64,000 nt of DNA from Candidatus Altiarchaeota archaeon. GTDB lineage: Archaea > Altiarchaeota > Altiarchaeia > IMC4 > SCGC-AAA252-I15. The stretch spans positions 160,001 to 224,000 of the forward strand of contig JAZDNF010000001.1 in assembly GCA_043800255.1 (NCBI GenBank). Direction: 5' to 3'. Below, piece after piece: positions 1 to 64,000 of this stretch. Position numbers and translations under genes: made by a program. Positions within the stretch are counted from its first letter, which is position 1. Each line of letters starts with the position of its first letter. The notes beneath the pieces are model-generated. The model had not been told where the DNA came from. It saw nothing but the letters and a program-made list of their open reading frames with translations, and searched no databases.

Positions 1-1
1 G

Positions 2-3000
2 ACTTTCATAACCTGGAGCGAATGGTGGTGCAACTCATGCGGCAAGAACATGCAGGGGGGCAACGATGGCCCGTGGGGGCTGATACAGGGCGAGGGTGCG
101 ACATGCATGGGACTGGACAATGATACGACAATACCCTGCTCGTTATACGACTGTAAGGTGCCTTGGAATTGCTCTGACCCCCAACCAGTCGGCAATAATT
201 GGAATTACCCCAGCAGGGGGGCTGGCGTCGGCTACATATACTATATTGCTCAAGGCAGCAGAGACTATGGTGATTATCTTACCGATGTCGATCCGACAAA
301 CTGTTCGGACTATGTTACAGACAGCGACCCCCCATACTTTCTGAACGACAGATATTCTAAATGCTACAACGACGGAAGCACCTGGAAGTGCAACTGCACC
401 CGCCCTGAGCACGTCCCGAAACAGCACACTCCCTGCGAATGTCCATCCGGCAGTTATGACTGCTGCATAGAGTACGTCGACTACGATGATGCGCAAACCT
501 TCCTAATAAACGAGGAAAAAGCGGTGCCATCACCGTGTGCTCCAAGCCCTCAGGGCTTGCACTGTTATTTCTACGGTGAAGAGGAGGCAGGCGCCTCAGA
601 GTGCACATGTGAAATGTCATTGGGAACATGCGACCCGCCTGACGGCTACTGTTCAAAAAACGCGGGAGAAACGCCTGTGACCTGCTCTGCGGACTGCAAC
701 AGCTGCGATCCAAAACCGTGCAATGATAATGCAGTGTGCGAGCCTAACGAGCACTACTCCTGGTGTGATGACTGCCTCTGCGAGGACTCAAGCGATGGTT
801 GCGATTTCGGTTCGGACGATGAGAATCCACTTTTCTGCATAGCAGACGTCTACATCCCCCAGTATACCGGAGCGGCACCGCCCGTGAATCCGAGCACAGG
901 AAAAGCTGTCAACAAATTCAACAGGTGCCCATGCGGAGACAATAGGTGTTCTCCGATATTCAACGAGAACAACGAGACATGCCCAAACGATTGCGGATAC
1001 CCCCCAAGCGTTGTAGGCGACGGCGTCTGCTGGAATAGAGATGGGGCGACCGAGAGCTGGATGAATCAGGGGCCCACCTGCTATGCTTTCATAGGGAACT
1101 GGGCTGACGGTTGCGCGACCGTGGACTGCCCCCTCCCGCCGGGGGAGAACGGTGATGGGGTCTGCCAGTTCTGGAATGGAGAATGGCAGGGCGGCGAAAG
1201 CGAGGACATGGAAGTAATCGACAGCTCCGCCGACTGCAGTGGGAGCTACGATTGCTGTGTGCCGGCTGACGTATATTGTGACGATGACGGAGTCTGCAGG
1301 ACCGACAGACGAGAGGGAGAATACAGCGCGTCATATCCTACTCCCCAGACCTGTGCTGACTGCCAGGGCTGTGACACAACATGCAACGACGACGGCCATT
1401 ACGAGTACACGTGTTGTGAATACTACTGCTGGGACGGCATCGGAAACTGTAATGTTCCATGCTCCGCTGGAGACCCTGACGTCTGTTCCTATCAGAATCC
1501 AGTGTCATGTGGCGCAAGCGACCCAGACCAGTGCCCGACTTCGCCTCAGTGGGTCGGTTGCGACCCAGGCGAGACCAGTACGAACTGTCCCAATGACTGC
1601 AAGGATAGTTCAGTATGCGATGGGGACGGAGACTGCGAGCCATGCTACGGTGAGAATACCGCAAATTGTGGTTCAGACTGCAAGCCAAGCGGGGCGTGCA
1701 TTGTGAACGGCATCTGTGAGCCAGTGTTCGGCGAGAATCTGCAAACATGCCCGCAGGACTGCCCGGTAACGGTCAACAATCCAGGAGACTGCGGTGACGA
1801 AGTATGTTGGTGGGATGTTTTCGGGTCACCCGGAAGTTCGCCGCCAGCCTGGGAGACTCATGAGAACTGTTGGGACGAGGACACCAAAACAGGCGACTGC
1901 CCCCACCCGCCGGGATGGTGCGGGGACTTTGTATGCTGGCCGTATCCTCCATTTATTGATACATCAAGTACATGTCATACTGACTTGGATGGCCCAGGAT
2001 ACGAGACTGACTACTGCTGCCCGCAGGACTGCGACCCGCAACCTTATGATGGTAATCACGTCTGCGAGCCTACTGAGAACTGCCAGGATAACGAGAATGA
2101 CTGCCCCTTCCCGCCAGCCAAGGACGTTAACAATGCCCCAAGAGATGATGATATCTGCCAGTGGTGGGCTGGGGAGACCCCGGCGGATGATGATGCATGC
2201 GACCCTCCGACGGTGGGCGAGTTGCAGTACGTCTGCAAGGGCACCCCGCCACGATGCTGCGCTTGCCCGGACGTTTACACGTCATCAGCATTCGACCCTT
2301 CATACTATAGGATGTTCACGAGGGATAGCATCTGGACGAAGACGTTCAAGATGACGCCTGAGGTGTCTAATTCAACCCTAAGGGATTGTACAACAGAGCT
2401 CTCGTGCCTCGAGGCGAAGAATCTTTACGGCCCAGCTGGCAGTCCAGGCGCATCATGCTGGGAGAATGCATCCAACCTGGTTTGTGACGGATGCTACGGC
2501 GGTGGGACAAACTGCAAGAACTGCAACGGCAATGACACCTACAAACAGCCGGTAACACAGTGCGGCGACTACACGATAAGCGCAGACGAGTGCATGGCAG
2601 ACCCGTGCGGGGCGGCGACCGTTGCCTCAGGCATAAAATACGGTGGCTGCTTCAATCCAGGAGGAGGATGCACGGACTGCTATACCATATGGGGTCGGGG
2701 CTGCTCCGCGTATGCTGCAGACCAGTGGAACTGCGAGCACGATCCTTGTGACATCGAAAACTGCGCCTGGAACAAGGCAGCTGGCCAGTGCCAGGATGTC
2801 GGGGCTTCACAGTTGTATTGTGCTGACGTGTGCCCGCCGGGTACGTGCTTTGAAGACGAATGCATAAAGTCGTCGAAACTGACATTGGACGGGTGCATGT
2901 TCACCTCTACTGGCCTGGGGTGTGTAAGCTGCGATGATGTCAGGTCGTGCTCTGATGTTGCAAAAGCCTCTTGTAAGGCTAACACATGCCGTGATCTCAA

Positions 3001-6000
3001 ATGCTTTTGGGACAGCACAGACAATCGCTGCAAGGACTGTAGAGGCGTCATTCACACGGAAGGATGCGCAGGATACGCGAACATCACAGACTGCATCGAC
3101 AACCCCTGTGGTGTGGTATCAGGCTGCGCCTGGGGCGAGGAGGACAAGTGCATTGACTGCTCCCTTATCAACTCATGTCAAGATTACCTTAAACCTTGCG
3201 GTCCTTTTACCGGAATCGGATGCAGGTGGGCACCTGACGAAAGTTGTACGGACTGCTATCCTGACGATCCATTGGGCCTGAAGGCATACGGAGCAGCATG
3301 TCATACTGACCCCTGCAACGTCGGACCCTGCGGGATGGTTGACACAAACCCTGGTTTTGGCGAGACATGGACCTGTATGCCGCGAGGAGAATATAAACTT
3401 GGGTGCTATGAGGCCGTCTACAGTGCCGCTGTTGAGGATGAGAAGATGCTGTGCAGCCTGAATGCGATGAATCTCACACCCGGAGGGTGCTACTGGGATC
3501 TGGAGGATGAACGATGCTACAGCTGCTACGGTCACGATGCATTAGATTCTGATGCGTCAGACAACGACAACTATCCTGTACCTGCGTGCGAGAACTATGA
3601 CCGGGGAAGAGAAGGGGACAACGTAACCTGCCTTGATGACTGGTGTGATATTGGACCATGCTACTGGAACAACACTAGGCTGAGCGGAGACCGCTGCAAA
3701 AAGGCGTTCTCGATAAAGCCTGCGGCAGACCAGACCGGCTGGATAAGAAGCGGAGGCAAGTCAGGCGAGCTTAGCCCGAATGAAATAGACGCCAACGCCG
3801 GCGGAGGCCCATTCTGGGTCCATGCTGGCGGCGGGGCTGACATACCAAATCTAAGCGAGGCATGGGGTAATACTCCCCCTTACCCGCCTAATCAGGCATT
3901 CTGTGCAGACTACCGGGAAGGCTCAATATGGTCTGAGCTGAAATCGTACTATACTGTGAGGAGGAACTATTGTTACAGCGTTCAGGATCCTGTCTTGAAC
4001 GCCTGCGATCCAACTACTACAACCTGCGCTCTAGGCGGTGTCGGAGGTGCAGGATGGTATGGGGAAGCAGGAGTTCAAGCGGAGAACCTCAATAGCAGAC
4101 GGCCCAGAAAGCCTGTGGGGGCTCATGGTGGCGATGGCGTTGATGACCCGCCATACGTTTGCGGCACGATGTGCGGCAAGTATGTAACGCCCTACAGCGA
4201 CCCCTACTCTCCGCCAATATTGTCGACCACACGGTGGCCTCACCCAGACGATTACTTCAACCCTTACATGTGGGCTTGGTTTAACCTGACGGTGAACGAG
4301 ACCGATCTCAGCGGCGTCAATGAGATGACAATCACCGACGTTTATGTCCGCAGCACATCCCTGAGGGCAGACAGCCGCGGGATAGAGACGAGAGGCGGGC
4401 ACTATGGGCCCAACCTGCAGGGGAACATACTCCCCCGGCCCAGCCAACCTTATACAATATTCAACTGGTTTAACATGCCTGAAACGACATCGGACGGTTA
4501 TACCCTAGAGGATGATACTGCTAACATCTCAGTCAGAGGGAATTACACGGCGAATATGACCCTCTTCAGGGAGGATAAGGCGCTGCAGTGCGCATGGGAC
4601 AGCTGCCTACCGCGGTCAGGGGTAGAACGAGACAGAGTATACCAGGATTCTTGCTCACATACTTCGCCATGCAGCGGCTGCTGTACCAGTTGGAGCGGCC
4701 CAGGTTATTGTGGGATACCTGGATGCAGTCCAACCTACTCAGACCCATGCGGCCACTCAGGGCAGTATGCAAACAAGTGGGAGCACTGTGAACAGTGGCA
4801 GGCGCAGTTAGTGGACTCCAATGGCAATGGCGTCTGCGATGCGGGTGAGTATTACAATTGCCAGTGTTCGTCTGAAACGTACTATTACCGCTGCATTGCC
4901 TGCTGGCTGCATGAGGATTGCAGCTATCCAATTGGCCCGAACGATTTCACGAGCATAGCCAGCAGCCAGGAGAACGTTACTGACACATCATCGGTCCAGG
5001 CTGATCCCTACGGAGAGAACCTGACAATATCCCCCCCTCTGTCAGGCGATACTAGTGTCAAAATAACGGTTGGGGGATACGTTGACACCAAGCAGAAGGT
5101 CGGAGCGTCAGGCGTCATCCAGATATCAGGCGAGCCTGACATAATAAGTGGTTTCACGCTCCTCGTGCCTGATGTAATACGATTAGAGCATATCACAAAA
5201 CAATACCCTGCAGAGCATATGCTCACCAGGCTCGCAATTGCAAGCTCATGGGATGATTGCCCAACCGCTAGCTCAGACCTAACGTGCAAGGACGATTCCG
5301 GGACAGATCGTACCATAGCCTGCAACGACTATAAGCAGTACAATATTCTGGGCGCAGGTGAAAATGAAAACCAGGTTCTAACCTGCCTTGACACGGCATC
5401 GAAGAGGGAGATAAGCAGGTTCATACCCTTAAGAGATCCCCAGTGGGCTTACCTGTATCTCATCAACAACCCCCTTAACAAGTACTACTACTTTGTCGAC
5501 CGCTATGATGCAACAGACAAGAACTACACCTTCAGGGTCGATGTTGTAGGATTAAAACCCGGCTTAGTTGGCGGCGTAAGCATCGTGAAATGGGCCGATG
5601 CCGCGAAGAATGTCGGCACGTTCAGAAATTATCACGAGGACGAGAGGTTCTACTACGATCTGGCAGACCTCTACCGGCAGCCCCGCGATTACAATGTCGT
5701 GCGTCTGGAAGCACTGCCTGAATTGGCCGACTCGCCAGTCCAGAGAAAGACGAATGTTGATACCATATCCTTGGACTTCATGACGACTATGAACGGAGAG
5801 GTATTCTACAATCCATCAGACAAGTCATATACTCTGGAATTCTGGTCAGATAACATAAATGTCTCAGACTTCGGGTATGCCAAGCTCATAATCTTTACAA
5901 ACTACCGCAACATCGAGATTCCCCTCGTAAATGCGGTCACAGTAGGCGGAGTCACATCAGCGGTGATTCACAGGATTCCTGTTACCATAACCTGCAATCC

Positions 6001-6421
6001 GTGGAAGGCTGACGCCTTCACAACAGTGGACTTCTCATGCACTATTAACGCAGCAGTTCCGAATCCTGTCATGGAACTGCGCTTCGACGCCCCCTACTCC
6101 CAATACTCAGGAAGATACATGTCAGGTCAGGTGATACCCCTAAAGACGGACCGGTCAAGCATAACAGTCAAGGCGAAGTATGACGGTAACTACAATGGCG
6201 GCCCGAGCCAAGCATATTCCGGCGCGGAACTGATACACCGCACGAATGTGACCTCGAAGGGCGCGTTGCTTTTCCTGCTGAGGAACATACTGGTGCTGAT
6301 ACTCGCGTTCTTCGTGATTGTCGGCTACAGGTGGTTCATGAAGAACAGGCTTGACTTTGAGATGATGATAAAAGAGTCTGGAATATACGAGGCGCTGGAG
6401 GACTTTTTGGGTTTGAAGTAG
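2..6421 (+). CDS. Giant Cys-rich, C-terminally membrane-anchored surface protein (5'-truncated, >2139 aa)
   Basis: Frame is open from base 2, upstream of the ORF-track Met at 50. Many CGDGxC...GE....CPxDC-type repeats, then CxWx-type repeats, a Cys-poor beta-rich region and a hydrophobic C-terminal helix (LLFLLRNILVLILAFFVIVGY). Confidence 0.8.
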   Translation, partial: TFITWSEWWCNSCGKNMQGGNDGPWGLIQGEGATCMGLDNDTTIPCSLYDCKVPWNCSDPQPVGNNWNYPSRGAGVGYIYYIAQGSRDYGDYLTDVDPTNCSDYVTDSDPPYFLNDRYSKCYNDGSTWKCNCTRPEHVPKQHTPCECPSGSYDCCIEYVDYDDAQTFLINEEKAVPSPCAPSPQGLHCYFYGEEEAGASECTCEMSLGTCDPPDGYCSKNAGETPVTCSADCNSCDPKPCNDNAVCEPNEHYSWCDDCLCEDSSDGCDFGSDDENPLFCIADVYIPQYTGAAPPVNPSTGKAVNKFNRCPCGDNRCSPIFNENNETCPNDCGYPPSVVGDGVCWNRDGATESWMNQGPTCYAFIGNWADGCATVDCPLPPGENGDGVCQFWNGEWQGGESEDMEVIDSSADCSGSYDCCVPADVYCDDDGVCRTDRREGEYSASYPTPQTCADCQGCDTTCNDDGHYEYTCCEYYCWDGIGNCNVPCSAGDPDVCSYQNPVSCGASDPDQCPTSPQWVGCDPGETSTNCPNDCKDSSVCDGDGDCEPCYGENTANCGSDCKPSGACIVNGICEPVFGENLQTCPQDCPVTVNNPGDCGDEVCWWDVFGSPGSSPPAWETHENCWDEDTKTGDCPHPPGWCGDFVCWPYPPFIDTSSTCHTDLDGPGYETDYCCPQDCDPQPYDGNHVCEPTENCQDNENDCPFPPAKDVNNAPRDDDICQWWAGETPADDDACDPPTVGELQYVCKGTPPRCCACPDVYTSSAFDPSYYRMFTRDSIWTKTFKMTPEVSNSTLRDCTTELSCLEAKNLYGPAGSPGASCWENASNLVCDGCYGGGTNCKNCNGNDTYKQPVTQCGDYTISADECMADPCGAATVASGIKYGGCFNPGGGCTDCYTIWGRGCSAYAADQWNCEHDPCDIENCAWNKAAGQCQDVGASQLYCADVCPPGTCFEDECIKSSKLTLDGCMFTSTGLGCVSCDDVRSCSDVAKASCKANTCRDLKCFWDSTDNRCKDCRGVIHTEGCAGYANITDCIDNPCGVVSGCAWGEEDKCIDCSLINSCQDYLKPCGPFTGIGCRWAPDESCTDCYPDDPLGLKAYGAACHTDPCNVGPCGMVDTNPGFGETWTCMPRGEYKLGCYEAVYSAAVEDEKMLCSLNAMNLTPGGCYWDLEDERCYSCYGHDALDSDASDNDNYPVPACENYDRGREGDNVTCLDDWCDIGPCYWNNTRLSGDRCKKAFSIKPAADQTGWIRSGGKSGELSPNEIDANAGGGPFWVHAGGGADIPNLSEAWGNTPPYPPNQAFCADYREGSIWSELKSYYTVRRNYCYSVQDPVLNACDPTTTTCALGGVGGAGWYGEAGVQAENLNSRRPRKPVGAHGGDGVDDPPYVCGTMCGKYVTPYSDPYSPPILSTTRWPHPDDYFNPYMWAWFNLTVNETDLSGVNEMTITDVYVRSTSLRADSRGIETRGGHYGPNLQGNILPRPSQPYTIFNWFNMPETTSDGYTLEDDTANISVRGNYTANMTLFREDKALQCAWDSCLPRSGVERDRVYQDSCSHTSPCSGCCTSWSGPGYCGIPGCSPTYSDPCGHSGQYANKWEHCEQWQAQLVDSNGNGVCDAGEYYNCQCSSETYYYRCIACWLHEDCSYPIGPNDFTSIASSQENVTDTSSVQADPYGENLTISPPLSGDTSVKITVGGYVDTKQKVGASGVIQISGEPDIISGFTLLVPDVIRLEHITKQYPAEHMLTRLAIASSWDDCPTASSDLTCKDDSGTDRTIACNDYKQYNILGAGENENQVLTCLDTASKREISRFIPLRDPQWAYLYLINNPLNKYYYFVDRYDATDKNYTFRVDVVGLKPGLVGGVSIVKWADAAKNVGTFRNYHEDERFYYDLADLYRQPRDYNVVRLEALPELADSPVQRKTNVDTISLDFMTTMNGEVFYNPSDKSYTLEFWSDNINVSDFGYAKLIIFTNYRNIEIPLVNAVTVGGVTSAVIHRIPVTITCNPWKADAFTTVDFSCTINAAVPNPVMELRFDAPYSQYSGRYMSGQVIPLKTDRSSITVKAKYDGNYNGGPSQAYSGAELIHRTNVTSKGALLFLLRNILVLILAFFVIVGYRWFMKNRLDFEMMIKESGIYEALEDFLGLK

Positions 6422-6425
6422 GAGC

Positions 6426-8552
6426 ATGAAAAACCACAAATCATTAGGGTTGGCGGTTCTGGTTTTAGCGATAGTGCTGACTGCACAGCCTGTTGAAGCG
6501 GCTGTAAGCGACACGCTGTTCTATTTCCTGAACGAGATACTCAAGCTGGTAGCTCTCCTTTACAAGCATTTGATAGTGCTTGCCGGCCAGATTCTCAAAT
6601 TATACGTTGATGTCATAGAGCAAAGCCTGCTCGCAAACCCTCAGATATACCCTCTGAAGGACAGTGCAGGAAATCTTACGACAAACGGCGCGATAATAGC
6701 AGGCTTCCTGAAAATACTCGCTCCAGTTTATTTCATATCACTCCTCCTGACGGGCCTTTACATGATTTTCATGGCAGAGTCTCCTTCGGGGAGGGCGAGC
6801 GCCAAAAACAACCTTGACAAGCTTCTTGTCTCGATGATTCTGGTCGCTGTTTCGCCAGGCCTATACCAGATATTAGTGGACATATCTCAGGTTACAACTA
6901 ACGGCATCCTATCCGTTGTCAGGACAACGCTGGCGGAGGATGAGACAATGGCAGATGCCATATACTCCTCGTTGATGAGCGCACCACCCCAAACGCAACT
7001 GATGATGCTGCCGATATTCATGATCGTCCTGTGGATTCTCGCAATAGCGTTGTTTGTGATGTGGTTCAGATACCTTATCGTGCTCGTGTTCGGCCTGATC
7101 TTCCCGATAATAATATTCCTCTATCTGTTCGGGTTCACCAAGACATTCGGCGCGAAGATGATGAGGTTCGCTCTCGTCTGGATATTCACTCCAGCATTGA
7201 GTGCGCTGTGGCTTGCCATCTCCATATTCCTCCTCACAGCATCGGCGTCGGAGTCGTTTACAGGAGGCCTGGTCACGCCATTCCTCTTCGCGACGAGCAT
7301 GTTCCTGATATCAATAGCTCCCCTCGTGATGAGCGGCCTCATGGCGTGGCTCGGCGGCCTGATTGCGATGGCAGGGATGATGATACCCGGAGGGTGGGGG
7401 ATAGCATTGGCAGCCATAGGAGGCGTAATGCAGGGCAAGGATCTGGGATCGATAGCTGGTTCCACAATAGGATTAGAGCTCCAATTCCACAAGTTACTTG
7501 GGAAGGGCATGGCCGCGGCCGGCCAAAAAAGCAGGGGCGGCGCATTCGGAGCGTTGGGTATGGGAGGAAAGGGCGCGAGCGCGGCTGGTAGGGCTACCGA
7601 AGCCGGTGGCAAGGCAGTCAGTGCGGGTGGGAAGGCAGTTGGTGGCGCATTTCAGGCTGCAGGCGCAGCCGTTGGTGCAACTGGAGTCGGAGCTCCCATC
7701 GGGGCAGCATTGGCTGGAATCGGCAAAGGAATATCAGCAGGCTCGGAGGCAATCGGTAAGGGGATTGAATTTGCAGGCAAAGGTATGAAGGCTGGAGGCA
7801 GTGCAATGGAGTCTGCCCGCGGCAGGCACCTGAAGGCGGCAGGCAGGGGCAAAATAACAGAAGCCAAGGGCGCGAGAGACAGGGCGAAGTCCTTGCAGGC
7901 GAGGGGAGACAAGCTTAAGAGCGGCGGGTTTATGTCGCAGGTGAGGGCTAAGGCTGGCATGTATGACACTCGTGCTAAGTTAGCGGAGAGGAAAGCAGGC
8001 AAACTGAAAGATAAGGGAGTGAGCATGCGGAACAAGGGCAAGGGCATCATAGCGGAAAGCAAGAAAGGCGCTCCTGGCCTGAACTTTGGGGACACTAAGC
8101 TCGGCCAGAAGATGAAGAAAGTGGCTGATGTCGCGAAAACTGCAAGAGGGGCTGTCGCCAGCAAGAGCCTGAGGCTGACATCGTTGGCCGGCGTTGACAG
8201 GGACACTGCCAAGCTTCTGAGGACAGCTAACTATAAAACGAAGGGCGCGGTTGCGAAAGCCAGCGTAGGAGATCTGCAGAAGGCCGGCCTCAGTGCAAAA
8301 CAGGCGGAAGACGCTTCTAAGTCTGCGAGGAGCCATGTCGCTGGAGAGAGGCAAAAAGGCGCTGGCACGGACAGAGAGCCTTCAACCGAGGATCGTATTA
8401 GGAAGGGCATCAAAGATGACAAGAGTGACGATGCTGATAAGAGAAGGATGGACGAAGTCCAGCTTAAGAGCCAGCTCGCCAGCCCAGGCAGGAGATCTCG
8501 TGATAGGGGGCAGAGGACAGATGACATCATAGACGGCATGGACGCCGAATGA
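6426..8552 (+). CDS. TrbL/VirB6-like polytopic membrane protein with Gly/Ala-rich linker, basic tail and HhH module
   Basis: Signal peptide, about 7-8 hydrophobic segments with a VirB6-like RYLIVLVFGLIFPI core, long GA-rich stretch, then LTSLAGVDRDTAKLLRTANY..ASVGDLQKAGLS. Confidence 0.6.
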   Translation: MKNHKSLGLAVLVLAIVLTAQPVEAAVSDTLFYFLNEILKLVALLYKHLIVLAGQILKLYVDVIEQSLLANPQIYPLKDSAGNLTTNGAIIAGFLKILAPVYFISLLLTGLYMIFMAESPSGRASAKNNLDKLLVSMILVAVSPGLYQILVDISQVTTNGILSVVRTTLAEDETMADAIYSSLMSAPPQTQLMMLPIFMIVLWILAIALFVMWFRYLIVLVFGLIFPIIIFLYLFGFTKTFGAKMMRFALVWIFTPALSALWLAISIFLLTASASESFTGGLVTPFLFATSMFLISIAPLVMSGLMAWLGGLIAMAGMMIPGGWGIALAAIGGVMQGKDLGSIAGSTIGLELQFHKLLGKGMAAAGQKSRGGAFGALGMGGKGASAAGRATEAGGKAVSAGGKAVGGAFQAAGAAVGATGVGAPIGAALAGIGKGISAGSEAIGKGIEFAGKGMKAGGSAMESARGRHLKAAGRGKITEAKGARDRAKSLQARGDKLKSGGFMSQVRAKAGMYDTRAKLAERKAGKLKDKGVSMRNKGKGIIAESKKGAPGLNFGDTKLGQKMKKVADVAKTARGAVASKSLRLTSLAGVDRDTAKLLRTANYKTKGAVAKASVGDLQKAGLSAKQAEDASKSARSHVAGERQKGAGTDREPSTEDRIRKGIKDDKSDDADKRRMDEVQLKSQLASPGRRSRDRGQRTDDIIDGMDAE

Positions 8553-9137
8553 TTAATGCCGTTTGCAGACTTCCACGAAATTCTTCAGGATATCCGAGCC
8601 TGTTGGCGTGTGATGGACTTCAGGATGGAATTGGACGCCATATACTGCCCTCTTTTCGTGTTTCATAGCCTCTATCTCGCATATGCTTGAATTTGCGAGG
8701 CATATGAAGTCATCAGGCAGTTTCACCACCTCGTCCTTGTGCGACTCCCAGACTGTCAGTTTGTCGTCCAAACCCCTGAACAGGTCATCTTTCTCCAGTA
8801 CTCTGATCTCAACCTCAGCATACTCCGCCTTCGAGCCCACCTCAACATTGCCGCCGAAGTGTTCTGCGATAATCTGATGGCCCAGGCAGATGCCAAGCAC
8901 AGGGTATTCCTTCTCCAGAATCCGGTTGTTCAGGCTGAGAAGCTCCCTCTCGCTGTAGGCTGAATAGGGCCCGCCGCTGAGTATGAGACCCTCAGGGTTC
9001 TTCTCCTCAACCTCTGAAACAGGCGTTCTGACGTCAACTATCTCAGATTCGACGTTCAGGTACTTGAGGCTCCTCCATATCCTGTGAACGTATTGGCCGC
9101 CGTTGTTGATGATTACTATCATATTAGATAAACGCAC
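8553..9137 (-). CDS. guaAA: GMP synthase subunit A (glutamine amidotransferase)
   Basis: GGQYVHRI, LSGGP, GICLGHQ and QFHPEV motifs. Confidence 0.92.
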   Translation of the reverse strand: MRLSNMIVIINNGGQYVHRIWRSLKYLNVESEIVDVRTPVSEVEEKNPEGLILSGGPYSAYSERELLSLNNRILEKEYPVLGICLGHQIIAEHFGGNVEVGSKAEYAEVEIRVLEKDDLFRGLDDKLTVWESHKDEVVKLPDDFICLANSSICEIEAMKHEKRAVYGVQFHPEVHHTPTGSDILKNFVEVCKRH

Positions 9138-9142
9138 TTCTC

Positions 9143-9652
9143 CTAATTAACCATCCTCTTGCCCCTCTCTTGGGGTATGATCCTCTTGCTGCCGTTCATC
9201 TCCCTCTCAAGCTCCCGCCCCAAGAGGAGCCGGTCCAAGAAGACAGCCAAGGCAGCAACTTCAGAATGCGGCTGATGGCCGACTGCGACATTGTAGTCCG
9301 CCATCTCATACGCCTGAGGCGGCACCTTCTTGCCGCCCACCAGTATGAGTTTGTCCTTCTTCGACGACCTTACGCTCTCTATGACATCGTTCAGGTTCAG
9401 GCCGTACATGGTCAGGTGTACTATCTCCCCCCCAAACGAGCGGACATAGTCCTCCCAATCCTCTGTGAAAGCGACCTTGAAGTTGCCGCCCCACGACTTA
9501 ACAGCCCGCTCTATGCTCTCCACTATCCTGGAATCCTTTGAATCAAGTATGAGCTCCTCCGCGCCAAAGGCCCTCGCGGTGAGCGCGACATGGGTTGTCA
9601 TACGATGGTCTCTTGAGAACCTGTGCCCCAGCCTTAAAACCTTCACCTTCAT
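9143..9652 (-). CDS. trm56: tRNA (cytidine(56)-2'-O)-methyltransferase
   Basis: LRLGHR..RD.R.TTHVALTARAFGA, HLTMYG and QPHSEVAALA motifs. Confidence 0.93.
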   Translation of the reverse strand: MKVKVLRLGHRFSRDHRMTTHVALTARAFGAEELILDSKDSRIVESIERAVKSWGGNFKVAFTEDWEDYVRSFGGEIVHLTMYGLNLNDVIESVRSSKKDKLILVGGKKVPPQAYEMADYNVAVGHQPHSEVAALAVFLDRLLLGRELEREMNGSKRIIPQERGKRMVN

Positions 9653-9658
9653 CTTGCA

Positions 9659-10204
9659 TCAGACGTCCGGGATGACTACTGTCCCGGTCTCGTCTCCCAC
9701 ATTTTTGGTCTGCCCCACCAGATGGAGGAATCCCGTGAATGCTGCGAATATGCTGTCCAGTTCGTCGCGCGTCATAAGCCTCGTGTTCGTGTCGCCGTCC
9801 AAGTCCAGACTGTTCAGCATCTTCTGGGCTCTCATGTCGTTCTTATCGTAGATGCCGAGTATCCTAGCGGATGCTGTTGAAAAGACCTCTATAAGTTTGA
9901 ACTGCTTCCCAAGTTTGTCAGACAGTCTAGAACCTCTCCTGGCTAGGATTTCCATCCCCCTTAATGTGACCGGAAGCGCGCCGTACTGGCGCAGCATGTC
10001 GTCGCATTTCCTGTTCACTCCTGAATAGATCAGAGGCGCGTCTATCGCAACCAGGTCAGGATTCTCGGACTCTATGAGAGCGATTATCCTCTCATCCTCT
10101 TTGACTATGAGGGTGTGGACGCTTTTCTTGTCGCCCACGGTTAGAATGCAGATTCCGGTGTCGTTTTTCGGATTCCCTGCAAGGTCTACCCCCACAATTT
10201 TCAA
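9659..10204 (-). CDS. DUF429-family RNase H-fold protein
   Basis: [19 protein letters not shown] and DELD motifs. Confidence 0.75.
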
Positions 10205-10485
10205 GTTCCTGATTTTTTCTTCTCAGCTTTGGCAGTGCCTTCCTGGCTTTTCATGAATTCAGAGTAACCGCATTTTCCGCACGAGAGCCTGTCCTTGTGT
10301 TTGGCCATGAAAACTCCGGGGCCGCATTTGGGGCAGCTTTTGTTCAGCCTTTCGAGCTTGTCCTTAACGTTGTATAGCTTCCACTTCTTGCTTATCCTGC
10401 TCTTCTTCCGCTCCCTCTTGGTGGAAGACTTCTCCTTTTTCTCCTCTTTCTTCTTCTCTTCCTTCTTCTTCTCTTCGGCCATCAC
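10201..10485 (-). CDS. rps27ae: 30S ribosomal protein S27ae
   Basis: [24 protein letters not shown] zinc finger; Lys/Glu-rich N-terminal extension. Confidence 0.93.
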
Positions 10486-10931
10486 TTATCGCCTCCCTTC
10501 TCCTCGATTTTAGCCTCCTTCTTCTCTTTGGGTTTTTTACCCGCTTCAGCCGCTTTGGGTTCAGCCTTTTTCTCTTCTTCTTTCTCCTTGGGCTTACCTT
10601 CCGCGCCCTCCTTGCTCGCTTTGGCTTCGTCAGGTTCGGCAGCCTTCTCTTCCTTCTTCTGCTCGAAGTTCTTACGCATTATGTGTTCTGGCTCGATTTT
10701 CATGGCGTTAATGTTACCGTAGACTTTAGCGTATCCTGAAGCCACCCTGGCTCCAAATTCTGACCTAATGTTGTCTACGACGAGAAGCTTCTCGTCGGCC
10801 TTCAGCTTTTTTATGAGGTCGCCTCTGACCTGCTTCATGCTTGGCGTTGCTCCCTCATACTTTACTTTGAACGTTACCTCCCTCCTGCTCAGCAGTTTGT
10901 TGTCCCTCTCGTTTTTTATCTCAATCTCCAC
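10482..10931 (-). CDS. rps24e: 30S ribosomal protein S24e
   Basis: N.LLSRREV.F...GATPS and GYAKVY motifs; charged C-terminal tail. Confidence 0.93.
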
Positions 10932-11421
10932 CTTCCATCTCCTCCAGTATTTTTTTCACCTTATCCTTTGCTTTCTTGTCGATTCTGACTTCTACGATGC
11001 CCTCACCAGGCTGGCCGTATACTACCGTCCATCCGGCAGGCGAGAGGCTTATGGCAGCCAGCGCTGTCAGGTCCTCCTCTCCTACGACATGTATCTTGGT
11101 TCTCCCCCCGGACTCTAAGGCCTCCCTAAGGGCGTCGAACGCCTCATCTGTCAAGGTGCCAGGCGGGTTTTCGACCGTGATATCCTCAGCCGCGAACTCT
11201 CTTATTGTGGCGTGAGGTTCTATAATCCTCCTCTCGACTTTGTTGTCGTATACCACTATTTGAGGTTGGATTCCCGCTCTAAGGAGGTTGTCAGAGACTG
11301 TGTCTCCGACGGATATTAGCTTATTGCCCTTCAAGCCGTCTACCCTCGTTATAAGCCTTCCAAGAGGCTTCTTAAGCGTTTCCCTCAAATGTCCTCTGAG
11401 CTGGTATCTGGCGTAAGCCAT
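10921..11421 (-). CDS. GTP-dependent dephospho-CoA kinase (DUF359)
   Basis: LKKPLG, VGD, NPPG, GEEDL and VVYGQPGEG motifs; conserved position between spt4 and rps24e. Confidence 0.88.
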   Translation of the reverse strand: MAYARYQLRGHLRETLKKPLGRLITRVDGLKGNKLISVGDTVSDNLLRAGIQPQIVVYDNKVERRIIEPHATIREFAAEDITVENPPGTLTDEAFDALREALESGGRTKIHVVGEEDLTALAAISLSPAGWTVVYGQPGEGIVEVRIDKKAKDKVKKILEEMEGGD

Positions 11422-11597
11422 TATCTGACTTTGAGAGCGTACTGGCCAGGCTTTTTTATGTCCATGCGTTTTGCGATTTCAGACGTTTCAGGGTCTATTA
11501 TTGCCATATATCCTGTCCAATACTGCGTGGTGTTTGTCTTGCAGTCGTGGCACTTCTCATCCTCCATAAGCCTCTTACAGCTCTTGCATGCTCTCAT
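11421..11597 (-). CDS. spt4: Transcription elongation factor Spt4 (RpoE2), 58 aa; not in the ORF track
   Basis: Manual translation: MRACKSCKRLMEDEKCHDCKTNTTQYWTGYMAIIDPETSEIAKRMDIKKPGQYALKVR. Start overlaps the rpoE1 stop. Confidence 0.93.
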   Translation of the reverse strand: MRACKSCKRLMEDEKCHDCKTNTTQYWTGYMAIIDPETSEIAKRMDIKKPGQYALKVR

Positions 11598-12166
11598 TTT
11601 TCAGCACTGGCCTTTTTCTTCTTCTGTTTGCGCTCCTCATCAAGCCACTCAAGCTTCCCGAGGTATGGCTGCCTCATGGTGAGGCCGATTTTTGAGTCTG
11701 ATATCCTGTCTTTCAGGCTTATTGTAACGATCCTTGCCCTTACCAGGTCTTCGACCTTCATGACTTTCTTGGACTCCTTCCCGGAGAGGACTCCGCCTTT
11801 CTGGTCGTAGTCCATGTAGTCTTCAGTAATCTGGGAGACGTGTATCAGCCCGTCCATGGGGCCGCAGCTTACGAAGGCTCCGAATTCAAGAATCTCGGTG
11901 ACCTTCCCCTCGACGACCTCGTGCAGCATAGGCTGGTATACTAGGGCCTTGAACTTTGCCTCATAGTATATTGCGCCGTCCCCTCTTATGACCCTGCCCT
12001 CTCCAACGTCATCGACCTCGGTTATGGCGAGGAAAATCCCAATGTCCTTGTTAACCCTGCCCACTATCGTGTTCTCAAGCTCAGAGATAATCGCCTTGTC
12101 AAGTTCCTCTGAGAACCTTCGGGGCGGTATCCTAACAGTGTCCTCAACGGTAACGATCTTGTACAT
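11594..12166 (-). CDS. rpoE1: DNA-directed RNA polymerase subunit E' (Rpo7)
   Basis: VRIPP, GDGAIYY, S1-domain GPMDGLIHVSQI and KIGLTMRQPYLGK motifs. Confidence 0.95.
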   Translation of the reverse strand: MYKIVTVEDTVRIPPRRFSEELDKAIISELENTIVGRVNKDIGIFLAITEVDDVGEGRVIRGDGAIYYEAKFKALVYQPMLHEVVEGKVTEILEFGAFVSCGPMDGLIHVSQITEDYMDYDQKGGVLSGKESKKVMKVEDLVRARIVTISLKDRISDSKIGLTMRQPYLGKLEWLDEERKQKKKKASAEK

Positions 12167-12196
12167 TCTAGGTTCTTAAGTATATGAAAGATTGTA

Positions 12197-12568
12197 TTAA
12201 ATACTCACAAGCCGGTCTTTTCCGAGCAGTGTTATTACTGCCGTTCCCTCCTTCCTGAGTCTTCCCCTCAAAACCTTGTCGTTTGTGCATATCACAACCT
12301 CGTTCTTGCTGGCATATTCTCGGATAGCGTCGTCGACATGGCCCTCGCTGTCAATAATCTTGACGTTCTCCTTTTCTATGAGTTTTATCCCCACAGAGGC
12401 TGCCGCGGCGTCACCGCCTCTCCCGGCCGCCAGTTTTTTGAGTTCGTCGACGATGCCGCTTAGTGTAATAAATTCGGCGTCGCTTATTATATCCTGGATT
12501 CCTGAGAATATGTCGATCTTGTTCGTATGCGGGAGCATCAGGAAGTTCGTGTCAAAGAGAACTCTCAT
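12197..12568 (-). CDS. PIN-domain protein (Fcf1/Utp24-like)
   Basis: VLFDTNFL, VDD and CTND motifs; conserved position between aIF2g and rpoE1. Confidence 0.85.
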   Translation of the reverse strand: MRVLFDTNFLMLPHTNKIDIFSGIQDIISDAEFITLSGIVDELKKLAAGRGGDAAAASVGIKLIEKENVKIIDSEGHVDDAIREYASKNEVVICTNDKVLRGRLRKEGTAVITLLGKDRLVSI

Positions 12569-12569
12569 G

Positions 12570-13778
12570 TTATTCTATTATCCCGTAGCCGATAAGCCTC
12601 CATCTGGTTTCGAATCTTCTGCTTATCGCGACCTTTGAGCCGGCGTCGGCGCAGATTGGGAGTTTGAGCTTGAGTTCGCCTGTTTTCGGGTTCGTGACAT
12701 AGCCGACGGTCATCGAAGTCCCAACACTTAGCATCAGCGGCTCATCCTTCTGTAGTGGTTTCACATGGTCTTTTTCACGGCTTCCGACAAGCGTGTCAAA
12801 CAGTTTGACTTTGAGGTTCAGCATGTCCCTTATCTCAGGCAGCGTTCCAGGCTTTCCTACAAGGTTGCCTGACAGGTTGTCCGCTTTGCTCAGAGATGGG
12901 TCGAGTTTGGTGCCTATTGCAATCAGGCCGCCGGGAGCTGCCTCATCTATGTCGGAACCGCCTGCGTTGAGACTGGCAACTTCAGTCATTAGCGGAATAT
13001 AGTTGTTTTTCACCCTGATGCCAGGCTTCAACTCTATTGCATCGCCGATTTTGAACGTGCCCTGTATCACGGAGCCGCCTATCACAGCGCCCTTGAGCGT
13101 CTGTATCTTTGAACCTGGTTTGTTGATGTCGAACGAGCGGGCGACGTACATCCTCGGAGACTTTTCGAGGTTCCTCTTTGGAGTTGGTATGTGGTCTTGG
13201 ATGGCCTTTATCAGCACGTCTATGTTTGCTCCGTAGTGGGCTGCTATTGGTATTATGGGGGAGTCCTTCGCTATCGAGTTTCCCACGAATTCCCTGATCT
13301 GCTGCTGGTTCTTTATGGCTTCATCCTTTGAAACCAGGTCTATCTTGTTCTGAGCTATGACAACATTTTTGACATCCATGCTGTCCAAGGCCATCAGGTG
13401 TTCCGCGGTCTGCGGCTGAGGGCATGGCTCGTTCGCTGCTATGACGAGGAGTGCGCCGTCCATGAGGGCTGCGCCGGATAGCATGGTCGCCATAAGCGTC
13501 TCGTGTCCCGGCGAGTCCACGAAAGATACTTTCCTCAGAATCTTGGCCTCTTGGCCGCATCTGGGGCATTTGTTCTGGGTGCAGTAGCATTCAGGCTCAT
13601 CGCACTTGGGGCACTTGTAGAATGTGCAGTCTGCGTAGCCAAGCCTTATGGAAATTCCCTTCTTTATCTCCTCGCTGTGCTTGTCGGTCCAGATGCCGCT
13701 CAACGCCTTTGTGAGCGTTGTCTTGCCGTGATCTACGTGACCTACCAATCCTATGTTTATCTCAGACTGCGTTACCAA
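12570..13778 (-). CDS. eif2g: Translation initiation factor 2 gamma subunit
   Basis: [19 protein letters not shown], zinc-binding Cys, [10 protein letters not shown] and RWRLIGYG motifs. Confidence 0.96.
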
Positions 13779-13813
13779 TCTATCCTCCTGAGAAGTTTGA
13801 AGGCTTAAGAGTC

Positions 13814-14239
13814 TTAAGCCTGCTCTTTTCCGGCGTCTGCTTTCTCCCCTTCTTTGGGCTCTTTCTGCACGCCTAGCAGCTCTTCGACGCTCTTTTTGCC
13901 GTACTCGACTATCTTAGTGTTTATCTGGACTGTCTCTTGGGTTACTGCCGCTCCTCGGACTCTCTTTTTTCTTCTAACGCTTCTTGCCGGGTTGTAGCCA
14001 ACCCCGCCTGCCACGAGTATCTTCTTAGCGGCGCCGCCTTCGATTCCTCTCTTCATCGGAAAGCCGCTGCTGTCGCTGCCGCCTGTTATCCTAATCTTGT
14101 AGCCAGGCAGTCCGACGATGGTTCCGTCAGCCTCTCCTCCTATCTTGAGGTTTACGAACCGGTTGGCCTTCTCATCCTTTATCTCCTGCTGGTAAGACTT
14201 CCCCGTCTTCGGGTCTGATATAACAACTTTGAATTCCAT
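13814..14239 (-). CDS. rps6e: 30S ribosomal protein S6e
   Basis: [27 protein letters not shown] and RKKRVRG motifs. Confidence 0.95.
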
Positions 14240-14317
14240 CTTTTTTTTGGAGTATAATGTATAAGACTTTATCTTAAAAAACGATTTATTGGAGGGGATT
14301 GCCTGCCTGCTGATAGT

Positions 14318-17077
14318 TTAAACTATTTCGTCGATGTTCCTGATCATTATCATCTTGTATCTGCTTTGAAGCTCGTCAGGGATGTCTGACACGGTTATTA
14401 TCTCCTTGGCTTTCATCCTCTCAGCAACGACCAGCAGGTTCGAGAGCTCATGGTCGATGCTGAATTCGTTAGCTATCCTGTCCGAGTTCTCAAGCTCCTC
14501 CTGGCTCAGGCTGACTGCTTTGACGTTCTGTTTGATACTATCATCAAGGTTTTCCAGGATATCATCGGTTGCTGCTATCTTCCCGTACTTTCTGAGCTTT
14601 TCGGAGTCGTAGAGTGCCATAAGAGAGCTTCTGTCAGCGAGAGTGTAAACTCTGCGCCTCCTCCACCATCGTGTGTACAGGCTCATCGTTAGAATTGTTC
14701 CGAGGATGGATCCTCCCCCTATGACTGTCTTGTCTAAGACAATAATGGTGGAGTCGACTGGATTGTATCCTGGCTTGGAGGCTTTAACCCTCCACAGACC
14801 CATGGCGTCTACATTGACTATTGCTGTCCCTTCCCGGTTTGTCCTGTAATAATCTATGCCATCATTCGGGCTCTGCACTATGATCAGGGACTGCAGCTTA
14901 CGGCCTAACTCGTCTGCTGTTGTTATCGTGATATTCTCGCCGATGGTTGCATATCCTGGTATCTCGATTATCATGAGCGGGAACGAGCTGAGCTGGGGGC
15001 ATGGGGGGCATTTTGAGCCGCAGTCTATCCCCTCCTCGTCCCCGCTGAATATGCCGTCAGAGCAGTGGCATGGGAGGCATTCTCCTCCGCAGTCAACGCT
15101 CTCTTCGTTACCGTTCAAAATGCCGTCCCTGCATGAACAGGGTAAGCATTCTCCTCCGCAGTCAACCTGCGTTTCATTCTGGTTTAGTATGCCGTCATCG
15201 CATGTCGGTTCCAGTCCGCATATTACGATGTTTGATAGCACCTCCTCTGTGATATATCCCTCCTTTGAGGCTGTTATGTTGTAACGGCCTTCGTCGCGCG
15301 GTATGAAGGCGGCATTCCCTCCTGGGTCGGTCAGCATGCTGTCATATTGGACATCCCCCAGGCCGACTTTGATGGAGGCATTCTCCATAGGCTGTCCATC
15401 ATACTCGTCCAGCGCCCTCAGATAAACCGGCTGGTTAAGGCATGAGCATTCGACTTCCAGTTTTATGTACCCTCTGTCCCTGCTTATTATCTCGATTGCA
15501 TTCTGTATCGAAGCAGTAACCGACGTGTTGGTCAAAGCTGTTATCGTCCCATTGTAGACTGTCTTGTTCAGCCCGTAATCCAGCTCATAGATCAGTCCGA
15601 ATTCGGCACTCTCACCGGCTTTGATGACAGATGTCTGGGGGTTTATGCGGACTCTCGCAGACTGTATCCGCCCTGAACCCGATATCAGGTCTGCTATCGT
15701 GAAGCCTGTTACTGTAAGAGCCTGTGACGCGTATGACGTGAAGACAGTTGATGCGGCCTCCCTCTGCCCCGACCTGCCCCTGACCAGTATGTCCTCTCCA
15801 ATCAGGCACGGAGGGCAATCCCCTCCACAGTCTATGAGCTCCTCATCAGCATCCAGCATGTCGTTCGCGCATGATAGGTTGTAGACTATGGCGTCCGCAT
15901 AGTTTGAGCCTGTCAGTCCCACACGGTCTTCAGCGTTTACGTTGCATCTCCACAGTCCCGTCCTCGTTGCCGGCTCTATGAGGAACTTCGCTGCAGCGAT
16001 GCCTTCCAGTTCAGAGGTCTGATTGGTTGCCGTCTCGTTCGGACTTATCCCCTCTCTTGTCTCGACGTTTGTGAACGTTATATTCACAATCCTTATGTTG
16101 TCGAACCCGTTCTCGTCTCTCAGGGTTCCGTTGCATTCTACCGTCTTTGTGATGTTCGGTTCCAGTACGATGGGATATGTGATACGGACTCCGCCAACAG
16201 AGGGCGGCACATCCCCCAAAAGCACGTTTAGGGTAAGATTCAGGTCTAAGGTTACGGTCGTGTTTGTCGTGAATGCCAGGGTTCCGGTGTAGGTGCCTGA
16301 GCTTGCGTTAGAGGGAACCTCGACTGAAAGAGTAAAGTATGCTCTGCCTCGCTCTTGCAAATCCGCTGTTTCCGGGCTTACATATGCTCTACTCCTCCTT
16401 ATCGTGCCTGCCTGCGATTGCAGGTCTGACGAGTAATGCCCCGCTATCGTCATATGCTGCGGTGTTGCAGATGAGAGCACTATCTCAGCGGTTACAGCCT
16501 CCCCAGGATTTGCGGTTAATATGATGTCGTCTCCGCTCAGGCACGGCGGGCATAATGTTCCTCCGCAGTCGGTCAACTCCTCCCCTGCGTCTGATATGTT
16601 GTTAGAGCAGGCTGCAGAGTACAGAGTAATCTCTGTCACGTTGTAGCCTGATGCGCTCGACTTGTCCGCCGCCGTCAGCTTGCACTTCCACTCCCCCAGG
16701 CTGGCTTCCGGCTGTATGTTAAAGAACACGCTGGCCCTCTTGGATAGGTTGTCTACGTTGGAGAATGTGGTCTGATAACTGGCATAGTGATCTCTAGGAT
16801 TGTCCTGAGAGGACTCTGAGCTATAGTTACTGTTCCAGAGCAGGCCGGACACGGTTGAGATATCTTCTCTGCCGTTCAAGTCCGTGATGGTAGAATTGCA
16901 CGAGAGTATTATGCTGGCGCCCTCCATTATAAGGGATTCCGGCGTCTCTATCCTGCCGACATGCGGGGGAGTGTTCTCTATGCTGATGTTGATAAAAGAC
17001 AGACCCTCAGCTTGGGCGAGGCCGGACACTATGGCAGATAGGAGGATGCACGCAATTATCCTGTGCTTTAATCTCAT
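14318..17077 (-). CDS. Secreted, membrane-anchored protein with duplicated Ig-like modules and Cys-rich DCGG repeats
   Basis: Signal peptide; two similar beta-rich modules; five CxDG/N..E..DCG..CxPC repeats; TM helix followed by RRRR; about 110-aa C-terminal domain. Confidence 0.7.
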   Translation of the reverse strand: MRLKHRIIACILLSAIVSGLAQAEGLSFINISIENTPPHVGRIETPESLIMEGASIILSCNSTITDLNGREDISTVSGLLWNSNYSSESSQDNPRDHYASYQTTFSNVDNLSKRASVFFNIQPEASLGEWKCKLTAADKSSASGYNVTEITLYSAACSNNISDAGEELTDCGGTLCPPCLSGDDIILTANPGEAVTAEIVLSSATPQHMTIAGHYSSDLQSQAGTIRRSRAYVSPETADLQERGRAYFTLSVEVPSNASSGTYTGTLAFTTNTTVTLDLNLTLNVLLGDVPPSVGGVRITYPIVLEPNITKTVECNGTLRDENGFDNIRIVNITFTNVETREGISPNETATNQTSELEGIAAAKFLIEPATRTGLWRCNVNAEDRVGLTGSNYADAIVYNLSCANDMLDADEELIDCGGDCPPCLIGEDILVRGRSGQREAASTVFTSYASQALTVTGFTIADLISGSGRIQSARVRINPQTSVIKAGESAEFGLIYELDYGLNKTVYNGTITALTNTSVTASIQNAIEIISRDRGYIKLEVECSCLNQPVYLRALDEYDGQPMENASIKVGLGDVQYDSMLTDPGGNAAFIPRDEGRYNITASKEGYITEEVLSNIVICGLEPTCDDGILNQNETQVDCGGECLPCSCRDGILNGNEESVDCGGECLPCHCSDGIFSGDEEGIDCGSKCPPCPQLSSFPLMIIEIPGYATIGENITITTADELGRKLQSLIIVQSPNDGIDYYRTNREGTAIVNVDAMGLWRVKASKPGYNPVDSTIIVLDKTVIGGGSILGTILTMSLYTRWWRRRRVYTLADRSSLMALYDSEKLRKYGKIAATDDILENLDDSIKQNVKAVSLSQEELENSDRIANEFSIDHELSNLLVVAERMKAKEIITVSDIPDELQSRYKMIMIRNIDEIV

Positions 17078-18942
17078 TTTATCCCCTTCTCAAGCAGCTT
17101 CCTGACATCTTCAGGCCTGGCGCGTCCTTTGGCTGCTGCCATCACCTGGCCCATGAGGTAGTTTATGGCTCCGGCACCCTTTTCTTCCATAACTTTTTGA
17201 TTCTTTTTCAGCGTCTCCTCCATGATCTTTGCAAGCTCCTTCTGGTTGAGCATTCCCAACTCCCTGTCGTTTATGATTCCTCTGACATCTCCTTCTGGCG
17301 TTTTCGCTATCTCAGCAAGAAGCTGGGGTATAACATCCTTTGCTAAGACGCCCTCATCGATTAGACTGAATATGTCATTGAAATGTTCATCCCTGATGTT
17401 TTCAACATCCACGTTGAACCTCTTTTTGACCTCCTTCGGCGTTGAGAGTATCGTGGTTGCAATCACTGAGGGTTTTACTCTCTCATACCTCTTGGAGTAG
17501 TCTAGTATAACCTCTCCCTTGCCTGACCTGGCGGCCTGCGATGCCAGCTCCCTGGTCAGACCCAGCTTAACAAGTCTCTCCATCTTCTGTTCCGGGAGCT
17601 CAGGCAACGTCTCCCTTATCCCCTCCAGATGGGGAGGATCAATCGGCACCTCGTCTGTCTCAGGGTACATCCTCCCAGAACCTGGAAGCGGCCTCATGAA
17701 CTCCGTCCTACCGTCCTCCAAAGCCCGCCTAGTCTCCTTTGGGACTCCCCTGAGAGCCTGGACACACCTATCTGCGACGTCCTCCAGAGCTGTCTTGCAC
17801 CTCTCCTCGTCGCCCGCTATTATGACAAACGCATCATCACCTCTGACATCAAGCCTCTCTTTTATGTTACTAATCTCCTCCTCAGTTATCCCATACTTAG
17901 AAAGCTCCTCATCAGAGTGGAATATGCCCGGTATCCCTGAGCGGGATTTCGCGTACTGGGCAAGTTCAGGCCCTAATTTTCTTCCAAATAGGTTAGTGAA
18001 ACCATGTAGCCTAAGGCCCAGAACCATGCCCCTCCCGTCTAACGCCCTCCTGATTACAGACGATTTCGTGTTCTTGAACACACCAGTAACGTCAACGAAC
18101 TTCTTTTCAATACCGTTTTCCTGCACTTTCCTCTCCTTGAGAATGTTCCTGGCCTCTAAGAGCATAAGCTGCCGTCCAACCTCGTTCTCAACTATCTTCG
18201 ATATGAGCCTAAGGTCCTGCACGCCTTTCACCTCAACCCTTTCGCCATCCTTTACAGAGACGTTTAGGTCCTGCCTTATGGTCCCAAGGCCCCTCCTTAC
18301 ACTACCTGTCGCCCTCAGTATCATGCCAATCTTCTCAGCCGTCTCCCTCGCATGCTCCTGGCTTATGATGTCAGGGCCTGTCGCTATCTCAATGAGGGGG
18401 ATGCCAAGCCTGTCAAGCCTGTAGTAGACCTTCCCATCATCCTCCTTGATTTTCCTGGCGGCGTCCTCCTCCAAGCATATTGTGGGAATCGTCACCTCAC
18501 CCTGGCTGGTCTCAAGTTTGCCGTCCAACGCTACCAGGACAGTCCTCTGGAACCCGGTTGTGTTAGAACCATCCACCACAGTCTTTCTCATAACGTGGAG
18601 CTGGTCAACCACATGCGCGTTAAGCATCAGCGCAACCTTCAGCACTATGCCAAGAGCCGCCCGGTTCATGGGATGAGGCGGCTCCTCGTCCAATTCGACC
18701 AGACAGTTGGTGTCATCGTAGGCCTCATAAATCAGCGTCCTGTCTCTCAGGAACTCGTGCAGTGCTGCGGGGTCGACATCGCCCAGCTCGCCTGCGACCG
18801 CTCTCATCCTCCTCTCGACCCTGATGTCAGGCTCGTCCTCCCTTATAACCGAGGGGCAGGAGCAGAACAGCTTGCCAGTATCAAGCTGCTGGTGTATTTC
18901 GATGCCGCACTTCAGACCAACCTTCCTATAGTCAAGACCCAT
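17074..18942 (-). CDS. gatE: Glu-tRNA(Gln) amidotransferase subunit E
   Basis: GIEIHQQL, KLFC, DGSNTTGFQRT, LDRLGIPLIEIAT and RMYPETD motifs plus GAD insertion. Confidence 0.96.
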   Translation of the reverse strand: MGLDYRKVGLKCGIEIHQQLDTGKLFCSCPSVIREDEPDIRVERRMRAVAGELGDVDPAALHEFLRDRTLIYEAYDDTNCLVELDEEPPHPMNRAALGIVLKVALMLNAHVVDQLHVMRKTVVDGSNTTGFQRTVLVALDGKLETSQGEVTIPTICLEEDAARKIKEDDGKVYYRLDRLGIPLIEIATGPDIISQEHARETAEKIGMILRATGSVRRGLGTIRQDLNVSVKDGERVEVKGVQDLRLISKIVENEVGRQLMLLEARNILKERKVQENGIEKKFVDVTGVFKNTKSSVIRRALDGRGMVLGLRLHGFTNLFGRKLGPELAQYAKSRSGIPGIFHSDEELSKYGITEEEISNIKERLDVRGDDAFVIIAGDEERCKTALEDVADRCVQALRGVPKETRRALEDGRTEFMRPLPGSGRMYPETDEVPIDPPHLEGIRETLPELPEQKMERLVKLGLTRELASQAARSGKGEVILDYSKRYERVKPSVIATTILSTPKEVKKRFNVDVENIRDEHFNDIFSLIDEGVLAKDVIPQLLAEIAKTPEGDVRGIINDRELGMLNQKELAKIMEETLKKNQKVMEEKGAGAINYLMGQVMAAAKGRARPEDVRKLLEKGIK

Positions 18943-19001
18943 CGGTTATATATCTGATTTAACAATTAAACGCCTAAATCATTACTGCACTTCTCCACGA
19001 A

Positions 19002-20228
19002 ATGAACGAATATAACATCGACTTCCACATACATTCGAAGTACAGCGGGGGGACGTCGCCTGAGATGGAGCTGCCTGTAATCGCCAGCCAGGCGCAGCTT
19101 AAAGGTTTGGATGTGATGGGAACAAGCGACTGCCTGCATGGCAAATGGCTTAAGCACATGCGGGACAAGCTTCAGCCGTCTGCTGAAGGCGTCTACAGCA
19201 TCAAGGATTCGAAGACGAAGTTCATAGTAACAACCGAGATCGAGGACGAGCGGAGAGTCCATCACATACTACTGTTCCCCTCAATAGAGTCTGCTGAGGA
19301 CATGAGAGACCGCCTGAAGAAGCTGTCCCCGAATCTTGACAGCGACGGCAGGCCTAACCTGCGGCTTAACGGGGAGGCGCTTGTGGACTGCGCGAACGAG
19401 GTTGACGCGCTGGTCGGGCCATCCCACGCTTTTACTCCGTGGACTGCGGTCTACAAGGAATACGGGAGCCTCAGGGAATGCTACGGCAGCAATCTCAAGC
19501 ACATAAAGTTCCTGGAGCTGGGCCTTTCAGCAGACTCTGACATGGCTGACACGTTGTCGGAGCTTCAGGATATCGTGTTCATGTCGAACTCCGACTGCCA
19601 CAGCCCCTGGCCCCACCGCATTGGAAGGGAATTCAACCGGCTGCTCCTGAAGGAAGTATCCTTTAAAGAGATTGTGAAGGCGTTCGACAGGAACGGAGGC
19701 AGGAAGTTCACGCTGAACGCAGGCCTCAACCCTAAGGAGGGAAAATACCATGTCACCGCCTGCAGCAGATGCTTCACGAAGTTCAGGATAGACGATGCTG
19801 TCAGCCTCAAATACCGGTGCCCGGAGTGCAGGGGCCTCATAAAGAAGGGAGTCTCCGACAGGATACGGGAGCTCGCTGACAGAAGCCAGCCCGTCCGGCC
19901 AAAGCACAGGCCCCCCTACCTTCATATCCTGCCTCTGGCTGAGGTGATATCCCTTGCGAAGGGCGTGAAATCGCTTTTCAGCAAGAAAGTCCAGGACGAC
20001 TGGAAACTGATTGTCGGAAAATTCGGGACCGAGATAAACGCTCTCGTCGACGTCCCCGTTGACGAGATAAAGAAGGCAGACCAGCAGATTGGCATCGTCA
20101 TAGAACGGTTCAGAACAGGAAGGATATCCTATGTTGCCGGAGGCGGAGGCCAGTACGGCAGGCCAACGCTGAAGGAGGAAAAGGAGATATACTTCGGAGC
20201 AGGCCAGAAGAAACTAACTGAGTGGTAG
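19002..20228 (+). CDS. endoQ: Endonuclease Q (PHP domain + zinc finger, TIGR00375 family)
   Basis: HIHSKYS, HAFTPW, ELGLSAD, NSDCHS, GKYH..CSRC..CPEC and GGGGQYG motifs. Confidence 0.85.
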   Translation: MNEYNIDFHIHSKYSGGTSPEMELPVIASQAQLKGLDVMGTSDCLHGKWLKHMRDKLQPSAEGVYSIKDSKTKFIVTTEIEDERRVHHILLFPSIESAEDMRDRLKKLSPNLDSDGRPNLRLNGEALVDCANEVDALVGPSHAFTPWTAVYKEYGSLRECYGSNLKHIKFLELGLSADSDMADTLSELQDIVFMSNSDCHSPWPHRIGREFNRLLLKEVSFKEIVKAFDRNGGRKFTLNAGLNPKEGKYHVTACSRCFTKFRIDDAVSLKYRCPECRGLIKKGVSDRIRELADRSQPVRPKHRPPYLHILPLAEVISLAKGVKSLFSKKVQDDWKLIVGKFGTEINALVDVPVDEIKKADQQIGIVIERFRTGRISYVAGGGGQYGRPTLKEEKEIYFGAGQKKLTEW

Positions 20229-20231
20229 ACT

Positions 20232-20420
20232 ATGATATCCTATATCCAATCTGCAAGCGCATACATCGACCCTGGAACAGGCGGCATGATAGTAGGCGGT
20301 CTCTGGCCTGTCATAACCGGCGCCTTAGCGCTTGCTGTCGGCCTGTTCATCAAATACCTGCTCAAACCAACAAAGAAATCTGTGGCTGATTTATGGAAAA
20401 AGATACGAGGAAAAACCTGA
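20232..20420 (+). CDS. Small single-TM protein with YIDPGTGG motif
   Basis: AYIDPGTGG followed by a hydrophobic helix and basic tail; overlaps the next gene. Confidence 0.7.
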   Translation: MISYIQSASAYIDPGTGGMIVGGLWPVITGALALAVGLFIKYLLKPTKKSVADLWKKIRGKT

Positions 20421-22333
20421 GATTAACACTCTTGGCACTATCTACTATACTCCTAATTGTCGTAATGGTAAATTATTACAATACGGCTGGCCTCGACATG
20501 ACAGTGAAACCGAAATACACGAAAGTACTGGTTCTTGGCATAGATGGCATGGACCCCCGAGTTGTCAGGGAATTGATGGCAGAGGGCAAGTTATCCAATT
20601 TTAAGCGGCTGTCTGAGGATGGTTCCTTCATGAACTTATCGACAAGCTATCCCCCACACAGTCCGGTAGCGTGGACTTCCATAGCAACCGGAGCCAACCC
20701 TGGCAGGCATAACATCTTCGATTTCATCAGGATAGACCGTGAGCGGAATCTTCCTGTTCTTTCACTATCGGAGCCTACAGCCGGCTTGACTGGCACCTCC
20801 TACCGGTCCTACGTAAGATCAGACCCCTTCTGGAGACTCATCTCAGATGCCGGCCTTCCGACGACTGTCATCAGATGGCCTATGATATTCCCCCCTGAGG
20901 AGGTTAACGGTGTTCTCCTCTCCGGGCTTGGGGTTCCCGATGTTCGCGGCCTGCTGAGCGGCTACACAGTCTATATTACAGACGGCAACTATAGAAGCGG
21001 GGACATGTCCAAGGTCGTGAAATTAGTTGAAAACGACGGACTGCTTGAAGCTGACCTGATCGGGCCGAAGGTCAGGAAGTCGGGAGAAATTGTTGATGTG
21101 AGAACCAGAATCCGGTTCAAGCTGGCGGACGACAGGTCTTCTGCCGAGATCATTGTGCAGGACCGGGCATATCCTGTGAAGGTTGGAGGTTGGAGCGATT
21201 GGGTGAGGGTGGAATTCAATGCCGGGCTTCTGAAAAAAGTCAGCGGCATTTTCAAAGCGTATCTGAAGCGTGCCGACCCTTTTGAACTTTACGTGACTTC
21301 ACTACAGGTTGACCCGGAGAACCCTGTTGTAGCTATCTCTTATCCTAAGGACTACTCGAAGGCTCTTGCAGAGGAAATCGGGCTCTACTACACTCTTGGC
21401 ATGCCTGAGGAGACGAGTGCCCTGGTTGATGGCGTGATAGATGAGAAAATCTTCCTGGAGCAGGTGGCCCAGGTCGAGGAGGAGAGGGATGCCATGTTCT
21501 GGCAGGGGTTCGAAGATTTCAAGAGGTCGGATAATGGGGTTTATGCGTTCGTCTATGATTCCTCCGACAGGATTCAACACATCTTCTGGGACGAGAAGGC
21601 TCTGGGTGGTGACGGTAAGCTGGGCGTAAATCCTGCGGTGGCAGACTATTATGTGAAAAAGGACAAGCTCATCGGAGAAATACTTAATGTTGTGGGAGAG
21701 GATACTCTGCTGCTGATAGTATCAGACCACGGTTTCACGTCATTTGAGAAAGCCGTGAGCATCAACACGTGGCTTGTCGAGAACGGCTTCATGACGCTAA
21801 GCGGGGAGGCCAAGGAAGGTGATGATAGCGCTCTGTTCAAGTATGTTGACTGGAACAGGACTAAGGCATATTCGTTAGGATTCAATTCCCTATACATCAA
21901 TGCGAAGGGTAGGGAGAAGTATGGCATAGTGGAGGACCGACAGGCAGTCGTTGGTGAGTTAATCTCAAAACTTGACACGTTAACCGACCCGGACACCGGA
22001 GCCAAGGTTGTCAACAGGGCCTACAGGCGGGAGGAAATCTACTCCGGCGATTACGTTGAGGAAGCCCCAGATATAATCATAGGTTTCAATCCCGGCTACA
22101 GGATGGCGTGGGAGAACGCCGTCGGGGGATTGAGCGATAATGTGATATACGCTAACACTAAGACGTGGAAGGGCGATCACCTTGTTGATCCAAATTTCGT
22201 GCCTGGAGTGCTTTTCACAAACGCCCGCCTGGTCGGCGACTCCGCATCGCAGCTGGATGTCACTCCAACAATCTTGGACGCTCTTGGTGTCAGAATCCCA
22301 GAGGGAACCGACGGGAGGAGCCTGCTAAGATGA
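20393..22333 (+). CDS. Membrane-anchored alkaline-phosphatase-superfamily phosphodiesterase (COG3379-like)
   Basis: VLGIDG, PPHSPVAWTSIATG, DRIQH, VSDHG and GDH motifs; N-terminal TM helix. Confidence 0.85.
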   Translation: MEKDTRKNLRLTLLALSTILLIVVMVNYYNTAGLDMTVKPKYTKVLVLGIDGMDPRVVRELMAEGKLSNFKRLSEDGSFMNLSTSYPPHSPVAWTSIATGANPGRHNIFDFIRIDRERNLPVLSLSEPTAGLTGTSYRSYVRSDPFWRLISDAGLPTTVIRWPMIFPPEEVNGVLLSGLGVPDVRGLLSGYTVYITDGNYRSGDMSKVVKLVENDGLLEADLIGPKVRKSGEIVDVRTRIRFKLADDRSSAEIIVQDRAYPVKVGGWSDWVRVEFNAGLLKKVSGIFKAYLKRADPFELYVTSLQVDPENPVVAISYPKDYSKALAEEIGLYYTLGMPEETSALVDGVIDEKIFLEQVAQVEEERDAMFWQGFEDFKRSDNGVYAFVYDSSDRIQHIFWDEKALGGDGKLGVNPAVADYYVKKDKLIGEILNVVGEDTLLLIVSDHGFTSFEKAVSINTWLVENGFMTLSGEAKEGDDSALFKYVDWNRTKAYSLGFNSLYINAKGREKYGIVEDRQAVVGELISKLDTLTDPDTGAKVVNRAYRREEIYSGDYVEEAPDIIIGFNPGYRMAWENAVGGLSDNVIYANTKTWKGDHLVDPNFVPGVLFTNARLVGDSASQLDVTPTILDALGVRIPEGTDGRSLLR

Positions 22334-23178
22334 TAAACTTGGACGAGCTTGAGAGCAAGAGCGTTTTCATAATACGGGAGGCAAAACAGAAGTTCAAGAA
22401 TCCGGCTGTCCTTTGGAGCATGGGCAAGGACTCAACAACCATGCTGTGGTTGTGCAGGAAGGCTTTTTTCGGAAGTATCCCCTTCAAGGCAGTTCACCTT
22501 GACACAGGCTGCAAGTTCAAAGAAATATATGAGTTCAGGGACCGAATCAGCAGGGAGTGGGGCATCGACCTTGTGGTGGCACGGAACAGAGAAGCAGATG
22601 CTGAGGGAATAACACCTGATGATGGCAGGTTTGAATGCTGCAACGCCAGGAAGACGGAAGCTTTGAAGCAGGTAATAGAAGAATACAAGTTCGATGCCAT
22701 ACTACTCGGAATCCGACGTGACGAGCACAGCATACGCGACAAGGAAAGGTATTTCTCCCCGAGGGACAGGAAGTTCAGATGGCGCATCTCAGAGGAGAAA
22801 AAAGGCGCAGGGGGAGACGCGCCCTACGATTCCCTGCAGGACACCGAGCTTTCCGGCTGGAACCTATTCGCAACCGACTTCAAGGACGCTGACCACGTCA
22901 GAGTCCATCCACTCCTCCATTGGACTGAGCTGGAAATATGGGAATACGTGAGGCGCGAGAACATACCCACTGTTCCGCTCTACTTCGCAAAGAACGGGAA
23001 GAGGTACAGGAGCATCGGATGCGAGTGCTGTTGTAATCCAGTGAAATCTGATTCAGATACAATCGACAAAATAATCGATGAACTCGATACAACCGACACC
23101 GAGGAGCGCGCGGGCCGCGCGCAGGACAAGGAGTCAGAGTACATGATGCAAAAGCTGAGGAGCCTGGGATACATGTGA
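22330..23178 (+). CDS. cysD: Sulfate adenylyltransferase subunit 2
   Basis: LESKSVFIIREA, WSMGKDS, GIRRDE..R.KERYFS, RVHPL, YRSIGC and KLRSLGYM motifs. Confidence 0.88.
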   Translation: MINLDELESKSVFIIREAKQKFKNPAVLWSMGKDSTTMLWLCRKAFFGSIPFKAVHLDTGCKFKEIYEFRDRISREWGIDLVVARNREADAEGITPDDGRFECCNARKTEALKQVIEEYKFDAILLGIRRDEHSIRDKERYFSPRDRKFRWRISEEKKGAGGDAPYDSLQDTELSGWNLFATDFKDADHVRVHPLLHWTELEIWEYVRRENIPTVPLYFAKNGKRYRSIGCECCCNPVKSDSDTIDKIIDELDTTDTEERAGRAQDKESEYMMQKLRSLGYM

Positions 23179-23257
23179 AAAACAACAAAACGACAGCTTT
23201 TTATATGATGGTGTTCATATAATATGTATTATTTCTACTAGTTCTGAGGGGATTTTC

Positions 23258-23881
23258 TTGGATGATAAGACTCTGAAGGGTACGACCACTATAGGTCTGA
23301 CATGCAGCGACGGTGTAGTCTTCGCCTGCGATAGCCGGGCCTCTTGGGGGACTTTCGTCGCCAGCAAGAAGGCTAAGAAGACGTTCAGGATAAACGGCAC
23401 GGTGGGTGCCTCAGTCGCTGGGAGCGTAGGCGATGCGGAGTCGCTCATCAGGCTGATGCAGGCTGAGGCCTCGCTGTATGAGATAAACACGGGCGAGGCT
23501 ATGAGCGCGAACGCGGTTGCGACGCTGCTGGCCAACATCCTCCAGGGGAACAAGTACTTCCCCTACATGGTTCAGTTGCTCGTAGGAGGCTATGATGTCA
23601 ACATGCCAAAGATTTACACTCTCGACCCTATCGGCGGGCTCATAGAGGAAAAGTACGCTGCGACGGGGAGCGGGTCTCCGATGGCATACGGCATACTGGA
23701 GCAGCATTACTCCGAGGAGAAGCCTGTCAAGGAGAACGTTAAGGTGGCTGTCAAGGCGTTGAGGGTGGCGATGGAGAGGGACACTGCCACCGGCAACAGC
23801 ATAACGGTAGTTACGATAACGAGGGACGGGTACAGGGAATTAAGCGACGACGAGATAACAAGCATTTCAAAGGCTGTTTAG
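23258..23881 (+). CDS. psmB: Proteasome beta subunit
   Basis: Short propeptide ending LKG|TTT; ATGSGS motif; TTG start. Confidence 0.95.
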   Translation: MDDKTLKGTTTIGLTCSDGVVFACDSRASWGTFVASKKAKKTFRINGTVGASVAGSVGDAESLIRLMQAEASLYEINTGEAMSANAVATLLANILQGNKYFPYMVQLLVGGYDVNMPKIYTLDPIGGLIEEKYAATGSGSPMAYGILEQHYSEEKPVKENVKVAVKALRVAMERDTATGNSITVVTITRDGYRELSDDEITSISKAV

Positions 23882-23957
23882 GCCATCCGTTCCGTCGGCT
23901 ATACACATTTCACGCATGGATTTTGTTTGATAGTGGATTGGATTTTTCTTCACGCTA

Positions 23958-25850
23958 TTGAAGATGGAATTTAAGGAAATCAAAAAGATTGTAGAGGAGA
24001 ATTCGCCTGAGGGCAAGATAATCGACGTCGACGTTGAGGGCCCGAAGATAGTATTGTACACAGATGATATGCCCTACTTCATAGACCACGGCGGCGAGGT
24101 CAGGAACCTGGCCGTTCTACTCAAGAAGAGGATAATCATACGCTCCGTCCCTGAGAAGCTGATGGCTCAAGCCAAGGCTGAGGAGAAGATCAGGGCCATC
24201 ATACCCGTAGAGGCGAGCATCGCCGACATAAGCTTTGACGAGGACTTCAGTGAGGTCAGAATAGAGGCTGAGAAGCTGGGCCTTGTCATAGGCAAACACG
24301 GTGCAACGCTTGATGAGATATCAAAGGTGACTGGATGGAATCCTAAGCTTCTGAGGAAGCCTCCAATAGACTCTAAGACCATACAGTCCATACGGAAAAC
24401 CCTCTTCGACAACAGGGGGGAGCACAAGAAGATACTCCGGAACGTTGGCAAGAAGATATACCGGAAACCAGACTCAAGTTGCGACTGGGTTAGGATAACT
24501 CCCCTGGGCGGGGCCAGAGAAGTCGGGAGGTCGTGCATGCTGGTGCAGACGCCTGGCAGCAACGTGCTGATAGACTGCGGCATAAACGTCGCAGCGTCCG
24601 ATGCAGCCCGTTTCCCGGATTTAAGGGCGGTCGATCTGGCCATATCGCAGCTTGACGCGGTAATAATCTCCCACGCACACCTGGACCACTGCGGTTTCCT
24701 GCCCTACCTTTACAAGTACGGCTATGACGGGCCGGTCTACTGTACGGAGCCTACCAGGGACCTGATGGCGCTCCTGCAGCTGGATGCCGTGGAAATAGGC
24801 CAGAGGGAGGATAATGCGCTTCCATTCGACAGCAAGGAGATCAGGAACCTGATAAAGCATACCATATCATTGGACTACGAGGATGTTGCTGACATCACGC
24901 CCGACATCAGGCTCACGTTGTACAATGCGGGACACATATTAGGTTCGTCCATAGTGCACCTGCACATCGGCGAGGGACTTCACAATCTCGTTTACACTGG
25001 AGACCTCAAGTTCGGGGACACGAGGCTGTTGGAGGCTGCGAAATTCGAGTTCCCGAGGGTGGAGACTGTGGTGATGGAGTCAACCTACGGGGGCCGCTAC
25101 GACCAGCAGCCTAAGAGGAGGGACGCTGAGGAGCTGCTGATAAGGGAGATATCTGACACTATAATGAGGGGCGGGAAGACGTTGATTCCGGTGTTCTCTG
25201 TCGGAAGGTCTCAGGAGGTTATGATGGTGCTGGAGAACGCCTTCCGCCATGGCGACCTCGAAGTCCCGGTCTTCTTGGACGGGATGATATGGGAGGCTAC
25301 TGCGATTCACACATCCTACCCCGAATACCTTAAGGATCACATAAAGTACAGGGTCTTCAACGGCTACAACCCGTTCCTGGCAGACGCCTTCGAGAAGGTC
25401 GAGCACAAGAAGAGGCAGGATATAATAGACTCGAAGGACCCGTGCATAATACTTGCGACCTCGGGGATGATGACTGGGGGTCCGTCAGTGGAATACTTCA
25501 AGAGCCTTGCGGAGGATCCGAGGAATTCTCTCAACTTTGTCGGATACCAGGCTGAGGGTTCATTGGGACGCAGGCTGCAGGGCGGCCTGAAGGAGATACC
25601 CCAGGAGATTGACGGCAAGAACAGGCTTCTGAAGGTCAACATGAACGTCAAGACGATTGAGGGCTTCTCAGGGCATGCTGACAGGAGGCAGCTCCTCGGT
25701 TATGCGAAGAAGATACGGCCTAAGCCTAGGAGAGTTCTCATAGTCCACGGCGAGGGCGATAAATCCACAAACCTTGCGATGACCCTGCAGGAGATGTTCA
25801 AGTTCGAGTGCTCAGCCCCGAGAAACCTTGACACGATACGGCTAGTCTGA
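23958..25850 (+). CDS. Beta-CASP ribonuclease aCPSF1 (FttA)
   Basis: N-terminal KH domains (GLVIGKHG); LGGAREVGRS, HAHLDH, AGHILGS and GFSGHAD motifs; adjacent to psmB. Confidence 0.95.
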   Translation: MKMEFKEIKKIVEENSPEGKIIDVDVEGPKIVLYTDDMPYFIDHGGEVRNLAVLLKKRIIIRSVPEKLMAQAKAEEKIRAIIPVEASIADISFDEDFSEVRIEAEKLGLVIGKHGATLDEISKVTGWNPKLLRKPPIDSKTIQSIRKTLFDNRGEHKKILRNVGKKIYRKPDSSCDWVRITPLGGAREVGRSCMLVQTPGSNVLIDCGINVAASDAARFPDLRAVDLAISQLDAVIISHAHLDHCGFLPYLYKYGYDGPVYCTEPTRDLMALLQLDAVEIGQREDNALPFDSKEIRNLIKHTISLDYEDVADITPDIRLTLYNAGHILGSSIVHLHIGEGLHNLVYTGDLKFGDTRLLEAAKFEFPRVETVVMESTYGGRYDQQPKRRDAEELLIREISDTIMRGGKTLIPVFSVGRSQEVMMVLENAFRHGDLEVPVFLDGMIWEATAIHTSYPEYLKDHIKYRVFNGYNPFLADAFEKVEHKKRQDIIDSKDPCIILATSGMMTGGPSVEYFKSLAEDPRNSLNFVGYQAEGSLGRRLQGGLKEIPQEIDGKNRLLKVNMNVKTIEGFSGHADRRQLLGYAKKIRPKPRRVLIVHGEGDKSTNLAMTLQEMFKFECSAPRNLDTIRLV

Positions 25851-25898
25851 ACCGTCGTATTTTTATTCCCATTCCCTATTCTTTTTGAGGGGGTTGGG

Positions 25899-26534
25899 TT
25901 GTCAAAAACTGTCAGAACCGGCTTGTTCGATAATATCCTGGAAAGGCGAAGCTGCCGTTACTTCGACTCGAAGAGGGAGGTCTCCAACTGGGATGTGATG
26001 CTTATTCTGGAGGCTGGGCGCTGGGCTCCCTCTGCCAAGAACCTGCAGCCTTATGAATTCATAATCCTCAGGGACAAGAGGCGGAGGAAGAAGCTGGCTG
26101 AGATAGCCAGGCAACCGCAGCCGAGGAAGGCTCCGGTTTCGATAGTGGTCCTGGGAGACCTGGAGATTGCAGGCCTTGCAGGCGAACTGTCCCCACATGA
26201 CACTACCACAAAATGGAAGGGGGAGCACGTTTTCATATACATGGACGTTGCAGCAGCCATTGAGAACATGCTATTGGTCGCCCACTCTCTCGGCCTCGGT
26301 TCCCTTTGGATCAGCTCCTTCGACGGCAGAGCTTTGAGAAACCTGCTGAGGATTCCAAAAAAGTTCAGGCCGCTTGCCATAATCCCCCTAGGATATCCGG
26401 CGAGGAAGCCCACCCCGCCCCCGAAGAGGAGGCTCAGGGACATAGTGCACTGGGAGAACTTCAAGCCGAGCCCCTATGACACCCAGCTCATAGAGTTCTC
26501 AAAGCAGATAAACGTTGAATCTGACCCTAGATGA
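25899..26534 (+). CDS. Nitroreductase family protein
   Basis: RRSCR, WAPSAKNLQP, NMLLVAHSLGLGSLWI and PLGYP motifs. Confidence 0.9.
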   Translation: MSKTVRTGLFDNILERRSCRYFDSKREVSNWDVMLILEAGRWAPSAKNLQPYEFIILRDKRRRKKLAEIARQPQPRKAPVSIVVLGDLEIAGLAGELSPHDTTTKWKGEHVFIYMDVAAAIENMLLVAHSLGLGSLWISSFDGRALRNLLRIPKKFRPLAIIPLGYPARKPTPPPKRRLRDIVHWENFKPSPYDTQLIEFSKQINVESDPR

Positions 26535-27723
26535 CCTTCCGTTTCCTGCTCATCGACACCCTGCTCGGCAGACCCCAGATGTCTATGAAGCCTTCAGCCT
26601 TGCTGTGGTCAAATCTATCGCTCCTGTCGTAGGTCGCCAGCCTGTAGTCGTAGAGCGAGTATCCTGACTTCCTGCCGACGATGGTGCAGCTGCCCTTGTA
26701 CAGTTTCATCCTAACCGTTCCTGTGACGACCTTCTGTGTCTCGTCTATGAACGCCTCGAGGTCGCTCTTCAGAGGTTCATACCATAGGCCATAGTAGACG
26801 AGCTGCGACCATTTTGAGTCTATAATCTCCTTGAAGGTGTTCTCCTCCCTCGTCAGCACCATCCTCTCAAGCTCCCTGTGCGCCTCCAGTATTATCGTCG
26901 CAGCCGGGCACTCATAAGTTTCCCTCGACTTTATGCCAACGAGCCTGTCCTCCATCATGTCGATCCTGCCTACGCCATGCTTCGCGCCTATGGCGTTAAG
27001 CTTCTGTATGAGTTTGACTTCTGGCATCCTCCTGCCGTTCAGCTTGACAGGTATTCCCCTCTCAAAGTCTATGGTCACATACTCCTTCTTGTTCGGGGCC
27101 TTCTCCGGTGCAGTGGTCCAGAAGAACGGCTTCTCGCTGGGCTCGCTCCAGGGGTCCTCCAGGGGCCCTGCCTCCGCGGACTTACCCCACAGGTTCATAT
27201 CGTAACTGTATGGATCCTTCTTAGTCACAGGCACCGGAATGCCGTGCTTTTTCGCGTATGCTATCGCGTCCTCCCTTGATATGGGCTTCTCCCTTGCTGG
27301 GGCTATCACTCTCAGTTTTGGGTTGAGGGCTTTCACGGTGACGTCGAACCTCACCTGGTCGTTCCCTTTTCCAGTGGAGCCGTGAGCCACAGCCTGGGCT
27401 TTCACCTTTTCGGCTACCTTGACAAGATGCTTCGCTATGAGCGGCCTGCCGAGGGCAGTCGCCAATGGGTATTTGCCTTCATACAATGCGTTAGCCTTTA
27501 TCGCAGGGTTCACGTAGTCCCTGACGAACTCCTCTCTGGCGTCGAGGCTGTACGTCTTTAATGCGCCAAGCTTCTTCGCCTTCCTCTCTATCGCCTTCAG
27601 GTCCGACTCATCCTGCCCCAGCTCAAGCGTGAGTGTCACGACGTCAGCGCCGTACTCATCCTGAAGCTGCTTTATGCAGATGGACGTGTCAAGGCCTCCC
27701 GAGTACGCTAAAACAACCTTCAT
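26527..27723 (-). CDS. argG: Argininosuccinate synthase
   Basis: AYSGGLDTS, HGSTGKGNDQVRF and GIKSRETYE motifs. Confidence 0.96.
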   Translation of the reverse strand: MKVVLAYSGGLDTSICIKQLQDEYGADVVTLTLELGQDESDLKAIERKAKKLGALKTYSLDAREEFVRDYVNPAIKANALYEGKYPLATALGRPLIAKHLVKVAEKVKAQAVAHGSTGKGNDQVRFDVTVKALNPKLRVIAPAREKPISREDAIAYAKKHGIPVPVTKKDPYSYDMNLWGKSAEAGPLEDPWSEPSEKPFFWTTAPEKAPNKKEYVTIDFERGIPVKLNGRRMPEVKLIQKLNAIGAKHGVGRIDMMEDRLVGIKSRETYECPAATIILEAHRELERMVLTREENTFKEIIDSKWSQLVYYGLWYEPLKSDLEAFIDETQKVVTGTVRMKLYKGSCTIVGRKSGYSLYDYRLATYDRSDRFDHSKAEGFIDIWGLPSRVSMSRKRKVI

Positions 27724-27772
27724 CCTGCTAATTATTTAATATACCCAATAATTAAAATCACTTTTTGGGCAA

Positions 27773-30187
27773 ATGACCGACATTCCTAAAAAATACGACC
27801 CTCATGAGTCAGAGCCGAGGCTCCAGAGGTTCTGGGAGGACGAGGACGTCTACAGTTTCGATCCGGATGCTGAGGGCGAAGTCTACAGCGTCGACACTCC
27901 GCCCCCGACAGTCTCCGGGAAGATGCACTTGGGCCACGCGTTCAGCTACGCCCAGCAGGACTTTCTCGTAAGGTACAAGCGGATGAGAGGCTATAACGTC
28001 TTCTACCCCTTCGGAACTGACGACAACGGCATCCCGACCGAACGGCTTATTGAAAAGGAGAAGAGGGTGAAAGCCCATGGCATGCCCCGGCAGGAGTTCG
28101 TGAAACTCTGCCTGAAGACGTTGGAGGAGGAGTTACGTCCAAAGTACATTGCAGACTGGAAGCGCATAGGCATGAGCTGCGACTTCGACGTACGATACAC
28201 CACGATAGACGAGCACTGCCAGAGGATATCCCAGCGCTCATTCATCCAGCTTTATAACATGGGCAGGGAGTACAGGAAGGACGCTCCAGCCATGTGGTGC
28301 CCAGAGTGCCAAACAGGAATAAGCCAGGTCGAATGCCAGGACAGGGAGCTGGACAGCTCATTCAACGACATAGTCTTCAAGGCAGACGGCAAGGAACTGA
28401 TAATAGCCACAACCAGGCCTGAGCTTCTGCCAGCGTGTGTCGCAGTCTTCTACCATCCGGACGACAAGAGATTCCAGAAGTACGAGGGGAAAAAGGCGAA
28501 AGTCCCTTTGTTTGACTTCGAGGTTCCCATCATGTCTGACGAGCGGGCAGACCCTGAGAAGGGCACTGGCATCGTGATGTGCTGCACATTCGGAGACCAG
28601 ACTGACATGGAATGGCAGAAGGCTCACAACCTGCCGATTAAGAGCGCTCTCACGCCTGATGGCAGGCTCACCGAGATAGCAGGCAAGTACAGGGGTCTGA
28701 CCGTGAAGGAGGCGCGCAAGAACATAATAGAGGACCTGAAAAAGAGTAAACTGCTCGTAAAGCAGGAGCCTATAAGGCACTCTGTCAACGTCCACGAGCG
28801 CTGCGGCACCGAAGTCGAGTTCATACACTCTAAGCAGTGGTTCATAAAGTATCTTGACCTTAAGGATGAGATGCTTGCCTGGGGGGAGCAGCTTGACTGG
28901 TACCCGAAGCACATGAAGGCGAGATACGATCACTGGGTTAACGGCCTACAGTGGGACTGGCTCATCTCAAGGCAGAGGTACTTCGGCGTCCCCTTCCCAG
29001 TATGGTACTGCAAAAAATGCGACGAGATAATACTTGCAAGGGAGGAGGACCTCCCAGTCGACCCGACTAAGGACAGCCCTCCCGTTAAAAAGTGCCCCAA
29101 GTGCAATTCAATTGAGTTCATCCCGGAGTCAGACGTCCTCGACACCTGGGCGACGTCATCGCTTACGCCGCAGCTTGCTGTTGAACTGTTCAAGGACCAT
29201 CCAATCTACAAGAGGCTTTACCCGATGAGCCTGAGGCCGCAGGCCCACGACATCATAACCTTCTGGCTATTCAATACGGTCGTGAAGTCGAGAATGCACA
29301 ACGGGGTGAACCCCTGGAGGGACGTCGCAATCTCAGGACACGCGCAGGATCCCAATGGGAAGAAGATGTCGAAGAGCAAGGGCAACGTCATAGAGCCTCA
29401 GGAGATGATAGACAAGTACTCTGCGGATTCCCTGAGGTTCTGGGCCGCGGGCTCAAAATTAGGAGAGGACCTCCCCTTCAAGGAGAAGGACCTCCTAACA
29501 GGGGACAAGTTCATAACCAAGCTGTGGAATGCCTCAAGGTTCGTGTTCATGCACCTGGAAGACTATGAGAAGGGGGAGGTCGAGCTTACTATCGCAGACA
29601 GGTGGCTTCTGACCAAACTGTCGAAAATAGTCGGCGAATGCACCGCCTACTTTGACAGATACGAGTACATGCACACGAAGGCTCTCACTGAGAAGTTCTT
29701 CTGGCAGACCTACTGCGACTATTATTTGGAGATTGTCAAGCAACGGCTCTACAAGCCTGAGTTAAGGGGCGATGACTCCCGGAGGGCCGCGCAGCATGTC
29801 CTATACCAGTCCCTCCTCACTATACTGAAGCTGATGGCTCCCGTGATGCCTCACATCACCGAGGATGTTTATCAGACCTTCTACAAAAAGTTTGAGAAGG
29901 ACAGGTCAATCCACGTCTCAGCATGGCCTTCTCCCGAACAGTTCACATCAGATGAGAAGGCCGAGAACGTCGGAGACCTTCTAATGGAGGTTGTCGGCCT
30001 CATAAGGAAGCACAAGTCAGACAACAGCATACCGCTGGGGAACGAGTTGGAGTCTGTGACCATCCGCGCGAGCGCTGATGCGATTGAAAAACTCAGGCTG
30101 GTTGAAGATGACATCAGGGGAACCGGCAGGATAAAAGAAATAAGTTTCGAAGAGAAGGGCATCGAAGGCGTTGAACTCATCTTCTAG
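27773..30187 (+). CDS. valS: Valine--tRNA ligase (archaeal type)
   Basis: DTPPPTVSG.MHLGH, TTRPEL, GTGIVMCCTFGD, ISRQR and KMSKS motifs. Confidence 0.95.
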   Translation: MTDIPKKYDPHESEPRLQRFWEDEDVYSFDPDAEGEVYSVDTPPPTVSGKMHLGHAFSYAQQDFLVRYKRMRGYNVFYPFGTDDNGIPTERLIEKEKRVKAHGMPRQEFVKLCLKTLEEELRPKYIADWKRIGMSCDFDVRYTTIDEHCQRISQRSFIQLYNMGREYRKDAPAMWCPECQTGISQVECQDRELDSSFNDIVFKADGKELIIATTRPELLPACVAVFYHPDDKRFQKYEGKKAKVPLFDFEVPIMSDERADPEKGTGIVMCCTFGDQTDMEWQKAHNLPIKSALTPDGRLTEIAGKYRGLTVKEARKNIIEDLKKSKLLVKQEPIRHSVNVHERCGTEVEFIHSKQWFIKYLDLKDEMLAWGEQLDWYPKHMKARYDHWVNGLQWDWLISRQRYFGVPFPVWYCKKCDEIILAREEDLPVDPTKDSPPVKKCPKCNSIEFIPESDVLDTWATSSLTPQLAVELFKDHPIYKRLYPMSLRPQAHDIITFWLFNTVVKSRMHNGVNPWRDVAISGHAQDPNGKKMSKSKGNVIEPQEMIDKYSADSLRFWAAGSKLGEDLPFKEKDLLTGDKFITKLWNASRFVFMHLEDYEKGEVELTIADRWLLTKLSKIVGECTAYFDRYEYMHTKALTEKFFWQTYCDYYLEIVKQRLYKPELRGDDSRRAAQHVLYQSLLTILKLMAPVMPHITEDVYQTFYKKFEKDRSIHVSAWPSPEQFTSDEKAENVGDLLMEVVGLIRKHKSDNSIPLGNELESVTIRASADAIEKLRLVEDDIRGTGRIKEISFEEKGIEGVELIF

Positions 30188-30903
30188 GCCAGCAGCCTTG
30201 CCACTGTCAGGAAGCCGGTGTGGCCGAGCATCCTCGTATGCGGTCTCACTGTGTCCATGTTCCACTCCCTCTTCATCGCTTCGAAAGTCTCGCTCCTGAA
30301 GTCCTCTCCCAGGCTGTCGTGGAACTTCTTCGACTGCTGTATGCTGGGACTGTACGAGACCACGTATCCTCCCGTCTTCAGGGCCTTTTTCGCGTGCTCT
30401 GTCACATTCCATGGTTCAGGCAGGTCCAGCACGACAAGATCAAGCTTCTTCTCCTTTATGCCAGCGCTTATGTCGCCTAGCCTGACGGTCACATTCTTCA
30501 CTCCGAACCTTTTGAAGTTCTCCTTCGCTATGCTGGCGAAGTCCTCCCTGATTTCATAGGAGACGAGCTTCGCAGGGGCTATGATGTTCGCCAGAAAGAT
30601 TGAGAGGACTCCTGAGCCGACGCCAGCCTCAACAACCCTGCTGCCTGACCTTATCCCCGTGAAGCCTGCAATAAGAGAGCAGTCCTTAAGGGTAACAGCC
30701 TGCGGGCCTCTCTTCGCCTTCCTCAAAAAGTCGGTCACATCAGGCTCCAGTATCCTGAAGGCGTGCCCTGTGTTCGACCTTACGACAGAGCCTGGCTTCC
30801 CCCTGCTCAGCTGTTTCGACGTTATCAGTCCATAATTGGTGTGCAGGTCCTTCCCCTCCTGCAATAGGTAGGTCCTGCCCTTCTCATCCAAAAGCAGTAG
30901 CAT
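30184..30903 (-). CDS. trmI: tRNA (adenine-N1)-methyltransferase
   Basis: KRGPQ, VVEAGVGSG, LDLPEPW and GHTGFLT motifs. Confidence 0.92.
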   Translation of the reverse strand: MLLLLDEKGRTYLLQEGKDLHTNYGLITSKQLSRGKPGSVVRSNTGHAFRILEPDVTDFLRKAKRGPQAVTLKDCSLIAGFTGIRSGSRVVEAGVGSGVLSIFLANIIAPAKLVSYEIREDFASIAKENFKRFGVKNVTVRLGDISAGIKEKKLDLVVLDLPEPWNVTEHAKKALKTGGYVVSYSPSIQQSKKFHDSLGEDFRSETFEAMKREWNMDTVRPHTRMLGHTGFLTVARLLA

Positions 30904-30905
30904 GG

Positions 30906-30965
30906 CTATCCTTTTTTCTTCTTTTTAGTCCCCTTCCTAGTTCCGCAGCTTCCGCATCCCATCAT
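30906..30965 (-). CDS. Candidate small ORF (M)MGCGSCGTRKGTKKKKKG upstream of trmI
   Basis: Manual translation; GAGGTGA Shine-Dalgarno sequence just upstream; stop codon 2 nt before the trmI ATG. Confidence 0.55.
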   Translation of the reverse strand: MMGCGSCGTRKGTKKKKKG

Positions 30966-39363: not shown

Positions 39364-41238
39364 ATGTCAAAGATTATTGGAATAGACTTGGGAACATCAA
39401 ATTCAGCAGCGGCGGCGATGATAGGAGGCAAGCCGACCATCATACCCAGTGCTGAGGGCTTCAGCCTGGGCGGCAAGGCGTTCCCATCCTATGTCGCATT
39501 CACTAAGGACGGGCAGCGCCTCGTGGGCGAGCCGGCGAGAAGGCAGGCTGCCACGAACCCCGAGCGGACTATCACAGCCATCAAGAGGAAGATGGGCACA
39601 GACCACAAGGTGAAGATAGACAACAAACATTACACTCCGCAGGAGATATCCGCGATGATACTCCAGAAGATAAAAAAGGACTCTGAGGCCTTCCTGGGCG
39701 ATGAGGTCAAGCAGGCAGTCATCACCGTTCCAGCATACTTCAACGACAACCAGAGGACAGCAACCAAAGACGCCGGCAAGATAGCCGGCTTGGAGGTTCT
39801 CAGGATAATAAACGAGCCGACTGCAGCCGCGCTTGCCTACGGATTGGACAAGCAGGAGGAGCTTAAGATAGTCGTACTGGACCTGGGCGGCGGGACATTC
39901 GACGTGACCATAATGGAGATGGGCGACGCAGTCTTCGAGGTAATCTCGACTTCAGGCGACACCCAGCTCGGCGGGCGGGACATGGACGACCGGATTGTGG
40001 ACTACATAGCCAAAGAGTTCCAAGCCAGGGAGGGTGTGGACATCAGCAAGGACATGAAGGCCAGGGTGAGGGTGAACGAAGCCGCCGAGAAGGCTAAGAT
40101 AGAGCTTTCAACGACCCTTGAGACTGGCATAAACCTGCCGTTCATAACCTCCGAAGGAGGCGAGCCACGGCACCTTGACATGACGCTGACAAGGGCGAAG
40201 CTCGAGGAGCTTGTGCAGCCTGTGTTGGACAGGCTTGACAGGCCGATGAGAACCGCATTGTCCGACGCCAAGCTCACGCCGAAGGACGTTGACAAGATAA
40301 TTCTTGTTGGCGGTCCGACGAGGATGCCCATAGTCCAAGAAACCTTCAAGAGGTTCTTCGGCAGGACCCCTGAACGAAGCGTGGACCCGATGGAGTGCGT
40401 TGCGATGGGCGCTGCCATACAAGGCGGGGTTCTTGCAGGAGAGGTCAAGGACATCCTCCTGTTGGATGTCACTCCCCTCAGCCTGGGCATAGAGACGCTG
40501 GGAGGCGTCTTCACGAAATTGACAGAGCGGAACACTACCATCCCCCACAAGAAGAGCCAGATTTTTTCCACGGCAGCTGACAGCCAGACCAGCGTTGAAA
40601 TCCATGTGCTCCAGGGCGAGAGGCCTATGGCAGCCGACAACACCACATTGGGCAAATTCCACCTGGTCGGGATCCTACCGGTTCCCCGGGGAATACCCCA
40701 GATCGAGGTCACCTTCGACATAGACGCGAACGGGATAATGAACGTGTCGGCGAAAGACCTTGGGACAGGCAACGAGCAGAAGATAACCATCACAGCATCA
40801 ACCAAGCTGTCTGAGGATGACATAAACCGGATGGTAAGCGACGCCGAGAAGCATTCAGAGGAGGACAAGAAGCGGAAGGAGTCTGCGGAGGTCAGGAACA
40901 CCGCCGAGTCAATGGCGTATACTACAGAGAAGGCCATAAGCGATTTGGGCGACAAGCTTGACAAGGCCAGGAAGGAGGAGACCGAGAAGAAGCTCGCGGA
41001 GCTGAAGGAGGCCATGAAATCCGACGACGTCGGCAGGATAAAGAAGGCGTCCGATGAGCTTGGCAAGCAGTCTCAAGATTTGTTTGCGAAAGTCTACCAG
41101 GAGGCAACGCAGAAGTACCAGGCGGAGCAGGCTGGGAAGGAAAGGAAGGGGAGCGAAGGCGGTTCCGAGAAAAAAGACGACAACGTCGTCGACGCCGATT
41201 TTGAAGTAGTGGACGACGAGAAAGGCAAGAAGCAATAG
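39364..41238 (+). CDS. dnaK: Chaperone DnaK
   Basis: [24 protein letters not shown] and [10 protein letters not shown] motifs. Confidence 0.97.
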
Positions 41239-41241
41239 AAC

Positions 41242-42375
41242 ATGGCAGAGAAGCGGGACTATTACGATGTTCTAGGCGTGGGCAGAAGCGCGTCGCAGTC
41301 TGAGATAAAGAAGGCCTACCGGGGACTGGCGAAAAAGTACCATCCTGACGTGAGCAAGAGCCACGACGCAGAGGAGAAGTTCAAGGAGATGTCCGAGGCT
41401 TACGAGGTTCTGGCAGACGAGGGCAAGAGGCAGTTGTACGACCAGTACGGGCATGCTGGCGTGAGCGGCCAGTTCACCGGAGGCGGATTCAGCTGGGACG
41501 ACTTCACCCACTTCTCGGACATAGAGGACCTCTTCGGTGGCGAATTCTTCGGGAGGAACATATTCGACGTCTTCGTCGGAGGCAGGAGGCAGAGGCGGTC
41601 CGGTCCGCAGAGGGGCGCAGACCTGAGGCACGACCTTGAGACGACATTGGAAGATGCTGCTAGAGGGCTGAAGGCCGAGATTAGCATTCCGAGGCAGATG
41701 AAATGCGGCGCATGCAACGGCAGCGGCGCCGAGAAGGGCTCAAAGCCGAGGACATGCCCGAACTGCTCGGGAACCGGGCAGCAGAGGAGCGAGAGGAGAA
41801 CTCCTTTCGGATTCTTCTCGACCATAACTGCATGCGGCAAATGCAACGGCAGGGGGGAGTTCATAGAAAAGCCGTGCGAGGAGTGCAATGGCACTGGCAT
41901 AGTACAGCAGATGCAGAGGCTGTCTTTGAAGATTCCTGCCGGCGTGAACTCCGGCTCCCACTTGCGGGTTAGGGGGGAGGGTGATGCAGGCTTCAGAGGG
42001 GGGCCTCCAGGAGACCTCTACGTTGTCATAACCGTGAAACCCCACAATTTCTTCGTCAGGGATGGCGATGACCTTTACTGTGAGATTCCTCTGACGTTCT
42101 CGCAGGCTGCCATTGGGTCTGCAATCGATGTTCCAACCCTCACAGGAGAGGCCAAGCTTAAAATTCCAACCGGGACGCAGACTGGCACAGTCTTCAGGCT
42201 CAGGGGTGAGGGGATGCCCCGCCTGGGCGGCTCAAGCAAGGGAGATCAGATGTGCAGGGTCAGAGTCCAGACTCCCAAAAAGTTGTCTAAGAGGGAGAGG
42301 GAGCTCTTCGAGGAGCTTTCCGGCTTCGAGCGGAAGGAGGGGTTCTTCGACAGGGTGAGAAGCACGTTCAGCTGA
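41242..42375 (+). CDS. dnaJ: Chaperone DnaJ
   Basis: HPD J-domain; four CxxCxGxG repeats. Confidence 0.97.
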
Positions 42376-42468
42376 ATTTATCCTATCTCTCATGCAACAG
42401 CCGAATCTGGCAGTCAACTTACATTAATAAGTAGGAGAATTTTTATGCTCTCCTGCATATTATAGAAT

Positions 42469-43029
42469 ATGGCGTTGCCGCTTCTCACCGATATCGGGAA
42501 AATCAGGCGGGAGCTGGGCATCACCCAGACCGAGCTGGCCAAGAAGGCGAAGGTCTCACAGTCTCTGATAGCGAGGATAGAGGCTGGCACGGTCGACCCC
42601 CGCTACAGCAACGTGGTCTCAATCCTGCAGGCGTTCGACGAGCTTAAGGTGAAAGAGGTCACAGCTGACAGTATAATGACCAAAGGCTGCATCAGCATAG
42701 AGGCTGACAAGACCATGGGCGCCGTTGCCAGGAAGATGAAGAACAACGGCGTCTCCCAGATGCCTGTCTTCGATGGCAACATGATTGTGGGCGCGGTTTC
42801 GGAGAAGACCGTGCTGGAGCCGATTGCCAGGGGAGGAGACCTTAAGAAAATATCCTCCGATCCGGTTAGAGAGCACATGGAGGCCGCATTTCCGACCATC
42901 AGCCCAGACACGCCGTTGAGCGTTATCTCAACCATATTAGAGCACAATACTGCGGTCATAGTCATGGACAAGGGCAGATTATCCGGCATAATAACGAAAG
43001 CAGACCTGCTGAAGTTCGTGCACGGCTGA
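42469..43029 (+). CDS. HTH-CBS transcriptional regulator (COG3620-like)
   Basis: LGITQTELA..VSQSLIARIE HTH followed by two CBS domains. Confidence 0.88.
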   Translation: MALPLLTDIGKIRRELGITQTELAKKAKVSQSLIARIEAGTVDPRYSNVVSILQAFDELKVKEVTADSIMTKGCISIEADKTMGAVARKMKNNGVSQMPVFDGNMIVGAVSEKTVLEPIARGGDLKKISSDPVREHMEAAFPTISPDTPLSVISTILEHNTAVIVMDKGRLSGIITKADLLKFVHG

Positions 43030-43064
43030 AGCTTTATATTAGGCTATTACCATTGTTTTCTATC

Positions 43065-44321
43065 ATGGGCACCCTCTCTGAGAAGATAATAGGAGCGCAT
43101 GTCGGTAGAAAAGTCACTGCTGGGGAGATAGTAGTAACTAACGTTGACATCACGGCATTGCAGGACACTACCGGGCCTCTTACTGTCAGAAAGTTTTACG
43201 AGATGGGCTTCTCCTCTGTGAAGAATCCTGCGAAGTCTTTCATATTCTTGGACCACTGCGCTCCCTCTCCCTCGAAGGAGCAGGCTAACGACCACAAGCT
43301 GCTGAGGGAGTTCGCCCGCAAGACAGGAGTTAGAATGCACAGGATAGGGGAGGGCGTCATCCACCAGATACTCTTGGAACGTTATGTCTCGCCTGGCGAA
43401 ATCCTGGTCGGCTCCGACAGCCACACCTGCACTGGCGGGGCTATCGGGGCGTTCTCAACAGGCATGGGCTCGACTGACGTTGCAGTTGCTATGGCGTTGG
43501 GCATGACCTGGCTTAAAGTTCCGGATTCACTGGGTTTCGAAGTCAGCGGAAAGTTCAAGAAGGGAGTTTACCCAAAGGATCTGATACTTGACATCGTCGG
43601 CATGCTGGGAGCTGACGGCGCGACCTATAAGGCGATGGAGTTCTCTGGCGAAACTATAAAGAAGATGGAAGTCGGCGACAGGGCTACCTTGGCGAACATG
43701 GCAGTTGAAGCTGGCGCGAAGACCGGCTTGTTCCCCTCAGATGGGAACACGAAAAAATTCCTGAAGGACAACGACAGGGGAAAGGACTATATTGAGTTGA
43801 AGCCGGATTCTGATGCCAGCTATGAGAAAGTTTACAAGGTAAACGTTGACGAGCTCAAGCCTGTCGTGTCGCTGCCGCACACGGTAGACAACGTCCGCCC
43901 GATAGACCACGAGGACTGCGCCAACATCTCAGTCGATCAGGTTTTCATCGGCAGCTGCACCGACGGCAGGCTGGAGGACCTCCATGTTGCTGCTTCCATC
44001 CTGAAGGACAAGATGGTGGCAGACAGCGTCCGCCTTATCGTGGTGCCAGCATCGGAGAAAGTCTACCTTGATGCTATCCGCGATGGAACGCTCGAAATTC
44101 TTGTGGAAGCTGGAGCCGCTGTCCAGAATCCAGGCTGCGGGCCCTGCCTTGGAATCCACCAGGGCGCATTGGCTGACGGCGAAGTCTGCGTTTCCACTTC
44201 TAACAGGAACTTCAAGGGGAGGATGGGTAATCCAGAGGCGTCAATAATACTTGCCAGTCCTGCGACCGCGGCTGCATCAGCTTTAACCGGGAAACTGACA
44301 GACCCGAGGGATTACCTATGA
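43065..44321 (+). CDS. LeuC/HacA-type dehydratase large subunit (aconitase family)
   Basis: GSDSHTCT, FIGSCTDGR, PGCGPCLG and NRNFKGRMG motifs; substrate uncertain. Confidence 0.9.
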   Translation: MGTLSEKIIGAHVGRKVTAGEIVVTNVDITALQDTTGPLTVRKFYEMGFSSVKNPAKSFIFLDHCAPSPSKEQANDHKLLREFARKTGVRMHRIGEGVIHQILLERYVSPGEILVGSDSHTCTGGAIGAFSTGMGSTDVAVAMALGMTWLKVPDSLGFEVSGKFKKGVYPKDLILDIVGMLGADGATYKAMEFSGETIKKMEVGDRATLANMAVEAGAKTGLFPSDGNTKKFLKDNDRGKDYIELKPDSDASYEKVYKVNVDELKPVVSLPHTVDNVRPIDHEDCANISVDQVFIGSCTDGRLEDLHVAASILKDKMVADSVRLIVVPASEKVYLDAIRDGTLEILVEAGAAVQNPGCGPCLGIHQGALADGEVCVSTSNRNFKGRMGNPEASIILASPATAAASALTGKLTDPRDYL

Positions 44322-44815
44322 AATTGAAGGGAAGAGCGCACAAATTCGGCGACTCCATAAGCACTGACCTTATCACGCCGGGCAGGTACGCGAAGCTTAG
44401 GAGCAATCTGCCTGAGCTTGCCAAGCACACTTTGGAGGATGCTGACACTGATTTCGTTAAAAAGGTGAAGAGGGGCGACTTCGTGGTCGGAGGTAAAAAT
44501 TTCGGCCTTGGAAGCTCCAGAGAACATGCTGCCATCGTCATCAAATTGTGCGGCGTCTCCGCTGTGCTGGCCGAATCTTTCGCAAGAATATTCTACCGGA
44601 ATTGCATCAACGTGGGCCTGCCTGCGATAGAGGTTGACACTTCCAGCATAGAAGCCGGAGACGAGCTTGAAGTCGACCTCGGGAAGGGCACAGTCAGGAA
44701 CCTCTCCAAGAAGTCCGAGCTGAAATTCCACTCCATGCCGTCCATCATGACCGACATCCTCAAAGAGGGCGGCCTAGTCGAATACATCCAAAAGAACAAA
44801 AAACTCAAACTTTAG
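44318..44815 (+). CDS. LeuD/HacB-type dehydratase small subunit
   Basis: [19 protein letters not shown] and SFARIFYRN motifs. Confidence 0.9.
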
Positions 44816-44858
44816 CGCCTATCCTGATTTTAATCTTTTGTATCCTAATATTCTCTTT

Positions 44859-45932
44859 ATGCACAGAGTCACTCTAATACCTGGCGATGGGGTTGGGCCT
44901 GAGATTGCGGAGGCTGCTAGGAGGTGTATTGAGGCTACTGGGGTTAAGATAGGTTGGGATGTTGTGGAGGCTGGCGCCGATGTTGTGCAGGAGTATGGGA
45001 CTCCGTTGCCTGAGCATGTTCTCAAGTCGATACGGAAGAATACGGTTGCTTTGAAGGGTCCTATCACGACGCCATTGGGCGGCGGGTTCAGGAGCGTTAA
45101 CGTCGCATTGCGGAAGGAGCTTGACTTGTATGCATGCGTGCGGCCGTGCAAGTACTATGAGGGTGTCAGGTCTAAGTATCCTGGAGTCAACATTGTCGTA
45201 GTGAGGGAGAATACTGAAGACCTCTATGCTGGAATCGAGTTTGAACAGGGTAAGAAGGAGACTAAGGATATCATTGAGGCTGTGAAAAGGCTGTCTGGCG
45301 CTGTCATAAAGTCCGACTCCGGCATCAGCATAAAGCCTATCTCCATCTCAGGCACGGAGAGGATTGTGAGATTCGCATTCGAGTATGCAGTAAAGAACAA
45401 CCGGGAGAAGGTAACGGCTGTGACAAAATCGAACATCATGAAATATTCTGATGGCCTCTTCATGAGAGTCGCTGAGGAGGTGTCGAAAAAGTACGAGCTC
45501 GGGTACGAGCACATGCTCGTTGACAACATGTGCATGCAGCTGGTGCAGAAGCCTGAGCTCTATGATGTCCTGGTGCTGCCTAACCTTTATGGTGACATAA
45601 TCTCAGACCTGTGCGCCGGCCTCGTCGGAGGCTTAGGCGTCGCCCCAGGCGCGAACATAGGAGAAAAGTACGCTGTGTTCGAGCCAACCCACGGGAGCGC
45701 CCCAAAATATAAGGGCCAGAACAGGGTGAACCCGACCGCTATGATACTGTCAGGCGCCATGATGCTGAGGCATGTCGGGGAGGAGACGGCAGGGAACAGG
45801 CTAGAGAATGCAGTCGCTGAGGTGCTGAAGGAAGGTAAGAAGGTAACCTATGACCTGAAGCCGGACAGGGACGATCCCAAGGCCGCGAAAACCTCGGAGA
45901 TGGCTGACGAAATAATACGGAAACTCAAATAG
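44859..45932 (+). CDS. Isocitrate/isopropylmalate dehydrogenase family protein, probably isocitrate dehydrogenase
   Basis: [34 protein letters not shown] and FEPTHGSAP motifs. Confidence 0.85.
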
Positions 45933-45974
45933 TTCGGACTTTTTATTCTAACCGTCCATTAGTTATGGATTAGG

Positions 45975-47213
45975 ATGGCTAAACCGATAATACGGATTAT
46001 CGACGTCACGAACAGGGACGGGGTGCAGACTTCCAGGCTAGGTTTGGCGAAGCTGCAGAAGACTATGACAAACCTGTTCCTGAACGAGATGGGCGTCTTC
46101 CAGAGCGAGTTCGGCTTCCCCTTGACACGCCATGAGACCAACTATCTGAACGCTAACCTTGAATTGGCCAGAAAAGGCGTTCTGAAGCCCATACTTCTGA
46201 GCGGGTGGATCAGGGCGATAACCGCGGACGTGAAGAAGACTTTTGAGATGGTGCCGGAGATCAAAAACCTTAACCTCAGCATCTCGACATCCGACCAGAT
46301 GATACAGGGAAAATTCAAAGGAAAATACACGCGGAAGGATATTGTGGACATGATGACTGAGGCGGTTGACAAGGCATATGAGCTGGGAGCCAAGAGGGTC
46401 GGTGTGAACGCTGAAGACGCGTCAAGAACCGAGATGAAGTACCTAGTAAAGTTCGCCGAAGCCGCGAAGGAGCGCGGCGCCAAAACCCTGAGATACTGTG
46501 ACACACTGGGATACGATGACCCGTTCACAGCCTACGACAGAATCAGAGCGCTTGTGAAGAACGTCAAAATCCCGATTGAGATGCACTGCCACAACGACTT
46601 AGGCATGGCCGTTGCCTGCTCTGTCGCAGGAGCCAAGGCAGCAGTAGACGGGGGAGTTGACGCTTACATAAACACCACAGTGAACGGCATGGGGGAGCGG
46701 GCAGGCAACGCCGACCTGGTTTCAATAATACTGGCACTGAAAAAATCCAGCGGCTTTGAAGGAAAATACACGCTGGACCCGAACACGAAACTCAACGTCG
46801 CATGGAAGATTGCGAAATACGGGTCATACGCTTTCGATGTGCCTATACCCATGAACCAGCCTGCAGTCGGAGCCAACGCGTTCGCGCACGAGTCAGGCAT
46901 CCACGCTGACGGAGCGCTCAAAGACTGGAGGAACTACGAGCTGTACAGTTATGAGGAGCTTGGCAGAGGCGAGCCTGAGATAATAGAGACCGGTAGGATG
47001 ATAACCGCTGGAGAATACAGCGGAATCAAGGGCTTCAGGAATGTGGCAGGAAACCTTGAGATAAAGTTCAAAAACGACGATGATGCTAAGAAGATACTGG
47101 AACTCGTGAGGTACGCGAACGTCCACACGCAGAAGCCTCTGACAGAGGACGAGCTGAGGTTCATATCAAAGTATCCTGAGGAAGCTCAGAAGATACTGAC
47201 GGTAACGCCCTAA
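45975..47213 (+). CDS. DRE-TIM metallolyase (homocitrate/Re-citrate synthase-like)
   Basis: DVTNRDGVQ, HCHNDLG, GMGERAGNA and AHESGIH motifs; no LeuA regulatory domain. Confidence 0.8.
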   Translation: MAKPIIRIIDVTNRDGVQTSRLGLAKLQKTMTNLFLNEMGVFQSEFGFPLTRHETNYLNANLELARKGVLKPILLSGWIRAITADVKKTFEMVPEIKNLNLSISTSDQMIQGKFKGKYTRKDIVDMMTEAVDKAYELGAKRVGVNAEDASRTEMKYLVKFAEAAKERGAKTLRYCDTLGYDDPFTAYDRIRALVKNVKIPIEMHCHNDLGMAVACSVAGAKAAVDGGVDAYINTTVNGMGERAGNADLVSIILALKKSSGFEGKYTLDPNTKLNVAWKIAKYGSYAFDVPIPMNQPAVGANAFAHESGIHADGALKDWRNYELYSYEELGRGEPEIIETGRMITAGEYSGIKGFRNVAGNLEIKFKNDDDAKKILELVRYANVHTQKPLTEDELRFISKYPEEAQKILTVTP

Positions 47214-47269
47214 ACGGAGCGGATGCTACGTATTTATAGTGTCAGTGAGATTAGTAAAATCTAGGTGAT

Positions 47270-48340
47270 GTGATGCCGTCTAAGATGCTTTTTATCCCAG
47301 GCCCGGTTGACGTAAGCCCTGATGTGGCTGCCAAGATGTCCGAGCCTATGATAGGCCACAGGGGCAAAGGCTATTCTGACCTTCACGGCTCATGCGTTGC
47401 CAGCCTGAAGAAGCTGATGAAGACCGAGAACGAGGTCTTCCTGTCAGCGACGTCAAGCACCGGCTGGATGGAAGCCGCAGTAAGGAATTGCATTTCTAAA
47501 AAGGCACTGCACGTCGTCAACGGCGCCTTCAGCAAAAGGTGGGCTGAAATCTCGCCAGCATGCGAGAAAAAATCAGACATAATCGACATAAGCTGGGGCA
47601 GCGCAGCGAAGCCTGATGATGTCGAAGACAAGCTCAACAGCGGCGAATATGACACGCTCTTCATAACACACAATGAGACCAGCACAGGCGTTATGACGCC
47701 CTTGGACGGTTTCGGCAGACTATGCAAGGACAACAACGTAATCTTCTGCGTTGACGCTGTCAGCAGCATGGCCGGCGTTGACATACCGGTCGACAAACTC
47801 GGCATAGACGTCCTGGTGACCGGCACCCAGAAGTGCTTCGCAGTCGCTCCGGGGCTGGCGATGACCTCTGTAAGCAGCAGAGCGCTTGAGAGGTCGAAGA
47901 GTGCGAAAGACAAGGGATACTATTTCGACTATCAGGTGTACCTGAAGAATCAGGCTAAAAATCACACCCCCTCAACGCCTCCGATACCTCAGATTAACGC
48001 CTTAGATTACCAGCTCAAAAAAATATTCGAGAAGGAAGGCCTTGAGAACAGGTTCACGAGGCATGCTGAGATGGCATCCTACACTCGGAAGTGGGCTGAA
48101 AAGAATTTCCAGCTTTTCCCCGAGAGATGGTGCCTCTCCGACACCGTAACCTGCATCAAGAACACAAAGAGCTCGGACCTTGAGGACCTGAAGACGAAGC
48201 TTTCCGGCAGGGGTTACGTGTTCTCGAACGGCTACGGCAAATTGAAGGGCGAGACCTTCAGGATAGCGCACATGGGCGACAGAAAAATCGAAGAGCTTAA
48301 AAAATACCTGAAAACGATAGACGAACTGTTGGGATTGTGA
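47270..48340 (+). CDS. Class V PLP aminotransferase (probable phosphoserine aminotransferase)
   Basis: FIPGP, HNETSTG, DAVSS, TGTQK and FRIAHMG motifs; adjacent to serA. Confidence 0.85.
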   Translation: MMPSKMLFIPGPVDVSPDVAAKMSEPMIGHRGKGYSDLHGSCVASLKKLMKTENEVFLSATSSTGWMEAAVRNCISKKALHVVNGAFSKRWAEISPACEKKSDIIDISWGSAAKPDDVEDKLNSGEYDTLFITHNETSTGVMTPLDGFGRLCKDNNVIFCVDAVSSMAGVDIPVDKLGIDVLVTGTQKCFAVAPGLAMTSVSSRALERSKSAKDKGYYFDYQVYLKNQAKNHTPSTPPIPQINALDYQLKKIFEKEGLENRFTRHAEMASYTRKWAEKNFQLFPERWCLSDTVTCIKNTKSSDLEDLKTKLSGRGYVFSNGYGKLKGETFRIAHMGDRKIEELKKYLKTIDELLGL

Positions 48341-48342
48341 AC

Positions 48343-49254
48343 ATGAAAGCTAAGATACTGATAGCGGACAAGATACATGAGACTGCGGTGAAGGAGGCCG
48401 GGAAGTTCGCGGAAGTCGACTGCCAGTTCGACATCACTCCCGAAGAGCTTCTCAAGAAGATATCAAAATATGACGCCATCATAGTGAGGAGCAGGACCAA
48501 GGTGACTGCCGAAGTCATCAAGGCCTCCAAATTGAAGGTCATAGGCAGGGCCGGCGTCGGCTTGGACAACATTGACGTCAAGGCTGCCAAGGCGAAGGGC
48601 ATTGAGATCGTCAACTCCCCCGAAGCGTCGACCATAGCAGTTGCAGAGCACACGATTGCCCTGATGCTTTCGATAATGCGCAGGATACCGCACGCCCACC
48701 AGTCGATGCAGGCCGGCAAGTGGGAGCGCAAGAAGTTCATGGGCAACGAACTCTACAACAGGACGTTGGGCGTCATAGGGTTCGGCAGAATCGGAAGGGA
48801 AGTGGCGATGAGAGCCTATGCATTCGGCATGAGTATACTGGCCTACGATCCTAATATCACCCATGAGGATGCGAGAGAGTACAATGTGAAGCTCGTCGAA
48901 CTGGACGAGTTGCTGAGGAAATCTGACATAATCACCCTCCACGTTCCAGCTGTTGAGAGCACCATAGGATTAATCAACACTACCCGTTTGAAGCTGATGA
49001 AAAAGTCGGCAATACTCGTAAACGCGTCAAGGGGGGCTGTAGTGGACGAGAAAGCCCTCGCCGACGCGCTCAAAAATGGCGTAATAGCTGGCGCGGCCTT
49101 GGACGTGTACCAGAAGGAGCCGCCTGAGGGAAGCCCACTCATAGGATTGGACAATGTTGTACTCGTTCCTCACATCGGGGCGTCAACAGACGAGGCCCAG
49201 AGGAACGCCGGCCAGGTCGTAGTCGACAAAATAAAAAATATTCTCCTAAAATAG
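48343..49254 (+). CDS. serA: D-3-phosphoglycerate dehydrogenase (short form, no ACT domain)
   Basis: RAGVGLDNID, GFGRIG, NASRG, ALDVY..EP and PHIGAST motifs. Confidence 0.85.
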   Translation: MKAKILIADKIHETAVKEAGKFAEVDCQFDITPEELLKKISKYDAIIVRSRTKVTAEVIKASKLKVIGRAGVGLDNIDVKAAKAKGIEIVNSPEASTIAVAEHTIALMLSIMRRIPHAHQSMQAGKWERKKFMGNELYNRTLGVIGFGRIGREVAMRAYAFGMSILAYDPNITHEDAREYNVKLVELDELLRKSDIITLHVPAVESTIGLINTTRLKLMKKSAILVNASRGAVVDEKALADALKNGVIAGAALDVYQKEPPEGSPLIGLDNVVLVPHIGASTDEAQRNAGQVVVDKIKNILLK

Positions 49255-49270
49255 ATGGGAGGCGGCGTGG

Positions 49271-51643
49271 ATGGAATCCAAGACTGCTAGGGCTCTGCTG
49301 ATACTGGCCATACTGTCCACCAGCATCATTCTAAGCATACGATTGTACGGTGCCTACGATTCCCTTGGTGTTAATAGGCGCATCTACCATTGCCTTGACT
49401 TCATCGAGGACGGTGCATTATACGGCGGCCAACCCTATTGTGCTCAGCCTCCTGTCACCTATTTTTTAGCTTATTTTCTGCTGAAATCCTTCGGCGAGGA
49501 TGTCATTCCTATGTTTTTCATAATCTTGAACACAGTTGTAAATGCTATACTCTTCCTAATCCTCCATCGTGTCATCATGAGGGAGACAGGATATGATAAC
49601 TATCCACTGATCTTGTTGTTCTACCTGGCATGGGTTTATGTTATGTCTATCAACAGTCCCGATGCGATGCTGTCAACGTTTTTCCTCTTTCTTGGATTCT
49701 ATACTCTATTCCATTCGAACATCAAGGCCAAGCATTTGCTTTCTGGCATATTCTTCTCAGTTTCCGTGATGTCAAAGCTGATTAGCGCTCCACAGGTTTT
49801 TGTGATACTCCTCTATTACTTGTTGAGAAGTAAAGCAGTTAGGTTGAGTGTGAATCGACTCGGTATCGGATTCTCCTATGATGTTAACGGTTTAAAGGGT
49901 TTGATCAAAATAGTGTTCCCAGTGGCGCTTTCTTTTACAGCGCTTCTAATAGCATACCCCCACTTTCTAGACTATGTTTTTCTATCGCAACTCAAGCAGG
50001 GTCCGCTCTACCCCCACCATGACGTTAGAGATACCCTAAGGTTTCTTGTACCATTCGATGATAAAGGTCTGAGGAGCAACGTTTTCACCTCGGAAATCGC
50101 ACTAGCGTTATCTCTTATTGTTTTCTTAAGGCGTAGGGACATGTACTCCCTGTGCTCTATCATAGGGGTTTCAATATTCCTGTACCGTCAGACTTGGGCT
50201 TTGGGTGAAATATCCTTGTCATACTTTGGCTTACCATCCTACACCTTTTTCATGGTTGTTTTATTCTGGGCGAAGTCGAAGATTAAAAGAGAGTCCCTGG
50301 TTAATGTCATTTTCACGATTATCCTGGCCTTTCTATTGCTTGGCCATGGTTTTCCAACGGTAAACGAGTATCGCTTAGGCTATTATGATGCTCACAGGCA
50401 TGGGTTGCAAGAACTGGTAGAAGAGCCCCTCGAACTGATCCCGCGTCAGGACAATGTTCTAACGGAGCTCAACCCATCCCGGGGGGTGCTTCCAATTGAC
50501 ATGCCTGTTGGCAGGCGCACTCAACTCTGGGACGAGTACTATGATGGATGGTGGGCTCCTATACTCGTCAACTGGGGTCTGGTCGGTGACCTCCGCCTTT
50601 GGAGGCCGGATACCGAGAACCTGACTCCGAGGGAGCGCCGTATCATAAGAGAAATAGATGATAAGAAGTATGATCTCATAGTATACGGTCCTCAGAACTG
50701 GTACCGCATGATCCATCTCCTAAACAATGTCGAGAAGTCAGCTATACGGGATTATTGCAGTGTCCACCTTCCAAACCTGGACTATTTCACCTACGGAGGA
50801 AGGCACCACACTACGTTGAAGTTCAGGAACCAGTCAGACTGCGATTACATGCTCAAGCTGGTTGGAGCATATTATTCCCAGAATTTCGAGGAAATATGCC
50901 GCAGGGACAAGAATGTTGCGAACGACGTGATTAACACAGTCTTGGGCATGAACGGCATCACCCCCTCAGCGAAGTGCCTCTCAGGCGGTAATCTCGTACA
51001 CTCCTACAATTTTTACCTCAACAGGTTCCCGCCCCAGGATATCCTGGTGTTGGTTTCCATCACGCTCCTCATAGTCCTGTTATACTATCCAAGGTTGCGC
51101 AGGTCTGGAGTATTCGACGAGAGGGTGAAACACTTCGTCTACTTCGAGGCTGTCGCAGTCCTCCTAACCATATTCCTGATTGGAGTCTACTACGGGCAGT
51201 CCCCGCTTTCAAAGCCCTGGTATAATGCAAACCCTCTACTAGAGGAGATAAAACCTATGGTTTCGTCTAAACCTTTGATAAAGTTCGACGACTTCGTCTA
51301 CGGCGTCCGGAAGGATGAAGAAGAGGGCACGCCCAAGGTCAGCGAACTCAAGTGGGAGTACTTTTACATGCCGTTATCCTTGAACACAACATCGAATGAA
51401 GTGTTCTTCAACGGTTACTTCGATCTGCAGGATCCTGACGTCATAGTAACGGCGAAAGACTGCGTAACCGAACTGTACGTCAACGAGATGCTGGTCTCGG
51501 AGAATCCTGAATGCACCGCCTGCAGGGACTGCAGCGGCTTCCAGTTGAACCTTAGGAACTACACTAAACCAGGCTGGAATCTAATAGCTGGGAAAATCAC
51601 GAAACAGGGGGATGAAGTATTCTTCCATGTGGAAGCAAACTAA
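49271..51643 (+). CDS. Polytopic membrane protein, GT-C glycosyltransferase-like, with C-terminal extracellular beta domain
   Basis: About 12 TM segments; AQPP early loop motif and SVMSK motif typical of GT-C folds; Cys-containing loops. Confidence 0.55.
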   Translation: MESKTARALLILAILSTSIILSIRLYGAYDSLGVNRRIYHCLDFIEDGALYGGQPYCAQPPVTYFLAYFLLKSFGEDVIPMFFIILNTVVNAILFLILHRVIMRETGYDNYPLILLFYLAWVYVMSINSPDAMLSTFFLFLGFYTLFHSNIKAKHLLSGIFFSVSVMSKLISAPQVFVILLYYLLRSKAVRLSVNRLGIGFSYDVNGLKGLIKIVFPVALSFTALLIAYPHFLDYVFLSQLKQGPLYPHHDVRDTLRFLVPFDDKGLRSNVFTSEIALALSLIVFLRRRDMYSLCSIIGVSIFLYRQTWALGEISLSYFGLPSYTFFMVVLFWAKSKIKRESLVNVIFTIILAFLLLGHGFPTVNEYRLGYYDAHRHGLQELVEEPLELIPRQDNVLTELNPSRGVLPIDMPVGRRTQLWDEYYDGWWAPILVNWGLVGDLRLWRPDTENLTPRERRIIREIDDKKYDLIVYGPQNWYRMIHLLNNVEKSAIRDYCSVHLPNLDYFTYGGRHHTTLKFRNQSDCDYMLKLVGAYYSQNFEEICRRDKNVANDVINTVLGMNGITPSAKCLSGGNLVHSYNFYLNRFPPQDILVLVSITLLIVLLYYPRLRRSGVFDERVKHFVYFEAVAVLLTIFLIGVYYGQSPLSKPWYNANPLLEEIKPMVSSKPLIKFDDFVYGVRKDEEEGTPKVSELKWEYFYMPLSLNTTSNEVFFNGYFDLQDPDVIVTAKDCVTELYVNEMLVSENPECTACRDCSGFQLNLRNYTKPGWNLIAGKITKQGDEVFFHVEAN

Positions 51644-51654
51644 AGAACATCTGT

Positions 51655-51930
51655 TCATCTGTTTTTCAAGCCCCAGGCTGCCATACCAATCGGTATAATA
51701 GCGGCTATCGGGTTTGTCGGAAACAGAGCAATTCCAGCAACTGCTAACCCGCCTATTATAACCGGGTTCTTCAGCGCTTCCCCAACGCTTCCGACACCCC
51801 TATACGTCAGGAGTTCAGGCAGTTTTTGACTTCCGAGCTCCTCCTGAGTCTGCTGTCTTCTGCGACTGGCTTTCATATTATCCCCCGGATTTACTATCTC
51901 AATCTGTGGCGCTCTTTTTTGTCGTTCCAT
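51655..51930 (-). CDS. Small hypothetical membrane protein
   Basis: Hydrophobic C-terminal hairpin; 2 nt from the upstream ORF. Confidence 0.45.
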   Translation of the reverse strand: MERQKRAPQIEIVNPGDNMKASRRRQQTQEELGSQKLPELLTYRGVGSVGEALKNPVIIGGLAVAGIALFPTNPIAAIIPIGMAAWGLKNR

Positions 51931-51932
51931 CC

Positions 51933-52196
51933 CTATTTTTTATGCGATTTAAGATTCCTGCCAAGCGTGTCTTCCAGTATGTTCTGCACCCTCAGGAGCT
52001 TATCCTCAGCTATCTTGTGGAATTCTATTGGAGCGATGCCGAAATTATCCTTCTTTCCGACGAAGACAAGCTTTTCCGCGACCGGCACTCCAAGGATGTC
52101 GGCAAGCTCCTGGTTACCTTCCAAATCCCTGATAACGTCCCTTATCAGGTCAACCCTCGCCGCGAAGTCCACAGTATCCCTCCTAACTTCGCCCAT
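51933..52196 (-). CDS. Hypothetical protein
   Basis: G-rich SD-like sequence upstream; divergent from the tRNA promoter. Confidence 0.45.
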   Translation of the reverse strand: MGEVRRDTVDFAARVDLIRDVIRDLEGNQELADILGVPVAEKLVFVGKKDNFGIAPIEFHKIAEDKLLRVQNILEDTLGRNLKSHKK

Positions 52197-52262
52197 GTTA
52201 GTATACCCCCCTACAACCTTAAATATTTAACCCCTAACCGCCAAAAGATAAAGCCCTTAATC

Positions 52263-52282
52263 GGGCTCGTAGATCAGCCTGG
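52263..52282 (+). repeat. Exact 20-bp duplicate of the tRNA-Ala 5' end
   Basis: GGGCTCGTAGATCAGCCTGG occurs at both 52263 and 52369. Confidence 0.9.
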
Positions 52283-52368
52283 ATAGCAACCGTCACGCCC
52301 GGTTGACGTGCGGGGGCCATCTTCGCCCACGGGCTCGATGACCCGTAATAAACACATAAAAATAAACA

Positions 52369-52490
52369 GGGCTCGTAGATCAGCCTGGTAGATCGCCACC
52401 TTGGCAAGAACCCTTTCTTAAGAAGAAAGCGTTCACGGAAAGAACCTTCCAAAATGGTGGAGGCCTCGGGTTCGAATCCCGACGAGTCCA
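52369..52490 (+). tRNA. tRNA-Ala(GGC) with 48-nt intron at position 37/38 (52407-52454)
   Basis: GGGCTCG/CGAGTCC acceptor stem with G3-U70; CCACC/GGTGG anticodon stem; TTCGAAT T-loop; bulge-helix-bulge with TTGG/CCAA helix. Confidence 0.92.
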
Positions 52491-52492
52491 TT

Positions 52493-52555
52493 CAGCCTTT
52501 AGCAAAGGCTGGCGAAAATGTGCGGCATGCGCTCACTCCATTCGCTTAGCCGCAC
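52493..52555 (+). repeat. tRNA-associated double-hairpin element
   Basis: CAGCCTTT-AGC-AAAGGCTG, then GCGAAAAT, then GTGCGGC...GCCGCAC. Confidence 0.7.
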
Positions 52556-52580
52556 CTGACAATTTATCCTATCAATTTTC

Positions 52581-52654
52581 GGGGCCGTAGGGTAGCTTGG
52601 ATATCCTCCCAGCTTGGGGTGCTGGAAACCCGAGTTCAAATCTCGGCGGCCCCA
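52581..52654 (+). tRNA. tRNA-Pro(GGG)
   Basis: GGGGCCG/CGGCCCC acceptor stem; CCAGC-TTGGGGT-GCTGG anticodon arm; CCGAG-TTCAAAT-CTCGG T-arm. Confidence 0.95.
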
Positions 52655-52655
52655 T

Positions 52656-52716
52656 TGAAACTTTTAACGAAAAGTTTCATCAAAAATGTGCTGGGTTCGC
52701 TTTCGCTCACCAGCGC
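52656..52716 (+). repeat. tRNA-associated double-hairpin element
   Basis: TGAAACTTTT-AACG-AAAAGTTTCA, then TCAAAAAT, then GTGCTGG...CCAGCGC; same layout as the element after tRNA-Ala. Confidence 0.7.
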
Positions 52717-52803
52717 TGAATAAGAGATGGCAGACCTGTGCTGCATTCTGCTTCGCCCCAGCAGCGCAGGCGTATTTTTATTCTAATATTCTTATAATCT
52801 CCT

Positions 52804-53325
52804 ATGCGCGGCAGGCTTGTTTTGGGGTTGATGCTGCTCACAGTTCTCCTCTCCGGGTGTCTTGGAGGCGGAAGCAGCAAGGTCATCACCCGATACCAGT
52901 GTTATGACGGCTCGGTAGTATCCTACCTGAACGAATGCTCTAACCCTTCCAACAGCGGCGGCACGCCGAACACGATAGTCCAGACTACAGTATCCTCATC
53001 AGGCGGCACCCAGACCGTAACCTCCTGCCCGACCACGATACCCTGCAACTGCTTCGGCCAGAAGACCACAACCTCAGTGCCTCCGAAACTGGGCCCAATA
53101 TGCGCTAGCGACGGCGAATGCGGCACACTATCCTACGGTGCAATAAGATGCCAGAGCGGCGACGCCTACAAGGTCAAGAACACCCCCAAATGCGACCTTG
53201 ACAACTACGACGGCCAGATGCACTGCAAAACCCTCTCAGAGCTCGAACTCTACCAGGAGTGCACCGACACCCAGAGATGCGCTAAAGACAAGGGCTGCGT
53301 CGCCTACACAGAAGAAAGCGAATGA
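52804..53325 (+). CDS. Cys-rich lipoprotein
   Basis: Lipobox LLSGC; Thr/Ser-rich linker; Cys-rich C-terminal module. Confidence 0.75.
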   Translation: MRGRLVLGLMLLTVLLSGCLGGGSSKVITRYQCYDGSVVSYLNECSNPSNSGGTPNTIVQTTVSSSGGTQTVTSCPTTIPCNCFGQKTTTSVPPKLGPICASDGECGTLSYGAIRCQSGDAYKVKNTPKCDLDNYDGQMHCKTLSELELYQECTDTQRCAKDKGCVAYTEESE

Positions 53326-53340
53326 CGCCTCTTCTATAAA

Positions 53341-53751
53341 ATGAACATCAAAAAAATCCTCCTGTCTGGAATAGTCTCAGGTTTTGTCGTGGCCGTAATC
53401 TTCTGGGCTGCCAGCCTCGCTGCGCAGGCGATTTTCTCCTACAACGCAGCGAAACTTGACGGCATGCGCGATGTCAAGGACCCGGTGATGCTGCTGTTCT
53501 TCCTGTACCCCTGGATATTGTCGTTTGCGATGACCCTCGTTTATGCAAAAATAAGGCCCACGTTGCAGGGCGGCATCGTGCAAAAAGGCAGAAAATTCGG
53601 CATCCTAGTCTGGGTTGTCGCCGCCGTGCCCTCAGCATTCCTCGTATACGCGAGCATGAACTATCCCCTCGGCTTCACAATAAACTCGTTAATCGGCAGC
53701 CTCTTATACACTGTCGCCGCGGGAATGACCATAGCCAAACTGATAGGATAA
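53341..53751 (+). CDS. Four-TM membrane protein
   Basis: Four hydrophobic helices; KG.KFG motif. Confidence 0.7.
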   Translation: MNIKKILLSGIVSGFVVAVIFWAASLAAQAIFSYNAAKLDGMRDVKDPVMLLFFLYPWILSFAMTLVYAKIRPTLQGGIVQKGRKFGILVWVVAAVPSAFLVYASMNYPLGFTINSLIGSLLYTVAAGMTIAKLIG

Positions 53752-53824
53752 CACAGCAGACCCGGAACACTCCCCCCTAAATTCAACTTTTTATCTAAAA
53801 ATTACTAATATAACCCCTCACCCA

Positions 53825-53870
53825 CAGCCCTTTTCTTTTAGGAAAAGAAAAGCGCTGGCGGAAAAGAAAA
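53825..53870 (+). repeat. Free-standing copy of the hairpin found in the tRNA introns
   Basis: CAGC-c-CTTTTCTTTT-AGG-AAAAGAAAAG-c-GCTG followed by GCGGAAAAG. Confidence 0.75.
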
Positions 53871-53947
53871 ATAAACAGGCTGTCACTAATAATTAAGGGC
53901 TACTAAGCGAATGCAAGTGGCTCATCTGGTGCAGCTTTATCCAAGAT

Positions 53948-54093
53948 GCCTCGGTGGCTCAGACTGGTAGAGCGGCAGACTTGTAAGGACCTTTCTTTCT
54001 TAGGAAGAAAGAAACGTCCACGAAAGAGAGAAGAACTCGTGGACAGGGCCTCACGTTATCTGCACGTCGAGGGTTCAAATCCCTCCCGGGGCT
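53948..54093 (+). tRNA. tRNA-Thr(TGT) with 72-nt intron at position 37/38 (53986-54057)
   Basis: GCCTCGG/CCGGGGC acceptor stem; GCTC/GAGC D-stem; GCAGA/TCTGC anticodon stem; GAGGG-TTCAAAT-CCCTC T-arm; relaxed BHB. Confidence 0.9.
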
Positions 54094-54094
54094 A

Positions 54095-54140
54095 TAGACT
54101 TTTCTTTCTTTCCAAAGAAAACGTTAACGAAAAGAAAGAA
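54095..54140 (+). repeat. Degenerate hairpin copy directly after tRNA-Thr
   Basis: TAGAC-TTTTCTTT...AAAGAAAA-c-GTTA followed by ACGAAAAG. Confidence 0.6.
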
Positions 54141-54183
54141 ACCGCTTTGGGGATACGAAAAACATCCGATAAGAGTTTACCCC

Positions 54184-54921
54184 TCATTTTTCTAGAAGGT
54201 AATATAACTCTGTGTCGGAGTTCTTATAATCTCCCTGGTGCTTATTAATCTCGACTACCTTGAAACCAATATAACTCAAATTTTTTTCTATTTCGGCAGT
54301 TGTGTATGCCCTTACTCTATTGATTTTTCTTTCACGACTTCTAACATCAGCTAAGAAGGATTTGAAATATACTTCGGATAATAAATTCGGAAATTGTATC
54401 AATGCTTTTCCACCTTTTTTCAGAACTCTGAATATCTCCGTGAGTGCAACGAATGAATCTTCTTTATTCATATGTTGGACAACCAGAAATGAGAAAATAA
54501 AATCAAACGTGTTATCACTGAACTCAAGTTCCCGGGCGTCAGCCCTATACACGAAAACATTTTGAAATTTCTTTAGTCTATCTCTGGCGATAGTTATCAT
54601 TTCATCAGAAATGTCCACACAATGAAGTTGCTTGCAGTAAGATGCTAGATAACTATCTATCCTCCCAATCCCGCAGCCAACATCCAATATTATCGCATTT
54701 TTAGGCATAACCGTAAGTAATATGTTATCAACAGTGGATTTGCCGCTTTCTTCAAATTGTTCCTTGGTGTAACCATCGCAAATCGCATTAATAAGATCTT
54801 TTTTGGCAGAATCGTTCCAAACTTCTCGATAAGTACTTCTAAGACTCCTCTTTCTCCGACCCAGCCAAACTATGCATCTATATATTGCATATAAACCTAT
54901 GGCATAGTACCCTATGAACAT
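54184..54921 (-). CDS. Class I SAM-dependent methyltransferase (AT-rich)
   Basis: ILDVGCGIG, VDIS, FDFIFS and RVLKKGG motifs; start codon uncertain. Confidence 0.85.
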   Translation of the reverse strand: MFIGYYAIGLYAIYRCIVWLGRRKRSLRSTYREVWNDSAKKDLINAICDGYTKEQFEESGKSTVDNILLTVMPKNAIILDVGCGIGRIDSYLASYCKQLHCVDISDEMITIARDRLKKFQNVFVYRADARELEFSDNTFDFIFSFLVVQHMNKEDSFVALTEIFRVLKKGGKALIQFPNLLSEVYFKSFLADVRSRERKINRVRAYTTAEIEKNLSYIGFKVVEINKHQGDYKNSDTELYYLLEK

Positions 54922-55160
54922 TTTCTTTTAGTAGTAATTCAAACAATTTACTTCCACACCCTTAAATATACTACTGTCTTTTGGATTTTAATGTAAAATA
55001 ACGATTCGATTAAATGTTAATCTATTCGGTTCTTTAGTATCCTTTCGGCTCACTCGCGCGGCATCCGCAGCCTGTTTCGTCGTAGAATTGTATCATACCT
55101 CCTCTGCACACCCAGTCCGTGGCCGCACACTGAGTCTGGTTCGAGCTAATGTACTCCCTG

Positions 55161-55186
55161 AATCCCCCCCGGGGCTTCAGACTTTT
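55161..55186 (+). repeat. Imperfect duplicate of the tRNA-Thr 3' end and trailer (att-like)
   Basis: AATCCCCCCCGGGGCTTCAGACTTTT versus AATCCCTCCCGGGGCTATAGACTTTT at 54078-54103 (23/26). Confidence 0.7.
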
Positions 55187-55308
55187 TTACCCTGCGGTCT
55201 AGCGTTTTTATTTTGCTGTTAATTGGGTGTTATGGACTAACAGATGTTCGATTCCAGTGGGAGTAGTTTCAATTTGAGATGGATGCTTTTTCCCCTGTTA
55301 ATGCATCC

Positions 55309-56076
55309 TCATTTTTCCATAAATTGCAGGAAGCAACTATATCTTATCAGTCCTTCCAGATGTTTATCCACTATCGGAACGCCGGAGAGATTTCGGTTCA
55401 CCATGATGTTCGCGATCTTATCGCATCTATCCCCCGGTTTAGCCACGTAAGGATTCTCGGTCATTAAGTCTTTAACATCTGTCTTTATGTCAATAGTTCT
55501 TTTTTGTCGAAGGTGTTTGAGTATGTTGATGGGAGTTATAACACCCACAACATCTCCGTCCGAGATAATAATCGAATACTTGTCGTCATATCCCCCCATT
55601 TTCCTAAAGAAAGTCTCTAGTGAGTCGTTAAGTGAAAATGTTGCATAGCGGTATGTCATAAGGTCGCGCGCCTTGTACCTATGCCCATAATGTTTGGCGA
55701 ATATCTTTCCAATCTCTTTTCTTGTTATCACCCCCAATGGCTTGTTATCCAATACTATCGGAATGAATCGGCTACTCCTCTCAAACATCAGATTGACGAT
55801 CTGCTTTAACTCATCATCGGGGTGAGCATAAATAACTTCTTCAGTCATGATATCCGATATTTTAATGTGAACGGACTTGATTTTGCCTTCTTTCAACCAT
55901 TTTATTAAATCAAAGTCAGATACAATACCCTTAAGATTTCCATCATCAACCACTAGAATCCCGTTTGAATTTTTCCCCAGCATTGCGTCTATAGTATCCA
56001 GTACCGTTGCTTCTGGCGTAACAGAGATAATGTCGACCATACGGTCTTTAGCCTTTATCTGCTCCAGGATATTCAT
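55309..56076 (-). CDS. Protein with four CBS domains
   Basis: Repeated GIVS/GVIT/DIMT/DLMT CBS motifs. Confidence 0.85.
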   Translation of the reverse strand: MNILEQIKAKDRMVDIISVTPEATVLDTIDAMLGKNSNGILVVDDGNLKGIVSDFDLIKWLKEGKIKSVHIKISDIMTEEVIYAHPDDELKQIVNLMFERSSRFIPIVLDNKPLGVITRKEIGKIFAKHYGHRYKARDLMTYRYATFSLNDSLETFFRKMGGYDDKYSIIISDGDVVGVITPINILKHLRQKRTIDIKTDVKDLMTENPYVAKPGDRCDKIANIMVNRNLSGVPIVDKHLEGLIRYSCFLQFMEK

Positions 56077-56433
56077 AGAACCGCCCGTAATCTATGAAAG
56101 TCTAACACATATAAGCACCTTGAGCTCCTTCATAGTGCTCACGCTATGTATTGCGTTTTACCTTTAAAATGCCGAATTTTAACCTTTCAGTAACGTATAA
56201 AAGTCGAGACTTCAACGAAGTGCTAGTTTTCCGTGAAAACGTTGGTAGTCGCTCCCTCGGAAGAATAGAGTGGATACTGCAATAAAAAATCAGTCTAATC
56301 AACTGATTTTAGGTCATTATCTTGATCTTTGAAATGATAATCCTAGTAATATAACCGACAACATAGTGTGCCGATCCTATCCCCTACTCTGTTCTGAGTC
56401 CCGCCGTCGGCAAGACAGAATAATATTGATAAA

Positions 56434-56832
56434 TTATCCTCTTTTCTTGATGTTGGGTTTTTGCGCTCTGAGTTTTTTCCTGATTTGGAGCATTGTGCTG
56501 CCGCCTTTCAATGCTGAGCACTTGTGGCAGAGGAGCTGGAGGTTTTCTATGTTGTCTCTGCCTCCGTGGGATACTGGTTTTCTGCGGTCTATTATGAGGT
56601 TCCGGCGGTTGTAGCTTTTCCCGCAGAGACTGCATTTCCTGCCCCTGCGGCAGAGGTGTTCCTTGATCAAGTACACCATCTTGTCCTTGGGCGTGTCCGG
56701 CTCAGCGTTGAGCGCTAGGATGAGGCTCTCATCCAGGGGTTCTATAAACTTGAACTCATGGGCTTTTTTAGCTTCATCATAGTTGGTCATTTTTTCTTTC
56801 ACTGTTACCAGCGGCTTCGCCCGACTATACAT
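56434..56832 (-). CDS. HNH endonuclease family protein
   Basis: CSLCG...IDRRKPVSHGG.DNIENLQLLCHKCS; the catalytic His position (normally DH) reads DR. Confidence 0.75.
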   Translation of the reverse strand: MYSRAKPLVTVKEKMTNYDEAKKAHEFKFIEPLDESLILALNAEPDTPKDKMVYLIKEHLCRRGRKCSLCGKSYNRRNLIIDRRKPVSHGGRDNIENLQLLCHKCSALKGGSTMLQIRKKLRAQKPNIKKRG

Positions 56833-58115
56833 TAGTAACGTCGTCTGTTTTGCGGTCTTCTGCGGATGTTTCTGCCTGATGGATGCTCTCCCGGCCTGCC
56901 CCCATGTTGCCGGGGCTTCTGCACACCCCTCGGAGGACGCCTGGCGCTTCTTCCAGTGGCTGTTTGGGCGATGTGGGAGTGGAACGGGTGATCGTCTACG
57001 ACCTTGATCGGCTGCCGTATGAACCGCTCAATATTCCTCAGGCAGTCGCGCTCCTGCGCCTCACAGAATGATATCGCAGTCCCCTTCTTGCCGATGCGGG
57101 CTGTCCTCCCGATCCTATGGACGTAGCTTTCCGGCTCATCTGGTATCTCATAGTTGATTACGTGTGTTATGTCGTCAACGTCTATGCCCCGCGCCGCGAT
57201 GTCTGTGGCGACGAGCACCGGCGTGCGCCCGGCGCGGAAACTGTTGAGCGCGTGTGTCCTTGCATTCTGGCTCTTGTTCCCATGGATTACTTGGGCGCGA
57301 ATGTTGGCGGCGGAAAGGTTCAATGCGACCCTGTCGGCCGTGTGTTTGGTGCGCGTGAAGATCAGCGTCCTCTTCGCCCCGTATTCGGTTATGACTTTTG
57401 CCAGAAGATGCCTTTTTTTGTCGCGGTCGACGAACATCACCCTCTGATCCACCAGTTCCACAGTCGGCGACTCCGGGTTCACAGACACCTTGACCGGGTT
57501 TGTGAGTATTGCGCCTGCCAATGAGACGATCTCCTGCGCCATTGTCGCCGAGAAGAAGAGCGACTGCCGCTTGCGCGGAAGCGATGCGATAATCTTCCTG
57601 ATATCGCGTATGAATCCCATGTCGAGCATCCTGTCCGCTTCGTCCAGCACGAATATTTCGACGCTGTCAAGCCTTATGTGCCTCTGGTTCATGAGGTCCA
57701 GAAGCCTGCCGGGTGTCGCAATAAGGACGTCGACGCCGCGGTATATCGCAGACACCTGCGGTGTCTGGCCGACGCCGCCGAAGACAATAGCCTGACTCTG
57801 GTGCATATAACGCCCATAAGCCCTGAAACTCTCCCCTATCTGAGCCGCAAGCTCCCTGGTCGGAGTGAGGATCAAAACCCTCGCGCTCCTCGGCGCAGCA
57901 TTTTTCTTAAACGCGGCAAGGCGCTGCATGATAGGCAGCGCAAAAGCCGCGGTCTTGCCTGTCCCAGTCTGCGCCACACCAATCAAATCACGCCCGCGCA
58001 AGATGACAGGAACAGCCTGGACCTGAATAGGAGTAGGCCTATCATAACCCTCATCCTTCAACGCCCGCCGAAGCGGCTCAACAAGCGAAAGAGATTCAAA
58101 AGATTCATCAACCAT
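56832..58115 (-). CDS. DEAD-box RNA helicase, RhlE-like
   Basis: [32 protein letters not shown] and HRIGRT motifs; basic tail; start codon uncertain. Confidence 0.93.
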
Positions 58116-58250
58116 AAGTCTAAACATAAGGTTTAGGCGCATATATACGACAACCCACAGACGAATGAGGTTATACCTTAGCACTAACTGGCATATACTC
58201 GATACGGCAAAGTTTTTCCTTCAGACCGTTCTTGGGCTTTAACGGAAATT

Positions 58251-59408
58251 TCAGAGCATCCTCAGGTCTACGCAGAGGCTGTCCCATGTGGGGTATTCTT
58301 CGACGACTGCAGGCTTCAGGCCGGCCTTCTTAATCTCGTCAGCGAGTTCCTCAGCAACCCAAGCGCCTGTCAGTATCCTCAGTCTGCGTCTGTCAACTTC
58401 TAGGAGAATGGGGGGTATGCCCAGCGTCTCAGACAGTCGGCGGGCTGTCCTAGATAACTTTGACAGGTAACTCCTCCTTGTTTGTTGTGTGAGCCTTTCT
58501 AGCTTGTCCTGGTAGCCGAATGACGGCGTCAATTCCGGCAGATACAGCGCTCCCCGGATGAGCAGGCCGTCGCCTGTCACTATATCATACTCTTTCGCGA
58601 CGTTCTTCGCCCTCCTCTTCAGCCTGTTCCTCAACTGGACTGCATCCTTCAGCTTGACCGTGCAGAAGTGGACGTTCAGTCTTGTGTTCCTGGCGCAATA
58701 CTGCAGCAGCTTCAATCCAGCCTCCCTGCTCCCCTTCACGGCTGATGAGGCGTCGCTTACGGCCCTGAAACCGCGCTCGTGCATTTCATTTACATTAGTC
58801 TCCGAAATCTCAAGCTCGTTGAGGTTCAGAAACCTTACTCCCAGGCTGCTGATGTAGTCTATGAATTTTTCAGTCTCCTTCAGCCTGCCTGGGATCACCG
58901 GTATCTCGCAGCCGACATCCCAGTCGAATTCCAGCGCCATCTCGAGGCCAGGACTCCTGCTGAAGTCAGATTTCAGGAAGTCGGGGTGGAACCTTATCTC
59001 ATCCAAACCGGCGTCATACAATCTCCTCAGGTTTCTCCTGGTGGCGGATCTGCCGGTAGTATACAGATGGATGTGGAATCGCTTTCCAAAGCGCTTCTTG
59101 AACAGTCTGATGTACTTTACTGTTCGGTCGATCCTATAGAGGGGGTCTCCTCCTGTGAAGCCGGCCCCGGTCGAACTGCACAGTCTGGCCTCCTCCAGGA
59201 CTTCAGCAGGCTTTTTAATCCACCATTCGTTAGCAACTATGACGTCCCTGCCCTTCTTCCTAGCGCTGAGCGGGCAGTACCAGCATCGGGAAGAGCATAA
59301 TCCTGTCACCAGGAGAACTGTCTTCCTGCCTCTGACACAGTGCCTGCAGCCTTCCGGAAGCTTTCCAACAAGCCAAGAGTGATACGGCGTCCTGCGGATT
59401 TTCCTCAT
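58251..59408 (-). CDS. Radical SAM protein (COG2108-like)
   Basis: GCRHC..G.K, CSSRCWYC, TGGDP, GLDEIRFHP and LNLNELE motifs. Confidence 0.88.
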   Translation of the reverse strand: MRKIRRTPYHSWLVGKLPEGCRHCVRGRKTVLLVTGLCSSRCWYCPLSARKKGRDVIVANEWWIKKPAEVLEEARLCSSTGAGFTGGDPLYRIDRTVKYIRLFKKRFGKRFHIHLYTTGRSATRRNLRRLYDAGLDEIRFHPDFLKSDFSRSPGLEMALEFDWDVGCEIPVIPGRLKETEKFIDYISSLGVRFLNLNELEISETNVNEMHERGFRAVSDASSAVKGSREAGLKLLQYCARNTRLNVHFCTVKLKDAVQLRNRLKRRAKNVAKEYDIVTGDGLLIRGALYLPELTPSFGYQDKLERLTQQTRRSYLSKLSRTARRLSETLGIPPILLEVDRRRLRILTGAWVAEELADEIKKAGLKPAVVEEYPTWDSLCVDLRML

Positions 59409-59467
59409 CTTCTGCTATTGAGTATGCTATTGAAACTTATTATACGGTTTCTTCTAATTCTTGGAAT

Positions 59468-60850
59468 ATGGCAGACTCGCCACCAGATGATAAGGATAAG
59501 AGCCTCGAATATTCGCTGAAGGACGGTTCCGCATTCTCTGTGATGACCGGCTTCGGGGAGCAGTACCTCAACCCTCTCGCCATAGAGCTCGGAGCCTCCA
59601 ACATACAGATAGGCCTGCTCGCATCAGTCCCTCCGTTCATAGCATCCCTCGCCCAGCTCTACACCACCCGACTTGTGAGCATCATCAGAGGCCGGAGGCA
59701 GGTGATAACAAAATCGGTCCTGCTGCAGGCTCTTATGTGGATTCCACTGGTGCTAATACCTATTATCTTGGTGCCGCACAAGGTCAGCCTCCTCATATTT
59801 TTTGTGGTGCTCTACTTCGTCTTCGGGCAGTTCGTCGCGCCAGTCTGGAACAGCCTCATGGGAGACCTCGTTGACGAGGACGTGAGAGGCAGGTTCTTCG
59901 GCATGAGGAACAAGATCACTGGGGCAGTCGCCTTCTTCTCGCTTTTCGCTGCAGGGTTCATTTTGAGCATGTTCCCGAAGGACAGGATAATGTACGGTTT
60001 CGCGCTCATATTCTCAGTCGCCTTCGCCGCCAGAATAGTGTCCTGGCATTACCTCGGGAGGATGCGAAACCCTCCGGTGACTTCCGCCAGGGAGGCTGAG
60101 TTCTCGTTCATCCAATACCTGAAGAAGCTGAGGGAGACGAACTACGGCAGGTTCGCACTCTACTACGGGCTTATGAACTTCACCGTGAACATCGCCAGCC
60201 CGTTCTTCACAGTGTACCTCCTCAGGGATCTGCATCTGCCCTACTACGAGTACACCATAATCACTGCATCCGTCGCCCTGGCGTCATTTCTGACGATGAC
60301 ATACTGGGGGCGGCTCGCGGACAGGTATGGGAACGCTAAGATACTGACCTTCTGCGGGGCGCTTGTGCCGGTAGTTCCCATCCTGTGGCTCTTCTCGAAA
60401 GATGTCACCTACCTGGTGCTGATACAGGCTGTGTCAGGTTTCGCGTGGGCTGGCTTCAACCTGTCAGCATCCAACTACATGTTCGACACTGTGAAGCCCT
60501 TGAAGAGGACGAGGGTGTTCTCATACCATAATGTGCTGGCAGGGTCCTCCATATTCCTGGGGGCGATGCTGGGCGGTCTCATGTCGAAGGTGATAACGTC
60601 GCCTTGGATATTCTACTCGAACCTGCAGATACTCTTCCTCATATCCGGACTGCTGAGAGCAGGCGTCTCATTAATCTTTTTGCCGAAGATAAGGGAGGTG
60701 AGGGAGGTAGAGCAGATAACCACGAAAGACTTTTTCATAAAATACAGCGGAACCGGGCCCATACTGGGTCTGACCTACCGAGCCGTGACAGGATTGCACA
60801 GGTCCTTCACTAGGGATGGCGGCGCCAGAGCCCGCGGCAGAGCGGCATGA
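59468..60850 (+). CDS. MFS transporter
   Basis: About 12 TM segments; WGRLADRYG motif A; RGRFFG.RN. Confidence 0.9.
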   Translation: MADSPPDDKDKSLEYSLKDGSAFSVMTGFGEQYLNPLAIELGASNIQIGLLASVPPFIASLAQLYTTRLVSIIRGRRQVITKSVLLQALMWIPLVLIPIILVPHKVSLLIFFVVLYFVFGQFVAPVWNSLMGDLVDEDVRGRFFGMRNKITGAVAFFSLFAAGFILSMFPKDRIMYGFALIFSVAFAARIVSWHYLGRMRNPPVTSAREAEFSFIQYLKKLRETNYGRFALYYGLMNFTVNIASPFFTVYLLRDLHLPYYEYTIITASVALASFLTMTYWGRLADRYGNAKILTFCGALVPVVPILWLFSKDVTYLVLIQAVSGFAWAGFNLSASNYMFDTVKPLKRTRVFSYHNVLAGSSIFLGAMLGGLMSKVITSPWIFYSNLQILFLISGLLRAGVSLIFLPKIREVREVEQITTKDFFIKYSGTGPILGLTYRAVTGLHRSFTRDGGARARGRAA

Positions 60851-60887
60851 ATCCGATATTTTAATATCAGAGGCGTCATACCTATAC

Positions 60888-61940
60888 ATGAAGTTTACTG
60901 GCGCAAAATTCATGAGGCTTGTGAAGCTAATACTCCTGTTCTACCTTCTGATAGTGGGCGTGCAGCTCTTCAGGAAGGCTGTTCTGGCTTCGGAATCTGA
61001 CATTATCAGCCACCTGAGCTTGAACCACAATGTGCTGAATTCTTTCGGGATTGCGTGGTTAGCCTCGAACCTGATATTAAACGGCAGCCCGGTGGCTGCA
61101 ATCGCTGTCGGATTGCACAGTTCCGGCATCATCAGTTCCTCTGTTGGCATCTCCGCGATACTAGGAAGCAGGGTCGGGGCGACTGCGATCGCCTTCCTGC
61201 TTGGAGGCCTATACTATATGCGGGGTAAGATGTTGAAGAGGAGCCTAAGCTCTCCGACGGTCATCCTCCTGATAACCCTGCTCATGTCTGCTGTCAGCTT
61301 GATTGTTGGTCTGCTGCTGGTCAGATCATCTGTCTTCATGAGCCAATCATATGTACGCATTGGTCATGATGGAATCGCTGAGCCATTGTTTTTCTCCCTC
61401 TTTGAGATGCTGTTCAGGCTGCTTGGCCCAGCCTATTCAATGGTTGCCAGCGTGCTTATCATCATCATCATCGCCGAACTCCTCGAGAAGACGCTCCTAC
61501 TGCCTGAAGACAAGAAGCAGATTATGAGCACCGGCGTGATAGACAAGATCGTGCACAGTCAGACTCTGTCGTTCCTGGCCGGGCTGGTTCTGACCGCGGT
61601 CTTCTTCACCGTTGCCGTCAGCTTCAGCCTCCTCATACCATTGCATGCCTCGAAGAGGATAACACGGGAGGAGATGATACCCTACATAATCGGGGCGAAC
61701 ATCGGCACATTCTCTGACACGGCCTTGATAGCGTTCTTTACCGGGAACGCGGAGACGGTTCTGCTGGTTCTAGCGTGCGTGGCCTCCAACATACTGGCTG
61801 CGATGCTGCTCCTGACGTGGGATAGTTTCCCGAAGAGGATTGTCGGATTGTCTGACATGATACTGGCCACCAGAGGCCGGACTGTTGCGTTCCTATTATC
61901 CCTCGTAATGCTGCCGGTCTCGCTTATGATGCTCTTCTAA
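60888..61940 (+). CDS. Na+/phosphate symporter-like membrane protein
   Basis: ILGSRVG and IIGANIGT repeat motifs; many TM segments; start codon uncertain. Confidence 0.65.
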   Translation: MKFTGAKFMRLVKLILLFYLLIVGVQLFRKAVLASESDIISHLSLNHNVLNSFGIAWLASNLILNGSPVAAIAVGLHSSGIISSSVGISAILGSRVGATAIAFLLGGLYYMRGKMLKRSLSSPTVILLITLLMSAVSLIVGLLLVRSSVFMSQSYVRIGHDGIAEPLFFSLFEMLFRLLGPAYSMVASVLIIIIIAELLEKTLLLPEDKKQIMSTGVIDKIVHSQTLSFLAGLVLTAVFFTVAVSFSLLIPLHASKRITREEMIPYIIGANIGTFSDTALIAFFTGNAETVLLVLACVASNILAAMLLLTWDSFPKRIVGLSDMILATRGRTVAFLLSLVMLPVSLMMLF

Positions 61941-62102
61941 CATTCAGAGCTTTTTTTGTCCTGCATACTATAACTTACACATCCTACAGCATACCCTTCA
62001 CTAGACTCATAGTTCAATATTAGGACACTGCAGGCAGAAAAGGTCGGAATTCGTTGGGATCTGGATTAACGGCGTTATTATTGTTTATTCTCATACCTTA
62101 AC

Positions 62103-63206
62103 ATGGTTGGCATGGGGTTCACAGGTTTATCTGAGCGGGGGAAAATCTACCTCATAGTGTTCCTCTTAGCTGGAGCGTGCGCTTTCATCTATTACTTCCA
62201 CGTCATAGTCGGCACGGAGACCGTGTTCACTCACCTGTTCTACATTCCAATCATCCTCGCGTCATTGTGGTGGGGTTGGTCTGGTCTGGCGGTGGCTTTC
62301 TTTTTGGCCGCTGTTCTGATCTTAAGCCATACTATCTTCAACCTTAACATCTCAATGTCCGCTGATTACCTCAGAGCCTTCATGTTCCTTGTGGTGGGGG
62401 CTTTCGTCGCCGTCTTGTCCAATCACATCCTAGCGTATGAGACTGAGCTTCGGAAGTCTCACGATTTTCTGGAGCTGAAAGTCAGGGAACGTACGAAGGA
62501 GTTGAGGCGCTCCAACGAGGAGCTTGAGAAATTTGCCAAGGTCGTGTCGCATGACCTGCAGCAGCCGCTAGCCACCATAAAAGGCTTTGTCGACATCCTG
62601 CTGCAGGATTATGAGGGGCTGCTCAACACAAAGGGCAATGATTATCTCAGGAGGATAGAGAATTCCACGGACCGGATGATTCTTCTGATAAACGGGCTGC
62701 TTAAGCTTTCCAGGGTCGGCAGGGACAATGTCGAGCTTTCCGAGGTTGACGTGAGCGACATCTTCAACAGTGTGAAGGATGACCTGAATTTTCTTATAGA
62801 GTCGCGGGGTGCTGTCCTAATCAACCACGGCCTTCCAGCCGTCGTCTGCCAGCGCGTATGGATCGAAGAGGTCTTCAAGAACCTGATAGTCAACGGCATC
62901 AAATTCAACCGCAGCAGCACTCCTACTGTTGAGGTCGGATTTTCGGAAAGCGGCGGCGAGTTTGAATTCTACGTCAGGGATAACGGCATAGGCATAGGGC
63001 GTAAGGACTGTGGCAGGATTTTCCAAGGTTTCGAGAGGCTCAACAATCGCAATGAATTTGACGGCGTCGGTTTGGGGTTGCATATTGTCCAGACTATCAT
63101 AGAGTACCATGGGGGGCATGTGTGGGTATCGGACAGCAGTCCTGGGAAGGGCACGACGTTCAAGTTCACAATCCCTAAGGGATTAGGAAGCAAAAATTTT
63201 AGTTGA
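62103..63206 (+). CDS. Membrane sensor histidine kinase
   Basis: N-terminal TM segments; SHDLQQPL H-box; NLIVNGIKF, DNGIG and G.GLGL boxes. Confidence 0.93.
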   Translation: MVGMGFTGLSERGKIYLIVFLLAGACAFIYYFHVIVGTETVFTHLFYIPIILASLWWGWSGLAVAFFLAAVLILSHTIFNLNISMSADYLRAFMFLVVGAFVAVLSNHILAYETELRKSHDFLELKVRERTKELRRSNEELEKFAKVVSHDLQQPLATIKGFVDILLQDYEGLLNTKGNDYLRRIENSTDRMILLINGLLKLSRVGRDNVELSEVDVSDIFNSVKDDLNFLIESRGAVLINHGLPAVVCQRVWIEEVFKNLIVNGIKFNRSSTPTVEVGFSESGGEFEFYVRDNGIGIGRKDCGRIFQGFERLNNRNEFDGVGLGLHIVQTIIEYHGGHVWVSDSSPGKGTTFKFTIPKGLGSKNFS

Positions 63207-63237
63207 TTGTTGATTTTTTATCCCTAATCCGATGTTG

Positions 63238-63654
63238 CTATGCTAGTTCGAACCATAGGGCGACTAGGAGCGCCAGCCCTGAGAGCGCGAATATTACCAT
63301 GAAGTTCGCCCTCTCCTTCCAGTTGTCCTGGCTGCAGACTATCTCAGACAGCAGGGTATAGTCCTCTGTCGTCAGCTTCGATGATGCGAAAAGTTTGTCC
63401 TTCAGTCCTGTCTCCCGTATCACTTCAGATTTCTGTTTTAGTATCCTGTACTTGTATATGAAGAACAGCAGGAATCCTGTGACGCCAACGTACCACGAAA
63501 TTTTCGCGTACGATGGGCTGATGTTCCTGAGGGGCTCTATTATCCTCAGCGAGATTGTGGCTATGATGCCTATCAAAAAGAAAATCCAGGATGCGCTCGA
63601 GTCCCTGCACACATGCCGCATCCCGCAGGTCTCGCACACTGGTCTAGTCATCAT
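63238..63654 (-). CDS. Hypothetical membrane protein
   Basis: CxxC/C N-terminus; three hydrophobic helices. Confidence 0.6.
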   Translation of the reverse strand: MMTRPVCETCGMRHVCRDSSASWIFFLIGIIATISLRIIEPLRNISPSYAKISWYVGVTGFLLFFIYKYRILKQKSEVIRETGLKDKLFASSKLTTEDYTLLSEIVCSQDNWKERANFMVIFALSGLALLVALWFELA

Positions 63655-63716
63655 TAGATAATGGGCTAAGCTGGCAGAAAAACGCGATTTTTCTTTTTCC
63701 CATGCGTAATACTATC

Positions 63717-64000
63717 ATGTTGAAGCAGAGGGGCGGGGGTCAGAGACGGGAGTTCCCGGATATTGTTGAGGGCGGGCATTTGGATCCTGTTTTGGCTTCT
63801 GAGGTGTTAGATACTATCGGCGATGCTGGCAGTCCTCCCATCGTATCAGACAGTCTGAGGCTTGTGAAGAGGCGCCTGACAGGGAGAACGCGAAGGATGC
63901 TGTCGCAGACCTGAAAAGTGTCGCGAAAAGGCTGCTGGACGAGAAAAGCGCCAGGTACTCTGTCCGGGAGGGCAAACGGATATTGGTCACTGAGGAGGTT
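63717..64000 (+). other. Hypothetical gene, apparently frameshifted near 63883, running off the window
   Basis: The ORF stops at 63914, but the -1 frame continues ENAKDAVADLKSVAKRLLDEKSARYSVREGKRILVTEEV to the window end. Confidence 0.35.

Follow-up and report, generated by a model that had tools for sequence, protein, structure and literature searches.

Small, structured, multi-copy extragenic hairpins are represented by REP sequences with RAYT and by IS200/IS605-derived elements. The MALAT1/MEN-beta ENE is made up of two U-rich strands and an A-rich 3′ end, and lies upstream of a tRNA-like unit, which is mascRNA in the case of MALAT1. In bacteria, the intrastrand triplex motifs PIT/BoxC/TMECO are described without an assigned function (PMC4666352), and evolutionary proof that such triplexes are relevant has been lacking so far. 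The question of how archaea acquire introns in their tRNA genes is still open. In Thermoproteales, near-identical introns in different isotypes of one genome point to gain at the DNA level (transposed introns; Fujishima et al. 2010, via PMC4090602). In the integration model described for Caldiarchaeum, a tRNA 5′ fragment is located upstream of a complete gene, a direct repeat surrounds the insertion, strains differ, and the arrangement is tied to intron gain (Sugahara et al. 2012, PMC3293823). The 2026 Asgard census tested copying, mobile elements and reverse transcription for intron gain, and reports no general route.

Here we describe a family of three-tract elements that is linked to tRNA genes, covaries in three tracts, is spread throughout an archaeal phylum, has homologous members in introns and in flanks, and is present in some relatives and absent from others. 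A literature search of titles and abstracts found no prior description of such elements. The element is about 45–55 nt in size and about 80% A/T, and consists, in order, of an outer stem whose 4 bp covary, a C-C mismatch, a T-rich pyrimidine tract (Y), a loop of 0–4 nt, a first purine tract (R1), which is the reverse complement of Y, a connector, or loop 2, of 7–8 nt (12–13 nt in a second subfamily), and a further purine tract (R2) that mirrors R1; the tracts are 7–17 nt long. The first-pass annotation had taken the end of this layout, RCG(G)AAAG, as a tail, when it is actually the start of the full second purine tract. It thereby missed the mirror tract, which limits the possible mechanisms more than any other feature. 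The features of the window (the whole 64-kb stretch of DNA that was analysed) are as follows:

52262..52281, + strand: 5′ fragment "F", a 20-nt copy identical to 52369–52388 (the first 20 nt of tRNA-Ala)
52282..52368, + strand: 87-nt insertion that separates the fragment from the full tRNA-Ala; hairpins like those of trailers, then an AT-rich promoter-like end
52369..52490, + strand: tRNA-Ala(GGC) with an intron at 37/38; Rfam tRNA 52.5 bits with a 50-nt insert, ARAGORN -i in agreement
52407..52454, + strand: tRNA-Ala intron, about 48 nt; three-tract element at 52407–52444, covariance model (CM) E 3.7e-7
52493..52555, + strand: short-type trailer of tRNA-Ala; short Y/R hairpin and A-run, then a second, GC-rich hairpin
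52581..52654, + strand: tRNA-Pro(GGG), without an intron (ARAGORN, Rfam)
52656..52716, + strand: short-type trailer of tRNA-Pro, then a second hairpin (from the sequence)
53824..53871, + strand: full intergenic copy with outer stem, Y, R1, connector and mirror R2; CM E 6.9e-7
53948..54093, + strand: tRNA-Thr(UGU) with a 72-nt intron at 53986–54057; Rfam 50.1 bits (74-nt insert), ARAGORN -i
53986..54050, + strand: long form of the element within the Thr intron; core 53986–54032, CM E 1.7e-10, and fold
54094..54140, + strand: Thr trailer copy, from the first base past tRNA-Thr, R1 partly deleted; CM E 1.1e-7

The three sequences that the first-pass annotation had quoted, from the Ala intron, the Thr intron and an intergenic site at 53825, are present where it had placed them. 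The search of the 64-kb window with the covariance model (E≤1e-3) resulted in four matches, all on the + strand and nowhere else in the window, which agrees with its observation that the copies are co-oriented and confined to this region. These four clear copies are the Ala intron, the intergenic copy at 53824, the Thr intron and the Thr trailer. It had counted six copies by including looser ones at 52493, 52656 and 54095; the last is matched by the model at 54094–54140, while those at 52493 and 52656, which follow tRNA-Ala and tRNA-Pro, fall below the model threshold and are better regarded as short relatives. In their shortened layout, a 4-bp stem and T3–4/A3–4 arms lead into an A-run tail, with a second, GC-rich hairpin behind it, and this short type of trailer is also found after other tRNAs and 5S rRNA.

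Both intron-containing tRNA genes are recovered when introns are allowed, while ARAGORN at default settings reports nothing in the window but tRNA-Pro and an odd tRNA of 92 nt. The inserts in the anticodon loops of tRNA-Ala and tRNA-Thr are at the canonical position 37/38 in both the Rfam alignments and ARAGORN -i. The putative bulge-helix-bulge of the Ala gene, drawn by hand, has the stem CCACC/GGUGG, a perfect 4-bp UUGG/CCAA helix, 3-nt bulges and a weak outer helix, and RNAfold gave a structure without the Ala central helix; that of the Thr gene, also drawn by hand, has the 3′ bulge and a central helix with one mismatch. The tRNA-Thr gene with its intron folds with a z of −3.96, and in the predicted fold of the long element form, the 3′ segment of the Thr intron pairs with the connector and the 5′ end.

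Two sites in the window differ in contigs of related strains. In one contig, 52262 is fused to 52369, with 20 letters compatible with both sides, and 107 nt are missing. The 87-nt insertion at 52282..52368, which is unique in the genome by blastn, is absent from that contig. In a contig about 92% identical to the window, the region 53821–53946, which holds the intergenic copy, is skipped.

The covariance model was seeded from three near-identical copies located elsewhere in the genome; the seed was limited to these three because the Y arm came out misaligned when all copies were aligned with MAFFT. In the 1.75-Mb genome the model identified 21 full sense-strand copies: 8 are in tRNA introns, 5 begin at the 3′ end of a tRNA, 3 belong to a C/D sRNA or fragments of it, and the other 5 are elsewhere. 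The proposed linkage to tRNA genes is borne out, and both the intron copies (8/8) and the trailer copies (5/5) are on the strand of the tRNA. Placement at protein genes is rare, with a single copy of the 21 directly after an ORF stop. The scanner found 25 three-tract elements in the genome and 0, 0, 0, 0, 0, 0, 0 and 1 in eight Markov-1 simulated genomes, which excludes chance.

All introns found in this genome are at position 37/38. In terms of their similarity, 16 of the 26 introns fall into one cluster (blastn, single-linkage) and 12 of the 26 have extragenic matches, and the earlier idea that introns and tRNA flanks are built of one hairpin family is well founded in this respect. The Gly-UCC and Met introns have a mean column identity of 96% over a 50-nt core, and the set of 96%-identical copies comprises two different tRNA introns and a site after a protein gene. 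Most of the 37/38 introns of the genome consist of the element module, alone or with added hairpins. Many copies lie next to a duplicate of 15–66 nt from the 5′ part of the downstream gene, and the pattern of a fragment plus an insertion (of about 90–130 nt) recurs at a C/D sRNA and also at one protein gene. The tRNA genes were called by ARAGORN only. Only 32 credible tRNA genes were found, and those apparently missing are probably unassembled; a T-arm scan of the genome for hidden tRNAs gave one extra candidate only. The SSU rRNA is absent from the assembly. The clusters closest to its aCPSF1 carry the names Thermoplasmatota and Methanobacteriota, and of two contig scans with neighbouring proteins, one gave no relatives and the other bacterial DEAD-box helicases only.

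The pairing of the outer 4-bp stem and of the Y:R arms is supported by covariation. Among 51 aligned copies, the paired cells comprise 739 Watson-Crick, 6 G.T and 4 other combinations, with swaps of TA for CG and of GC for CG in both directions, so that the covariation proposed earlier for the outer stems extends to the arms. The second purine tract follows the same changes. When R2 was scored as a mirror repeat and as a direct repeat in 55 copies from 29 genomes, the mirror was better in 52, tied in 3 and worse in none; among the 42 distinct Y variants, the corresponding numbers were 39, 3 and 0. The fit of R2 to its own Y was 0.875, compared with 0.697 ± 0.012 (maximum 0.738, 1000 permutations) for the R2 of other copies, and a full-length fit was observed in 32 of the 55 copies, where the permutations gave 5.5 on average. 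The triple fit is alike across contexts, at 0.837 in introns (n=18) and 0.833 in trailers (n=19).

Because R2 is a mirror, each copy has the geometry of an intrastrand triple helix: three consecutive Y/R tracts with the third mirroring the second. As read from the order of the tracts, the tRNA-sense strand has the purine motif (class II), and the antisense strand has the pyrimidine motif (class IV), which is the physically easier triplex type. The ITxF search rule asks for stems of 6–15 nt and loops of 1–6 nt; the tracts mostly fit, loop 1 has 0–4 nt, and the connector, with 7–8 or 12–13 nt, is outside the rule. Hoyne et al., as quoted beside that rule, give loops of 0–10 nt, a range that includes the 7–8-nt connector. 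From the covariation we infer that a triple helix may form; its strand, its level (DNA or RNA), its function and the route of the element into introns are likewise conjectural.

The family is old and phylum-wide. It was detected in 29 of 31 genomes of the order (E≤0.01) and in 46 of 61 genomes of the phylum (E≤1e-4), a little-known one of groundwater archaea that comprises 61 species in one class, with copy numbers ranging from 0 to 46 per genome. Of 36 matches in relatives, 14 begin between −3 and +1 nt from a tRNA 3′ end, 10 are intronic, 5 lie ≤150 nt upstream and 7 are elsewhere, counts that come from draft MAGs and a biased sample of fetched loci. The home of the family is the first nucleotide past the mature 3′ end of stable-RNA genes (tRNA and C/D sRNA, and 5S rRNA for the short form).

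Element-bearing introns are found in some orthologous tRNAs of close relatives and are absent from others. An intron interrupts tRNA-Gln in 6 of 20 parsed genomes and tRNA-Ala(GGC) in 9 of 21, which, together with the intergenic copy missing in the related strain, confirms the expected variation among relatives. The tRNA-Gln intron of the studied genome is collinear with the Gly-Gln spacer upstream of an intron-less gene in G021, a genome of another family, with 79 of 106 aligned positions identical and 84.5% identity over 71 nt; none of the other fetched loci matched it as well. The Gly-UCC intron matches the Gln intron of G017 across isotypes (69/75 positions). An X-like composite module is also found as the Gln trailer in G028 and within the Gln introns in G025 and G016; the match between the Gln intron and the spacer may therefore reflect family resemblance and not relocation at one locus. 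These observations support the view that copies move or turn over, and that introns and flanks share one element family. We also considered that an intron might be a simple recent tandem duplication of its own gene's trailer, and rejected this as a general route, since on our reading a gene's intron copy is not most closely related to the trailer copy of that gene.

The explanation that we favour, at slightly better than even chances, is that the phylum-wide three-tract family is a cis-acting structure at the ends of genes that spreads without a transposase and serves as a source of tRNA introns. The element would act in cis at the end of stable-RNA genes and, having no transposase of its own, would reach new sites through recombination or duplication in the surroundings of tRNA genes. 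Such spread would leave duplicated 5′ gene fragments behind. The T4–T6 runs inside introns, which should risk premature termination in archaea, fit a terminator role of the element badly. If a rearrangement then placed a flanking spacer between two tRNA halves that could still form a bulge-helix-bulge, the spacer would become an intron. A more specific version of this proposal is possible and rather doubtful: that a real three-stranded helix forms in the cell, either in RNA or in DNA that is being transcribed or replicated, marks the borders of stable-RNA exons across the phylum, and promotes the duplication and recombination by which spacers become introns and revert.

Several other explanations were weighed against this one. 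It is unlikely that the element is an RNA-level module cut from the pre-tRNA, by RNase Z as a trailer or by the splicing endonuclease as an intron, perhaps circular, and used as a small structured RNA or protein platform with the tRNA as a processing handle. The strand of all 8 intron and 5 trailer copies is what such a module would need, and the RNA cleavage site lies 0–3 nt before the outer stem in trailers and introns alike. The excess of 6 G.T over 1 C.A weakly favours the sense strand, although this wobble count is much too small to decide the strand. However, the sense strand, which is transcribed in introns, bears the purine motif, a type that RNA does not form according to Holder et al. 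2015 (PMC4666352), which counts against an RNA triplex.

The first-pass annotation had favoured a REP/MITE-like mechanism, and a non-autonomous transposon of this kind, moved in trans by a transposase or nuclease, targeting tRNA 3′ ends and anticodon loops and using the three-tract fold as its recognition structure, now seems decidedly improbable. It would account for the 96%-identical copies in two tRNA introns and after a protein gene, for the intergenic copy that is missing in a related strain, for copy numbers of 0 to 46, and for a triple fit that is equal in every context, as expected if the fold were required for propagation. The nuclease gene (HUH, TnpA/RAYT) that it calls for did not appear among the families searched: in this 93%-complete genome there were no matches to PF01797 (Y1/HUH), in a search whose control detected the family in 6 of 14 genomes, and none to PF00078 (RT), and the one match to PF00589 is on another contig, far from any copy. 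Inspection by eye revealed neither terminal inverted repeats nor short target duplications; Y and R1 form an inverted repeat inside the element, and the flanks show 15–66-nt duplications of the 5′ part of the downstream gene instead. The placement at the discriminator base is precise over the whole phylum, and the family is an old one with a fixed home.

It is far less probable that a putative antisense transcript, with the order U-rich, U-rich, A-rich, would fold into a pyrimidine-motif triple helix and stabilise the 3′ end of a convergent transcript before the antisense tRNA. That strand does have the class IV order (PMC4666352), and 3 of the 5 tRNA-trailer copies are followed, at a distance of 37–51 nt, by a convergent ORF. 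The other two trailer copies have tandem neighbours, however, the ORF list is mechanical, and the intron copies would be senseless. We give hardly any credence to ordinary T-rich terminator hairpins, alike through low complexity and gene conversion and with an incidental second purine tract: stable-RNA genes need tight ends, both strands are T-rich and Y supplies T3–T6 runs right past the gene, but the preference for the mirror (52 of 55, never worse), the permutation test and the 0–1 elements in simulated genomes contradict it, and only 1 of 21 copies directly follows an ORF stop, so that very few protein genes have one.

The preferred explanation, a cis-acting element that spreads without a transposase, may be useful in two respects. 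Since introns, leaders and trailers come from one module and differ among close relatives and co-occurring strains, gain and loss can be reconstructed junction by junction, and the element illustrates how introns can arise from neighbouring sequence. Tracts that change together over 42 variants are also the type of evidence that made RNA secondary structures credible. If the three-stranded helix is real, it would be the first natural triple helix with phylum-wide three-way covariation support, and it would provide a mechanistic handle on archaeal intron gain. Recombination provoked by a triplex would then be a transposase-free path from flanking spacers to tRNA introns and back.

Compared with known systems, the element resembles REP/RAYT sequences as a small, multi-copy, structured hairpin, and differs in the lack of a Y1/HUH gene, in its mirror design and in its fixed placement at tRNA ends. 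As in MALAT1, tracts capable of a triple helix lie directly beside a tRNA-shaped processing signal; the MALAT1 order is found here on the antisense strand only, while on the sense strand a real tRNA is followed by a single U-rich tract and two A-rich ones.

The closely similar introns across isotypes (the 16/26 cluster; Gly-UCC and Met at 96%) are comparable to those of Thermoproteales, where the copies are described as introns (PMC4090602); here there is a conserved extragenic home in tRNA trailers, along with sites at sRNA and protein genes. The repeat of 52262–52281 at 52369–52388, flanking an insertion that is missing in the related-strain contig, is similar to the arrangement described in Caldiarchaeum (PMC3293823). 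The Caldiarchaeum insertion is 1.8 kb with a recombinase, in contrast to the about 90–130 nt found here, which consist of a trailer-type element and a promoter-like spacer with no gene.

The likeness to the bacterial intrastrand triplex motifs, as far as PMC4666352 describes them, lies in the design itself: both have the order pyrimidine, purine, mirror purine (class II) with the complementary class opposite, and both are multi-copy, intergenic and found at rearrangement-prone loci. No link to tRNAs is described there for the bacterial motifs, which are G/C-rich and have 9-nt stems, whereas the element here is about 80% A/T with tracts of 7–17 nt and a second loop of 7–8 nt. Unlike those motifs in that account, it has a covarying outer stem, abuts the ends of stable RNAs, includes intronic copies, and shows covariation of its tracts across the phylum.

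A hairpin element of about 45-55 nt recurs in and after the tRNA genes of the window, and the three sequences that the first-pass annotation quoted from its tRNA introns and an intergenic site are present exactly as written. A covariance model (model R1), built from three near-identical copies elsewhere in the genome, outside the window, gave four matches at E<=1e-3 in the 64 kb, with E-values that are rough. All four lie on the plus strand, which bears out the proposed co-orientation. The Ala and Thr tRNAs were both missed by ARAGORN at its default settings. The tRNA genes and model matches are as follows:

52369-52490, plus strand: tRNA-Ala(GGC), with an anticodon-loop insert of about 48-50 nt (Rfam; ARAGORN with introns allowed)
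52407-52444, plus strand: element in the Ala intron
52581-52654, plus strand: tRNA-Pro(GGG)
53824-53871, plus strand: intergenic element
53948-54093, plus strand: tRNA-Thr(UGU), with an anticodon-loop insert of about 72-74 nt (Rfam; ARAGORN with introns allowed)
53986-54032, plus strand: element in the Thr intron
54094-54140, plus strand: trailer element, from the first base past tRNA-Thr

The looser copies reported at 52493 (after tRNA-Ala) and 52656 (after tRNA-Pro) have a shortened layout followed by a second GC-rich hairpin, but they fall below the model R1 threshold. In a second repeat family, an A-run containing ATG separates a short pyrimidine/purine hairpin from a following GC-rich hairpin whose loop is conserved. 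This family lies at 52520-52555 and 52688-52716, in many tRNA trailers of the genome that holds the window (G000) and after 5S rRNA. It is found in both orientations, with a reverse copy at 361-415 of a relative's locus (L095). Two small ORFs between the tRNA clusters (52804-53751) encode a Cys-rich product of 173 aa, which is probably secreted, and a membrane-like product of 136 aa; a Pfam search of both gave zero matches. At 35233-35324 (plus strand), ARAGORN called a 92-nt tRNA whose anticodon, AAU ('Ile'), is unnatural; its variable arm is long and its anticodon loop apparently measures 9 nt. A Leu- or Ser-type tRNA may have been mis-called here, or the gene may contain a tiny intron.

The 5' part of the element consists of a 4-bp outer stem, C opposite C, a T-rich pyrimidine tract (Y) of 7-17 nt and a loop of 0-4 nt. 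The 3' part consists of a first purine tract (tract R1), which is the reverse complement of Y, then a connector of 7-8 nt containing the 3' strand of the outer stem, and a second purine tract (R2). What had been described as the tail RCG(G)AAAG is present, but it is not a mere tail: it is the start of R2, which is the mirror image of tract R1, i.e. the parallel complement of Y. Among 67 model matches from G000 and the loci of 28 relatives, 55 with a third tract scoring at least 6 in either reading were kept; the 12 excluded were opposite-strand or partial hairpin matches. The mirror reading of R2 scored higher than a direct repeat in 52 of the 55 copies, tied in 3 and was lower in none (39/3/0 over 42 distinct Y variants), where related copies are non-independent and copy counts exceed the number of events. 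R2 matched its own Y with a score of 0.875, compared to 0.697 +/- 0.012 for the R2 of other copies (permuted maximum 0.738; 1000 permutations), and 32 of 55 copies fitted over their full length, where permutation gave 5.5 on average and 13 at most. Since model R1 prefers one fixed R2 sequence, the model is not the source of this covariation. The two helices are nearly perfect: in 51 copies they contained 739 Watson-Crick, 6 G.T and 4 other cells, and they changed by double substitution, which bears out the covariation noticed in the outer stems.

We know of no templated mutational process that yields mirror copies, and for this reason the simplest cause would be selection on a fold with R2 antiparallel to tract R1, that is, a predicted intrastrand triple helix. 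R2 fits Y equally well in every context, with scores of 0.837 for 18 intron copies, 0.833 for 19 trailer copies and 0.886 for 20 copies at other sites, indicating that the constraint moves with the element. The Y, R1 and mirror-R2 design is also kept in a second subfamily, in which the connector is a small GC hairpin and which, as we read the G000 sequences, accounts for the introns of the Val, Gln, Glu and Arg-UCG tRNAs and of one Ser and one Met tRNA. The Thr-GGU and Gly-GCC introns carry a two-hairpin block inserted within the connector, a composite that also occurs at three intergenic sites (best, 90% identity over 94 nt).

Both inserts in the window are at position 37/38, the canonical archaeal tRNA intron site. 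A canonical bulge-helix-bulge can be drawn by hand for Ala, with two 3-nt bulges, an anticodon stem of 5 bp and a central helix in which all 4 bp are intact. The motif that can be drawn for Thr is looser, as its central helix contains one mismatch. None of 200 shuffles folded as well as the Thr arm (z = -3.96). In this long form, the outer stem's 5' strand is predicted to pair with either the connector or a distal 3' segment; in the latter case, the connector would pair with a second distal segment and leave R2 in a loop.

G000 is archaeal, 93% complete and 1.75 Mb long in 17 contigs. ARAGORN, on which tRNA calling relied throughout, gave 36 calls with the -i option. Four were dropped, two with 'introns' of 733 and 1102 nt and two without a tRNA-like T arm. 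Introns, mostly 40-113 nt long, are present in 26 of the 32 credible tRNAs. Model R1 gave 21 full-length sense matches genome-wide at E<=1.8e-4, the remaining matches being opposite-strand readings of the same hairpins or weaker variants. Eight copies are intronic (Met, Gly-UCC, Leu-UAG, Cys, Thr-UGU, Ser-GCU, Leu-UAA and Ala) and five start at a tRNA 3' end (Gly-UCC, Phe, Leu-GAG, Thr-UGU and Glu), which supports the claimed linkage to tRNAs. Three come after a C/D-box sRNA or fragments of it, as identified by a weak Rfam sR2 match (31.8 bits, under the gathering threshold). The five elsewhere comprise one directly past an ORF stop, three located 80-115 nt from a tRNA, and one flanked on one side by a diverged duplicate, about 22 codons long, and on the other by the true start of a protein gene. 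A mechanical three-tract scanner found 25 elements in the real genome and 0, 0, 0, 0, 0, 0, 0 and 1 in eight Markov-1 simulated genomes, which excludes chance.

That introns and flanking sites are built of the same element was confirmed, as 16 of the 26 introns fall into one blastn cluster and 12 of the 26 have extragenic matches at E<=1e-3 with tRNA genes masked. The Gly-UCC intron, the Met intron and the copy past the ORF stop share 96% mean column identity across a 50-nt core, and the Gly-UCC intron is identical at 69 of 75 aligned positions to the tRNA-Gln intron of G017, which belongs to another genus. The 93-nt tRNA-Trp intron (G000 C8:117883-118049) is without the element and has box C/D-like motifs, as does the guide RNA known from the tRNA-Trp intron of haloarchaea. 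Three introns (C4:4471, C8:129048 and C12:11512), which ARAGORN places oddly (35-37), make up a distinct family of two GC-rich hairpins; the isotypes 'Ser aga' and 'Ala agc' given to two of these tRNAs are probably wrong.

Of the 31 genomes of the order, 29 gave model R1 matches at E<=0.01, the richest of them having 46 copies, and with stricter filters (E<=1e-4) the model matched 46 of 61 species genomes of the class, which is the whole phylum; all are drafts, so a blank is no proof of absence. Placement was examined for 36 sense matches in 3-kb loci around the best matches of 28 relatives (draft MAGs), loci that the searches themselves selected. Fourteen start -3 to +1 nt from the ARAGORN tRNA 3' end, which places the discriminator base inside or next to the outer stem; 10 are intronic, 5 lie at most 150 nt upstream of a tRNA, and 7 are elsewhere, an upper bound because ARAGORN overlooks some tRNAs. 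A short form also follows the 5S rRNA gene in G000. Taken together, these positions make the end of stable-RNA genes the home of the element and introns its second location. Many matches in relatives lie within 20-70 nt of contig ends, which suggests that the repeats break assemblies; the low number of credible tRNA genes in G000 (32) and the lack of an SSU rRNA may have the same cause.

Intron presence differs among relatives, as the first-pass annotation had proposed to check. Among 20 parsed genomes, tRNA-Gln(UUG), miscalled 'Stop(tta)' by ARAGORN, is intron-less in 14 and has a 37/38 intron in 6, all within one family (f1); at two loci (L142, L151) the parser ran the gene into a downstream 3' fragment, the true genes being 73 nt. 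Congeners differ in status (G008 vs G017; G011 vs G001), and two further genomes, G025 and G016, have module-like sequence directly past the tRNA-Gln 5' exon. tRNA-Ala(GGC) has an intron in 9 of 21 and none in 12, also differing within genera; its introns have a common 3' end, and the 23-nt intron of G030 resembles R2 plus tail without the hairpin. Strains were compared using DNA contigs that two studies had assembled from groundwater metagenomes. A contig that is about 92% identical across 1.4 kb lacks 53821-53946 (the intergenic copy plus 75 nt), having 7 other letters instead, and keeps tRNA-Thr and its intron with 2 differences. Thr-like genes of other organisms have 23-31 letters where G000 has 63-76.

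Many extragenic copies show a recurrent order: a 5' fragment of a gene (15-66 nt), the element, a spacer or promoter-like stretch, and the complete gene. Within tRNAs the fragment usually ends in the D loop. The window has such a scar, a 107-nt insertion (52262-52368) that duplicates the first 20 nt of tRNA-Ala and gives it a new AT-rich upstream region. Its cargo is a trailer-like variant of the element, and the 87-nt insert is unique in G000. A related-strain contig joins 52262 to 52369 without the insertion, and another strain has 177 other letters there. Further scars were found at:

tRNA-Phe, a C/D sRNA and a protein gene
a tRNA in the closed genome G024, with a 93-nt unit repeated twice
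tRNA-Gly in G021, where the duplication includes the promoter
tRNA-Gln in G007, G008 and G011
three or four of the five upstream copies among the relatives' 36

On the minus strand of another locus (L136, G021:C3:31150-32100), a 22-nt copy of the tRNA-Gln 3' end is followed by another full element, and the trailer element of the gene itself lies about 125 nt upstream; 3' fragments are thus also duplicated together with elements.

A route from scar to intron is proposed. A duplicated 5' fragment would end at position 37, and loss of the second copy of 1-37 would turn the former spacer into a 37/38 intron. Its intermediate was not seen among the loci examined, and the proposal agrees with the tRNA-Gln comparison. 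The G000 tRNA-Gln intron (111-113 nt) is collinear with the spacer between tRNA-Gly and an intron-less tRNA-Gln in G021, a member of another family. The two agree at 79 of 106 aligned positions, 21 of 25 gap columns being one extra hairpin, and the blastn match (84.5% over 71 nt) is the best among all fetched relatives' loci. Relative to the shared module, the tRNA-Gln 5' exon lies on opposite sides in the two genomes. Similar composites form a Gln trailer in G028 and a spacer in G004, so the match may reflect family resemblance.

The REP/MITE nature first suggested is not supported: tests for MITE and REP/RAYT membership failed, and neither a Y1/HUH transposase nor a reverse transcriptase was found in the 93%-complete G000, whose single tyrosine recombinase lies away from element copies. 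A role at the end of genes is favoured by the fixed placement at mature tRNA, sRNA and 5S 3' ends across the phylum, by the fixed orientation and by T-rich tracts on both strands. That the element is a simple terminator fits poorly with the T4-T6 runs within introns and with its near absence downstream of protein genes. The sense (transcribed) strand carries a class II, purine motif and the complementary strand a class IV, pyrimidine motif. Tracts rich in A with isolated G's suit the pyrimidine motif better. This preference and the purine motif on the transcribed strand hint at a DNA-level or antisense structure. Holder et al. (2015; PMC4666352), the source of the class terms, state that the purine-motif triplex does not form in RNA. 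The wobble pairs, in few cells, lean the other way, toward the sense strand (6 G.T vs 1 C.A).

None of the titles and abstracts listed by our literature searches described an element of this kind. In its behaviour the element is like the transposed introns of Thermoproteales, yet it has a conserved extragenic home. In the Caldiarchaeum model (Sugahara 2012; PMC3293823), integrative elements leave direct repeats to which the scar is similar, but the cargo here is about 90-130 nt, non-coding and without a recombinase. The element matches the sequence definition of intrastrand triplex motifs, except for the loop-length rule of one search tool, and the scar fits the genomic instability that Holder et al. 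(2015; PMC4666352) report around bacterial triplex motifs.
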